Shown piece by piece: positions 1 to 64,000 of a DNA stretch of 64,000 bases. Below the pieces are notes generated by a model. That model was not told where the DNA came from. It saw nothing but the letters and a program-made list of their open reading frames with translations, and ran no database searches. This DNA is from Hyphochytrium catenoides (taxonomy: Eukaryota > Protista > Hyphochytriomycota). A program made the position numbers and the translations under genes. The stretch spans positions 1 through 64,000 of the forward strand of contig FLMG01000941.1 of NCBI GenBank assembly GCA_900088475.1. Direction: 5' to 3'. Numbering within the stretch: the stretch's first letter is position 1; each line of letters starts with the position of its first letter.

Positions 1-94
1 CCGTACTACGGACGGAATATACAGCTTTTACTCCAGATCAGCCTGTACTGTAATCTACCTCTCATTCAACCCAGAGTTGCCTGTTTTAGAACTA

Positions 95-120
95 AATTAC
101 CGTATAATAATACGGTAATT
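95..120. repeat. Perfect hairpin/palindrome (11-bp arms); related palindrome at 334-347
   Basis: aattaccgtat-aata-atacggtaatt at 95-120; cgtattataatacg at 334-347 followed by the same ggtaa. Confidence 0.75.
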
Positions 121-1280
121 GGATTTCATAGCCGCTACCGTCCAGATGTGTTGGCCCAAATCGCCTTCGTTTTTGTCACCAGATCTCGTGTTGGACCAAA
201 AGGACGGACTTGGGCGCTAGCGGCTATCTTAGTTGGGTCCCTTCTGTCCTTCCTCAAAAACATATTTCAAGGGGAGCCTCTTCCTAACTCATTCTGGGTA
301 CTTGTAGTGAAGTTATGGCCTTCCAAAAATTGTCGTATTATAATACGGTAAATTTTCACTACAGTAGGGATATGTAAGGAGGACTATACCAAGCATTGTT
401 TTGAGCCCGGAAGCACGAAGAGTTCACGTCGGACACTTGTTGTTCAGCAGAGACTATGGGGTGGGGGCTGTGGGTTGCTCAAAGCATGGTGGGCAAACGA
501 CGATTAGTGGATGCTTGTGAAATTATGATTTGATTCTAATAAAAAGGAACACATTCTTATCAAATCTTTCAATTCTTTTTGTAGAGCCATGCTCAGAAGA
601 AAGTATACAAAGCGGGGACAGGGTGAAAGGATGAAGGTTTTTTAGAAGGCCTTTATTAGAGTCTGTTTATTAGCGTTCCTGTTTTCCCTTTTCTTATAGA
701 AAGTACACAATAGCAGGAGGACAGGGGAAGGAGGACAAGAGAAAGAAAGAGCCAGAAACATCTGTCCTGTAACTGTACCTCGCAATGGCTCAAGGCACAA
801 TGGCACAATGGCACCAATTATCCCGAATGGGCATATCGTAGCAAACCTGTACATACAGTCAGATGTGCTCTGTTTCGGTACAAATGTACCAGCACTGGTA
901 CGTGACAATTTATGTAACGCAATTTCGGATTTGCAATAAGACTGTCGCTGGCGTTCTGAATGGGATCAGCTGGACATGGTTACGGAGGTCACAGAAGGAA
1001 AACAGAAGCTCGGCCGTTTGACACGCGCAATGCTCAAAGGCCGAGCCCATCGTGACTTGGTGGAGACTGTCCAAGAGAGCGTGGCGCAGATTGCTTGCTG
1101 CCAAGGGTACATCAAGGCCAAGAGTAGCTAACAGAGCAAATTGGCTAGACTGCAATAAGACCGATTATCTGTGGCCTTTGTGGCTGAGCTTGAGGCTTCA
1201 TCTTCCACGAACTAGAAGGAGATCTCCAGCAGCTTCAATTCATACTAGCTGAACTAGAAAGCAGGGCATCTCTGGCTTCC

Positions 1281-2282
1281 ATGATGGTGTCCTTAATGAA
1301 AGGAGCCGCTATCCTGTCAACTCTTGTGCTCTTTCACGGAGCTGCTGCACAGCAGACAGGTGGTGGAGGCCTTGCAGACTTGATTGGAAATCTGGATCTC
1401 AGTTTCAACAGCCTCGGTGACTGCGTCAACGTAACGGCGTTCGCTCCCTTCATTCACGCTATCAGCTCTCCCGCTTACACTAAAATAGTGAACAGTGTTC
1501 TCTCCATCGTAAACAAAGATGCCACCCCTGAAGAAACTCGGCTGGAACTCACGTCCTCCGAGCTTGAGGAAGTCTGCCGCTCACTCAATCCTCCAGAAGG
1601 CGAGATGGCGAAGGTTCTGAAAGCAACCGACCTCCGCGGTGCCATCTTTGGTTATGCAGCTCAAGCTCCAAACTGTAACTTAAAGGCTGTCGTCCCACTT
1701 ATTCCTACTTTCTTGGGTATGACAGAAGATGAGCTGGTTGTCGCCGTCATAAGCGCGATTAGTGACTTCAACATAGCGTACTGCACCAAGAAGGAGGGCA
1801 CTTTCTGTGGACTAACTCTTCAAGCTGCGCTGAACGACAACACTACCGCTGATGGCTTAAAGATTCAGCAAGAGCTTGATTCTCTTGTAAATGCCACAAG
1901 CCCTGTACAATGCACAGCAGTGGCGACACTGACTGCAAAGACTGGCTGCTGTTACAACGGATATGCAACCTTTGGCAGTAATGTCGGCAAGGTCTTAGAC
2001 AAGATACTCCTTACAGTGGGAAAACTCTTGACAGTGCCGCCTGAACTCTCGGATATGATCAAGGGCTACTCTAAGATGCCTCAAAACTGTGTCGATGGAA
2101 CTCAGTGCAGTCAGAAGCCTGGGTCCATCCTAGACTTCGTCAAGCAGCCTGCTGCTAACCCAACTACGGCGCCAGCTCCAACCACATCGAAACCGTCTTC
2201 GGCCCATACCGACAAAGAGCTCTCTGTGTATGGCACTTTGGCCGCCGCTGTGGCGGCAACAATAGTTGGTATGAGAGTCTAG
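1281..2282 (+). CDS. Secreted Cys-rich, probably GPI-anchored surface protein (333 aa, intronless)
   Basis: Signal peptide (AAILSTLVLFHGAAA), spaced Cys including GCC, P/T/S-rich stalk (PAANPTTAPAPTTSKPSS), hydrophobic C-terminus (YGTLAAAVAATIVGMRV). Confidence 0.8.
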   Translation: MMVSLMKGAAILSTLVLFHGAAAQQTGGGGLADLIGNLDLSFNSLGDCVNVTAFAPFIHAISSPAYTKIVNSVLSIVNKDATPEETRLELTSSELEEVCRSLNPPEGEMAKVLKATDLRGAIFGYAAQAPNCNLKAVVPLIPTFLGMTEDELVVAVISAISDFNIAYCTKKEGTFCGLTLQAALNDNTTADGLKIQQELDSLVNATSPVQCTAVATLTAKTGCCYNGYATFGSNVGKVLDKILLTVGKLLTVPPELSDMIKGYSKMPQNCVDGTQCSQKPGSILDFVKQPAANPTTAPAPTTSKPSSAHTDKELSVYGTLAAAVAATIVGMRV

Positions 2283-3816
2283 TAAGCATTTATACTTTTT
2301 GACACAGCGTGCTTGGAAGGAAGGAGCTCTAAAGTGGACAGCTATAGGGACTTGTAGCTTTGTTGCCACCTTCGTAATCTTGCTAATCTGATGATTGTCT
2401 TTTCGAAGCTTGGACCGCCCTTCTTCCCTTCTTACGAGAATTCATCTCCTGGAGAGGTGCTTGTTATGATGCGAAGAAACTATTGCTGTGGAGGGCGTCT
2501 CAGGATATTAGTTTTCACGCTTGCAACGGGTACAGACCGATGCAGTAAATGACAACAGCTAGTATGGCAGGCACCTTTTAGGAGGTTGATGTCGATGACG
2601 CTTTGAACCGGAGTTTGTTATTTGGTGATGGCTCGCGGCTTTCACCTTCTCAAGTGCCTTCTCATGTAGAGCAGGTTAGCATCATCGACTAGGGGTAATG
2701 AAGGACTCTTATTCTGTTAACGCTCCCTATGGTGCCAAGGAATCCCTTCTCCTCTCTTCCTCGTTCATTCGCTTCTACTTCTTCCCCTCCTTCGTTTGCC
2801 AGCATCTTCTTTTCACTCATGATGAATCTCCGTCGTATCATACATTGTGGTGGACCTTGAGGCCCTGCAAGCAACTACATTACAGAGGTGTCTGCCATCA
2901 TATCATTCAGAGAGAGAAGGCAGACAGTATCAGTAAGAAGCTAGCTTGACGGCACCACTATCCTGGCTGAGTTCATGTTCCTATCTCTGGTTCCGACTCT
3001 TTCTATGGCTTTCATTGATCTGCTTTCGTGAACATGCAGGCCGAAGGAACTTTTCTTGCGAAATGGCTGCGACAGTGTATGGAGTCTTACAGAACCAGGA
3101 AGCAGCCACGATGGGAAGCTTTCCAGCATATCCTCATAGCACCAGCAGCAATCCACCACCAAACCAGTTCTCGGGCCACTAGTCGGCGAAGGGCAGGCGG
3201 CGTCCATTCGTTTTAAGGCAGCCTACTAGTATTATCAAGCAAACAAAATATACACTCTTAACATAGAAAATTTGTATGGCAACTCCTCCACCTGCTTGCC
3301 AAGAAAGGTCATCTCCAAAGAACAACCAGCCCCGCATCGCTTTTATGGCGAGCAGTACGGTAAGTTCAGATTGATCCCATTTAGGCAAATGAAGTAGCGT
3401 TGCATCTCCAGGGCAAACAAGGTATGAAGGAGACTCGAATATGGTGGCTGCGAACCGCAACAACCTCCTTGGCAGCAGGGCGTCGAGCATCTTCCACCGC
3501 GTGCCAGATGAATCGACAAAAAAGCTACGGAGTAGGAGTAACAGTGAGGAGGGGCCATATCCATAAACTGGTCTTCCGGGAGAACCGCAGGTAGCTGATA
3601 ATGGTGGAGCATCTGAGGGACCAAGCGGAATAGCGCCTGGGTGTTGCTGATAGTAGCCTTTCAGTGGACTCAATTGCAGAAGGAAAGCTTCACGCAAGAA
3701 TTAAAGAGAGACTTTATATATTATTTTAAGGTTCATCGCCCTTCTGTCTTTCCTTTCTGATATCTGAAGATTGCCAGTCAAAAAGCCTAGGATAGATATC
3801 ATGAAGCTAGGCAATT

Positions 3817-5124
3817 CTATCTCGCTCTTAGACTACGAGCTCTTTGACTTGTACCGAGAGCAGCGAAGTTGCTCTTGTTCCCAAGTGCAGCGTTGAATTG
3901 GTCTGCCAGTTGTCCCATCTGTCCGAGTTTGGCTGGGTCAGCGCCTTGGAAGCCCTTAATGCCACTGGCGACTGCGGCTGCGCCCGCAGCTTCACACTTT
4001 TGCTTGCATGCAGCGTTCACTTGCTGACAAATGCGCTGAATGGGGATCGCGGGGTTAAGAGCAACCTGCTGACCATCAAGTCCAAAGCGATTCTCAACAC
4101 CCTGTGTGGAGACCTCAAGCTGTTTGGCATTGCACTGAACTGCACCACCACTGTTGCCACTGACACCGCTGTTGCTGCTGCCTCCACCGCTGTTAGCACT
4201 GCTACCGAGAGCGGCGAAGTTGCTCTTGTTCCCAAGTGCAGCGTTGAACTGGTCAGCCAGCTGTCCCATCTGTCCAAGTTTGGCTGGGTCAGCGCCTTGA
4301 AAGCCCTTAATGCCACTGGCGACTGCGGCTGCGCCCGCAGCCTCACACGTTTGCTTGCATGCAGCGTTCACTTGCTGACAAATATTTTGAATCGGAATCG
4401 CTGGGTTTAGGGCGACTTGTCGGCCGTCAAAGCCGAAGCGATTCTCAACACCCTGCGTGGAGACCTCAAGCTGTTTGGCATTGCACTGCACCGACGAGAC
4501 TCCACCGTTGTTCACCGGCTGAGCTACTGCGGGTGCAGAAGGTGGTGCCGGCGCTGCTGTGAGGAGTGATGGTGGAGCCTGCGTAGGAAATACTGGTGCA
4601 GGAGCTGCTACTTGACCTCCACCTGATCCCACCCCAGCGTTCGACTGTAGGTCGAAGTTCGTCTGCTGATCAGGATTTTCCTGGAAGAACTGCGGCAGGT
4701 CGCAGGCAGGATCGAAGGCCTGTACAGATCCAAGGAGCTCGGGGTTCTTAGGAAGGCGGTCGCAGATCGAAGAGCACGGATTCTCGACTGCAAAGGGATT
4801 GACATTCTTCTCTGCATGGCGGAACTTGACAGCTATGTCAGTACACTGCTGGGGCAGATTGTTGGCCTTTACGAAGTTGATGATGCTGTCTGCGTGGTCT
4901 TGCTGAGCACACGCACCAGCCGCGGCGAGAAGTAGTGTGGAGATACCTTGACCAGCAAAAGTTGCAAGTTGTCCAGAGATTTCTCCAGAAACGCCGGGGG
5001 CACAGCTGCTGAGTTGATTAAGGCCAGAATTCTGCTCTTGGCCGAAGCGTCCCTCAACGACGGTTGGATGGCAGTAAAGCACACCTAGACAGCCAAGAGC
5101 GGTAGCGAGGCTACTCAGTTTCAT
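3817..5124 (-). CDS. Secreted protein (435 aa) with N-terminal Cys domain, Pro/Ala linker and two ~96-aa Cys repeats
   Basis: Signal peptide MKLSSLATALGCLGVLYC; motifs GRFGQEQ, AEKNVNPF and ALNPAIPIQxIC; long intronless ORF. Confidence 0.85.
   Translation of the reverse strand: MKLSSLATALGCLGVLYCHPTVVEGRFGQEQNSGLNQLSSCAPGVSGEISGQLATFAGQGISTLLLAAAGACAQQDHADSIINFVKANNLPQQCTDIAVKFRHAEKNVNPFAVENPCSSICDRLPKNPELLGSVQAFDPACDLPQFFQENPDQQTNFDLQSNAGVGSGGGQVAAPAPVFPTQAPPSLLTAAPAPPSAPAVAQPVNNGGVSSVQCNAKQLEVSTQGVENRFGFDGRQVALNPAIPIQNICQQVNAACKQTCEAAGAAAVASGIKGFQGADPAKLGQMGQLADQFNAALGNKSNFAALGSSANSGGGSSNSGVSGNSGGAVQCNAKQLEVSTQGVENRFGLDGQQVALNPAIPIQRICQQVNAACKQKCEAAGAAAVASGIKGFQGADPAKLGQMGQLADQFNAALGNKSNFAALGTSQRARSLRAR
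3852..4488 (-). repeat. Intragenic direct repeat, two ~286-bp copies (3852-4137 and 4203-4488)
   Basis: Near-identical DNA offset by 351 bp, each copy encoding VQCNAKQLEVSTQGVENRFG...NFAALG. Confidence 0.95.
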
Positions 5125-5478
5125 GGTCCAGACGGAGTAAGCTTGAGATTGACAGCTATACTTGGGAAAATCTCCTCAATGTGGGGACTTTGAGGCAAAC
5201 AACGAAGATGACTCTCCCTGAAGGGTTTGGAAGGAGCCAGCTGCGCTTTCTGGTGGTAGAGGATTCTTCTGAAGGTGTCGGCCTGCAGGCTGGAAGTTGA
5301 AGAGTGACACTCTACTAAGTCCTGCAGACTCACCCTTGTTGTTCATGTTCTTCCAAAGAGTCTGCAACAACGCCGCCTGCGGATCACTGGCCGCAATCTT
5401 TCAATGCCCTGAGCACTGGAGAGAAGAAGGGAAGCCACCGAGGTCTAAACTTCAAACTGCTGTGGTTCTATTACTACC

Positions 5479-7370
5479 TGATCCACGTGCTTCTCTTCTT
5501 CAACGCTTCACTTGCTGTTCCCCGAGCAAGACCACATAATAGTGAGGCAAAGTTTCTTCGGGGCGAGATAGTCTTGCCGGTGAGAGACATGGTATCATCC
5601 GTCGCAAGATACAGTTTCCGTCACTGGCCTCAAACCAAACGAAGGGTCATACATCGAAGAGGACTTCCTACGGAGCAAGATACTGGGTTCTCCTCTCTCG
5701 TCTGGCTTGACCTATCTCTCTAGCGTAAGTTATAGTTCTTTGTCCGTCTATATAACGAGGGTCGCTGCGGCGGTTCTTGATGATGGCGCCTTCACATTCT
5801 GGGAAGGAGAGGGAAGTGGAGGAAGGTCTATGTCTATGGATGGAGGTGGCTATTGATCCAGAAGGTGCTTCTCTTTCTTCTTCGACCGTTCACTTGCTGT
5901 TCTCTCGAGCAAGAACACACAGTGAGGCAAAGTTTCTTCTTCAGGGCGATAGTCTTGCCGGCGGCATCCCTCCTCGCAAGATACAGTTCCTGTCACTGGC
6001 CTCAAACCAAGAGAGCGGTGCCATACATAGAAGAGGACTTGCTACGGAGCAAGATCCGGGTGTCTCCTCTCTCGTCTGGCTTGACCTCTCTCTCTAGCGT
6101 AGTAAGTTATAGTTCTTTGTCCGTTTATATCACGACGGGTTTCGCCGGTTCTTGATGATGGCGCCTTCACATTCTGGGAAGGAGAGGTAAGTGGAGGAAC
6201 GTCTATCGATGGAGGTGACTATTGATCCAGCAGGTGCTTCTCTTTCTTCGTCGTCGGCCGTTCACTTGCTGTTCCCTCGACCAAGACCACACAGTGAAAC
6301 AAATTTTCTTCAGGGCGATTGTCTTGCCCGTGAGAGACATGGTATCATTCGTCGAAAGATACAGTTCCTGTCACTGGCCTCAAACAAGAGAGTGGTGTCA
6401 TACATAGATAGAACTTTCTACGCAGCAAGATACTGGTTTCTCCTTTCTCATCTGGCTTGTCCTATCTCTCTAGCGTAAGTTGTAGTTCTGTGGTGTCCGT
6501 CTATATCACGACGGGTTGCGGTGGTTCTTCTTGATGATGGCGCCTTCACATTTCTGGGAAGGAGAGGGGAGTGGAGGACGGTCTATGTCTAGGGATGGAG
6601 GTGACTATTGATCCAGAAGGTGCTTCTCTTTCTTCTTCGACCATTCACTTGCTGTTCCCTTGAGCAAGAATGCACAGAAAAGCACATCTTTCGTTGGGAC
6701 AATCGTCTTGCCTGGTGGGAGACGAGGCATTCCCTCCTCGCAAGATACAGTTCCCGCCACTGGCCTCAAAGAAAAAGGAGCTCATAAACCTAACCAAGGA
6801 CTTCCTACTGACCAAGATAATACTGGTTTCTCCTCCTCCTTCCTCTGGCCCATTGTCTATCTGTCTCTCCAGCATCATAGGTTATAGTTCTCTCCCCGTC
6901 CTTCTGCCTCACGACAGGTCACGGCGGTTCCTGAGGATCGCCGTCACATTCTGGGCCGGAGAAGGAAGTGGAGAAAGGTCGGTGAGGAGATTAGCTGATC
7001 CACCACCAGGTGGTTCTTTCTTTGGCCATTCACTTGCTGTTCCCTCGAGCAAGACCACACAGAAAGGGCACATCCTCTTCAAGACAATAGTCTTGCCCGT
7101 TGAGAGACATGGCAGTGTTCCTCCCAAGATACAGTTCCCTTCACTGACCTCAACCGAAGAAGGATGTATGCGTTAATAAGAGAGGAGGACTTCCTACTGA
7201 TGACCAAGACACTGGTTGGCTTCTCCTCCTCCCTCGCCTAGCCCACTGTCTATCTCTAGCATAAGTAGTAGTTAAGATTCCTTCCCCGTCCATCTGCATC
7301 ACGACGACGGGTCACGGCGCTTCCTGACGATCTGGCATTCTTCACACTCTGGGCTGGAGAGGGAAAGGAG
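5479..7370. repeat. Degenerate tandem array, 5 units of ~370-390 bp
   Basis: Units start at tgatcc 5479, 5854, 6223, 6609, 6996; shared blocks ttcacttgctgttc, aagatacagtt, cactggcctcaa; many indels. Confidence 0.92.
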
Positions 7371-8661
7371 GCCAGCTTTCTCAGTGAAAAAAGAAGTGCA
7401 CGTCAGGCCCCCCCCCCATAGCCCCACAGATGCGATCAAAGAGGAAAAGTGGTGGCGGTGGCGGGCACGAGGCAGGAGACACCATCCTCCTACCTGCACA
7501 CACTCTGATCATCACCTACCTGACCCGTCCGTCATAATAAGCGACAAGGCATAGTCTTGCTCTCTGTAAGAAAAAACCCTCTGCTCACACTGAATCCTAG
7601 AGTAGGTAGGTCATGGCCCTTCTTGCCCTTGTTGCCTACTGGGTAACCTCTTCGTCGTGGCACTTTTTATAAACCTTGTCCGACCCTCAGGAGGCAAGGA
7701 CAGCAAGGGAAAGGAAACAGTCCGTTGTCTTCCTGATGATGGATCATCGTGCATGGCTTGGTATTCACACGGAGAAAAGTCTGGGTAAAAACAACTTGTT
7801 GCTAATAATAATAACTATCGAGTCCTCCTCGCACCTCCATACAAACAACAAAACCTATGGGGCAAGTCCTTATTATTATGAGAATACAGTGAGTGAGGAC
7901 GAAGAGCCATCATCATTGGCCGCGTCCACTAGAAATGAGAAGGAAGAACGGTAATAATTAGTAGAAATAGCTTGAAACCCGGAGAGACGAGATGACAAGA
8001 GGAGGATCGGTAAGACAAAGGCCCGAACACCTCCTCCTCCTCGCTAGAAGCCTTTTGCTGCTGCACTGTCAAGCGTCCTTATCACTGATGTCCCTGTCAG
8101 ACCAACCATCGTCGTGCCGGCGTGCTCTCCCCGCCCATCATCAGGACTTGGCTTGCTTATTATAGAGAACAAACCGTTGGCAATGATGGTCATGGGTGGT
8201 GGTGTATCCTTCCTTGATAATGAAAGTCCTAGTAGCAATGGAGGTTCCTCCTCGTCCGTAGTCATTCTTCCACAGATAGCAGCAGCACGTCGATAAGAAG
8301 AGGTCAGACTACTACATACTATTTGTCTGGGAAAATGCACCAGAATTGTGCCTGAATGTGCCCTTGGAGAGGAGTCAGACAGCAGCGAGAGCACCGCCAA
8401 GCAGCAGGCACCACCGTCAGTGACATCAAACAAGAATAGAAGGATTTGATGATCCTCCTAAAAGCAAGTAGGACGACTAACTACTCTCTATTGTTTAACG
8501 GGCATCATATCGTGCGTCTTACTTCCCATGACCTGTCTACATTACCATCGTCGCTAACTCGTGTCCGAGCTTCTTCTGATGTTGAAGGGAGCGAACTACT
8601 ACCTGCTACCGCAAAGTAATGTCCTATGGTCATAGATGCCTGCTCCAACAGGGAACGGTTG

Positions 8662-8739
8662 AATATCCGGGGGGATATTAGGTTTTCCTGGCGCGGTAGA
8701 GGATGGGGCTGACCTCGGGCCTCAGTCTCAGATTTGCTC
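8662..8739 (-). repeat. Dispersed structured element, copy 1 (partial)
   Basis: aatatcc-gggg-ggatattaggttttcctggcgcggtagaggatgggg...cctcagtctcagatttgctc matches 30661-30737. Confidence 0.8.
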
Positions 8740-9327
8740 GGAACTGCACCAGCTTCGCAGGTCATTGGGGAATGGCTAAAGAAACGAAGCTACGAGCTCT
8801 CGATGATCTCTTTTTCCTCTACTAATTGTATGATGATAATGTGCATCCTCTCCCCTATGATGCATGTTTCTCGGTATTGTCTCCCGCCCGCACCTTCGAC
8901 CAGACAGTGGCAGATAATCTAAGGGACTGTACTGCATTTCTAATGGTAGTGGTCAGCAACGAGTTTGAGGTGATTGTGAACGAGACCGTATAGGCGTGCT
9001 GCTTCGTCTGCCTTTTCCTCCATTCTCGACCCATGAAGTCCTAAGACTTCTTCTGGGACGTTTGCTGGCCTCCTGACATGAAAGGATAAAACGTGACGAA
9101 GGGTAGCTACTGCCGTTAGTCCTTCACTTTTCAATCTCCAGCCAGATTTAACCCAGCCTGACAATCCAGCAGAAGACAGCAAAGGAAAGGGACCAATCCG
9201 TCGAACCAAGACGCAATCCTTCGACTGACTGGTTGCTGTTCCACGCTCGGCACTTCTTTCTCCATCAATTCTTCAGACTCAGCTTTATTTTGCTGTTATT
9301 GCCGGCAGAAGAAGAAGTATCATCATC

Positions 9328-9963
9328 ATGAAGCTTGTCACAACTGCCAGCATTTTATCTTTGATCATTCTCTCTCTCTCCTCTCTTCAACTCAGTGTCG
9401 TGGAAGCCAACGATATACCCGTCGACAGTATCGCAGGAGCTGCTGAAAGTGTACCCATCGACACAAGCACAACAGGCGTTGCCGATGAAGTTCTGCCCAT
9501 CGCCACTGCAGGTGTTGTTGATGAGGGTGCCTTGAGCACGGATGAAGCTGTACCCATTGATGATAGCACTGCAGGAGGTGATGCTGAAGCAGCTGTACCC
9601 ATCGATGCCACAACTCCAGACGCTGTTGGTGCTGAGGTCGTACCAATTGACATTAGTACAAGCGCCGCCGGAGTTGTACCCTTCGACGCTGCAACGGCTG
9701 CTGGAGGAGTAACTTCCCCAGTTGACACTGCAGCAGAAGCCGGTGTAGCCAATCAGAAGAGTGGAGGAGACAAGCTTCGTGAAAGAGTCAGGAAGGTGGC
9801 AAAGAGCTTGAAGGCCGTCGCCAAACGGCTGAAGGGACTCAAGGGCAAGCTTGTCAGGCTTAAAGGCAAACTCGGGGTTCTGAAGGCAAGAGTGAGACTG
9901 GCCAAGCTAGAGAAAAGGGCTAATAGGCTTGTAGGTAAACGCGCTCTACGTACTGGGGCCTAA
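9328..9963 (+). CDS. Secreted protein (211 aa): acidic VPID-type repeats plus a highly basic C-terminal helix
   Basis: Signal peptide MKLVTTASILSLIILSL; ~8 repeats of (V/I)P(I/V/F)D...; K/R/L-rich tail with LKGKL repeats. Confidence 0.85.
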   Translation: MKLVTTASILSLIILSLSSLQLSVVEANDIPVDSIAGAAESVPIDTSTTGVADEVLPIATAGVVDEGALSTDEAVPIDDSTAGGDAEAAVPIDATTPDAVGAEVVPIDISTSAAGVVPFDAATAAGGVTSPVDTAAEAGVANQKSGGDKLRERVRKVAKSLKAVAKRLKGLKGKLVRLKGKLGVLKARVRLAKLEKRANRLVGKRALRTGA

Positions 9964-11715
9964 GAAGGAAGGCCGACAACAAGAGAAGGAAGGTTGACAA
10001 AATCGAAGGAGTTTGCCTAAATAATCTTACTATTGAGGCTGACTCATCTTCTTTCAGCTTCAGTTAACCCTTATGAAAGCACGAACCACTTTGTAACAAC
10101 CCCTCGTTATACGTTGGTCTGTCCCTCTGCTGATGATGGCTGTAGTATGGGTGGAGAGGCCTCCGGGGAGATGGGTACAATGTCGGACCACTGAGCCCTA
10201 CTACTATAAGCGACGGAGGCAGGCGTGGTAGTCGTCTCCGGTAGGCGAGCGGAAGACCTCCACCACGATAGATAGACTTCGGACTGACGCTCAGGCCCGT
10301 GCATTGTCCACCTCGTCCTGGACCAGTATGTAGTAGGAAGGATGTTCGATGATCCACAAGAAGTCTTCCAAAGGATGCTGCAATGCTTCTGGGCCATCCC
10401 CTTGCTGGATGTAGCTCGGTCATGTGTATTCTTTCTTACCGTTAGCATGGATGATGATAGATGTGAGACCTTCGGGACAGCAACCAATGAGGCTGCTCAA
10501 AAGGAGGAGACAGTTACGACGTTGGGTCAAAGCGACACATGACAGCAGAAGATGCGGTGGTGACGCGGTCATGACTTTACCACCTGCCCTTCTTTTTACC
10601 TGACTTGCGCGCCCCCGCATCTCGGTTACGTCCTCCAGACGAGCTAATGTCTCGATAGTAGTATGTGGCGACGGACGAGGAGTGTTATGGGTAACGGTTG
10701 TGCTCTGGCTGTGCAGCACCACCACCAACTATATCGGGCGCGGTCTTAGGGGGGTTCACTTGTTAGGAGCAACCCTCTTTCCTAATAATCTTTGATGTCC
10801 AGTTCTTTCTCTCATACAGAGTGAGCGAATGGTGGTGATAGTGATATATAAGAGCAACCCTAGTAGTAGTAGGTATGGGTTAGTCCAGCCTTGGGTCCTT
10901 TTTTTACCGTGTTATTCCTTTTCATGCGTGGCTAGATGCTGGACAGCAGTAGTGGGGTCAGGTCATCATCAGCTGCTAGTAGGACTAGCGCTACAGCTCA
11001 GCTGACGTCCCAAAGCCCGGCTTCTCTTCTCTCCAACAACCTCTTTGTCTCCCCTCTTTGCGCAATCCATCGTGTCATCAGAGAAAGTGTGGAAATAAAT
11101 GGCCGGCCGATAGCGTGAACGGTAGTCGTAGTAGGTCCATAAGACTTCGTCGTCGGGAGTCGTCGAAGAAGAGAAAGAAGGCATCATCGGAGCAGCACGC
11201 CGACGACTGCCTGTCTTCTGCTGGGCCCGACGTAGTGGTAGTAGTGCAAATCTTTGAGAAGACCTGGGAGGCCATTCACGGTATGGCAAGGGGAACCGGA
11301 GGACCTCATGATAAGACAGTTATTCCCCCTCTTGAGCTCAAAGTTAAGTGGAGGGCGTTGCACAACAGCCAAAAAGTAGCGGACAGGCGTACCTCCTACT
11401 GGTATGGTGCACTGCCTGGTACTCTACGATACAGTGAACATACAGGGAAGCGCAATTCTTCTTCTTCGTCGTCGTCAATCTCTAGGAGGATGAGATGCCC
11501 GCCGCGCCGCCTACCTAAGGCTTGATTGATGTGCTCAGTTATGTTTGCGTCTGCTGAGAAGTGAACTTCATCATACGGCGATGGACGATCTCCATCTCCT
11601 CGAAGGTATCGTCGTTCTGCAGCACCCCACCACAAACAACAGGTACATTACTTGCAGGCTGCCACCACGGGACGCTTCTCCTCGTATCCTTCTTCCTAGT
11701 TAGAACAGTGCCATC

Positions 11716-12847
11716 ATGGAGACCACTAGCACTCTGCTTACGCTTTCAGAGAGATTGGTCAAGTCCTTGGTGGAAAGGGAACAGCCATCGGATGAGCGGA
11801 CACGGAATTCTCCTCTACGAGCTCGAAAAGCAATAGATGCCGCCCTTCTGACCTGCTCGACAAAGCCCCCACGAATGTGCAAAGTTAAAGTGGCAGCGTT
11901 CTCTAAGAAGAAGGAGAATTGTGTCGGTACAGCCCATCATGCACCTCCCTCTCTCCAAGACGGTTCTCACGATACTCTTGCAGACACCAAGCTACGAGTT
12001 TTGCTGACGGTTCGTGATCATCTGCAAGAGCTACCGCCCGATAAGAGCAACATGACGGTGATGGAGGCGCTACTTGGACTACGATTCTTCCAATGGTGGT
12101 GGAAGTGGCGGCGCTTCGTATCGAGCCCGAGGGTCACTATAGGGGCAACCATCGTGTACAGTGCGGTGGGATATTGTTTCTTCTACATAGCTGAGCTTGA
12201 TGAGGTCTTCCTCTCTCTACTTGCCATGACCTATGCAGTACTGGGGGGACATATTCTCATGGTTCAGTTGGCTTTCTGGAATCGGCATCTACTGCTAATG
12301 TCTTTGTTGACCTTTGAAGGACTTCAGTTCGGACTAGAAGTGATTTTGTATGCATTTGCTATGTCTGGCACATTATGCTTCACGCCGTCCGGTGTCTGCT
12401 TCGCTATCTGCGGTATCATAATGTGGGCACAGTGTGTACTCACCTTTGACTGCTTGCCAATCGTTCTTCGACGAAGAGGGATGAAGATTTCACTTCTCAT
12501 TGCCGTCACAAATCAACTGGTGGTGTTGGCTTCCATTTACCTCCAGGCGCTTCCTCGGATGTGCTCCTATCGGCTAGAGATGAAGTATGGTCTTATTGAT
12601 CACCTGAGAGACTCAAGACGATCCAAGTATGGGATCTCTGTGGTGGACCTCTGTCTTAAACCGTGGCTTCACGCTGTTCATGTTAACGTTGAGAGCAGCA
12701 ACGTATTTGGCATGGAGATATCCTCATCATTGTATCTTCATAAAGTCAAGGGTAAAGGTCATGGAGATACCTCACGCAGAACGAAGTTTATACATCAAGG
12801 ACAGGTCAGAACCACCTCCAGACAGAGAAGAGAGACGTGTACCGTGA
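11716..12847 (+). pseudogene. Multi-pass membrane protein, paralog of 48320-49975, with a +1 frameshift at 12658-12660
   Basis: Several TM segments; FDCLPIVLRRRG resembles YDSLPVFARRG. After CL, similarity to the paralog (CLNRLFTVTILTLK...MLKSRL) continues in the 12629-12847 frame (LNRGFTLFMLTLR...FIKSRV). Confidence 0.7.
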
Positions 12848-15289
12848 TGTCAAATGAGCCGTACATAGCGTTAGGTAGGGTGAAGCAGAACGAGCCGTTA
12901 GATAGAGTCGTCTTTGCGACGGATCGATCAGCTCAGCAGCAACTAGGCCAAGGTCATCTACTAGTTGAGTAGATACGGCGAAGTACAGAAAGCTCTTCTG
13001 CAGAGTTTGTAGGTTGAGCTGGCGAAGAAGGCAACAGTCACACACGTCTAAAAAGCACTACCGAAATCGACCAAGTGCCTAAGAGAATAGAAGAACGGCT
13101 TTTATGGACCGTGATGCTTCTAGCATATAGCTGACTGGCGTTTCTCTCGTAGTAGGAGAAAGCTCCTCGTCACTTCTCTCCTCTTCATTCTGTCCACCGC
13201 TGTTGGTGAAGAAAGTTCTCTACTACTACTCACAGCTACCACTCTTGAGCCCTTGTACATTTCTACTTCCTAAGAGTGTCACCTATTTTTTTCCACCACG
13301 TTTTCTCTCTCGTTCCCTACTACTGACCCGAACTCAAGCAGCTGCACTGATTCCCCACTGTTCTCCTCCATCGGGTTTCCTAGCATGGATGCTGTCAGTG
13401 TTGATCTGCCCATTCGTAATCAGACACTGATCTGTCCCATTCCATATCTGCTATACATAGAACAGTGGCACCTTGCCCGTTTGTTAGGTTGATGCATGAG
13501 CCCAAGCAACAGAAAACTCTGCCTCCTCCTCGCATCTTCTAAACCAATCGAGAGAGCAACTAGCTTGTTGGCAACAAGTGGTTCCCGTCCTCGCACCCAA
13601 TTACATAGGGGGCCATCAGCCGAGAGTATAACTGACAAGCAGAGTTGGCTGGTGCGCAGGTTGACTCTGCCACAAACTTTCAAGGATGAAGAGCATATCT
13701 GAAGTCCAGCAGCAAATCCCTGTGGTGCATGGATACTCAGAAGAAGCAAATATGAGCCTCCTGTCTTATTATCAGGCTCTGCTTCATTAAGAGGCTAGTG
13801 GTGTCTTTCCGTTTTGTTGTTTGAGTCACAAGCGGATAATGCCTAAACCCGTCCCAGTGGGAAGCTAAGACCAGATGCCTCTGAGTACTTTATAGGTGTC
13901 TCTGTGGTCGTTTTCTGCTGGTGATCATGATGATGGTGGTGGTCACAAGCTTGTTGTTGCTTTGTTGATTCACGACCACGTTCTTTATTCTTTGGCTCCT
14001 TCAATCCTTCTTGGCCAGATTAGCAAGCTTATCTGAGATATCGAATGATGTGTCAAGAGCAATAAGAGAAAGGATAAAGCTGCTGCTGTTCACAGAAGAG
14101 CTGCTGGGCTATGAATAGAGCTACAAGCAGCACTGCTGCGTTCTTCCTCCTATCAAGGGCCCTACTATTGTTGTGTGCGGCGTCCAACAATGATGGTCAG
14201 CTCTTTCCCGTTTGGCAGACCAAGAAGTCAGGGTGGTCATTCTAGATCACCACGAGGAGCAGCATTATCATGAAGAGATATGGACACCTAATAGCCAAGA
14301 ACGGCTCTCCAGCAGCAGTGTATTATATTGTTGTTGTCCCATTCCTCATTCTGATGATGATTCGGCTGGATCAGGATCAGCAGTGTCTGAGTTGAGGCAG
14401 CTCTTCGGAGCGTTCGCCTCAGTATCTTGCCTGACAATGGAAGCAGTGAGAGCCCGCGTCTCTATGTGCTCAACGTAGGTCGGCTGCACCTACTAGTTAT
14501 CTCCTAGCAAGAAGTGTGGGCTACACCGAGGCCCTGTTCGTTGTCACTATCGAATTAGCAGGGGACCTCTTAAGTCATCAACCAGCTTCGGCAACTGCTG
14601 TGCTTTAGAGGCAGGCAACACCTCTAGAAGCAGAGGCGCTGTCTAGCAACCTCCGTGGAGGCTTCAACAAGGCTTGAGGAAGGACCAAGAAGAATGTGAA
14701 GGAGGTGATGTATGTTGAGTCGACGACAAGAGCCCACAAACTGGATGCTGGCGCACTAACATATGTCGCTTTACGCACATTGTTCACGGAGCCCTAATGT
14801 TATATGTTGTTACAGAAAGGGCAGGATTAACTAATTTTCGCGTACCGAACGTTTCGCATGTATCGTATGGAAAGTTTGATTGCGCACCCTTGGACTATGT
14901 TTTGTGCGGAAAACGCACCCACTCCAGCCTCCACGTCGAGGTCTGATCGCGTCAAAGGTCATACAGAGTAGAAACCTGTGGATCGGATCTTCTTTGCCTT
15001 CATCATCACAATGTCCAGCCACTCGTTCGCTTTGCCTTGGTTCTCATCAGCATACAGATCAGCACGTGGATCTCATACACGGCACGTTTGAGGATTGTTC
15101 TCCTGTTCTCGGTCTGGTCGCATCGTGGCCCTTCTCAATTGCTATTCTGAGCCTCCCTCGGATTCTCGTACCGCATTAGCATATTCGCCTCTCCCTGCAC
15201 AATCGCACAGCGGCGTTACTACTTCTTCGACGGGCATTCGCCTCTTCTTCATTGACTTGGTAGGTTGCTCAGTGGGTTAGCAGCTGAAG

Positions 15290-16371
15290 ATGGCAGCAAA
15301 CAGGCTCGCACAAGCTGTAGGCAAGGTCAAAGGCCTGCTGCCTGAAGCACTGCATTCTCATGGGATATCCTTCGTTTTTAACCAACAGGTACGGTACCCC
15401 GCAACTCGTGTGCCAGCCCAGGCTTCCGCACAGGACCCTTTTTCCGTAAGAGATAAGCAGTTGGTGGCTCTCAGTGTGATGTTCGGCGAAGTTTTCCTTC
15501 CAGGTTGCCTGCTTCTTCTGTTTCTCATTAGTTTACTTCTGCTCCGTAGGTGAAACTTGCTGGCACTGCGGGCATAAAGATTGAGCAACTGACGCATGAG
15601 AAGGCTGAGGTGTCGCTTAAAAACCGGAGAAGGGTCCAGAATCGTAAGATTCTCTTCTGCTATTCCGTTCGCCTTCTGACTGATTGTGCCTAACCCTTAT
15701 GTGGAGTGAGATGCCTCTACTGTTAATTGTCAGGTTGATATTCCCATTCGCCCTCTTTGTGTTACTGCTTGTTGCGTCCTCATCTCATTTCGACCCAGTA
15801 TGAGACATTTATACACCTCTACTTTCTTAGATATTGGCACAATCCATGCCTGTGGCATGGCTCTTTTGGCTGAGTCAGCTTCGGGGGTTGTCTTTGGAAT
15901 GAATGTGCCAGACAGCCATATCCCAGTCATCAAAAGTATGCACATTGACTTCAAGAGGCCAGCGAAGGTGAGTGATGCAATGCAAAGAAGATGACGCGGA
16001 CAAATGGCTGTAGAAGAGCCACAAAGAAGAAACATGATGAGGGTGGCTCTGGAACATGCAGAAAATAGAGATACATGGAAGGAACTATCATGTGGCACTC
16101 TCTATCCGATATAGAGAAGGAAGAAATCGGGGAAAACCCAAGAGCGAGACGGCATCGTGACGTTAAGCCCTTGATGTAACCAGTCTCTTCCTTATAGGGT
16201 GACATGCGAGCTGTAGCCAAGCTTACTCCTGAGCAGATCAACAGCATCTCCAGCCAAGAGAAGGGTTCAGTGGTCGTGGAAACTGTAGTGACGGATAGCT
16301 CGGGGCAGCAGCCAATAGAGGTCACCATGGAGTGGGCTTGGACCCCGAAAAGGCGTCCAGCAAAGGAGTAA
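15290..16371 (+). CDS. Hot-dog fold thioesterase (PaaI/DUF4442-like), 4 exons
   Basis: Exons 15290-15388, 15550-15643, 15831-15967, 16198-16371 (GT-AG) give ...RRVQNHIGTIHACGMALLAESASGVVFGMN...IDFKRPAKGDMRAVA...MEWAWTPK. Confidence 0.88.
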
Positions 16372-16683
16372 GCCACGCAGAGAGAGTCCAACTGCCGCAA
16401 CATCCCTATGACTTTGATACCATCTGGCCCATAATCAGATCTCTGTGTCCTAAGTCCCACATACCTTCTCAGACTATCAACCGTAAATGTACCTGAAAAA
16501 TGACTAAGTAGTAGAAGTAAAGTAATATTACACAGATTATTTGATGTACCAGTCCACGTTTTCCCTTCTCTCACGCTCATCCTCGCGCTTCAAAGCTTGA
16601 GGGTGGCATTTCTGAGAACTATAACGACCTCAGAACCGGACAGATTGTTTCTCGTTCCTCTCTTTCCTTTGCGGTGAGGGAAC

Positions 16684-18967
16684 TTACTTGGCACAGATAC
16701 TCTGTATGATGGACTTAGACGCCGTCTCATGGCAGGAGTGGAGGTATTTTCTTCTGAATAGCTGTGCGAGCTGAGTTACTTCTGCGTCTGCTTTCTGGGT
16801 GTTTCTTTCCATCGAGTTAAGTTCCACCTTCATGCTTCCAAGCTATAAGAAAAATAGTCAAAATTCCGTTAGCCTTGGTGAGTCACCGAAAGACCGAAAC
16901 CTTAAGGGTTTTCTTTCTGCCCATCCCATTTTCTTCAGCAGACCTTCGATTCTACAGACGGCTACCGCTTCATGTTCTCCAGCTCTACTTGGGCATTTCC
17001 TTTCACCCAGTGTGCGTTACGCTACTGCAGACACCGCTACCGCGAGGCTATCTGTGACGGGCGTCCCACCGCAGCATTCACAGGTTCCTCTCGCTTTCCA
17101 ACCTTCACTGGCTAGTAGACGCCATCTTTCTCACATTTACTACCCGCCTCTTCAGCTAATGCCTATTTCTTCTTCTCTGGCACCTTTCTTCCTTGTCTAC
17201 CGTCATTTATCCAAATTCTGAGGGTAGTCGAAGCCCTACACCTCTAGCTGAAGAATTGTTTACCTGTAATTTGAATTCAGCCAGAGCTTCTGCAAAAATC
17301 TTCGTAAGATTGGGGCCATCAAGGTTAGCTCCCTCTTTCTGAGAAGGCTCAGATAGAGCCAAGCGCTGAGACACACAAGGAGCAACTGCTTCTTCCTGAA
17401 TGCGGCGCCAATCTGAGGCTTCAGCCTCCAACCTGTAATGCAAAGAAAGTTATGAACTAGTGAGATCAAGGCGAACATGAGCTGGTGAATGGAGCAAAAC
17501 GAAAAATCTTGGGGGTCGTTTTTTGATAGCAGTGAGATCCGTAAACATCCATAGCTCACACCTTGCAATAGTTTCCTTTAGCTCCGCTCGCTTCCTTCGA
17601 AGCTCCTCATTCTTGGGGTTCTCCTAGTAGAGTGGAGGTAGGTACGAGAAAGAATCATCATCCAAACACTAACTAGGGGGTGCGCAGGAAAGTCTCGACC
17701 AAAGGTCGACCAAGCAATCTGGAGATCGGGCGTCCACCAGCCGTTGAGACATCCCCATACTAAGATGTTTGAGTACCAGACCATCGAAGACGCATGGCCA
17801 TATGAGGGTTACCCCAAGGCGCAAGTAGCCTTCGTCCTCTTTCAATGCTCAAAGCCAAGAAACACTAGGCGAAGTACCTGAATCGTCGTCACTTTATCGA
17901 GCTTTGAGAGCACTTCGGCCGTCATGGTAGGTGATAGAGCATCCAATACCTTGTGCACTATCAGATTAGGAAAGAATCATGGGTTAACCAGAATGTAAGG
18001 AGAGAAAGCATTGATAGCCTAGCCGTGGAGGGACTAGAGTGACATGGCAAAGGAACTTGACCAAGCCAACTTACTGGCTTCTGAAGTTTCAGACACCGAG
18101 GCCGAGTTAGCCCAAGTCTCGAGGCTTCCTCGTTCTGTTGAAAGGATATGGCGAACCATGGTATCTGCACACTCATTAATGTTTTCTCTTCTTAGATTGG
18201 TTGCCGCCAACACAGTGTAGGATCGGGGGGCAGCGTACTCGGTTACCCGTGCTATTCGGAGAACGAGTTAGTAGGAGCTCAGCATAGGGACAGGGAGCAA
18301 CCACACCTCTCCTCTCTGCTGCCGCTTTGGAAATGGGCCTCTTCTTGGTACCCGCGCTTTGCTGCTTCACTGCCTTCTTTGTACTGTCAGTACTGGGCTT
18401 AGCGCTCTCAGTCTTACGAGCGTCTTGTGCCTTCTTGGTGCTCTTGCGCTTGTTTACGCGCTTCTCCCTCTTCACAACCAGATTGTGCACGTTTGTGATC
18501 CCAGCTAGGGGTGAGAAGCTCACACCATTATCTGTGGGTACTGGACTAGACACATTACTAGCCTTCTGGTGCTTAGGCTTGAAGGAGAAGCCGTCTGCAT
18601 CCGCCCTATTGAAACAGTTAGAGGATATCTAGATACGTCTCTCGTAGCCCTGTAGACGTATCACCTGTTTTCTGCATCATCCATGTCAGTGGTCTCCTGA
18701 CTTGGCTTTCCAGCTGGCCGCCGCTTGGCCACGGGAGTACAAACGAGTCTGGTACCACACATGAGTTAGCGTTGATGCATGGCAAGCGAGACAAGGAGAC
18801 AACAAATGCTTACTTATATTTGCGCTTGGACATGTTAAGTCAATAATATCTGGTTGTGCTTCCTTATGGGGACAGAACGCAATGTCAGCAAAGCCCTTGC
18901 CTTCGGAAAGTCTCTGTTTCCGTCTGCATCTGTCTGCATCTGGAGCTTCAAGAGTAACATCCGTCAC
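16684..18967 (-). CDS. Multi-exon gene, possibly kinetochore Mis12-complex subunit DSN1/Mis13-like (5' end uncertain)
   Basis: Exons encode DADGFSFK, a basic disordered region, ENPKNEELRRKRAELKETIAR/LEAEASDW coiled coil, and a last exon 16842-16684 ending SKSIIQSICAK*. Confidence 0.45.
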
Positions 18968-19203
18968 AGTGGAACTTGACTAGCCCATCCAGAATCTGCA
19001 CTGTTATTAAGAATGGCATATATGCCAAGGTAAACACGCCAATATTCGAAATACTACGCAGATTCAAAAAACTAGTCGTTGTCGTGCCGTTATCACAATT
19101 ACAGTGCTTTCTAGACCATGGATAACCAATACAGAAACCTAAGACTGATAATCAAATATTCAGTTCTCTTTTGGCGGGAGTTGCCGATGTATGAACTCCG
19201 AAG

Positions 19204-22200
19204 ATGTTTGTCACTTCTGAAGATTTCTCAATGGGTTCTGATGACCGCAAGTGCAGCTCTCGCCAGAAGGACAACCTCCATCTCTTGCTGGTATTGCTTT
19301 TCATAGTTACTACCTATGCTACCAGCAGGTAGCAAGGTTGGCGGGGAGGCTTGAAGATTTATATACAGTCATTGCTTCCGGCCATGGACAAAGAGATAGG
19401 AAGGTTACGACTATGATGGCTCAACATAAGCTCAAGGCAGTGAAAGACTATCTCAAGTGCAAGCCACTGAGGAACATCTCAGTTTCCAAGTCCTCTATAA
19501 GCACCCAGAGTGCACTGCCGCGTTTAACAAGTACAACTTCTAGCCACGTTGATTGGAGTTCGGACGCGGTATCGCCTCTCACGGCGATTAGCAAGCTGCT
19601 CCAGCAACAGGTTAGTGTCTAGGTTGAAGGAGGTGATGCAACAAGATCTCTCTAACAGCACTAAATAATAGTATGAAGCCGGCTTTACGGAGGTTGACGC
19701 GATAGCTAGCGCTCTGACCCCTAATGAGGTGAGCCTTAGCATTGGTTCGTCTTCACAGCTACCCTAGTACCGCTCCCACAACGACCCTCACTTACAATGA
19801 ACCCCAGGTCTTGGTACTACTTACCAGTGAAGATACGCACCAATGGGAAAATCGTACTCATGGTCGCTCTGCCTGGTGTTCTCTTCTCATTCTATCCTTA
19901 TTGAAGATACTAGTCTATGCAAGCGCAAGCTCTGTCAACCAAGGTAAAAGACAGTTCTACAAGCCCAAATGCTCATCACTGCTTGTCACACACTTGCGCA
20001 CCAATGTACTCTCACATAGGCAAAGAGGAGACTGTGGCGGCGTTGATGAGATCTAAAGTTCTATATCCACTTGAGGTCGCTGTTCTGGGCGTGTGTGCAG
20101 CAAGATCCACAGCAGAGGCCCTGCAAGCGTTCTGGAATCTCCTCTTTCATAGCCAAAGGCAGGAGGTAGTCCACTGTGTGGTACGGTTGATCTTTATTTC
20201 GGAATACTCTGGGCTTGAGTCCACAATGGAGCTCTGTAGCAAGAGCTTGAAGTACGACCAGCTTTACAGGACCATGGAGCAAGCTTCTCGCCTAACAAAA
20301 GAAGCACTATCGGCCTACATTGCTGCTCATGAGGAGTGGGCCAAGTACTGCAGTCTTCTTCCGGAGGATGTTGTTCCTTCCCTGGTGCGAAGGGTCCTCG
20401 AGAAGAGAGGTTACTTAGAAAAGGGAATATTTGACGCACAAGAGGAGCAGCGGCAAAGCGAAGTTCTTCCCCAGTTACTTCGAAGCGTAGACATTTGGAA
20501 CCTCCTTCCACTACCAGCTAGTGAGACAGACAGCTGCCAACTAGCAACGTTTTCTGAATATCTTGCCAGGACCCTACCATGGTGTGCAGAGAACTGGCCC
20601 GACATCAAGGCCCTGCGGTCGGCCTCTCCTGCTAGCGCTTCAGGTACTTCTGTCTGAGCCCTTGTTGGATGAACTATTATTGATACTCTGAATGCTCATT
20701 TCTGCTGTTCTCTCTGCCAAAAGCAATTATAGCAAGGATCCTGGTCAACGAACAAGAGTCAGACCGTGTGGTGCTAGGAATCCTGCAGGACGCAGCACCA
20801 CCCATGGGTTCCCTTTCATCTAGCGTCCTATGTCTTCTTCTTGGAGGAATGGCAGAAGGACCACTGTCAGCTAGAATTGCAGTCCACCTGGCTGATTCCC
20901 TAGCATGGAAAGCTACGTCTTGCTGTCCATTGAGAGTCTCAGATATAGCTCCTCTCAGGCCGCAAAGCACATCTATTACAATGGCGTTTACAGAGCTGGT
21001 AGAAGAGCTGTTTGAATATGTCATGCCAGAGTGAACCTTGGTGCTCGCTCCTCCCTATGTCCACTATCTTGCCTCTAGCTTACTACTACTGTCGTTGCTC
21101 CTCTTACTTCCCTCGCTGTCTTTCTTACATTTTGCACTATCTTCTCTCTCTGAGATAGCTGAAGAATGACGACATTTTGCGGCAAGAGCATGTCTATTCT
21201 TTACTGATGAGAATAATTGACGAAGCGCTATCGCTCGTTTGCGGGGCCGAAGACAGAGCTTGTCGGATCTGCACATTATACGGCATTCTGCAGGAAGATC
21301 CAAAAAGGTAATGCAGAGATGAATTACTTTCAAACCCAATTTACCTTGTCTCCTTTCATTTAACCTTTTTTTCTTGGTAGTGAGATTCGAAGACGAGTAC
21401 ATAAGATTCTCCTGAATGGGTGGAATGGAACACCTCTTCCTGTGCAGGAGCTCTTCGCTTTTACTTCCCGGGACATGGAACATCAGAACTTTCTCTATGT
21501 CATCTGCCGCCATATATTAGCCGCTGAAGAGAACAGCGCTCTATTGTCAGCTCCCTCTCTCAACTTTCAGGGCAGAGTGCTCTTAGGATTGATGAAACTC
21601 GATATTCTGGATGACCAAAGTCGGATGGAAACAGTCTCTCACTACGTTACATTTGTCCAGGTATATCATCCTCTGCCTACCTGGCCGGACACCTCTCTCG
21701 TGACTTCTCAACTCATTAAAGGTCCTCTTCTTATTGCCACGTGGCTCTGTTCCTCTCTAGAACTGTGCGAAGCACTGTATGCGCCTTGTCAGGACGGAAG
21801 AGTTACTGTCACCAACCTTAACTTCCTTACTGAGCACCGTTGCAGCTCTATGCGAGGAAAGAGCTATGCGAGCTGCCATGGCGATCCATTTCCCCACTGT
21901 CTATGGTGAACGAGAGAGTGCCAGCCCAATCCTTACTCCTGACAGCAGAAGTTATCTCTTTAGTCCTAGCATCGAGGATGGCTGGGAAGAGGAGTGGCTC
22001 AAGACTAGAGAAGGACATCGATATGACCTTCTCACTGGGATGTGGTTCTTCTCTCTTGTAGGCACTCTAGTACCAGAAGGATTAGGAGAAAGCCGATGGG
22101 AAGTGCTAGACAGTCTCATGTCTCGTCTCCCTCTGCTTCGCGGGCTATGGTCTACCACTCGTGGTGATGCGCTGGGACAGCTTTCAGAACAGACTCAAAT

Positions 22201-25200
22201 AGCAAAGATCTGGGTCGGCATCTGCCTGTACGCGGAAGAGACTACTTCGATGTCAATTAGTACATTGGGCCCAGCCAAGAATGTCGGCCACCTTGAAGGC
22301 GTTACAGTGCTAGAAAAGCTTATGGTCTTCCACATAGACACCATCACGGGCCCTTCTCTTCTTTCCCCTTCGGTAAGGGACATGTTCTCTCTGTTGGGAC
22401 TGGCAGGAAGGCTGCTGTTGACTTCCGCTCTGGAAGTACTTGAGAGCGCCATTACTAGCGATGGGCTCAGTACCAAGACGGCTAGGGTATCCAAAGGCAA
22501 GGAGAAGCAGACGAATCTCGCTTGCTTAGCGGTATGCCTCGCACACCTCTGTCTTCGCAGGTCCCCGGAGGTAGGCATTTGAGCTCTTTCTCTTCTGTCG
22601 ACAAAACACCTGCCGTCATTCCAAAGACTTCTCTGAGCCTCGTTCTCTCGTCTGCAGCAATTCTATATAATGGGGCATGCTGCTTACCGTCATTGACCGA
22701 TTCACTTTCGGGTTACCCGTGTCTGTCCTCTGTCATATAGCTTGCTGCTGCAAGACTAACGGGATTTGTGCTCAGGGATCAGGAAGCCCTCACCATCCGA
22801 TGGATAGGATTGCGACTGCTGTTCTTCAGAGACTAAGAGCAGAGAACGGCACTAGCCTGGTGGCGCATATTCCTCTTCCAGAACACGTCAGGAAGCTGCC
22901 CCATGGTAGGGACTATTTGCTTGAGAGGCAGAGCTTGAAAGCCTCAGCTACGGGCAGATGCAGGAGCTGGAGGCTGGCTCAAGGGGCAATCCGTGTGTCA
23001 TCTGCAAGCATGGTAGCTAACAATCTCTTTATCTTCCTAGGCTGTAACACCCTGTGGTCCTTTCTGTCGGCGCTACTCGCTTGCTGCTTATCGCATGAGT
23101 CCATTCAGATGTTCTGCAAAATTGTCTCCGGATGGCTGGAGGCAGATCCTGTCCCAACCCGTCTGGCTCCTTGGATATACTCAGAACCTGGGTGCGTCTC
23201 CACCAAAGTGAACACTATCGTTCGCAGCGATGCTATGCTCTTACTCGTCAGCGGCGATGCTATGCTCTCACTCGTCCGCGGTGCACCCTCGTCTGCTATA
23301 CCTCTCCTCACACACTCTCTCTGTCTCTCTTGCTCTTTCTCTCTGCCAGAGTGTCTCCCTGTCTTAGTCTCTCCCTCTGTCTTAGCGTCCCTCCCGTGGT
23401 GACCTTCCGTCTGTCTTGGTCTCTCTCTCTTTCATTCCGGTTGAACTCTTTTCCGTTCAGTTGACCTTGGTCTTGCATGACCGAGAAACTAACAGGTTGC
23501 GCTTTATCGTTCCAGCGGGATCGAAACTTTCTTACAGACCGTGCAAAGAGTATTTGAAGCGACCTACAATCTCCTGGCCAGCGAAAGCGCGGTCAAGCGA
23601 CCTACCATGATCCTTCTGTTGAAGCTTGTGGGTTGTATGGGATACTGCGAGGTAAACACAAAGCGAAGGCCCGGTTGTCTGGGACCTGTAAGATTGTAGA
23701 TGATTGAGCTCTATGCACTCTTGCTACTTCTTGCGGCAGGTCGGCAGAATGGCATTTCTCTCGTCTCCTTGGAACTCAGTCGCCTGCGCCAAAAGTATTT
23801 TGATCAAGCCATTCTCTGACGCTACGAAGGTAGATGGACTACGGCGCCGCCTTCTCAGTTAAAGCTCCTTTGCCTCCATGATTTTGGTCTATGTTGCTAT
23901 CTGTGGCGCCTTGAAAGGATTTGTCTCGCCCACAGTGCCGTCAGCTATTCTTGCCACATCTCTGCTTTCTAATCTCTCTCGGGCCACCAAGCTCGGTGGT
24001 TGGGCCACAAAGCTCGGTGTCAACGAGCAAAATCACGTCTAGCCTGCTAACCTCAGGACTCGGATCTAGGCTAACGCCATGGCCATCATAGCTACCATGG
24101 CGGATATTTTGGCCTCAGGAAGTGACCTTCCTGCTTCCGCCAGCTTCTTTGTCCAAAGGACGCAGGAGACTGAGATGATCTCTACTATCCTAAAGACAGT
24201 GGCAGACTCCCTCACTCTTACGTGCGGCGCCGGCCGCCTCTTGCACCAGCAAGCTTTGGAGAGCATGTTCCACATCATAAGACTGGAGAAAAGGTCGGCC
24301 TTGAGTGGTAACAGTCTATGGCTTCTTTGATAGGCGAGAGGGAAAAAAACTATGGTCAAGAATGCTCTTTGTGCGCGAAACCTGGCAACTGGCTATGCAG
24401 AGAATCGCTTGTGACGCTGTTTATCTGACTTTATCAGCTCACTTCCTTCACGCGCTTCTTTATATGTGTTCGGTGTCTGTCCGGGTCCAGTCCTCTTCAT
24501 TCTGTCCTTTAACCCTCCCCTCCTTTCCATCGTTGACTTTCTGTCTGTGCGTTGGGGTTAAAAGCTGCACGGGCCCTTAAACAACTCCTTTCGTGCCAAC
24601 TGGCAGGCTCGAGTTGAGCGATGGCCAAGGCCGTTCTTGCGAGCAGCAACTTCTTTGCAGTCAGCACCTCTTGCTCCAGATCTTTCTAGCCTACGGTCTT
24701 GGGGAGATGTGGCGAGAAGAAGCGTTGGCAGACTGGACGTTTCTTTGGCATGTACGGACCCAAGGAAGAGTCTAATTGTATCCTTCCTGCTCCAAGAAGA
24801 CTCTAATACTTCTGTTTCTTCCTCGTTTGCAGACTGTCGGTGTCTATAATGTGGTGCTTAGGGTAAGAGGAGACTTTTGCAGAGTGTTCCGCCTCCGTTG
24901 CGCGAATGCTGTCGCAGAGGCGTTTGAGGTGATTGTGGACTCTCTTACCCAGAGCGATAGCAGTCAACAGGCCGGTAAGGATCTCTCTTTCCCGCTCCTA
25001 ACGTCATATCGGCCTCCCCTCTTGACCCTTTGTACTTGCCGACTGATAAACCCTATTCAGATGCAGGTTTCACGGCATATTTGGGTGATCTCCTCGAGTT
25101 CTTAGAGTTAGTTGACGCCTACTCGCTAGTGCGGAAGGAGGCCGGTAAGAAAGATAAGGAAGGCAAATAGCCTAAAGAGAAATCTCGCCCTAATGCTAAC

Positions 25201-25412
25201 ATCCTGCGACTACTTTTGGTCATTGACAGGTGAGCGACTATCTCAGTGGCTACAACGCTCACCGCCGGTCTTTTCATCGCGGCGGCGGGAGGTGTATGGC
25301 AAGGACCTTAGATCGCGCTTTGACGACATCTGTAGGAACATCTACTTCCACACTCTTGAAGGCGGCTAACAAAGAGTTCACGGACGGAGCCACCAGAATG
25401 GTGTCTGATTGA
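19204..25412 (+). CDS. Large multi-exon protein of unknown function, Leu-rich and predicted helical (start approximate)
   Basis: Chain of long ORF segments (19917-20657, 20768-21034, 21442-, 21779-22582, 22677-, 24079-24330, 25230-25412) separated by GT-AG introns with pyrimidine tracts. Confidence 0.65.
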
Positions 25413-25474
25413 AGGAGAGCCTCTGCAAGCTTCTTCCTCTACAAGGGAGTCGCTTGGGGCAGGGCTGTTTCCCA

Positions 25475-28400
25475 TCAAATATTGAAGAGATACTCCATGA
25501 TCCGTGTGCACAAGCTCCCTCTCTTCACTGGAGCTCTCAAAAGATCTGAACTATCATCAACGACGCTGAAGGACCGGGTATGGCGCTGCGAAGATGGAAG
25601 TGAGCAGGTTAAAAGGAGGTAAATCTTATGTTCGCAAGGCGCGTCCAGAATTGAGAGCTCTAGACGTAGGGGACAGGAAGCCAAGCAAGAGGCACAGCGG
25701 ATCCACAGAGGACTGGAAAGGTAGTAGACAGAGGGTAAGGGGAACAAAATAAGCTGGGCAGCACATGTAGTTAGGAGTAACCCCTCCTAACCTGTGCGCG
25801 TGACATAAGGCGAGACGATGAGCCCCGGTAGACTTCCTCGTTCGTCACTGGGTCGTATCCTAGCTGAGCCATCACTTCTGCGGCGCAGGGAGCCACTCCC
25901 AGCATCGTTGTGCCCTCAACCACCTGTCAAAGGCGACGGTGAAGGAGGACCAGACAAGAGAGACAAAGAATACAATTAAGCCAAAGTCAAAGCCATGTTT
26001 ATCATCTAAGCGGGAGAGAGGGGTCGAGAACAAAGCACTAGGCGCATTGCGTGGAAGAAGCTGTAAGGAAAAGAAGCCTCAGATAGCAATTGGACATAAA
26101 TATGGCTGTCATCATAGAGTCAGCCGAATGCGTATCATCAGTGGCTTACATCTAAAGACAGTGAAAGAGGAATATTATCTCCCCACATCCCTCGCACCCA
26201 GCGCACCTCTCAGCTCTCCTCCCCATCTTGGCCATGCGGTTTTTCCCTTTTCTTTGTCCCGCTTTCTCTCTCTTTATCCAATGTGCAATGGTCTCTCAAG
26301 AAAACTAAATGCGCACGATCTTCTCTTGCCATATCTTACCTTGCCATTTTGACTGAGTGCCTTCTCCGCCTGAAGCTTTGTCTCGTACTGAATGTGAAGC
26401 CAGTTTCCAGGCCCTACCCTGTGGCGGACAACATCGCCTACCCGAGAGAGAGAGAGGATCACGATAGAAGAGAGGGAACATCGTGGAATAAGCGATTTAA
26501 GGAATCAACAAGAGCAAAATAAATGAAAGGAGAAGAAGGCGGAAAAGTTATAAGGGAGGCAGAGAAGGTGGAAGAGAGAGAGGAAGACTTACGACGACCA
26601 CTGTTGACAAGGACTTACCGAAGCTTTGAAAGCGCGTCAGGATAGCTGAGACCTGGTTAGGCTGAAAGCCAAAGACAGTAACCCAGTGAGCTCGAGAGCC
26701 GCTGGTGAGTACTCGCCCCTCTCCACCGCGTCCTGAGCGGAGAGAGAGCTCTCCTTCGAGAGAATTAGAAGGGAGAGGAGAGTCTAGCGCCATGGAGGAA
26801 ACGCCTGGTGTCACATTGTTGGTGGCTCCTAAGGTCATAAGGCTGTTATTAGGTGCTGGGGGTGCAGGGGTGCTTGCAATTTCTCCACTCTTCGCGACAC
26901 AGTCTTCCTCTTTTGTTTCTCTCACTCAAAGCGGCTGCAGCCCCACGTCATCACCGCGCTCCTCCTTCAGCCAATTCCTTCCCTTTCTTCGCCTTGTCTG
27001 TCCTTTACTCGCTCCCTCCTCAGCTTCAGAGCCCACGCATTGTGGTCCTAGCGCCGTCACACGTCGCGGAACACTACTGAGAAGATAGCTGTTTTCCTCC
27101 TTTTACTTCTCTTCCGCTCTCTCTTTCTCTCTCTCCTGCGCCATACTGAGTAGAGTCCCGATTACCTGAAGCATCCTTCACAGGTGTTCGTGGGTCATAG
27201 GCGGAAGTAATATCTGCGTCTGTCAGGAGAGAGCGGAAAGGTGGCGGTTCCATAGAATGTAAAGGTCTTCTGTCTGTCCCTTCGCTCACTGAGTCTCTCC
27301 TTTCTTTCGAAACTCCGCTAAGATCATCTCTTCCTCTTCGCCGTCTTCAATTTCAACGAAGAAAGGGTTAAAGAAGATGAAAAATGAGACGCCGAGAGAA
27401 AGAGAGACAGAAAGAGGCAAGTAAACCGATGGTAAATTAGGCAGCCTTCTGATGGAAGACGCTAGACGTTGTCGTTTGCTCTATGGCACTTCTAAGAATT
27501 CTGGCCACGGCAAACTCCTAGCCGTAGGTCTTATAAAGTAAGAGCACCGGACACCGGAGAAGGAGAACAGGAGAAGAAGAGTGTAACTCTCCTTCGGCTT
27601 ACCTAAGGTACTGCTGGTCGTATGAAGAGTTGCCCGTCGCTCCTGGCCATGGGGATTCCAGGAGAGAATTGGCAGGAGGTGCAGCAAACCCAAGGGACTC
27701 ACTTCGTCTGAGATCGCTGTTGAACGACGATTGAAGAATGTGAAGCGCAAGCAAGGAGCAGAGAGAAAAGAAAGAAGGGAAAAGGAGGCAAAGAGAGCAA
27801 CAGATATAGAGAAAGAAAGAGATTAGGTACAGGTAGGCTTGGCTAGGCTTTCGGCTCGAAGACTGAGGGTGAGACAGTGTCGGCCAAGGGCATCAGACGA
27901 AAGAGAAGGATCATGAGAGAGAGACAGACAGACAGACACAGTGTGTTGAGAAAGAGAGAGAGATTGGTCCAATCTCTCATGAACTCTCGCGAAGGAAGAC
28001 AAGCAACGGGTTTATATGGAGCCTCAATGTGCAGAATAAGCAAGGCGTGGGACAACAGGAAGAGGGACACTGGGGAATAGGCGAAGCGCCTTCAACCTCA
28101 GTCCTAACCTGTAGGAGGATCGGAGCTCAGATGAAGCGGAATAGGGCGATTTGCTCTCCTGTGCGGCCGCATACGAGGGAGGAGAGACGAGGAGAGAAGG
28201 TAGATATTCCGTCTTTGCTTGTGAGACCACGGGGCTCAGAGGAGAGGTTCGCGCTGAAGAGAAGCTTCCGCCATAGGAACTGCGCTGTGCGTTGAGGTTT
28301 GAGTAGTCAGAAGAGCGTCTGGACAGCGACCAGAAAGAGAGAGAGAGAGAGAGAGCCAAAGTAAGAGAGAGAGAGAGAGAGAGAGCACAAAAGAGAGAGA

Positions 28401-28560
28401 GCAAAAGAGAGAGACGGAGGTTGTCAGCTGTTATCAAAGCTGGGTGGCCTATGGAAATTTGAGGCTCAAGACCTTACCCGAAGCCGCTGTATTGTCGATC
28501 TCTCGAGGAGTCTGCGGCATACCCCACGGGGCCCGGGATTGATGTTGAAGCCGAGAACAT
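25475..28560 (-). CDS. NUP35: Nucleoporin Nup35/Nup53 (RRM/MPPN domain)
   Basis: HWVTVFGFQPNQVSAILTRFQSFG / VVRHRVGPGNWLHIQYETKLQAEKALSQNGK; N-terminal YLPSLL and PPFRSL; C-terminal amphipathic CTRIMEYLFNI*. Confidence 0.88.
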
Positions 28561-28639
28561 TCTGACGGCAGAACCAAGGCAGATGCGAAGAGAAAGAAAG
28601 ACCAGAGACAGAGAGAATCGGCAACAGGCCAGGAGACAA

Positions 28640-28671
28640 AGACAAGGGAAGCAAGTAAAGACAGAGAGAGA

Positions 28672-28730
<59 letters not shown>

Positions 28731-29381
28731 AAGAAAAGACAGAAGAAAGTAGCAGTGCGAAAAGCCGCTATTGAGGTGCTCTGGCAAGAGCTTTGTCGTC
28801 TTGTCTATCGGCTCCCGAGTGGTGTCTCAACTGGGCTATGGATTGAAGCTTTCTCTTTGTAGAGCCGGACGGGCAGGGCTTCACACTCCAGCCGGCACAT
28901 CCGCCGCCAAAATTGGGGGCCTCTCTTTCCCCTCGTTATTCTCTCTCTCTCTCTCCCCCTCTTTCTCCCTTGTCTATCTTATCTCCTGTCTCTCTCTCTC
29001 TCTCCCTCTCTCTCTCCCTCTCTCTCTCTCACCCTCTCTCTCTCTCACTCGCTCTCTCTATTTCTCTTATTCTCTCTCTCCCTCTCTCTCTCTCTCTTCC
29101 TGCCTCTCTCTCTCCCTCCCTCGCTCTCTCATCACCAACCGCGAACCACAAAAATCAAAAATAAACGAACGGCAGCGACATATCTTTCCATTCTTTCAGA
29201 AGCCGAGAGTTTCCTATTTATCTTTCACTTCCATCTCAGTACATATCAATACCATGCATCATTGTTTCAAAGGTTTCATTCAATTCAATGGGAATCAGTT
29301 CTCTAACTTTCAAGTGCTCCAGGAGAAAAGAGACACATTGATCAGGCATCAGAGAGAGGTTGGAAGAGAGCCACAGAGAGA

Positions 29382-29419
<38 letters not shown>

Positions 29420-29423
29420 AGAG

Positions 29424-29472
<49 letters not shown>

Positions 29473-29512
29473 GAAAGAGAGAGAAGAGAGAGAAGAGAGA
29501 GAAGAGAGAGAA
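28640..29512. repeat. (GA)n/(CT)n microsatellite cluster
   Basis: GA tract 28640-28745, CT tract 28920-29130, GA tract 29350-29512. Confidence 0.9.
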
Positions 29513-30660
29513 AGTTGTGCTGATCGCAGCATCTCAGACTTGACGCTTCGCAGATCTGATCCATCAAGCCGACAAGGGCGGCGGGTTTATCGTCAATATC
29601 TCTTCCATCAGTAATGGAAGGATGCAGCACGGCACATCTCCGCCAGCTCAGCAGCTCGCAAGCGGATAACAAGGTCAAGGGAAAGAGCCCTCTTAGGAAG
29701 GACGAGGTAAAGCGTCAGCCTAGACGGAAGCTTAGAACTGGCTGGTAAATAGTAGTACTGGCACCAGCAGAAGATGGGATTCAAAGCGCTACGCCTCTAC
29801 GGAATCCGTTCTATGCCTTGCGAAACCACAGCCCAGATCTTGGCGGTATCTAGCGAAGGTTAGGGATGCTCTCGGCGTAGGGATAGTTATGATCTCAGTG
29901 CGGAAAGGGAACTTGACCCAGAGCTTGATGTGGGGATTTAACTCAATGTCTTCCTCGACTCTGTTGGAAGCTAGCCGCCTCCGTGCTTACGCGACCGGAG
30001 ATTAGCCCAGCGATGTATCATTACAAGATCGTGGTAGTCAGTCACCTTCGTCACACTATCCGCCATGGAAGCATCACCACCCCGCTCAAAGAACGCCAAC
30101 GGGTCTATCAGAAATGCAGCAAGAAAAAATTTATCTGAGGTAGCGATCCCTGCACCGCACGCTGACAATAGCGGAGGAGACGGCACTAACAAAGAAGAGA
30201 TCGGCTATTTATGGCTGAGTAGGAATAACCACTCTGTTTCTATAAAAAGAAGAGGCCATTCATCCAGGAAGAGAAAGCTAGGTCAGCTTATTGAAATAAA
30301 AGAAAGAGAGGATAGGGAGAGGAGACACAGACGGAGAGAACTAAAGAGCATGTTCGTAAGAATTAGTTTAAAGCGAATAGAGACAGAAGAGTGCAAATGA
30401 GTGGAGAAGAAAGTGAGTGAAGAGATAATATCAGAAGAAAGAGAGGAGAGGTAGGTCGTAGTCTCGGGGTGACGAGACATCAAGAGCGCTGACTCGATGT
30501 CAGAGCTTAGTGTACGAAACCTGCCATGAAAAGGAAGCAATGATGGGAAGACTACCAACAAGTGAAAGAAACAACAAGTGAAAGAAAAACTGCTGCGCAG
30601 CAGCCCGTCTGAAGAAATGGTGGAAGGAAGCTCTCATTCTGGTGTGCTGCTGCTTGGTAA

Positions 30661-30855
30661 AATATCCGGCGGATATTAGGTTTTCCTGGTGCGGTTAGAG
30701 GATGGGCTGAACTCGCTCCTCAGTCTCAGATTTGCTCAGTCATCAGCCTAAGCTCTTGCCGCCTGCCCAGAACCTGGACAGCGGCAACGGAGAGGGAAGG
30801 CACAGCTGACTACCCCTATGGAGCGCAGCAGAAACAGTCAACAGCCCGCCCGCCC
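30661..30855 (-). ncRNA. Dispersed structured element, copy 2 (candidate structured RNA or SINE-like element)
   Basis: Homologous to 8662-8739 and 38500-38686; several hairpins conserved between copies. Confidence 0.45.
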
Positions 30856-31549
30856 TTCGCTGCGCTGGATCTATTATGTTAGTGGAGATAGTACGTATTT
30901 ATTATTTAGTCGGGGCGTTAAGGAGGAGCACATACTTTTTTTACGCTTAGTTCTTGTTGTTAGTTAGTTGAAGAGTTCGGACACGGCTATTACTAACGGG
31001 GCAAGAGCCTGCTCCCGCTAGACCCAGCTAGGCGACAAAGAGAGCTCTCAGGCTAGTAATGTCAAGCGCCAGTTTGATCCCCCAGCCAGAGGCTTATTAT
31101 CATACATCTGCATGCTCTGTCACTCGTCCTGGTGAGCAGAAGGAAAAGCTAGTCCCTTCATCGTTCGGCTAGTTGTCTTCTTCGGCCCCCCCGGTGCGTC
31201 TCGTCCTAATCCATCGGGAGCCACAACCAACTCTGACGGCTCGTAGTTGTGCTCCAGATGGAGACTTCCATTGCTCAACAACAACAGACACAAGGAGACA
31301 GATGTAACATAATTAATGAAAATATAATGATGCACAGTTCCTAAAATGCTGCTAGCATGCGCAAACCCTCAGTACGTGAGATAGCTCCACTTAGGCTTAG
31401 GAAGCGGAAGGCAGACAAGGGATGAAGAAGATCGCATTTTCTCAGACAGTGACAAAGAGACGAAGCGGAAAGGTTATTACGGTTTGCAGAAGAGGAGAAG
31501 AGCAAAGAGACACCACCGAAGAAGAGAGGCAAGAATCGTTGGAAGGTTG

Positions 31550-33922
31550 TCAGGATTCTTCAATTGGGTGGTCCATCCTCGGACATTCTTCTTCATTTTT
31601 AGAAGCTTCAGTCACGGCTTGAAATGATGATATAATACTCTCTGCTGCGGTGTTCAGCTTCTCGAAACAATCAATCGGAACGGTATTTGCTCGGCTCTCG
31701 AGTCCTTCCCCCTGCTGGTTGGAAGGTAGTGAGGAGCGCACTGTTTCGGTAGCCACACGGATGCTCAGAAGTGTTCCGTGAGAGGTCTCATATAACAGGC
31801 GCCGTTGAGCCACATCAAATCTGTCTTTGTGGCGCTGAAGCTCCCTCCGTAGTAGACGGTCTGCTTCTTCCTCTTTTTCCCTTTTCTTCTCCTCGTCCTC
31901 CATTTTCTTTAGCAACTCCGCCTTCGCTTCCTCAACCAGAGTAGTGGTAATCTTCTTCAAACCTGTATCTGTATCCCTTTTCAGGTCGTCCATCTTCTTG
32001 TCCACATGCGCTTTTAGTCCGACCAATTGGTGGTTGAGAGCATCAATTCTAAGCCCATTGATATCGCTTTCAGCAATACTTGTTGTATGTTGTATGCGCT
32101 CCTCGTCGTCTTGTCTCTGAACGCCGCCATGAATCGACTCCAGAGGAGGATAGTAAGGAAGGATCATGGCCAAAGGTACCCTTGATGTCGGACAGAGTAT
32201 AACGTCGAAGGTTTGAAGACCCGTCGCTCTAATCTCGATCCTGCCAGTGAAGGGAGACCACTTACAACATGAGCCGTTCATCAGCTGAAGGCTACCATCA
32301 TCCAGGGACCTCAACTCCAGTCGGTAATCATGCCTTTCAGCAGTCCCCATTTCAAGGACAGTCGTACTCCCTTGGGGAGTTTTTTCTAGATCTTTGGCCA
32401 TTCCGTTGCTAAAGAAAACTCGAGCAAATATATTGCTCTTTTGCAGGCCGTCTTCAGCAAGTCTTCTCGCCTCCTCTATCCCAGCCTTTTTCACCTCTCC
32501 CAGCTTGGGCTTCTTAGAGGTCGCAAAGAAGGGAAGAGACAGGATTCGGCCTCCTCCTATTGGGATAGGATAACTTGCTTTCTCTTGCCGTCCTAGCTCT
32601 CTAAGACTGCCAAGGGTAATCCTTGTGCTTTCCTCGTCGAGCTCGAAGACAGGAAGACAGAGAACCTTCTCGTTTACTGTGAACGAGCAGATTTCGTCCA
32701 CAGTCCTGGATAGAAAGAAGCTAGCCCCCACGAGTGTAACGGCGTCCTCCTCGCCCGCAATCATGCCCGGTTCCCCTTCGTTGCTGCCGTTCGACGTCCA
32801 GTATATGATGGCCGACGTAGTGTTTCTCCTTTTCAGAGTATGCAAAGGGACAAAGAGCTGAGGGCTGATGAACTCAGCATCTTCAGGATAGAACCGTAGC
32901 TCCCTATTATGCTTCCTTTCACAGGCTTGAGCATGCCTCCCCATCCCTCTCGCAGACTTCTCAACATTGCAAAAGGGACATCTAACTCTTTGCTCTTGCG
33001 CCCGAGGAGTGTCCGTCGAAGCTTGTTGTCGTGGAGGAGTCGATGCACCTCTCCTCCTCTGCCGCTTGTTGCCACGGCGGCCATCAAGCTCCTGCTGTTT
33101 CCTTCGTCTCCTTCTCCTCCTGGAACCTTTATTTTCACACGAAGGAGGAGCAGTTGGGAACTCCTCTTGTCCTTCGCTGGCTGACCGTGGCTTCTCTTTA
33201 CACCAATACTTTATGTGCTTCAGCAACCCTCCTCTCCGTGGTGTAACCCTTTTAGGACAGTACTGGCATTGAACTTTACCATCAGTTTCCGGCCGGTTCT
33301 CAGACCTTGCACCAATATTGACGGGGGTCGTATTAATTTCCCGGTTCTCTTCCTCCACTCTCCCGATCACTAGTAGAGAAGCTGCGCCTCTTCCCTCGCT
33401 CCGCTGACCAGTCTCATCAAGTCCTTGAGCCCCTGGCGGCAGAAAAGGTTGAGATCTAGTAGAGGAGGGGAAGTCTTCACAATCGCTGTTCCTCCCATCG
33501 AAACTTCGGTTACTCTCAGATGCTGAAGAGATGGATGGTGCCCTAACTGATTCGATGTGGGTGTCGTCGGACGAGGCAAAGGTATCGTTGTCAGAAGCTG
33601 TTTCAAACTCCTGCTGATGAGGATAACTGAATGCTGAAACTTCTGGCTGTTGAGTTTCCACCATTGACCTCTGAGAACTTGACAAGGGGTTGCCGTTATT
33701 GCGATAGTAGTCGGGCGAAGGACAGCCTGGGGATCGCCGCCGCCGCTCGTCAATCCCCACACCACTAATGCTGTGGCCACTTCTAAACAGGACATCCTCC
33801 ATTCTCGCCATCTCTTGCCCGCGCTGTCCAGTATGTCCGAACATCCAAAATTTGGAGATAGAGCAGAACCTCCAGAAGAAAGTGACTTCAATTATTAGTA
33901 GATAGTACAAGAAGAAAAGCAC
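31550..33922 (-). CDS. Orphan intronless protein with two C2HC-type zinc fingers, an Arg-rich NLS-like region and a C-terminal coiled coil; possibly TE-derived (true start probably near 33810-33845)
   Basis: CQYCPKRVTPRRGGLLKHIKYWC and CPFCNVEKSARGMGRHAQAC; RRRRRRRK; E/K-rich helix; 790-codon ORF. Confidence 0.7.
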   Translation of the reverse strand: MLFFLYYLLIIEVTFFWRFCSISKFWMFGHTGQRGQEMARMEDVLFRSGHSISGVGIDERRRRSPGCPSPDYYRNNGNPLSSSQRSMVETQQPEVSAFSYPHQQEFETASDNDTFASSDDTHIESVRAPSISSASESNRSFDGRNSDCEDFPSSTRSQPFLPPGAQGLDETGQRSEGRGAASLLVIGRVEEENREINTTPVNIGARSENRPETDGKVQCQYCPKRVTPRRGGLLKHIKYWCKEKPRSASEGQEEFPTAPPSCENKGSRRRRRRRKQQELDGRRGNKRQRRRGASTPPRQQASTDTPRAQEQRVRCPFCNVEKSARGMGRHAQACERKHNRELRFYPEDAEFISPQLFVPLHTLKRRNTTSAIIYWTSNGSNEGEPGMIAGEEDAVTLVGASFFLSRTVDEICSFTVNEKVLCLPVFELDEESTRITLGSLRELGRQEKASYPIPIGGGRILSLPFFATSKKPKLGEVKKAGIEEARRLAEDGLQKSNIFARVFFSNGMAKDLEKTPQGSTTVLEMGTAERHDYRLELRSLDDGSLQLMNGSCCKWSPFTGRIEIRATGLQTFDVILCPTSRVPLAMILPYYPPLESIHGGVQRQDDEERIQHTTSIAESDINGLRIDALNHQLVGLKAHVDKKMDDLKRDTDTGLKKITTTLVEEAKAELLKKMEDEEKKREKEEEADRLLRRELQRHKDRFDVAQRRLLYETSHGTLLSIRVATETVRSSLPSNQQGEGLESRANTVPIDCFEKLNTAAESIISSFQAVTEASKNEEECPRMDHPIEES

Positions 33923-36900
33923 TGCTGCTAGCTATGCCACTTCTTGAGAAATGAGAGCTTTCCTTCTTCCCTGCGTCCTGGGAATCTGTATCGGGCGTCT
34001 TTCCTGCTGCTGCTGTGGCTGCGACCTCGATCTTTATGCCACGACGGTGATTGTTGAGGATGCCGCCCGAATGAGACGATGCCTGGTGCCTTCTTCGCCA
34101 GCCGTGTTACTACCCAGCAGTGTAGTAATGTGATTGCAGGTAGAGAGGAGGAGGAGAAGAGCCCTCCTGGAAGACCGAGATGAGAGAAAGAAGAAGGAAA
34201 GAAGGGCGATGTCAGCTGCTAGGAGCGATGGTTCTTCAAATTCAAGGCCGTGGTGCCGGGTCATTTCTCAACACCTAATAAGTCGCTCTGGCTTCCAGCC
34301 ACCAGGAGAAATGATAATAACGACGATGATCCTCTTTTTTAGGTACTGCAGTTCATAGTAGTACCTCCTACTACAGTATTAAAGAAGCTTCAGCGTTTAG
34401 TCAGAAGATCTCCCTACATACGACGCTTTCCTATAGGGGCAGCTGCATGTGTGACCTGAGTAGTGCCAAACAACGATACGACAAAGTAGCCCGCAGCAAA
34501 ATAGGCGGAGGGAGATGGAGAAGAAGTGTCACAATGAACTCTAATAATTAATTCATTGTAGAAATAGTCAATAAAAGTAGTAATTATAACAAGAGCCAAG
34601 TCGAAGACCCCTCCTTTCAGTTCCACTTTCTACCGATCAGAACTCCATGTTCGTTCTTATGAGGGTTTCGTTTCTTCCTTCGCACAACTAATCACAGCTA
34701 CAGCTGGTTCCTAACGTGATCTCATGGCAGTTGTTCTGTTCTTCCGACACCACTCCCAGCAAACAAAGCCCGTCAACCATCTTCTGTTCAAATTGACTCA
34801 CTACTAGTCTTCTTTGTGCTAGCTAACTGACCTAAAGGTGTACAAGTACTAAGCGAGACTGAAGAGGATCTTCATCACACCTAATAATAAGAGTAGCACC
34901 CCCGTTTCAGCCCTATAACAAAGTAGTTCCGCTGCGACTACTGAACACCGCTTTCTGGTGAGGATGCTACTATTTTACAACAGTGTAAACAGCTAGGAAC
35001 TACTAAGAAAAGCTGAATGAATCTTCTTCAACCAAATTTGTGACGCCATGCCGCCACCCTGTTGTGCCTCCGTCTTCGCGTGAACAGACCTTTCTCATGA
35101 AAGTGCTCGCACACGGCCGGAGAAGTTTGAAGATATATCAAAGTAATAATAAAGCTATTTCGGTTCCACTGTCTCCTACTGCTATTATCATCTACAACCA
35201 ACAACAAGTGGTGGTATTATGACGGTTAGCACCATTCACAACCCCTTCAGAGACAGGGACCGTCCCCCCGCATCTTCTTTTCCTCGTCGAAAGCTTTTTA
35301 TAAATATATCCGCTCCGTCGCCCTCCCGGCTTCGTAAAAGAGAACCCGCAAATTCTGATGGAACATCAACGCTTCCCTATCCATGCCCCTTCCATAGAAA
35401 TATATCTAAAGAGAACTCCTTCCCCCTCCTCCTTCCCATCAGTTTGTCAGCCCACCCCCGCTCCCCCTTCTTTTACTTTTCTGGAGGAAATGTGGCCTTT
35501 ATTACTAGAAAAAATTAAGGAGTGACTAGTAGACTACTGTTCTTGCTTCAAGACGTGGTTGGTGTTTGTTTAGTGTAGATTTCTCTTGAAGAAGAACCCT
35601 CCTCTTATTAGTAGTATTAGGTCTAGAGCTACTGTGCCGGAACTCCTTTTGCCTTCTTTAGGGCGGAGGGAGGAGGGAGGGGCGCCCTTCAGTCAACCAA
35701 CAAGGTCAGATAGGCCACTGCAAGGTCGAAGCTTAACTGCAGATGCCCGCGTCTAGTAGGTCACCTGGCGTTGTTCTGGCATTCTGAAGAAGTCCTAAGA
35801 ACAAGAGTCCAAAAGTTCTTATGAGGCCACTGGCTCCGGGACCGCAAAGGGTCATTCTTCTTCGTCTTCTCTCTGATAATAGCATTATTGTAAGATGCGC
35901 TTCAGATCAAAACATATTCCTCTTGAGCAGCTGGACCCTTCTCTTGCTTGCCTAGGAGCGGTCGACGAGATGGATGATGATGACATTGTGGGTGGTGGTT
36001 CACACTCTCCTCCTTCTTCTCCCCTTGTTATTACTGAGGAGATCAACTATGATAACTCCTTGGCTGATGATGAGCGTGGAGCAGATCGAGCTGAGGACGA
36101 GACCAGGGCAGTTATAGCTTTTTCTTGTCTCTTCTTCTTCCTCTTCTTTTCTTTTTTTTTTTCTCCTGTCATCTCCTTCTTTCCTCCTTCTTTCACTACG
36201 AACAAGAAGAACGATTATTCTGCAGGGCTTTTCTTTGAATAAGAATGCGCTCTCCCCGTTGCGGCCTTGCAGCAGGAGGACAGAAATCCTCTCAGGCCGC
36301 AGCGAGAGCTAGAGAGAGGAAGTCCCAACAACACTGCCACACCGGTCAGACATAACGCTGAGCGACTCTTCCTTGGAAGAATTACCGTCCCCGTGGCCCC
36401 ATGCACCAAAGAAGGGACCCCCACTCTAAAGGGAACCGAGCCTTTATTACTACAGGTTGGAGGTAGCTCAAAGTGTTACGACTTGCTGCTGCACCTGTAC
36501 GACAATCGCGCCGCGCCGGCTTGAAATGAACGACAGAAGGAAGACAGCAGCAATGCATGATGGTTCGACATATAAAAAGAGTTGAGAACAAGGACCTAAC
36601 AACAGAGGTATTAGTAGAGAAAACCCCCCGGAAAGAGGAGAAGTGTCACGAAGAAGAAGAGAAGTGTCTTTTGTGAGAAGGGGGCAGACTCAGAGATTAT
36701 TCATCATCCAGTCCACTCTTGAATTTCCAGCAGGAGCACCTTATCCGTAGTGGAAGGTGAGCAAGAATTCATGTTCCAGATTAGATTTTTGGCCGCCATT
36801 GATCGGTTGAGCAAGAGCGTGTTCAAAATCCGATTCCTCTGCCCGTCTGCCTTTCTGTTGTCCCCTCTGTAAAGCAGGACATAATAGCCTCCTCGTTCCT

Positions 36901-38260
36901 TCAGTGCTCATAGCAGCACCACCCTGTTAATAGCTTCAAGCGAATTAACGCTATTCTTATCAATGGCTGGTTCTATGATAATAAGCGTGATCTAACCCTT
37001 ACGACAATAGAATGCCGAAAGAAGGGGAAGAAGACCAACCACAAGCCTCCTCCTCGTCATCATCAGCAGCAGAAGGAGCAGACCACCAAGACATGAAGGA
37101 TGAAGCTAACGGAGAAGAGAGCAGCGAAATGGAGGTGGCAGTGGTGGCCATGCACGAGTACATAAAGGCTATGAGAGCGGGAACTCTGGCGGACTTGCCT
37201 CCTACTGTTCGAGAACGCGCATTGAGCGCTGCAAGCAGGCATGATGGAGCCACTTTGAGAGCTCTGCTTCAAGCTCCGAAGGACATCGCCCATAAAAGCC
37301 GGGACAATCTTGCTAGCGAGTAGGACCTCAGCTACCATGAATCGAAAAGATAACAAAGGAGGAAGAGGAACAGTTCATCGAGGAACGAGCCCATCGGAAG
37401 GAAGGCGGCCCGTGGTACAGAGATAAACGGGTAGTTTCAGAACCAAAATAGGCTGTCCTGACGTTAAAAGTAGAGCGCACACCAAGTAATGACCAGGAAC
37501 ACTAGACAATAATATAATTCGTTGTACCTCCTCGATCATTAGTTCTGCAGATGATCGGTTCTACGACTGAGGGCTTTTCTCCTGCCGATGGTGAAACTAA
37601 AACTGAGCAGCGGACACAAGTAGTGGAATTGAGGAAGGCCGAAGAAGGTTCATCGTAGCGCATACGCAAGCACCAGATGAGATGCCACACGTGACCACTT
37701 TTGTTTGGACGAGAGGTCAACCTTGGAGGGGGTTAAGGGAGGAGAAGTAGCTTAAGTCACGCCAACGACGATGTACTAACGCTGTGACTTTGAGAGGAGC
37801 GGGAGCTTAACACGTCGTCATTACTATCCTCAAAGCAAATGCTTGCAGAGTAGAAGGCAGTCCCATCATCAGTAGAACTTCTGGTCACTAAATAAGTCGC
37901 GGTTCGCTGCAGCACGGGAACGAATAGGACGTTGTTCCCTCTAGGTCACGGAGGGTAATGTTACCCCTTGTATGCTCCAGAAGCTCTTCGGAGTGTTGCT
38001 GCAATTGACCGATGCACTGCTTGGTCAATCCTGATGCCTCTTCAGATCCCTATGATCTTCAGCAACGTTAAGCTGACTAGCTTACTCTCGGTGCTAAGTG
38101 CTGTAAGTGCTCTTTGAGCGGTTGGATGCTACTCTCAGTGTTTATGACGCAAGTTTTGCTGACGTTATGCCAATGTCCTTCAATGACACCAACTTGCAGT
38201 TGATATCGTTCCTCACCTGCTCCTAGATTCATCTGAGAATTATTGTTCCTCTGTGATGGG

Positions 38261-38423
38261 TAAAGACACTCAATTGTCATTAGACCGTCAAAGAGCCTTT
38301 TCTCTTGGCAGCTCTGAGTCCACGTAGTGCTACTAACATGCACTGCTGGCGTCTATGTTTCAGAAGACCAAGAATTGCCAACCAGCGAGGGTACAGAGAT
38401 TGAATGACAATTGAGTGTCTTTA
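38261..38423. mobile_element. MITE-like element, 163 bp, with perfect 21-bp terminal inverted repeats (or 19-bp TIR plus TA target duplication)
   Basis: taaagacactcaattgtcatt (38261-38281) and aatgacaattgagtgtcttta (38403-38423). Confidence 0.7.
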
Positions 38424-38499
38424 GGAGGCGGGTGTGGTATGACAGACTGATTAATTTTGCTCTGCTGCCACAATCTCATTTCTAGCACCTGGTAGGTAA

Positions 38500-38686
38500 A
38501 AAATCCACAGGGATATTAGGGTGTCCTGGCGAGGTTGGAGGCTGGGCCTGACCTCCCTCACCTTCTAAAAGTGCGCTGTCAGCCTCAGCCTCTGTCGCTA
38601 GCCTACAACCCAGAGACAGTAGCAACGGGTAGAGGAGGCACAGCTGACTACACCAATGCCGCAGAACAGTCAACCGCTCGCCCGCC
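38500..38686 (-). ncRNA. Dispersed structured element, copy 3 (diverged)
   Basis: ggatattagg..tcctgg, gcaacgg..gag, aggcacagctgactac and cagtcaac..cccgcc shared with 30661-30855. Confidence 0.45.
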
Positions 38687-39040
38687 TGGCAGCTAGCTAT
38701 GTTTTTGGGCCCACTAAGTAGCGAGCGACCCCTCTACACTGGCGACGGGCACTAGAGGAGGACGGAGACGGTACCACTGGGAAGAGTCGGTCAATTATGA
38801 CTGGGTAGAAGGGACCACCCCTGATTAGGGTGAAGTAAGGTCGTAAATGCATTCTACCGCTGGGCTAATTGTAACAAGATGAAGAAGTGCCAAGGCAATG
38901 CTAGAAAGGTTCCGTCTGTTTCTGTTGGTAAAAGAGAAACGAAGAGATGTACAAGCTACAATTTTGACAGAGCAGGAGAAAGAAAAAAGGAGAGAGAGAC
39001 AGAGGAGGGAGAAGAGACAGACAGCGGGGAGGGAGGAGAA

Positions 39041-42000
39041 CTACTCCACAGAGGAAAGCTCCGTGCGACGGTCTCTTTCCTTTAGCAGGCTTGCCTTCTT
39101 CTTGAAGAAGGTAGCTCCCTTCTTTGTTTTCAGCTGTCCGCTCTGACCCTTCAGCGTCCCCTCGGACGTGAAGCCGCCACATCTGGGATGCAGGCTGCAC
39201 AGATAGGCGAGCTGTCCGATGTCTTGCGTCCAAATCTAATGAACACTAGTCTGAGCAAAATCTGAAAGCTTGAGCTCATCACACAGCAAAGAAAGCAGAG
39301 GCCAGGTCGAAGGGTCCGCTCGCAGCACGGACAAAGGATATAAAAGACAAAGGAGACGGAGAGAGAAAGAGTGGCGTTCACCTTGGTTGGCCCTAGCAGG
39401 TTCTCCCCATCATTAGTCATATCCTTCAATACTTCGTACGTCTCCCGCTCCTTGTCTCCGCCAAACATTGATAACAAATCCTTTGCAATGTGAATTGTCT
39501 GCCCCTCTCTATCCACCGGGTAAGCCTTATCTTCCTGGTACCACTGCTCTCCCAGGCGCAGTGCCTGAAATTCAAAGTCACCGACATTGACTGTGGACTG
39601 CGTTTGGACCGCCTCAGTGACTAATTTGGCTGCCATTGCCCAGCGATCCCGATAGTACGAGCCCATCAGCCCAGCCAGTTGCTTGCTAGCATAGTCATTG
39701 ATTTCTCCTCTGCAAGAGCAGGAAGCATACGTCAGTTATTTGGGCATGAAGAAAACATACCATAGAAAGTTTGACACAGAAACCAGCAAACTGAAAAAAA
39801 GAAACTAAGCTCAAGAAGGGTCAGCGCGGAACTGACATGGAAGGCTCTGTCAGTATCTTGAGAAAGGCGTGGGGGCCAAACGAGGCGAAGAAAAGGCAAG
39901 AACCATGAAGGAAGATAGAAAGAGAGGTATCTTTAAAGCAAAGAGGATAAAGTCCGTTTGAAGGAAGAGAGAAGAAAGGCATACTTCGGTCCCCACAGAG
40001 TGATCTGATTCTTAGCGTTAAGCTGATACTGTGCCTTCTCTTCTTTTGTCCGGCCCAACGCCATCGCTGCAGCGATCATCCTTCCGACCAGAAAGTTCTC
40101 ATCAGAAGCGAGAATCCGATCCAGAGCGTCAATAAGCGAGAGCAGCTACCGAGTACGAGAGACATAGAGAGAAGAGAGAATCAAAACAGAAAAGAGAAAG
40201 AGGGCAGTGGGAGCGTGAGTGGGAAGGCAAAAAGAGGTAGTGAGGTAATGCTTATATGGCCTTTCTCTTCTTCTCACTCGCCTTACAGTCTCCTCCCTCC
40301 CGTACCTCATCTCCGAGCCTCCGCAAGATCTTGTTGCTGTTCTCTTTAGTCTTCAGGTATCGCTGATACTCGGAGCTCCAGAGCGTGTGGACATCACGAA
40401 ATAGATTAACTAGCGACTGGCGCGTCACGTCCACTATGTCGTATTGTAGCGGCCCAGGAAGAGAGGATAGACCATCTGACAAACGGACCAACCGAGAAAG
40501 AAGAGGAGTTAGAGGGAGTGCTCCACCGACCACCATATGATCAGCACGAGAGCCAGATAGTATGTAGAGTGAAAAACTACCTGCGAATGTCAGGAGTTCC
40601 TTCCACGCTTCTAAAACAAGCGTAGCATTGGCGGCGCCCCAGCCTCCTGCCGGGGTGAACCTTGGCACGACGTCTACCAGAGATGCCACTAATCCAGACG
40701 AGTAGCACCCGCGGTAGAGCTTGTGCCACGCGGAGAGGAGCAAAGTAGATGCATTGCCATACCTAAGCGAGACGGTAGCATGACCGCGGATATAAAGCAG
40801 AGCAGGGCAACCTTCACTAAGTATGGCAAGGGGTCGTGGAGGCTAAGGAGACCAACAATACACGGACTCAGAGAAACCAGGGTACAGATAATTAGGAGTG
40901 CAGAATGAGATGCCCGTGTCGGCCCCCTCAACTCTCCTGACAGTCCGACAGGGTGACCTTCTTTGCACATTGTTTCCGTTACCCTNNNNNNNNNNNNNNN
41001 NNNNNNNNNNNNNNNNNNNNNNNNNNNNNNNNNNNNNNNNNNNNNNNNNNNNNNNNNNNNNNNNNNNNNNNNNNNNNNNNNNNNACTCTTGTCTGTCTGT
41101 TCCCTTTCTGTGTGCTAACACTGGTCCTTACCTCCGTTCTGCGTAAAGCTCAATCCATTTTGTTGGATTCATTTCCTGTTTTCCTCTCCATCCCATCTCC
41201 AGCATTAACTCATATAGAACAGGGTTCTGTTCAATTGCCTCGGGTGTCACTCCAGTTCCGATCATGGTGCTTCCTTTTCTCTTCCTTGCCCGAATAGGGT
41301 CCCGGAAGATCTTCTCGAGTCGCCCATACATCCCGCGCTTACCTCCAAAGTTATGCAGCTAGACACGGGTTGTGGACACAGTCAGAGTGCGAAGCGAAGT
41401 CAAAAGTATTCATTTTCTGCCAGATAAAGTAGAGAGCAGGAAAGAAGGAAAAGGCATCATTCTCAGAATATCGAGATGTGCAAGCAGAAGAGAGAAATTG
41501 AGAGCAAAGACCAACATAAGGCGGCGGTCTACCATGTTCCAAACGAAGGGCTTGCCATAGTATGAGTCATACTTCCAGGCCAAGATACGCTCTTCGCTCT
41601 GCAGGTCCAAGATGATCATCTCCTTGGATGGGACACCCGAGAGGTAGGCCTGAACATCGAGGCAAGAGATGAAATGCGGGTGAGTGAATCGCAATGCCCC
41701 TTGGCAAAAAAGACTGGTAGAGTAAGCAATTTTCACTCTCTCTTGCACACTTGCCCGTATCTCTCTCTCCCCTGACAAGTTTCTCTCGATTTGCCTTGTC
41801 GGCACCCTCCTGTTCGCGCACACCTGCCCCCATATATCTTCGTCCCTCGCGGTCTTTCATGTTCTCTCTCTCTCTGCCCTACTTTCTCCCTCACCTTCAC
41901 TCTCTCCGGTTCCTCCCAAAACCGGCTAATGAAGAGCCAGCCCTGCATGAGCCAGATTCCTTCCTTATCTCCTGCCTTGATCCCCTGAATTATTGCCCTT

Positions 42001-45000
42001 CCTGCTGCCTGCAGGTAACTCGGCTCTGCGCTTCTCGGGTCCATCTCGTTAAACATGTCACAGTTATATATGTGATCCGTCCCTGCGGAGACGGATAAGA
42101 GCAAAAAGATAGTTTCAGAAGAGTGCTAAAGGGTCGAGGGAAGGGCAACCGCGGACGGTAAGCAAGATGATCTGAGAAGCAGCAACGGGAAAATGAATCC
42201 CGTGCTGGGAAGAGAGCTTTAAAATACCACCGATGGTACGGCTAGTCGTGGGATAGGACAGAGACGTGACACAGAAAGAGCGAGAGACCGAGAGCGCGGC
42301 GGAGCGAACCAGGAAGACAGAGAGAAGGAAGAGAGGAAGAGAGAAAAAGAGAGATAGAGGAGAAGGAGAGGGGAAGAGAAAGAGAACTGAGAGAGAGAGA
42401 GAAGGAAGAGAGAGAGAGAGAGGAGAGAGAGACAAAAAGAAAGAGAGAGAGAGAGAGGAGAGAGAGACAAAAAGAAAGAGAGAGAGAGAACGGGAGAGAA
42501 AGATCAATAACGAGTTCCCTCCTTCATATTAGAGATAAAGAACGTTTATCTATAGGGAGTAAGGTGCAGAGTGCCACCGAGAAGAAAGACACGAAGGTTC
42601 TCACCCATTTCTTCTTTCACAATCTTGATGAACTTGGCTCCAATCTCCTCAAACATCGGATCTGTGGGCTCTAACTGATAGACATCAGCATACTTCGGAT
42701 CAAAATGTGCCCATCTGCAGGGGAAGAGACAGCACAGTGGGGGCACAAGTGTTGAGAGGGACCAAAGAGAATCAAGACGATGCAAGGGCTAGCTTGAGCC
42801 AGAAGAGAAGAGAGGCATATCAAGTAAGAGTGCAAGAGAGGTTAGGAGAATGGAGTTGGAAAATGGTGTAAGAGGGAGGTTTCTCGCATCTCTCTCTCTC
42901 TCTCTGTGCCTGTGTCTGTGTGTCTCTCTCTCCTGTAAGCTGCCTTCTTGTTGCTTTCCGTCTCGCCTACTTTGTAGCCTTCGTCACGTTGAGGCCGGGC
43001 ATCCGTTTCATAAGTCCTTCAGGGATAAAGCCTGAGAAGCAAGGCAGAACGGATTTCATCCCAAACTCTCTTTGTCTTTGCAGGATTTGTTTCCCTAGTT
43101 TGAGCTGCTCCTTCCGCCAATCGGGCCGCAGCGGGCCGCCCCAACCCTTTAAGTTACCCATTCTAAGGTAGAGCAGCGCAGAGAAAAACGACCAAATAGG
43201 GAACGCCCAGAAGAAGATCAGGGAGCTCTTAGTTTGTCAGTCATAGAGAACTGCTGCTTCAGTGCGGAATGAAGCAATTTGCTTAGATAGAGTGACGGAG
43301 AGAATGTGGACTTGATCAGAGACAAATCGATAGAGAGAGAATGATAGCATGGGTGTAACAGAGTTACTCAGACAGACTAAGTATATGTACCTCCCCCAAG
43401 CAAGAAAGGCGGGACCGGCGAAGAACTCCTCTAGTTCTTCCTCTGTGAGCCCATAAGATCTCCACAGTTGAGCCCACAAATATTCTTGGCCCGTAAAGGA
43501 TAGAGGCAAGTTGATGCCCTGTAGAGCTAACAGGGCAAAGCGCAAAGGTCATTATGAGAATAATAAGGATTGAGAGCGGCATACAAGGAGATGCAGTTGA
43601 GCTAGTCAGAGAAGAACAGCGAAGTGATGGAGTGTTGCAGAAGATTGTCCCACCCATAAAGTCAATTTCCTTCTCCCATCGTTCCCAGTCCCACGTCCAC
43701 ATTGAGTCTGCAGGGGTAACCGAGTTAGGACTTTCATTGAAAGGCTCTCTCTTTTCTCTCTCGCGCGCGCGGGCTCGCTCGCTCGCTTGTTATTCTTGTC
43801 TGTCTCTTTCTCAAACCAGCAAGCAGGTCACTCTACTCTCTCTTCTTCCCTTATTTCGCTTTATCTCTCTCACCAGCCATTGCTTGAGTCTTATTTACTT
43901 TCACATTAGACCATTGGCCCTCTTGGCTTGGATACATCCTGCCTACAAACCTCAACTCGGTCTCTTCCCGTGGTCGCTCAGGCTTTCCGGCTCCCCACGT
44001 ATTGCTCAGCAACTATGCGTACAGATCTCTACTATCCCATTACGTGACCAGCTCATCGTCTCTTTCCCATGCTTTGTCTCTGGCCCTGCTTACAGCACAA
44101 CCGTACATGAGAGCGTACAAACGTTAAGGTAATAGCGGTACTTGACGGGAGAGGTGATCTTGATGGGCGCAGATGGTTTCTGCGGGGGAATAGTCACTGC
44201 GAGAGATAGGTAGTAGTGAGTTACCGTCTCTTAACAGATGAAGAACAAGCAGGAGCGAGATGAATAGCAGAGTTATGGACAGGAGAAGAGAGAGAAGAGA
44301 GAAGAAGGACCACAAGACAGAAAAGAAGCAGAGACCGGCCCAGCAATGCAATCGGCGCAGTCTGGAATCTCAGCAGTAAGAAATACCATATACGCCGTTA
44401 ATAGCGGGAGAAGTGAAGAGGAATAGACCCTCAAAGCCTTACACGTCTTTAGCTGCTGGCCACTTCGGTTGACTCCCCAGCTGATGTGACACTTGGCCAC
44501 ATACTTAAGATACCAGTAGAGCCCAGAAGAGAGTGAGACACCAGAATTCCCACGGATCACTATCTTTCCTTCAGGACCCGCTGCGATTTCGAAGTTATCG
44601 GCTCCATCCGCGCCTAGGATAGTTGATCAAAGACGAAGGAGAGAGAGGTTGCCCCAGTCAGATAAGCTGAGATGGGCTAGGTCGAGGCGAAGGGCGGTAG
44701 CACTCGGTGGTAACAAGAACGAGGTGAGACAAGAGAGACAGATTAGTGGACAGCGAGAAGGCGAGGGAGAGAAGAGGAAAACACAAAGGGAAGAGGAGGA
44801 GAGAGCGAAAGGGAAGGGAAGGGAATGACGAACGAGACAGACTGGAAGAAGAGAGAGGCAGGAGTCTGAAGGGAAGGAAGAAAGGATGGCACCTGGCTGG
44901 ATAAGTTCATATATAAAATATCCCGTCGCGTGGGGCAGGAGACGGTGGAGCAGCTCCTCCGCGGCGCGAACAGCTTGAGGCTTTCTCCTTTGCTCTCTTT

Positions 45001-45295
45001 TGAAGTTCCGTTGAGAAGAAGCTAGAACAGGTGATGATGTCTCTTCCCCTCCCTGTCTCTCCGTCTCTTCACCCCTTCCCAAGGATCCCTCCGACCATCT
45101 CATCCCTCCTCCTCTATCTTGCACCATCAGCTCTTCTTGTGCCAGCCCTGGACTCTTCTCCATTTGCAAGAGAGATGTCCCAGACTCAAACGGCTTTAGT
45201 AGAGACTCCGTCAGCTGCAAGGCCGATGATGTTGGCCACTCTAATCGCCAGGACCAGAGCCCCAGCACCGAGAAGAAGAGAAGAGGAGACAACAT
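39041..45295 (-). CDS. NAGLU: Alpha-N-acetylglucosaminidase (GH89), ~15 exons
   Basis: Spliced motifs [109 protein letters not shown]; GT-AG introns. Confidence 0.95.
40986..41084. other. Assembly gap inside a NAGLU intron
   Basis: Run of N. Confidence 1.
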
Positions 45296-45847
45296 CTTTC
45301 GGCTAGTCTGCAATCCCTCTCCTACTTCTTCCTCTCTTCCCGTCACGACTCAGCTCTTGTGCTCTCTTGTCCCTCCTCAGGCACACGATAGATTGACGAC
45401 GTTACGGAAGGCTTGAAAGAAGGGAGAAGAAAGATCCCTAGCAACAAAGTCCACGGCTTGCAGAGGCCGGCGGAACTTGGACAGTCTACGGACTACGATG
45501 GCGATAAGGATGAGGAAAAGAAGCGTGAAGTAGGATGGTGAGAAGAAGAAAAAGAGAGGAGAGAGAAAGAGAAAAGAGAGAGGAAGGTAAGAACGAGAGG
45601 ACTGGATGAAAGAAAGAGAGAAAGAGAGAGAGGTCGCAGAAGGTGTTCTCTCTGACTGCTGATATTGAACTCGGATGGGACGCGAGTTCCTCTATTTCTT
45701 TGAATCTGCGATAACTGTCCTCTTCTCTGACTCTGAAAGCTATCATCGTGCCAACGAGGAGAGATCTTTCGAGCGAGAGAAAGGCCAGGTACATATCGCT
45801 CAGGACGCTTCGCATCTCTCTCCTTCTCTCTCTCTCTCTCACTATGT

Positions 45848-45880
<33 letters not shown>

Positions 45881-45950
45881 GCTCTCCCTCTCTCTCTCTC
45901 CCTCTCTCTCTCTACTCTCTCTCTACACTCTCTCTCTCTCTCTCTCTCTA

Positions 45951-45995
45951 NNNNNNNNNNNNNNNNNNNNNNNNNNNNNNNNNNNNNNNNNNNNN
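45951..45995. other. Assembly gap in a (CT)n tract
   Basis: Run of N flanked by ct repeats. Confidence 1.
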
Positions 45996-48319
45996 TCTCT
46001 CTCTCACACGCACACAAACACACAGTCAAAATGGATTCGCAACCTTTCAACTTCAACTTGGCAAAATCCAAGGTGGCCCCAGGATTGTCGTTATTATAGT
46101 GCCAACTAGCCCTAACACCTCCTAATCCCTTTGGTTGTAATTAGCGATTCCCCATAGGAGTTCTCCTCATAAAGGCAAACCACGTCTTTGGCTGCCTATT
46201 CCGACCAAAGATTTGCGCAAAGCAAGGACCAGAAGATGTTTGTCATCACTGTGGTGATTGACCCTTGACTCTCTTCTCCTCCATTCTTCATAATAAAGAG
46301 AGAAGATCAAATGATGATGCAACATCATCAGCGTCTTCTCTCCACAGAGGTGAAGCCTTGATCAGCCCCTGAGAAGCCTGAGAAGAACGCTACCTTACGC
46401 TAGAAGCTAGCAGGTGAAACCTCCTGCTGCTATATCACCCCGCCAAGGCAGGCCAGATGCCTCATCACAACCGTCCATCCATCCAGAAATTGCTGTTGCG
46501 GCACGACGGCGGTCGCCGTAGGGGGAAGGCAGCAGCGATATGATAAAAGCTTCTCATTTTGCCTGAGGCGGTGGAGCAGCAAGAACCGCATCACGCAGTA
46601 GCATAACATATAGTTGTCAGTCGATCGGCCAGAATGTCGAAGAAGAAAGCCCAAGCTTTGCGCCTTACAACGTCGCTCTTCTTCCAGGGATCGCTAGCGC
46701 TGACAAGAAGAGTTTGCGATGCGTTTGTTCTTATCAGGAGAGGAGCATAACGAGCATCTAGATCGAGTGCTATATTTCTTTATAAAAAAGAAGGGCAGTA
46801 TATTAGTGAGAAGATGAGGGTCGTAACTCCGTCGTTGGCACTTGTGTTGCTCTTCATCATTCCCACAGAGCAGGGCGGGCTGGAGTCTGCGCAGACGGGC
46901 GGACCAAGGACTTAATGCTCCTTCCGGAGGAGCTAAGAACGACTATAGGAAAGTGTTGATGTTTGTGCCGTGGTAGGAAAAAACAAAGCTCCACAGATTT
47001 CTGATGAGAGTACTGTAGCACGAGATAATGGCTGCACTTCCAAACTTTCGGTTCATTTTATTCGGTCTTTATATTCGTATCTAACCTTTGGCAGAACAGG
47101 GGATCAGCCAAAAAGGGGGGGTTACATCAGTCAGTTCATATTCGGTAGTTTGTCCTTATTTTGGGAGGATGAAGTTGTTGCATCATAGAGGGGGAGGGAG
47201 AGGGGCTGGCTCATCCTCACTTTCGTAACTGTTGCATGGTGCGGCGAGCGGGCAGAGGAAGAAGAAGGAGGAGGACGTGGTAGACGCTGCTAGGACGCGG
47301 CGGAGTGATGGGCAAGGAAGGCGAAGATCTGCTGATGGGCGGCAGGCAGAAGAGAGAACAAGACCAAGAGAGGAGGAAAGGAAACAGAGAGAGACAGAGA
47401 AGAGAAGAGAAAAGAGAGAAGAGAAGAGAGAGGAAGTCGACTAAGAAAGGCGAGACAGAGGGGGAAGGAGGAGGGAAGAGGTCGGGGGAGAGAATTGAAA
47501 AGAGGAGGACGAAAGTGCGAAACAGAAGCCAAACAGAAGGTAAAGACGATGTGGCTTCGTGCGTGGCTGGTACTATGACGGCTATGCACTACTGATGGGA
47601 CGGATCAGCAGAGTATGACCCCGCTTTACTGACACAGCGGCAGGGGATGTGCCAGAAGGGAGTCAAGAATAAAAAGGTCAAATGGTGCAATGGAACAGGA
47701 GAAGAAAGATTAGGAGGAGGAACGATGATGGAAGATGTGCGGAGACGACGAGGAGAGAGGCTCCTTATAACCTTTAGAATATCAGCAGATAGTAGACGAG
47801 AGATGTAGGAAAACAAAGCAGTTATTTGGAAAGACCTTGAGACGAGCCGGACAGCGATGAGACTCGGATAGTAGAGCGAGATAATGTCAGGAAGTGCCCC
47901 AGTCATTGTATTCTTCAGACTCTTAGAAGACTTAAGCCCATTATACACTGTCCCCTGCTGCATAGTTGACGATCTCTATCTTCTGGCTGCGCATGATGAC
48001 CGTAGCTTGTTTTGCCATGACGTTCCTGTCTTTCTTCTCTTTCATTGATTTCTTCGAAATACCAAGCTTTCTCTTTGGACGAACAACCACCTGCAAGGAG
48101 ATCTGAGAGAGCGAAAGAGTTGAAGGAAATCGACATAGAGAGACAGAAGGCACCAAAAGAGAGGAGGAGCAAGCACAGAAAGAAGGGAGATTCAAGGGTC
48201 AACTGCACGCACCTCAGCAGGGCCAAACGGACAACCAGACAAGGCTCATTCGTTGACGTTTCTCATAGGTAGAGCTGTTTTAGAATCAAAGAGTAGGGAA
48301 GGGACAGAGCTGCTTCGAG

Positions 48320-49975
48320 ATGCCACTTCTTCTCCACTGCCCGGAAACCAGCCCTGCGCTGTTGCTCTGTGGTTCCCTGATCCTCTTCCTTCGAGGAGAT
48401 CCGGTGCTTGATGAGGAAAGCCTGCTTTCTCTGAGAGGGGCTCGGACGGAGATCGACAGAGCTCTAGCTAGCAATGCAAGGCGCACTTTAGCGATAGGTA
48501 TGAGGGAAGAAAGCAATGTGACAGGAAAGGTTCAACAAGAGTCTTCTCTTCTTCCCGTACTGGAAGGAGGCCAGACCCGAGTGATCGGAGAGAAAGAGAA
48601 GGGACAAGAAGGGAAAGAAGGAGGTGCACATAGAAACAAAAGATGTCACGCTTCTCTTCTTCCGCTAGCAAGAGAAGAGGAGCAGCATCAGAAGACTCCA
48701 GAAGAAGGCCGCACCGGAAGAATCTCAACCGAGAAGGAAGAAGGGAGAAGCAGCAGCACAGAGAAGGCTGCCATGAAGGATATTGCAGAGGAAGGAAGGC
48801 AGCAGACTGGAGAGAGAAAGGAGGACGAAGTGATGGTCAAGCTGAAAAACAACGTGTCTCCGCTCTCCTCTCTCCTCAAGACTAAGAAGAAGAAGAATCT
48901 GGTCGTTTGTTGCTCTCCCTCATCCGTCTCCTCTTCCTCTGCATCCTCTGGTACCAGTCCAACAACCACCAACGTCCTCCTTCCCCGAGCGTCTCAAGGG
49001 ACTTCCCTCTTCTCTTCTTCCCCTCCTCCATCCCCTTCCTCCTCTTCCTCCTCCTTCACCTCTCTTACGAAGAAAGGAGGGAGAAGGAAGAAGAATGCTC
49101 TTCTCGCCCTCTATCCGTACACAGAGCTCACAGAGGCAGAGAGCTCTACGACAGTCATGCTACGATTCTTCGGCCCAAACTTTACCCGGCAGTGGCAGAG
49201 AAGGAGAAGGATCATCATCCCTCTAACCTGGGCAGCGGGCTATTACTTAGGCGCTTTTTTCACCGTTCTCTCTCCAAGAGAGAAAATGACGGACACGACG
49301 CGCTTTCTTATCACGTCGATGGTCTCGTCTCCCTGCCTCTTATGGATCCTGGTGCACTATTCGTCCCTTATGAATCTATCCCTTCTTCAGCAATCTCTTA
49401 GGATGTTTGATACACAGTGGTTTCTTTTGGAGAGTAGTCTGTTGCTTTGCGTCTTGCTACCCTTTATCTTCTGCTTGACTGGCTCCGCCGCTGTGTTTAG
49501 CGTTAACATCTTCCTTGGCTCTTGCATCGGCTTTGTTTTTTATGACAGTTTGCCAGTGTTTGCACGCCGAGGTCTGCGTATCTCTCTTTTCCTTAGTGCC
49601 TTCTTTTACGTCATGCTACTTCTTGTTCTTTATCTTCGTTTGTCACCTTTCCCTTGTTTCTACCGCCTGGATACTTCTGCCGAGACGCTTGTGACCTACG
49701 AAGAAGATGCGGCGACAGTACAGCGAGGTTGCTCCTATCCCCCGGAGCACCACTACGGGCCAGGAGATGAGAGTAATCAAACGGGAGAGAAGGAGCAAAG
49801 TGGAGGCTTTGGACTCCGAGTGTCTCTCTTTTTTGACTTTTGCCTGAACCGCTTGTTCACAGTCACTATCCTGACCCTCAAGATCTCCTACTCAGCCTTC
49901 GTTCACCCTCAAGACGGTATAATGCTGAAGTCCAGGCTGAGGTTGGTGGAGATGGCAAGGATTGATAGAGGCTAG
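48320..49975 (+). CDS. Multi-pass membrane protein (551-aa ORF) with a low-complexity N-terminus; paralog of 11716-12847
   Basis: Several hydrophobic segments in the C-terminal half; shared LL..SL..F, D.LP...RRG and CLNR.FT motifs. Confidence 0.75.
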   Translation: MPLLLHCPETSPALLLCGSLILFLRGDPVLDEESLLSLRGARTEIDRALASNARRTLAIGMREESNVTGKVQQESSLLPVLEGGQTRVIGEKEKGQEGKEGGAHRNKRCHASLLPLAREEEQHQKTPEEGRTGRISTEKEEGRSSSTEKAAMKDIAEEGRQQTGERKEDEVMVKLKNNVSPLSSLLKTKKKKNLVVCCSPSSVSSSSASSGTSPTTTNVLLPRASQGTSLFSSSPPPSPSSSSSSFTSLTKKGGRRKKNALLALYPYTELTEAESSTTVMLRFFGPNFTRQWQRRRRIIIPLTWAAGYYLGAFFTVLSPREKMTDTTRFLITSMVSSPCLLWILVHYSSLMNLSLLQQSLRMFDTQWFLLESSLLLCVLLPFIFCLTGSAAVFSVNIFLGSCIGFVFYDSLPVFARRGLRISLFLSAFFYVMLLLVLYLRLSPFPCFYRLDTSAETLVTYEEDAATVQRGCSYPPEHHYGPGDESNQTGEKEQSGGFGLRVSLFFDFCLNRLFTVTILTLKISYSAFVHPQDGIMLKSRLRLVEMARIDRG

Positions 49976-50251
49976 TGGCCAGTTGATAGAGTGTACTCGC
50001 CATATGCCCCCGCTCCCAACAGCAACGGCTGCTCAGAAAGGATAGAGCAATGAGCGCCGCGGCCAAAGGACAAGTTTAGAAGAGGACATAGCCCATCACC
50101 AGGGATAAGGTAGAATAGCAAGAGAAGGTCGACACTAAGGATGAGAGACGGACTCTTTTCTACCATCTCAGGAGTTACGTATTGGCCTCATTGGAGTCCA
50201 GCTTTTAATGAATCTCCTTCTCTCTCTGTCTATTCCTTACCTCCCTCTTCG

Positions 50252-51271
50252 TCAATCCTTAACCAAGTCAATGTAGGAACAAGCTTGAAGTGCTGCCTGT
50301 TCCTTGTCAAGGATGGGGACACTCTTTCCATTTCTCCTTGCCAGATACGCTGCATCTATCAGTACACGCTTGGAGTCCCATTCACCTGCCAAAAGGTCAT
50401 TAATCTCCGGAAACAGAAAGGTTTGCCGGTACGCTTCAACGTCATTAACCCTGAAGCCACGAATGGCCCTCTTTCGGCGGCGTCCTCCCAGTCTCATCTC
50501 AATGATTGTTTGGCCGGGCAGCTGTCCATCGTAGAAAGCTCCGTATATTGCAGAGAGACTGAGGATAAAGGTAGCATTTTGCTCTCTTTCGCTAGTTGGG
50601 GCCCGATCAAGCCTGGCTGATATGGTACTACTGTTGTCCTTCAGCTGATCGCAGAAGTCCAGCACCAACCCTGACACCAGTAGTGGAATGCCTTCGCCAG
50701 GTCTCTCCGTCTTCTGTGACACTGACGAACTAGCGATGCGGAAGATGTCAAAGACGGCTTGTTGATGCGTCGGGAAGTCCCAAGGCAACACAAAGCTTAA
50801 GCTCTGCATGTCCTCTAGCCCTACTTCGGCGGGATGGCGGGATGGCATGACGTTGCAGACAGCGTTTTGCAGAACGTAGCCCAGTTTTCGTCCATCGCTC
50901 GCGTCCATTTGTAAGCTGAGCTGTGGAATTTGGATATCCCTGCTTATCTCAGTGATGTTAGACGCATTTCTCTGGTCCTCCGTCGTATAGCAGGGAACTT
51001 CCATGTACATGGAAGGGCCGACATCGGTAGAAGAAGAGTTGCCATCGCGATCGGCTAGCTTCAAATAGAGGAGGATCGCCCCTACAATGAGTACAGCAAC
51101 AAGGACTATTGCAGCTACAACTAGCTTTAGCTTTCTCTTCTTTTTGCTCGTGTTCAACTTGTCGGCCTCGGTAGGACCATCCGCATAGACAACTTCTGCT
51201 TCCTCATGAGCAACGGCGTATACGTGCTGGCTCGCTTGTTTTGGGACAATCTCTACAACGATAGAGTCCAT
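50252..51271 (-). CDS. Type II single-pass membrane protein of unknown function (339 aa, intronless)
   Basis: KKKRK followed by TM LVVAAIVLVAVLIVGAILLYL; N-glycosylation sequons in the ectodomain; paralog at 53444. Confidence 0.8.
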   Translation of the reverse strand: MDSIVVEIVPKQASQHVYAVAHEEAEVVYADGPTEADKLNTSKKKRKLKLVVAAIVLVAVLIVGAILLYLKLADRDGNSSSTDVGPSMYMEVPCYTTEDQRNASNITEISRDIQIPQLSLQMDASDGRKLGYVLQNAVCNVMPSRHPAEVGLEDMQSLSFVLPWDFPTHQQAVFDIFRIASSSVSQKTERPGEGIPLLVSGLVLDFCDQLKDNSSTISARLDRAPTSEREQNATFILSLSAIYGAFYDGQLPGQTIIEMRLGGRRRKRAIRGFRVNDVEAYRQTFLFPEINDLLAGEWDSKRVLIDAAYLARRNGKSVPILDKEQAALQACSYIDLVKD

Positions 51272-51989
51272 GGTAAAAGCTTATAACGCAAAGAGAAAGC
51301 CTTGAGAGGCCCGTCTCAGTGGAAACTATAAGACCCACCGCTGCGCCGCATGCTGCACCCGCGTTGAACCCACCCTCAACATTTGGCCATGCTCGTCTTC
51401 TTCTGCCTCTCTTCTCTTTTTGTTGCCAGTGGTTCTAGCAACAATCGTCCAGAAACCCTTGAGAAGATGAAGCTCTGAAGTGCCAGTGCTTCAAAGCAGT
51501 AGTGGGGACCGCCTGTCTGACTGGACGGGACAAGGGAGCTCAACTGCTTCTTCTCCAGCCAGTGATCTAACAGAAGGTGGGACCTCGATGATCCGGCGAT
51601 CGATCTTCAGAATGCAGAAAGTTCCCGCAGATACGGTCGCGAAGCTCTGTTATGTCGCCGATGACGGGCCGACTCTGGCTGTAATAATATACTACTACAA
51701 CAGGTTAGCCATACTTATTATTAGCGTACAACGCTGTACAGTACGGCAAAAGCTTGGGATGGGTAGGACGTGTTTGGTCCTAATATTAACTATGGGCTTT
51801 AGTGCCTGGGTGAGGCAAGGGTCAAGAACTGAACTTTTTGCTATAGGAGTTCCAAGTGTCATAGTTTCTGGCTCTTTCTGTCTCCTGCTTGTTCTTTAGG
51901 TGTGAGAGGATGTGAAGGCAGGGAGAGCCGGTGAGTGGGCGAACGGAAACACTGTGCACGATCTTCAAAATCTGTTGGCGGATCTTTGG

Positions 51990-52560
51990 ATCTTCTTCTT
52001 CACTGCGGCGGCTGCCGATCGGCACAGCAGAGGTGCTGCTGCTGTTGCTGTTGTTGCTCGCCTGTTACTTGCTGCTTTGGCTGCTGCTGCTCGTGCCACC
52101 ACTGTTTGCTGCTGCGCCACGCTGCTGCTGCGGCGGCGAGTCTGTTGTTAGTTGTAGCTCCTCACTCCTGTTGCTCTTTCTTGTTGCTGCTGCTGTTCTT
52201 TTGTTCAGCCCCTTTCGATTTCCCTGCTGGTGGTTGCTCCTGTCGTTGTTGCTCTGGCTGCTGCTCCTGCCGCTGTTTGTCGCTGCTGCTGTCCTGTCGC
52301 CCTCCTACAATCCGATGGTGCTGCTTTGCTCCTGCCGCTGTTTGCTGTCGTTGCTGTTGTTGTCTTTTTGAAGCGAGCTACCGCTTGATTATTAGCTGGA
52401 GCTGCCACCACTAGTATCCTGCTGCTGGTTCTCCTGCTGTTGGTTGATGGTCACCAGGTTTGGCAGCTGTAGCTGGAGACACTAGATGTTGCCATTAGTT
52501 GTTGCTGCTGTCCTTTTGTGCTTGGTAGTAGTAGCTTTCTTGATCTTGATTCTTTGTTGT
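51990..52560. repeat. Degenerate (CTG/TTG)n low-complexity tract
   Basis: Repeated gct/gtt triplets with no sustained meaningful ORF. Confidence 0.75.
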
Positions 52561-53443
52561 TGCTAGTAACGGATCACCGATGCTTGACCATCTCCACCCT
52601 CTCACCGCCGACCTCTGGTCCGCCAGACAAAACCATCACCCTCATCATATTATTGCTTGCTCTACCAGAAGAAGAATGGAAACTGAGCTAGAGGGTCGTC
52701 GAAAGAGGGGATGGCATGGAGAAAAGAGAAGTGGAGTAGTACTATGCTGCTTGGCCCCTTCTCCCCATTACTAGCATGTCGCTCTCCCCGCGTCCTTACT
52801 CTGCAGCTCTTGTCGTCTTCTCGTTCTTGTTAGTTCTGGGTATCAGGATACATATGAGGCCATTCCACCTCCACGACAGGGCAATAGGAAGGGAGCCGGC
52901 TACACGCTGCTGCATGCTGCTCCACCCATAACCCTTGTCTACTACTCACCCGAAGAAGCTATTGGCACTGCTTTTACCTGCAGCTGCTGTTGTCGCTGTC
53001 CAAGTGCTACAAAAGAGGAGACTCCTTGATGTGTAGCATAAAATAGAAGCTGCCTATAATGCAACAGAAGAACCAGCAGTCCAGAGTGTCAGAACAAGGA
53101 AAACTTGAGCGTCGATAACATCCTTTGTCGTCTCCGTGCCTGTGGAACCAACAATAATCACCATAACTAATAATTGGACCTGGCACTCTTACCCACCACG
53201 CTCCCCTCCATCGATCAAAGTAGCAGGTACCATCATTGGATTCCGTGCTAGGTCCAAAATGGGCCCAAGAGGTACGTGAATAGAAGGCTCTATGTAGATC
53301 ATTTAACTAAGAGTAACGTCAGGCAGTATGAAGTAGCAGAAACGCTATTTTTCGCTATTTGCTTAACTCCGTACCGTACGACCGTACTTAGGCATCGAAG
53401 AATAAATATGATGTGTCGCTCGTTAGTATGCTAGTTACCGCCT

Positions 53444-53915
53444 TCACACCAACATCACGTGCAGGTAAGAGCACGCCGCTTCTGCTAGCAAACCGAGGTC
53501 CTTGACGATAGCCCCACCTCTTTTCCCCTCCATCTTGGCGAGATATGTCGTGTTGATTGAGACACGTATCTCCTCAGTCTTCACTCCGACCCTGAAGAGA
53601 AAGGCCTGCCGGTACGCAGTGATCTCCGTGATCCTGAACCCACGAGGACTCCGCCAGGAAGCTCTCTCTTCGCCACCCAGCTTCAAGCTGCTATAATAGT
53701 CAGGCACTGAGCTGCCATAAATCGCAGCAGGAGTCAAAGCGAGCTCACCGCTCTTGGAGAACTCATCAGCAAGAAGACCTAGCCGAAGCTTCTCTGATAC
53801 ATTGTAGCCCTCCTGGACAAGGTCACAGAAATGCAGCACTAGACTAGAGAGCTGAAGGGAGCTCTCGTTATCCTGGTTTCAAGGTCACAGAAATGCAGCA
53901 CTAGACTAGAGAGCT
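53444..53915 (-). pseudogene. 5'-truncated paralog of 50252-51271, with a 36-bp direct duplication at the breakpoint
   Basis: LHFCDLV~LDFCDQL, GFRITEITAYRQAFLF~GFRVNDVEAYRQTFLF, AACSYLHV~QACSYIDL; repeat at 53818-53853 and 53880-53915. Confidence 0.75.
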
Positions 53916-54529
53916 AAAGTGATGGAAATCGAGAGAAAGAAGCGAGTTAAAAATTGAAGCAGACAACGCCAGAAGCAGACAGCGCCGGTAGCAGACTATC
54001 CACTTGATACTTTCTGACGTTGAGTTGTGGGACTGCTGCCGTCCTCTATAATATAAAGGATGGGTCATCTTTTATGCTATCCTATCTATCTCCAGGATGA
54101 CGCAGGTTGTCGGTGCTAGAAATTTGCAGCCGACGATAGTAGTAGTAGACAGCAGGTCATAGACGAGGAGGAAAGTATGCAAGCTCTTCGGTTGTTGTTG
54201 CTTGCCAATAGAGAAGACAGCAGAAGCAGTTCACGCAAGAAGAGGCAGCTGGGAGGCTGCTGGGAGCTTGTCCTTCCTTCCACTGGCTTTCTTATCACAC
54301 CGCTTTATTGCCAGCTACTGCACGCGACAGCATCACACGACCAGCAGCAGCACCACAAGAAGGCTGGAGGAGCGGGAATTTTGTGTGTTGAGGGGCCTTT
54401 GCCTCTGACTCCTGGCCAAAACTGACAGGATCTGCCGTTAGCGGTACTGTCAATGCAACCCAGATCGAATGATGATGATTGTGTCTTCCTCCTCCTTTAG
54501 AATGATTTCCCCTTTCAGTTGTCTGAGAT

Positions 54530-54750
54530 AAAGATTTTTTTGTAAAATGAAGAAAGTTTGTTGTTGCTTCTTGTTCTTGGGTTCGACTCCGTCCTTCTTC
54601 TTCTTGGTCCTCGTTGTTGGCCGTTGTTGGCTTCTTCTTCTCCTTCTTCTTCTTTCTGCTGCTGCTTGCTTCTTGTTGTTGTTTTTTCTTCTGCTGCTTT
54701 CTTCTTCGCATGCATTATTTCTTTTTTTGTTCAATCTTCTCTTCTCTGGT
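54530..54750. repeat. Low-complexity (CTT/GTT)-rich tract
   Basis: ttcttc/ttgttg runs. Confidence 0.7.
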
Positions 54751-55801
54751 GGAGGGCCGGGAGGAGCCTCGGCGGTGGCGGGTTCCTCTATCTTCTCTAC
54801 TTACATTCAGGCTTTTTCTTCATCTATGACTAACGTCGCCGTCGGTAGTTTATGATGGCATCATCATATTAGTAGATAGTAAGTACTACTACTAGCTAGC
54901 AGCCTCCGGAGGCTGAATGAAGAAGTAGCAAGTCCTGATAAACAATCAACGACTGCTCTACTTCATTATAATACATATTTATTTAGCACACTACTTCTGC
55001 TTAGGGTTAGAACAGAGTAGTGATGATGACGATGAAGAACGAATGTTGCCAAGATAGATGATGGGCCTCCCCTACCACCATTCAGCCCATAGTATCTCTG
55101 GGAGCATTGGCGGCGGCATTGAACCAACCAACAACCAGAAAAGTTCCACAACAAGAGAAAAGAAAGAAGGCTACTACTGCTGACAACAGTCGGCTATTAT
55201 TGTTGTAGTAGCTGTTGCGTTGTTAATGTAGGTAAAAATTATTGTGGAGTATGGGCCTTGTAGTATGTATCTGCTGAAGAGCAGCACGCAGCAGAGTATC
55301 AGAGACGGTGTTTTCTTCTCGACAGCCGCCGCCAATAAATAGCAGCCGCCACCATCACAAGCGCGTGCGGCATCTGCTGCCGCCCCAGACGTCGTCTTCG
55401 TTCCCCACCAACAATATTCTGCAAACTGGCTTGGCCTTGACTGTATGATGAGTAGTACTTACTGACGGAGAGCTCCCCCAGGTGTTAGACATGTGCATTT
55501 CGGAGATGGTAGATTAGATTGGGTTCTCATCAGAAGTTATACTGTACCAGAACGGGGTAGATACACTTAGAACTTAGAACTATGCCTGCCCAGTACAGCC
55601 CTTCTTTATCCGCAAAGTTGTATCCCTGATAGACCTCAACACAACCAGACGATTCTGAAATTGATATACTTTTCGATGCCAGGACAATTTCCAAGTGAAA
55701 GAGCTGAGAAACCAGTTTGTAATCGTATATTTACGGATTGAGTGAATCTATTGCCAGAGTGATCACATCATGCGCCACAGCCGTTCTCAAGCAACTCATC
55801 A

Positions 55802-55913
55802 NNNNNNNNNNNNNNNNNNNNNNNNNNNNNNNNNNNNNNNNNNNNNNNNNNNNNNNNNNNNNNNNNNNNNNNNNNNNNNNNNNNNNNNNNNNNNNNNNNN
55901 NNNNNNNNNNNNN
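55802..55913. other. Assembly gap
   Basis: Run of N. Confidence 1.
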
Positions 55914-56368
55914 AAACTTGCTTCCTCCCATACAGGCTTGCTCCATCCTTCACTGTCAACTGCTCTGTCGTCTCAGTGCCTCCATCTCACGTTTCCCTGC
56001 CTTTCTTCCTCTTTCAATAAGACCCCAGACCAAAGTCGCACCTCCGTACACCTCATTCTCTTACGTTGAGCTCGGGTCAACCAGTTGGCAGCCAGAAGCT
56101 CTTAGTGCAGCCGGGACACTAGGGCAGCAAGCAGCACTCACACAATTCGTTGCTTTGGAGCAATCGACACTGGTCCACGGTTCTTGCAGTGGTCCACGGT
56201 TGCACTTGCAGGCTCTACTCCTTGCCTGCTTTGCCAGCGAAAGAGGGTGTTGAAGACTTTGCTCTCTTTATACCTTTCCTGTCTGTGTGTATGGGCCAGC
56301 AGGATAGATTATAACAGCAACATATGCTTCGGTACAGAGGCTCCGGGTAGAGGATTGTGAGAAGAAAG

Positions 56369-59300
56369 ATGACCAAGGGCGGCCAAAAGAAGGAGAGAGA
56401 GAACGGACATAATAAAGCTGTAGCGTCCTCCTCCTGGAACTCCAACAGCAACAAACGACCAAACCAGGATGGCGCTGCCCCAAGCGCAAGCGCAGGGACA
56501 GGTGGAGCTTTGCCGTTATCAGAACAGCAAGAAAAGCCAAAGCCTCGGCCTTCTTCGCCTCGCTCTTCTTCTCCCCCTGTCCACACCAATGGACTTGGCA
56601 AGCCTCCTGGGGAGAGGAAAGGAAGGAGGGAACCAATAATGCGACAGGATTCACTCAGGACGAAACTGAGGAAATTGGCAATGGAGGAAGACTTTCCAGC
56701 CTCCGACGGCTTGGACTCTAGCACAATCCTCTCACCGAAGATCAAGGACTGCACGATGGGTGATGGCTCTTCAGGCGTCTCTTCTCCTCCTCCCGCTCTC
56801 AAAGCAGGTGTGATTAGCTCTCCTTCTCGCACTTGGTTTATCATCGTTGCTTGACCCATCTTTCGGTCCTCCTCTTCCTTAGTTGCTAACGCTAGTTTCC
56901 TTGCTTCGAGTGGACAAGCGTGCACACTCCCGTCTGGTGTTGCTCTACTTCGATTTTGCCGCGTTATCACCTCCATCCCATTTTCTTGCCTTGCTGGAAG
57001 CTTAGTACGCCCTCCTCTTATCCCCAAGATAGACTGATCGTCTCCTTTCGCTCTAGAGTTGTACAGCTTCGCCTCTTTCTCACTCCTTTCAACTTCTTGC
57101 TATAGGAAGTAAGGATCATACTTCTTTCTCTGTGAGGAAGAGAAAGCTCTTGAAGGCCGCAAAGGATATGAAGGAGATGGAGGCCACTAGCCCAGCGGCA
57201 ACAGTCCCAACATCTAAGGGTTCGCCAAGTGTCTCTCCGGGCCGCAAGGTGGACCGCTCTGCAAGCAAAAGTCCTTCTAGATTCGTGGAGGTTGCATCGT
57301 CGGTGGTGGCGAGCCGAAAAGGTTACTTCTTGCATCTCTTCTCATCTATTCTCTGGCCGTCTTTATCTTTACGGTTTACTACGTCACCTCTTGGCCCTCT
57401 TTGGTCTCTATATCCTTTATCTCTGTACTATCGTTAGTCTCCCTTCTCTCTCGCGGCTCAAGAACCCTGCAGCTGTCTGTACACTTATTGCACTGTCGCT
57501 GTTCATAGTCGCTCTCGGGGTCTGCTTCTCATCTTCCCACTGTGTAGACTTGGGTGTACTTCTCTTAGGTTAACGCGTTTCACTGTCCTTTCTTCTTAAA
57601 CGACTTGTTCAGAAACCTATGCTGCAGGGTGTTTAGCCTCGTTTGCTATATTCTCCTTGTCAAGTCATCTATCGCTTCCTTGGTCTAGGCCACACATCCT
57701 CTTTTCTATTGTCATAGTGGGCCTCATATCTACCATAACCTTGGGCCTCATATCTCCTGACAATCGTCTTTTAAATCGCGTTGCTGTTTAGCTGCTCAGA
57801 AGTTCAAGTCAAGCTGGGTCAACCCTGCGGCTTCGCATCCCACAGACTGGTCGGTGGTGGGTGGGATCCACTTGAAGAAGAAGAAACTGAGTCTGCAGCA
57901 ATTCTTTTCAGAGTATAGAAAGATGAAGAGAGATGACTTCTACCAGGAGTTGGTTGTCTACATCGTCGTCATCTACCTTATGATGTCTATGTTTTGGTGG
58001 CTACCTATGCACCAGGTTTGTTTAGCTTCTCCTAATCGCGCGACTACTGCGCATCACTCGTTGCTCAATAACTCTTCCTGGGACGACTGGACGCATGCCC
58101 TCATCGCTCCCTTCTCTTTTATGGGGCTTCGTAATCGGGGTCAATGTACGTACTTTGCCTAATTTTAACCGTATCCTTCTGGCACCCTCCGTCCATCGCA
58201 GAGTTATGAGCAATCAGATGTCTTGAAAAGCTTCATTTGCAAGGAGGGAACGGAGGTCTGTTCCTTCGATACTGTGAACGACATATATGGCTTTCTTCGG
58301 CATATGGAGGAGAACATCTGCGACGACTCAGACAGTGATGCCAATCTCCGGCGATGGTACCGGGTTGGGACGATGCAGGTAGGCGCAGAGGATTAGAGTG
58401 AGAGTAGAAAGAAGAAGAAAGAGGAAAAAGTCTAGAAGTGCCCCTTCTCCTCCATTTACGAAATATATGCTTTCCGGGCGCCTCCCTTACCATCTCAGCT
58501 CGTGGCTTCGTATTGTTCTGCTATGGGTAAACACTGGTCCTCATTAAGCCCTCCATCTCTCTTCCTCTGCCTCTCCCTTTTTTTTTCTTTAGCTACGTCA
58601 AGTTCGAGTTCAACGCTCTAACTGTCGGATAGCTGGTGCAGTAGAGTATCCGTGTTATCCGCAGTATAGCCCTGAGATAGAAGAGAGAGCAGCGATAGTA
58701 GGCAAGACGTCAGGGAAGAATTACACCTGGAGAGATGGCTTTGGAGAGTTGGAAACCACCACGCAAGTGCGCTTCCTCTCTGTGATTAACTATCTGCAAG
58801 CGGATGACGCCGTGCCAGACACTTTTGGACGTGGTAGGGAGTCTTCTGCCTACAGTCTCCCGAGACAAATCCCTAAAGCTAGTCTGCCCATTCTCGGTCT
58901 TGGGTCCAGTCTTTGTCTAGAACCTACGGCTCGTCCAACTCATTTCATTCTCCCATTCCGGTGCCTACATTAGCTCTTTTTCGCCCTGACGCTTCTACCT
59001 CTCTTTCAAAAAAACAGGCGGCTTCTCCTCTTATCTATGTTCGAACTCGTCTCCCTCTGTCAGTGAGCTGGAGGAAGACCAGTGGATCAATCTTGGCACT
59101 CGTGTCGTGTCCTTGGATTTTACACTCGTGAACCCTACGACCGAAATGTTTACCGTGGGGAGGCATATATTTGCCATCTCTCCATCGGGACATATAAATC
59201 ATAAGCTGCAGGTACGGAAAGACAAATTATCTGTCTGGATCGCTGTTATTGGCTGCCGACAGCGTATATACAAGACCTTCTCTCTCTCGGCTACCAAGAG

Positions 59301-60001
59301 AGAAGGCGCAAAACTTCTTCCTCTGCTAAGACGCTGGTCTTTACTTCACTTAACCTTTCATCTTTACCGCCTTTTCTTTCTCTTAATGCTCACGTGATCT
59401 TCCTTTCCTTGTTGATGGTAGACTACAACGATGAGGCTCGTCTCCACCTGGCTTGACGGACATCAGCAGAAGGCAGACCGTTATGTGTTCGCTCTATGGA
59501 TCTTTCTCTCGCTTCAGCTACTTCTCACGTGTCTGAGAGAGAGCAAGAATATCAGAAAGATGGGGCTCTCTCCTTATTTGTCCTCAGACTTTTGGAATGT
59601 GTTTGAGATGATCCAGATGACTCTCCTAGCACAGCTCCTCTTCTCTGTGTACTCTTTCTACGCGCTCTCTTCTCAGCTCATAGATGGTCTGGGGCTTCTT
59701 TTGAAGACTTCCAATGGATACGTTGATATGTACCCTGTCATGGACTCTTTTTTGCAGGTAAAGTTGCATTGCCAGAGAGGAATAGATATTGCCCTTAGTC
59801 TGCCTTCAGACCTGCATGATAGCTTCGTTTTTGTTGTCTCTCCTCCTTTCCCTTAGACTCATCCAGCTATCTTGGAAGACTAAAAGCACTGCTATCTTTT
59901 CGACCTTTCTCTCTTCTCTCCTTTTTCAATCTTTCTTTGTCGAATCTGTTGTCTCCGCTTTACCCCTCTGTCGCCCCCTCTCTCCCCCATTTCTCGCTCT
60001 T

Positions 60002-60036
<35 letters not shown>

Positions 60037-63000
60037 GTCTTTCTCTCTCACACACACAAACACGCACCCGCACCCCGCACTTCATGCGGCCTCATGTGTC
60101 GCTTCAGTTGGCGGATTTGGCGGCTGTCAACGCCTTGCTCGGCTTGCTCAAAGTCTTTCGCTTCCTCCGTATGAACACGACCCTCAACCTCCTTTGGGCA
60201 TCTCTGGGGATGGCTCTCAAAGATCTGGCAGGGTTTATGGTCATCTTCTCCCTTATATTCTGCGCCTACGCGGCTATGGGATGCCTGGCTTTTGGCTTCT
60301 ACCTTGCAGAGTTCCACGACTTCAGAAGCTCCTTCTCTACCTGCTTTCAGATGTTAGCTGGTGATTTTGATTATGAGAAGCTTCTGGAGGCAAACCCGAG
60401 ACTAGCTCCGATATTCTTTGGAAGCTTCGTAGTGCTCTGCCTGCAGATTCTGGTGAGCTGCAAGAGATAGAAATGGGTGGAGTGCGTCAGTAGCGGCTTG
60501 AGCGGAACACACAGCAACAGAAAGAAAGAGAGGAGGTGCAAGCGGGAAAAAGGAGTGGAGAATAAGGAGACAGACAAGAGGAAGAACTTCCCTCTGATTC
60601 CTCTTTGTCTATGCTATTTCCTTCTAGAATGCTCGTCTGCGGGCTGTGCCGGGTTGGTTTTATGGTGTTGTCGTGTTCTCTGACATAATCCGTTTCATGT
60701 CCTATCCAGGTGAACATGTTTGTGGCAATTCTTTCCGAGTTCTATGAAAAGAGCAGGGATGAGGCTCAGAACCTGAAGGATGTGGACGTGGAGTACGACG
60801 TCTATAAGCGTATCTCAGAGTTCCTCCTCTCTCTCTCACCCACGGTGGTCCTTACTGAGCCCTTGCAGCTCAGTCCTGGGGAGATCGTGCGCCTTATCTC
60901 CACCAATCTTATGGACAAAGAGGTCAAGCGCCAGAGGGCAAAGAAGAGGTTCAGGGGCGCTGTGTGGAGAGTCCTGGCACTCCTGAGGTTAGCGTCCTTT
61001 CATTTTTTCTGACTTTCCCCTCATCTTTCCGCCCTCTCACTTATTCTTTGTCTCTCTCCTTTTCCTTGTATGAGCATTCACTATCTTTTTGAAAATATAA
61101 TGTCACTCATTCTTCTCTTGCATTGACTTATCTCTGCCTGCTCAAGAGCTGCTCACCCGTCCGCTGGCTGTGCTAAAGTTATCCCTTAATGCTTGTCCCT
61201 TTCTGGCCGGGCTTCGTTCCTTTTCAAGCTTTCGAGCAATGACCGCGGACCCTGGGTTCGCGTTCAAACTTATGATGGCTAACTGCTTGCATTTTGCCAA
61301 CAGGTTTGGCGTCAAGTTTGATCGCCGCCTGATCACTGACCAGCATCGGGAGACGAGCTATGATCCGAGCGATAAGGAGTTGGCGACTCACATTCCTCTC
61401 TCAGATAATTTTGACCATCGCACCATCAAGGAGATGCTGCCTGCCGGGATCACTATCAAGCTAAAGGGAGACTCGCTCATTGGAGACGACATTACTTTGA
61501 AGGTTGTAAGGCACAGCGCCTTGTCCACAGAGTGCAAAGGTACGCCAGCGAGAATACTTGAGAGAAACCCATGGCGGAAAGGAGTCAAGAGTTGCTGAGG
61601 CACGTAGAAGTGGAGAGATTCACGCACTCAACCTACGTTTAAGTGCATGAAGCTGACAGAGGGAATAGTGTTGACAGCTCATACCTTTCGTTACATGCTT
61701 TGTGTCTTGATATGCTTTCGTTCCCCATTTTGCCTCTTATGAGGTGGACGTTCGGCCTTATCCCTCTGTATGGCCCTTGTATGAGCCTACGTATGTCGCT
61801 GCTGACTCCTGCTCACTTTCTTCTCCATTGTCTTTCTTGCAGTTATGGACTCCGTCTATCCCGGGATCGAGAGTCTTGAACTCGTAGGAGGAGAAAGGTT
61901 GATCATTCCCTCAACTCTCTTCTGTCTTCACCTCCTCCGCACGGCGTTCAAGGTCCTCTTACACTTTATTGGGAAGGCGTTCTCCTGGCGCCACCCTATG
62001 GACCACCAGTTGGTAGACGAGTATCTGCTGTATAGATTGCTTCAAAGCGCTCAACACGAGGGATGCGAATCTCTCCGGTTTGATGAACTGCATAGAAGGC
62101 TGGACATGATCGTGAGGAAGGATAGGAGTCGAGCCACTATATCTGCGGGAGAAGTTAACAAGGAGACAGCGCTGGTAATGTACCGCTTCAGACGGTGTCT
62201 GATTGACATGCCCAGCAGAGAGAAAGAAGGCCACAACTACAGGCCAAAGCCTCTCGATACCTCTTCAGTGGATCTTGGATCCTTGGAGTTTTTAGCAGAT
62301 CTTCTATCGGAGAATTGTCACGAGCTTTGGTCGCTCGAGAGAATCAAGCAAGGGTGGAGATATGGCCCTGAGAGAGATGACAAAAAGAAGCTGCATCCCA
62401 ATCTGATCCCTTTCCATGTTCTTCCTGAGGAAGAGAAAGAGTATGATCGTCGCACATCTGTGGAAAGCATCAAGACTATCCTGATGCTGCAGTTCCAGAT
62501 CCAGCGAGTCTCCACAGCCACGCTTAAGACGAAGGGATTGCCAACGTTTGACACCGTGAGAAAGCTCACTTCTTCCTCAGAAGGGGATGATGGTAAGGTA
62601 GCAGGCGTTTAGGGTCTTAGCTCTTTCGTGCCTTATGTATGTGGTGGTTGCCCTTGCTTCCAAGGCCTCTATAGTGCTTGATCCACTCTTTATCTCTACC
62701 ACCTGTTTCCCTCTTGATATGGTTTCCTCGTGGCTCTCTTCGTGTCTCCTCTCTCTTTGCTAACCCACTCTCTCTGTCATGTGCCCTGACTTTCTTTCTG
62801 CTCATGACCCACGTGTTCCTACTAGCCAATACCGAGATCGATTCGATCAACGGTACCAAGTACCGTCCTCGTCCCATAGAGACCGACCAGATTGACTTGC
62901 CTAAACGGTTGGTAGCTCTCGCAGATCTTATAGCTGAGAACGCGCATGAGGTCTGGTCTAAAGGAAGGATGGAGGAGGGCTGGACCTACGGGCCCGATAG

Positions 63001-63148
63001 AGATGACAAGGCCAAGAAACACCCTTGTCTAGTGCCCTACGTGTTCCTTACTGAGCACGAGAAAGAGTATGACCTCAACACTGCGATGGGAACACTGAAG
63101 ATGCTTCTGGCGATGGGCTTTCAGATCACCGACAAGACGGGTGGATAG
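56369..63148 (+). CDS. Polycystin (PKD2/TRPP) cation channel with two C-terminal RyR repeats (PKDRR-type), 12 exons
   Basis: Exons 56369-56807, 57106-57321, 57792-58015, 58202-58378, 58593-58833, 59018-59211, 59422-59757, 60108-60452, 60710-60987, 61304-61539, 61843-62592, 62826-63148. PKD motifs LRQVRV..C, WINLGTRVVSLDFT, DFWNVFE, LKVFRFL, FQMLAGDFDY, LVNMFVAIL. RyR motifs ENCHELW...QGWRYGPERDDKKKLHPNLIPF and ENAHEVW...EGWTYGPDRDDKAKKHPCLVPY. Confidence 0.92.
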
Positions 63149-64000
63149 GTAACACCAGTCAATGAGAAGGAGAGAAGACGTTGACTCCTTCTTCTAAGAC
63201 CAAAGCAGACGTCTTTTGAGAAGACAAGTACTATCATAGAGCTTTAACTTAAGGATGATTTATACAATCTTTTCAGCATAGAGAACCACGGAAAGCATTG
63301 CGTGGAATGTCACTAGTTAGAACGGAAAGCGGTAGGTGACGACTGCTTCTAATGGTTTCGACAGAGAGTCAGAGGGAGATGAGCACTCTATGGCTAGAAA
63401 GAGAAGTATGCTTTTGTGGATGTGTACAGCGATGAAGGTGAGCAGCCAGCAAGAGAGAGAAGGCGAGAAGGTTTTAGCTGCCGATAGAGGCCGTGTAGGG
63501 CCCAGTAACTCTATCAAGGCCAAAAGACGGAAAGGAAAGAGGTCTTGGCTCTCCAGCTTTAAGAGGGGAGCCAAAAAGCTTGCGCTACGTAGTGGCTCTG
63601 CTGTTGACAACAGGATATAGTGGAAAGATAGGGCTCTGCGTTCCTACCGACGGTTAAGATGACAGATCATCCTGACTGCTGCTTCTGCGCAGCAGAATAA
63701 ATAGAAATACGTAACAAACGGTCGCCACTGAGCTCTCTCTTCCTCTCGACCTTCCTGTTCCTCCTTCTGTCCTTTGTCTCTTCGTTTCTATGGTTAAAAT
63801 CAAATCTTATCCATCAGCTGCTCTGCAGCCCTGCCGATTAGCTCCGCTGTTGTTTGGATCGATCCTTTGAGCTCGTCGATGGATTCACCGTGTGCCGCTT
63901 CAGCGATGAGAGGGAAGGGCACCATATTCTTGTTGTTGTCTCTGCAAAGGGCACGAGTTAGTAGAGTATGGCAGACGGAGAGTATAACGAGCAGGTGAAA

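What the first reader, a model, noticed from the sequence alone, without database searches (positions are those of the whole stretch)
56369..63148. Polycystin channel fused to tandem ryanodine-receptor repeats (PKDRR)
Seen: a complete 12-exon gene with a PKD2 TOP domain, 6TM pore and two RyR repeats (~62235-62500 and ~62860-63125). Known: this architecture is described as PKDRR in oomycetes and has been regarded as largely lineage-restricted. Inference: the intron-rich, microsatellite-laden gene structures here look unlike typical Phytophthora/Pythium genes. This may extend PKDRR to another lineage and point to a Ca2+ channel gated through its RyR repeats.
Basis: partly seen in the sequence, partly recalled or inferred. 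Interest (0 to 1): 0.75.

Follow-up and report, generated by a model that had tools for sequence, protein, structure and literature searches.

The report
Polycystin channel with ryanodine-receptor repeats
This is an intact 12-exon gene of the water-mould relative Hyphochytrium catenoides for a polycystin-type cation channel ending in two ryanodine-receptor repeats; the family was published as unique to oomycetes, but it is also present here, in glaucophyte algae and in the flagellate Diphylleia.

Summary
On the + strand, 56369-63148, 12 GT-AG exons give one open frame of 1252 codons. It holds a polycystin TOP domain, a PKD_channel pore and two RyR domains (62238-62504, 62861-63130). Every exon junction matches continuous sequence in full-length orthologues.

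The host is not an oomycete. The assembly encodes HcKCR1 at 100% identity and matches the published record count, so it is Hyphochytrium catenoides, from the sister group of oomycetes.

The gene is the PKDRR-B orthologue (five residues after the last repeat; sister to all oomycete-type B in two trees). A second locus on contig C244 is the PKDRR-A orthologue, so the A/B split predates the hyphochytrid-oomycete divergence.

The same architecture occurs in Gloeochaete, Cyanophora and Diphylleia. On the channel part alone, all but one of the sequences in the fusion clade carry the repeats. "Oomycete-only" (Zheng 2020) therefore fails.

Mechanism (inferred): a tetrameric cation channel, probably Ca2+-permeable, whose C-terminal repeat pair folds like the RyR Repeat12 nucleotide sensor and keeps its ligand-contact residues in both repeats.

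The scan noted the same architecture elsewhere in this genome (s1-360182), without follow-up. Verdict: a new member of a known kind, of moderate interest.

The parts
56369..56807 (+). Exon 1: ATG and a low-complexity, poorly conserved cytosolic N-terminus
   Evidence: In-frame stop 6 codons upstream of the ATG; GT donor; phase 1. Residues 1-87 do not align to orthologues.
57106..57321 (+). Exon 2: cytosolic N-terminal region
   Evidence: AG acceptor and AAG|GTTACT donor. The E2/E3 junction reproduces the continuous orthologue motif (VV.S.RAA..F).
57792..58015 (+). Exon 3: pre-S1 region and transmembrane helix S1
   Evidence: 32-42% identity to residues 146-215 of P0001 and 202-261 of P0004; junctions match orthologues.
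58202..58378 (+). Exon 4: first part of the extracellular TOP (polycystin) domain
   Evidence: Colinear with P0001 217-271; phase 0 on both sides.
58593..58833 (+). Exon 5: TOP domain, with the conserved LRQVRV motif
   Evidence: Aligned to the orthologue motif RQVRV; 46% identity to P0001 272-325.
59018..59211 (+). Exon 6: end of the TOP domain
   Evidence: Pfam Polycystin_dom E 7.7e-10, profile positions 124-198 of 199.
59422..59757 (+). Exon 7: transmembrane helices S2-S3
   Evidence: Colinear with P0001 484-537 and P0004 463-563. In P0001 this stretch lies inside PKD_channel 465-692.
60108..60452 (+). Exon 8: S4, S5, pore helix, selectivity filter LAGD (Asp codon 60363-60365) and start of S6
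   Evidence: PKD_channel E 1.5e-24. Aligns to PKD2L1 (5z1w) and PKD2 at E 2e-16, with the filter G-D and the following F-D-Y conserved. Filter acid kept in B orthologues.
60710..60987 (+). Exon 9: end of S6 (VNMFVAILSEFYE) and start of the conserved cytosolic linker
   Evidence: 58-60% identity to P0001 and P0004; the E8/E9 and E9/E10 junctions are identical in register to orthologues.
61304..61539 (+). Exon 10: conserved linker, strand-rich, with no Pfam family
   Evidence: 49-55% identity to P0001 772-848 and P0004 770-846; no Pfam hit even at E 10.
61843..62592 (+). Exon 11: helical linker, RyR repeat 1 (62238-62504; Trp codon 62328-62330) and inter-repeat loop with an R-K-L-T-S-S-S motif (62559-62579)
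   Evidence: RyR E 5.7e-29. phmmer top hit P0001 E 3.4e-98. Loop motif aligned to RRxS in orthologues.
62826..63148 (+). Exon 12: RyR repeat 2 (62861-63130; Trp codon 62954-62956), five more residues, then stop TAG 63146-63148
   Evidence: RyR E 1e-34. Best PDB sequence matches are RyR Repeat12 constructs and RyR2 residues 858-950.

Best explanation
SHOWN. This is the Hyphochytrium catenoides orthologue of the oomycete PKDRR-B protein. It is one 12-exon gene for a 1252-residue protein. From the N-terminus it has a disordered cytosolic region, S1, an extracellular polycystin TOP domain, S2-S6 with a polycystin-2-type pore (filter L-A-G-D), a conserved cytosolic linker of about 300 residues with no known domain, and two RyR repeats at the very C-terminus. 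The genome also carries the PKDRR-A orthologue on contig C244. The A/B duplication is therefore older than the hyphochytrid-oomycete split.

INFERRED. The protein forms a tetrameric, probably Ca2+-permeable, non-selective cation channel like PKD2 and PKD2L1. The oomycete orthologue is reported at the cell surface. The two RyR repeats pack into one pseudo-symmetric clamshell like the Repeat12 (RY12) domain of ryanodine receptors. That domain binds ADP or ATP in its cleft and closes on binding. Both repeats here keep the ligand-contact signature: His at -3, Trp at 0, Arg/Lys at +4, Arg at +15, His at +22 and Asp at +39.

The likeliest working model is that an adenine nucleotide or ADP-ribose-type ligand binds the C-terminal clamshell, and its closure is passed through the conserved linker to S6 to modulate gating. 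A basophilic-kinase motif in the inter-repeat loop would add phosphorylation control.

Rough odds: gene identity and orthology about 0.95; cation channel about 0.8; repeat pair as a nucleotide-type ligand sensor that controls gating about 0.35.
For: Domains. One gene: canonical GT-AG introns with matching phases and a single stop. Exons 3-12 map in order onto single orthologue proteins P0001 and P0004. Single BLASTP alignments of 1117-1214 residues to P0222 and P0223. Every junction reproduces continuous orthologue sequence, for example VLALLR|FGVKFDRR and LQIL|VNMFVAILSEFYE. A second colinear PKD + 2xRyR locus lies on C244. Fusions are present as single transcripts in the Diphylleia and Gloeochaete transcriptomes. 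Host: HcKCR1 identical over both exons; three channelrhodopsin loci; 4759 records against 4758 scaffolds plus mitochondrion, and introns of about 208 nt. Orthology: the window gene is sister to all oomycete-type B proteins, 97/96* on full length and 98/95* on the channel part alone. C244 falls in the A clade, 99/98* and 100/100*. Five residues follow the last RyR domain, which is the B criterion of PMC7399828. Downstream microsynteny with a TfR-like gene is shared with the scaffold of P0223. Pore: alignment to PKD2L1 and PKD2 with the filter Gly-Asp kept. Repeat pair: the AF2 model of the orthologue P0222 C-terminus has pLDDT above 85 in both repeats and matches RyR Repeat12 crystal structures at TM 0.85-0.90 over about 235 columns. 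Ligand residues of RyR3 R12 (Trp880, Lys884, Arg895) and of phage RyDEP (H75, W78, H100, D117) have counterparts in both repeats of this protein and of all stramenopile PKDRR proteins checked. RY12 is an ADP sensor. P. infestans PKDRR-B is made, multimeric and at the cell surface (abstract of PMC7399828).
Against: The joined protein could not be sent to any database or folding tool. The structural model is therefore of an orthologue about 48% identical overall and 54-66% identical to the window's C-terminal exon pieces. [quoted passage not shown] The conserved signature residues are the most conserved positions of the whole Pfam family, so they may be kept for folding rather than ligand binding. 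The Arg of RyR repeat 2 that contacts the triphosphate (RyR3 Arg1018) is Cys here. The offsets to RyDEP residues were matched by motif position, not by direct alignment. The linker that would have to transmit the signal has no confident fold on its own (pLDDT 53.7).
Confidence: 0.6

Rival explanations
1. The RyR repeat pair is not a small-ligand sensor. It is a regulatory or scaffolding module, for example a phosphorylation-controlled docking site or a tetramer-stabilising cytosolic ring, as the RyR Repeat34 phosphorylation domain is usually described.
For: The inter-repeat loop of B orthologues carries a recurrent R-[RK]-x-S/T motif followed by acidic residues; here it reads V-R-K-L-T-S-S-S. 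It sits at the position of the RyR phosphorylation loop between repeats 3 and 4 (my own knowledge of the RyR literature). [quoted passage not shown]
Against: By sequence and by fold, the best matches are Repeat12 rather than Repeat34. The R12 ligand-contact residues are complete in both repeats. The two roles do not exclude each other.
Confidence: 0.3
2. These are two neighbouring genes: a polycystin channel ending after S6 or the linker, and a separate small RyR-domain protein. They would be wrongly joined here and in database gene models.
For: No RNA evidence was obtained for this locus. Introns 9 and 10 are 316 and 303 nt, long enough to hide signals.
Against: Phases match across all junctions with no stop. 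Exons 9, 10 and 11 are 49-60% identical to continuous stretches of orthologues, including intronless genes (P0223 is one 3642-nt ORF) and assembled transcripts. The same order is kept at the second locus, C244. All five RyR-domain matches that the family search found in the genome lie in these two loci (that search's counts are lower bounds).
Confidence: 0.03
3. The contig comes from an ordinary oomycete, or from a contaminant, so the gene is simply a known PKDRR.
For: The closest named relatives are oomycete proteins from Pythium, Aphanomyces and Phytophthora.
Against: The best identity to any database protein is only 46-51%. Both paralogues branch outside the oomycete clades with strong support. 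The gene has 11 introns, whereas P0223 is intronless. The assembly is H. catenoides by HcKCR1 identity and record count. The contig is 461,740 bp long.
Confidence: 0.01
4. The gene is a decaying or unexpressed pseudogene.
For: No expression data were obtained here.
Against: The frame is intact over 1252 codons, all 22 splice sites are canonical, and conservation is strong in the pore, linker and repeats.
Confidence: 0.03

Closest known systems
PKDRR-B of oomycetes (e.g. Phytophthora infestans PKDRR B; Zheng et al. 2020, PMC7399828)
   Same: Same domain order: TOP, PKD_channel, conserved linker, two RyR domains. The C-terminus ends fewer than 10 residues after the last repeat. The proteins are colinear over about 1150 residues. 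The window gene is sister to the oomycete B clade in both trees.
   Different: The host is a hyphochytrid, not an oomycete. Overall identity is only 45-51%. There are 11 introns, against an intronless gene in at least one close relative. The inter-repeat loop is much shorter.
Polycystin-2 / PKD2L1 (TRPP channels of animals; PDB 5z1w, 5t4d, 5mke)
   Same: 6TM core with a TOP domain. S4 to S6 aligns at E about 1e-16. The filter Gly-Asp and the following F-D-Y are kept, as in PKD2L1.
   Different: Pfam detects no EF-hand in the C-terminal exon pieces (exons 9-12). A coiled coil was not looked for. In their place are a 300-residue linker of unknown fold and the RyR repeat pair. The filter reads L-A-G-D instead of L-G-D.
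Repeat12 (RY12) domain of ryanodine receptors (PDB 6uhe, 9l90, 9ls7; PMC12627627, PMC13642953)
   Same: The tandem pair of PF02026 repeats is predicted to form the same clamshell (TM 0.85-0.90). The cleft Trp, the basic residues at +4 and +15, His +22 and Asp +39 are kept.
   Different: Here the pair sits at the C-terminus of a small polycystin channel, not on the corner of a 5000-residue RyR. Both repeats look like RyR repeat 1. The repeat-2 Arg that contacts the triphosphate in RyR3 is Cys. The protein shares no other RyR/IP3R domain.
Phage RyR-domain proteins (RyDEP; PMC13232231) and bacterial RyR-domain proteins (PDB 3nrt)
   Same: The same Pfam family. The four ligand-contact positions named for RyDEP (H75, W78, H100, D117) have counterparts at matching offsets in both repeats.
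   Different: Those are soluble homodimers that bind or cleave cyclic ADP-ribose signals. Here two covalently linked repeats are tethered to a channel. Neither catalysis nor cADPR binding has been tested.
TRPM2 (a TRP channel gated by ADP-ribose through its C-terminal NUDT9-homology domain; my own knowledge)
   Same: The analogy is one of working principle: a TRP-superfamily pore with a C-terminal nucleotide-binding module.
   Different: The sensor fold is unrelated (Nudix against RyR repeat) and the TRP subfamily differs. This is a functional analogy, not homology.

Membership tests
PKDRR (Zheng et al. 2016/2020) | Polycystin-type channel domain (PF08016) with a TOP domain (PF20519) | tested here: met
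   PKD_channel E 1.5e-24; Polycystin_dom E 7.7e-10.
PKDRR (Zheng et al. 2016/2020) | Two RyR (R) domains C-terminal to the channel in the same polypeptide | tested here: met
   RyR E 5.7e-29 and 1e-34. A single frame runs through 11 phase-consistent GT-AG introns. Colinear with continuous orthologues across every junction. This is a computational test only; there is no RNA evidence.
PKDRR subfamily B | C-terminus fewer than 10 residues beyond the last R domain | tested here: met
   The RyR profile ends at 63130 and the last codon ends at 63145, which leaves 5 residues.
PKDRR subfamily B | Groups with oomycete B proteins in a phylogeny | tested here: met
   Sister to all oomycete-type B proteins, 97/96* and 98/95* on channel columns only. 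The C244 paralogue groups with the A proteins.
PKDRR as published ('only in oomycetes') | Restriction to Oomycota | tested here: not met
   The host is H. catenoides. Pfam-confirmed fusions also occur in Gloeochaete, Cyanophora and Diphylleia. This is a claim about distribution, not a structural criterion, so it does not bar membership.
TRPP / polycystin-2 channels | 6TM core with an acidic selectivity filter homologous to PKD2/PKD2L1 | tested here: met
   phmmer to 5z1w and 9dwt at E about 2e-16, with filter G-D aligned.
TRPP / polycystin-2 channels | C-terminal EF-hand and coiled coil, as in PKD2 | tested here: not met
   No EF-hand family was found in the pieces holding exons 9-12, at E 0.1 and, for exons 9, 10 and the first half of 11, even at E 10. 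A coiled coil was not looked for. The sampled non-fusion relatives do carry EF-hands.
RyR/IP3R channel superfamily | RIH, MIR, Ins145_P3_rec or SPRY domains and a RyR/IP3R-type pore | tested here: not met
   Only PF02026 is shared; no other RyR/IP3R family appears in any exon piece or in the orthologues. The database label 'RIR-CaC family' is a misnomer, as Zheng et al. state.
RyR Repeat12-type nucleotide-sensing module | Two PF02026 repeats folded into one pseudo-symmetric clamshell | tested here: met
   AF2 model of the orthologue P0222 C-terminus. Foldseek gives 6uhi TM 0.90 and 9ls7 TM 0.87. This is a proxy; the window protein itself could not be folded because its exons cannot be joined by reference.
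RyR Repeat12-type nucleotide-sensing module | Ligand-contact residues present | tested here: met
   His -3, Trp 0, Arg +4, Arg +15, His +22 and Asp +39 are present in both repeats, set against the residues listed in PMC12627627 and PMC13232231. The RyR3 Arg1018 equivalent is Cys.
RyR Repeat12-type nucleotide-sensing module | Actual binding of ADP, ATP or ADPR-type ligands, coupled to gating | not testable with these tools
   This needs ITC or thermal shift on the recombinant repeat pair and electrophysiology.

The most novel reading that the evidence does not exclude
The PKD-channel/RyR-repeat fusion is not an oomycete invention. It is an old eukaryotic channel family with a single origin, kept in pseudofungi (A and B paralogues), glaucophytes and collodictyonids (CRuMs) and lost elsewhere. 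Its C-terminal Repeat12-like clamshell makes it an adenine-nucleotide-, ADP-ribose- or cADPR-gated polycystin channel. That would be a second, independent solution to ligand gating of a TRP channel by a nucleotide, alongside TRPM2. It would also be a possible ancestor context for the RyR repeats of animal ryanodine receptors.
Probability: 0.25. Interest if true: 0.75.

Novelty: new member of a known kind. Interest (0 to 1): 0.5.

Why it matters
PKDRR proteins have been promoted as oomycete-specific targets for new anti-oomycete agents, on the claim that no other cellular organism has them (PMC7399828). The data here show the family in the sister lineage, with both paralogues. They also show, more surprisingly, the same architecture in glaucophyte algae and in Diphylleia. 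This changes the evolutionary account from lineage invention to old, patchily retained family, and it qualifies the specificity argument.

No ligand or current is known for any PKDRR. Work from 2025-2026 shows that RyR Repeat12 and phage RyR-domain proteins bind ADP, ATP or cyclic ADP-ribose. Combined with the intact ligand-contact signature in both repeats here, that turns 'unknown function' into a direct experiment: apply these nucleotides to the channel or to its isolated tail. H. catenoides is culturable and already a source of well-behaved heterologously expressed channels (HcKCR1). Its PKDRR may therefore be a better expression candidate than the P. infestans protein, which failed.

Tried and rejected

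2. Joined spliced protein. All database searches used single exons or open frames by reference.

3. The default mixture-model tree was killed by the sandbox. Both trees therefore use LG+G4. The two long PKD-only outgroup rows are unreliable.

4. The H. catenoides database protein for this gene was not found. P0222 and P0223 looked like candidates but are only 46-48% identical.

5. The linker (S6 to RyR1) has no Pfam family even at E 10. AF2 on the linker alone gave pLDDT 53.7, so no fold search was run on it.

6. The ESM Atlas feature search with a Diphylleia fusion returned only generic polycystin clusters.

7. The word search with the Gloeochaete channel region gave only 9 hits, and the one with a non-fusion relative gave 20. 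Non-fusion sampling for the single-origin test is therefore thin: no animal PKD2 and no Cafeteria.

8. I considered an alternative short intron inside exon 9 (about 60810-60868) and rejected it. It would shift the frame and destroy a stretch that is conserved in orthologues.

9. My first E2/E3 junction (57290/57800) was replaced by 57321/57792. The replacement has better splice signals and matches orthologue sequence.
Full report
**1. What is in the sequence**

The region is eukaryotic, with about 49% GC and split coding blocks. I translated the open frames that contain exons, by reference, and scanned them with Pfam.
- Polycystin_dom, E 7.7e-10 (58990-59394).
- PKD_channel, E 1.5e-24, and Ion_trans, E 1.6e-10 (59823-60467).
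- RyR, E 5.7e-29 (61806-62609), and RyR, E 1e-34 (62675-63145).

A six-frame family search of the whole assembly puts the two RyR domains at 62238-62504 and 62861-63130.

**2. Gene model**

I read the splice sites from the sequence and checked them by script. The result is 12 exons: 56369-56807, 57106-57321, 57792-58015, 58202-58378, 58593-58833, 59018-59211, 59422-59757, 60108-60452, 60710-60987, 61304-61539, 61843-62592 and 62826-63148.
- All 11 introns are GT-AG, 184-470 nt long, and their phases agree.
- The coding sequence is 3759 nt: 1252 codons plus TAG, with no internal stop.
- An in-frame stop lies 6 codons upstream of the ATG.
- A scaffold gap (N run 55802-55913) lies about 450 nt upstream, so the promoter region is incomplete.
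- Only one microsatellite-like array lies in the gene, in intron 7.

**3. Is it one gene?**

The evidence is comparative, but it is strong.
- Exons 3 to 12 map in order onto single proteins P0001 (1286 aa) and P0004 (Aphanomyces euteiches, 1223 aa), at 35-67% identity per exon.
- Inside a sandbox script, the joined model gives single BLASTP alignments of 1117 and 1214 residues to P0222 and P0223.
- At every junction the joined residues reproduce continuous orthologue sequence with no indel. This includes the three junctions that tie the pore to the repeats: LQIL|VNMFVAILSEFYE, VLALLR|FGVKFDRR and LSTECK|V.
- P0223 is a single intronless 3642-nt ORF on an 88-kb metagenome scaffold.
- The Diphylleia and Gloeochaete relatives are assembled transcripts.
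- A second colinear locus, with TOP domain, pore, RyR1 and RyR2 in the same order, lies on contig C244, minus strand.
- All five RyR-domain matches that the family search found in the 61-Mb assembly belong to these two loci. That search's counts are lower bounds.

**4. The host**

The assembly has 61.0 Mb in 4759 records. The Hyphochytrium catenoides assembly was published as 4758 scaffolds plus a mitochondrial genome. [quoted passage not shown]

The assembly has three channelrhodopsin loci. One of them encodes a protein identical over both exons to HcKCR1, the H. catenoides potassium channelrhodopsin in PDB 8h86 and 8gi8.

The host is therefore H. catenoides. It is a hyphochytrid, and hyphochytrids are grouped with oomycetes as Pseudofungi. 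This agrees with earlier notes of this scan that call the genome 'oomycete-like'.

**5. Relatives and phylogeny**

A full HMMER pass over 1.84 billion representatives, with exon 11 as query, gave 4094 hits at E up to 0.001. BLASTP of each exon against the top 150 picked out those that also contain the channel. Cluster look-ups named them.
- Oomycetes: Aphanomyces, Saprolegnia, Pythium. A word search added Phytophthora, Peronospora, Albugo, Lagenidium, Achlya and Thraustotheca.
- Outside stramenopiles: Gloeochaete wittrockiana (three clusters), Cyanophora paradoxa (two genome gene models, P0063 and P0241) and Diphylleia rotans (three clusters).
- Unnamed metagenome and Logan proteins.

Pfam confirms Polycystin_dom, PKD_channel and two RyR domains in the glaucophyte and Diphylleia proteins scanned. 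Cyanophora P0063 is truncated at its N-terminus and lacks Polycystin_dom, and the metagenome protein P0126 shows only one RyR stretch. P0241 rests on precomputed domains.

I built maximum-likelihood trees under LG+G4. One used full length. The other used only the TOP and 6TM columns, with RyR columns excluded.
- The window gene is sister to all oomycete-type PKDRR-B proteins (97/96* and 98/95*).
- The C244 gene falls in the PKDRR-A clade (99/98* and 100/100*). It also aligns far better to A-type than to B-type proteins (summed bits about 1050 against 410-490).
- The window protein ends 5 residues after the last RyR domain, which is the published B criterion.
- H. catenoides therefore has one A and one B, like most oomycetes, and the duplication predates the split of the two lineages.
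- On channel columns alone, all the fusion proteins form one starred clade (99/99*). It excludes the sampled EF-hand-type PKD2-like channels of cryptophytes and unnamed sources. One nested protein, P0263, lacks RyR repeats.

The last result fits a single origin of the fusion. However, the non-fusion sample is thin, so I treat a single origin as likely but not shown.

The two-genus glaucophyte clade includes genome-derived models. That argues against contamination.

The PKDRR papers did not examine these taxa and state that the family is found only in oomycetes. I found no paper in the library that notes the wider distribution.

**6. How it probably works**

The pore.
- Exon 8 aligns to PKD2L1 and PKD2 structures at E about 2e-16.
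- S4 carries Lys and Arg residues, the pore helix aligns, and the filter reads L-A-G-D where the animal proteins read L-G-D.
- This is followed by F-D-Y, as in PKD2L1. The filter acid is kept across B orthologues.
- A tetrameric, cation-selective, probably Ca2+-permeable channel is the natural reading.
- The P. infestans orthologue is reported as expressed, multimeric and at the cell surface, but gave no current when expressed heterologously.

The tail. After S6 comes a strongly conserved stretch of about 300 residues (53% mean column identity over 33 sequences). It has no Pfam family. Then come the two repeats.

The fold of the repeat pair.
- The window exons cannot be joined by reference, so I folded the C-terminus of the orthologue P0222. 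The alignment used for the fold included the window's exon pieces.
- The model has mean pLDDT 76.7, and above 85 in both repeats.
- Foldseek matches the pair to RyR Repeat12 crystal structures at TM 0.85-0.90 over about 235 columns. Several of these are complexes with AMP-PCP, ADP, ATP or dantrolene.
- By sequence, too, the best RyR match is repeat 1 of Repeat12.

What is known about that fold.
- Repeat12 binds adenine nucleotides between a cleft Trp and basic residues (PMC12627627).
- It acts as an ADP sensor that closes on binding (PMC13642953).
- Phage proteins of the same Pfam family bind or cleave cyclic ADP-ribose signals through His, Trp, His and Asp contacts (PMC13232231).

Conservation here.
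- Counted from the cleft Trp, both repeats of the window protein have His -3, Trp 0, Arg +4, Arg +15, His +22 and Asp +39.
- So do both repeats of the stramenopile A and B proteins checked whose repeats could be read in register. For the C244 paralogue, pieced together from alignment fragments, the offsets could not be read. For P0094 only one repeat was found, and it has Leu at +4.
- In glaucophytes and Diphylleia the second repeat has lost the +15 Arg.

From this I infer a nucleotide-type ligand sensor that modulates gating through the linker. I put this at about 0.35.

Weak points of that inference.
- These residues are the most conserved of the family in any case.
- The repeat-2 Arg that contacts the triphosphate in RyR3 is Cys here.
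- The offsets to the phage protein were matched by motif position, not by direct alignment.
- No PKDRR current is known.

A recurrent R-[RK]-x-S/T motif in the inter-repeat loop (here R-K-L-T-S-S-S, 62559-62579) suggests added phosphorylation control.

**7. Verdict**

The gene is a new member of a known kind. The more interesting results lie beyond the window. Both PKDRR paralogues predate the oomycetes, the 'oomycete-only' claim fails against public data, and recent Repeat12 biology gives the family a testable ligand hypothesis.

Noticed in passing
G000 contig C244, minus strand, about 10983-4104 (loci L011, L014): A second PKD-channel + 2xRyR gene lies in the same genome. It is colinear with the window gene and is the PKDRR-A orthologue. 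RyR repeat 1 is split by an intron, and further coding sequence follows repeat 2.
   Followed up: partly
G000 C4384 about 65146-68798, minus strand (just beyond the window end; locus L025): A transferrin-receptor-like (M28/PA/TFR_dimer) gene lies convergent and immediately downstream of the PKDRR-B gene. The same neighbour in the same orientation follows the intronless orthologue P0223 on an 88-kb metagenome scaffold (L021 6647-8541). This is conserved microsynteny between distant relatives.
   Followed up: partly
window 55802-55913: A scaffold gap (112 N) lies about 450 nt upstream of the start codon, so the promoter and 5' UTR of this gene are incompletely assembled.
   Followed up: no
G000 C1935:17028-17438 and C48:3690-4097 (loci L012, L013): Two further, very divergent PKD_channel loci have no RyR repeats nearby (E 2.8e-9 each). 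They sit on long branches in the tree and have not been characterised.
   Followed up: partly
L019 364-2034, minus strand (G000 C2531): The HcKCR1 locus can be read through as one 557-codon open frame. The stretch between the two PDB-matching parts (residues 195-431) has no stop, so the presumed intron happens to be open in frame.
   Followed up: no
P0263 (Logan, 1023 aa): This polycystin channel nests inside the fusion clade on channel columns, yet it has about 460 C-terminal residues with no RyR repeat. It is either a secondary loss or a truncated gene call.
   Followed up: partly
window 59990-60049: A (TCTC)n/(TTTCTCTCTC)n array followed by a short CA-rich run lies in intron 7. It is the only microsatellite-like array in the gene.
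   Followed up: yes
same genome, other pieces (notes s1-360134, s1-352535 and others): Earlier notes describe several channel-less polycystin-1-like receptors in this genome. In animals polycystin-1 pairs with polycystin-2, so these are candidate partners of the two PKDRR channels. This was not examined here.
   Followed up: no
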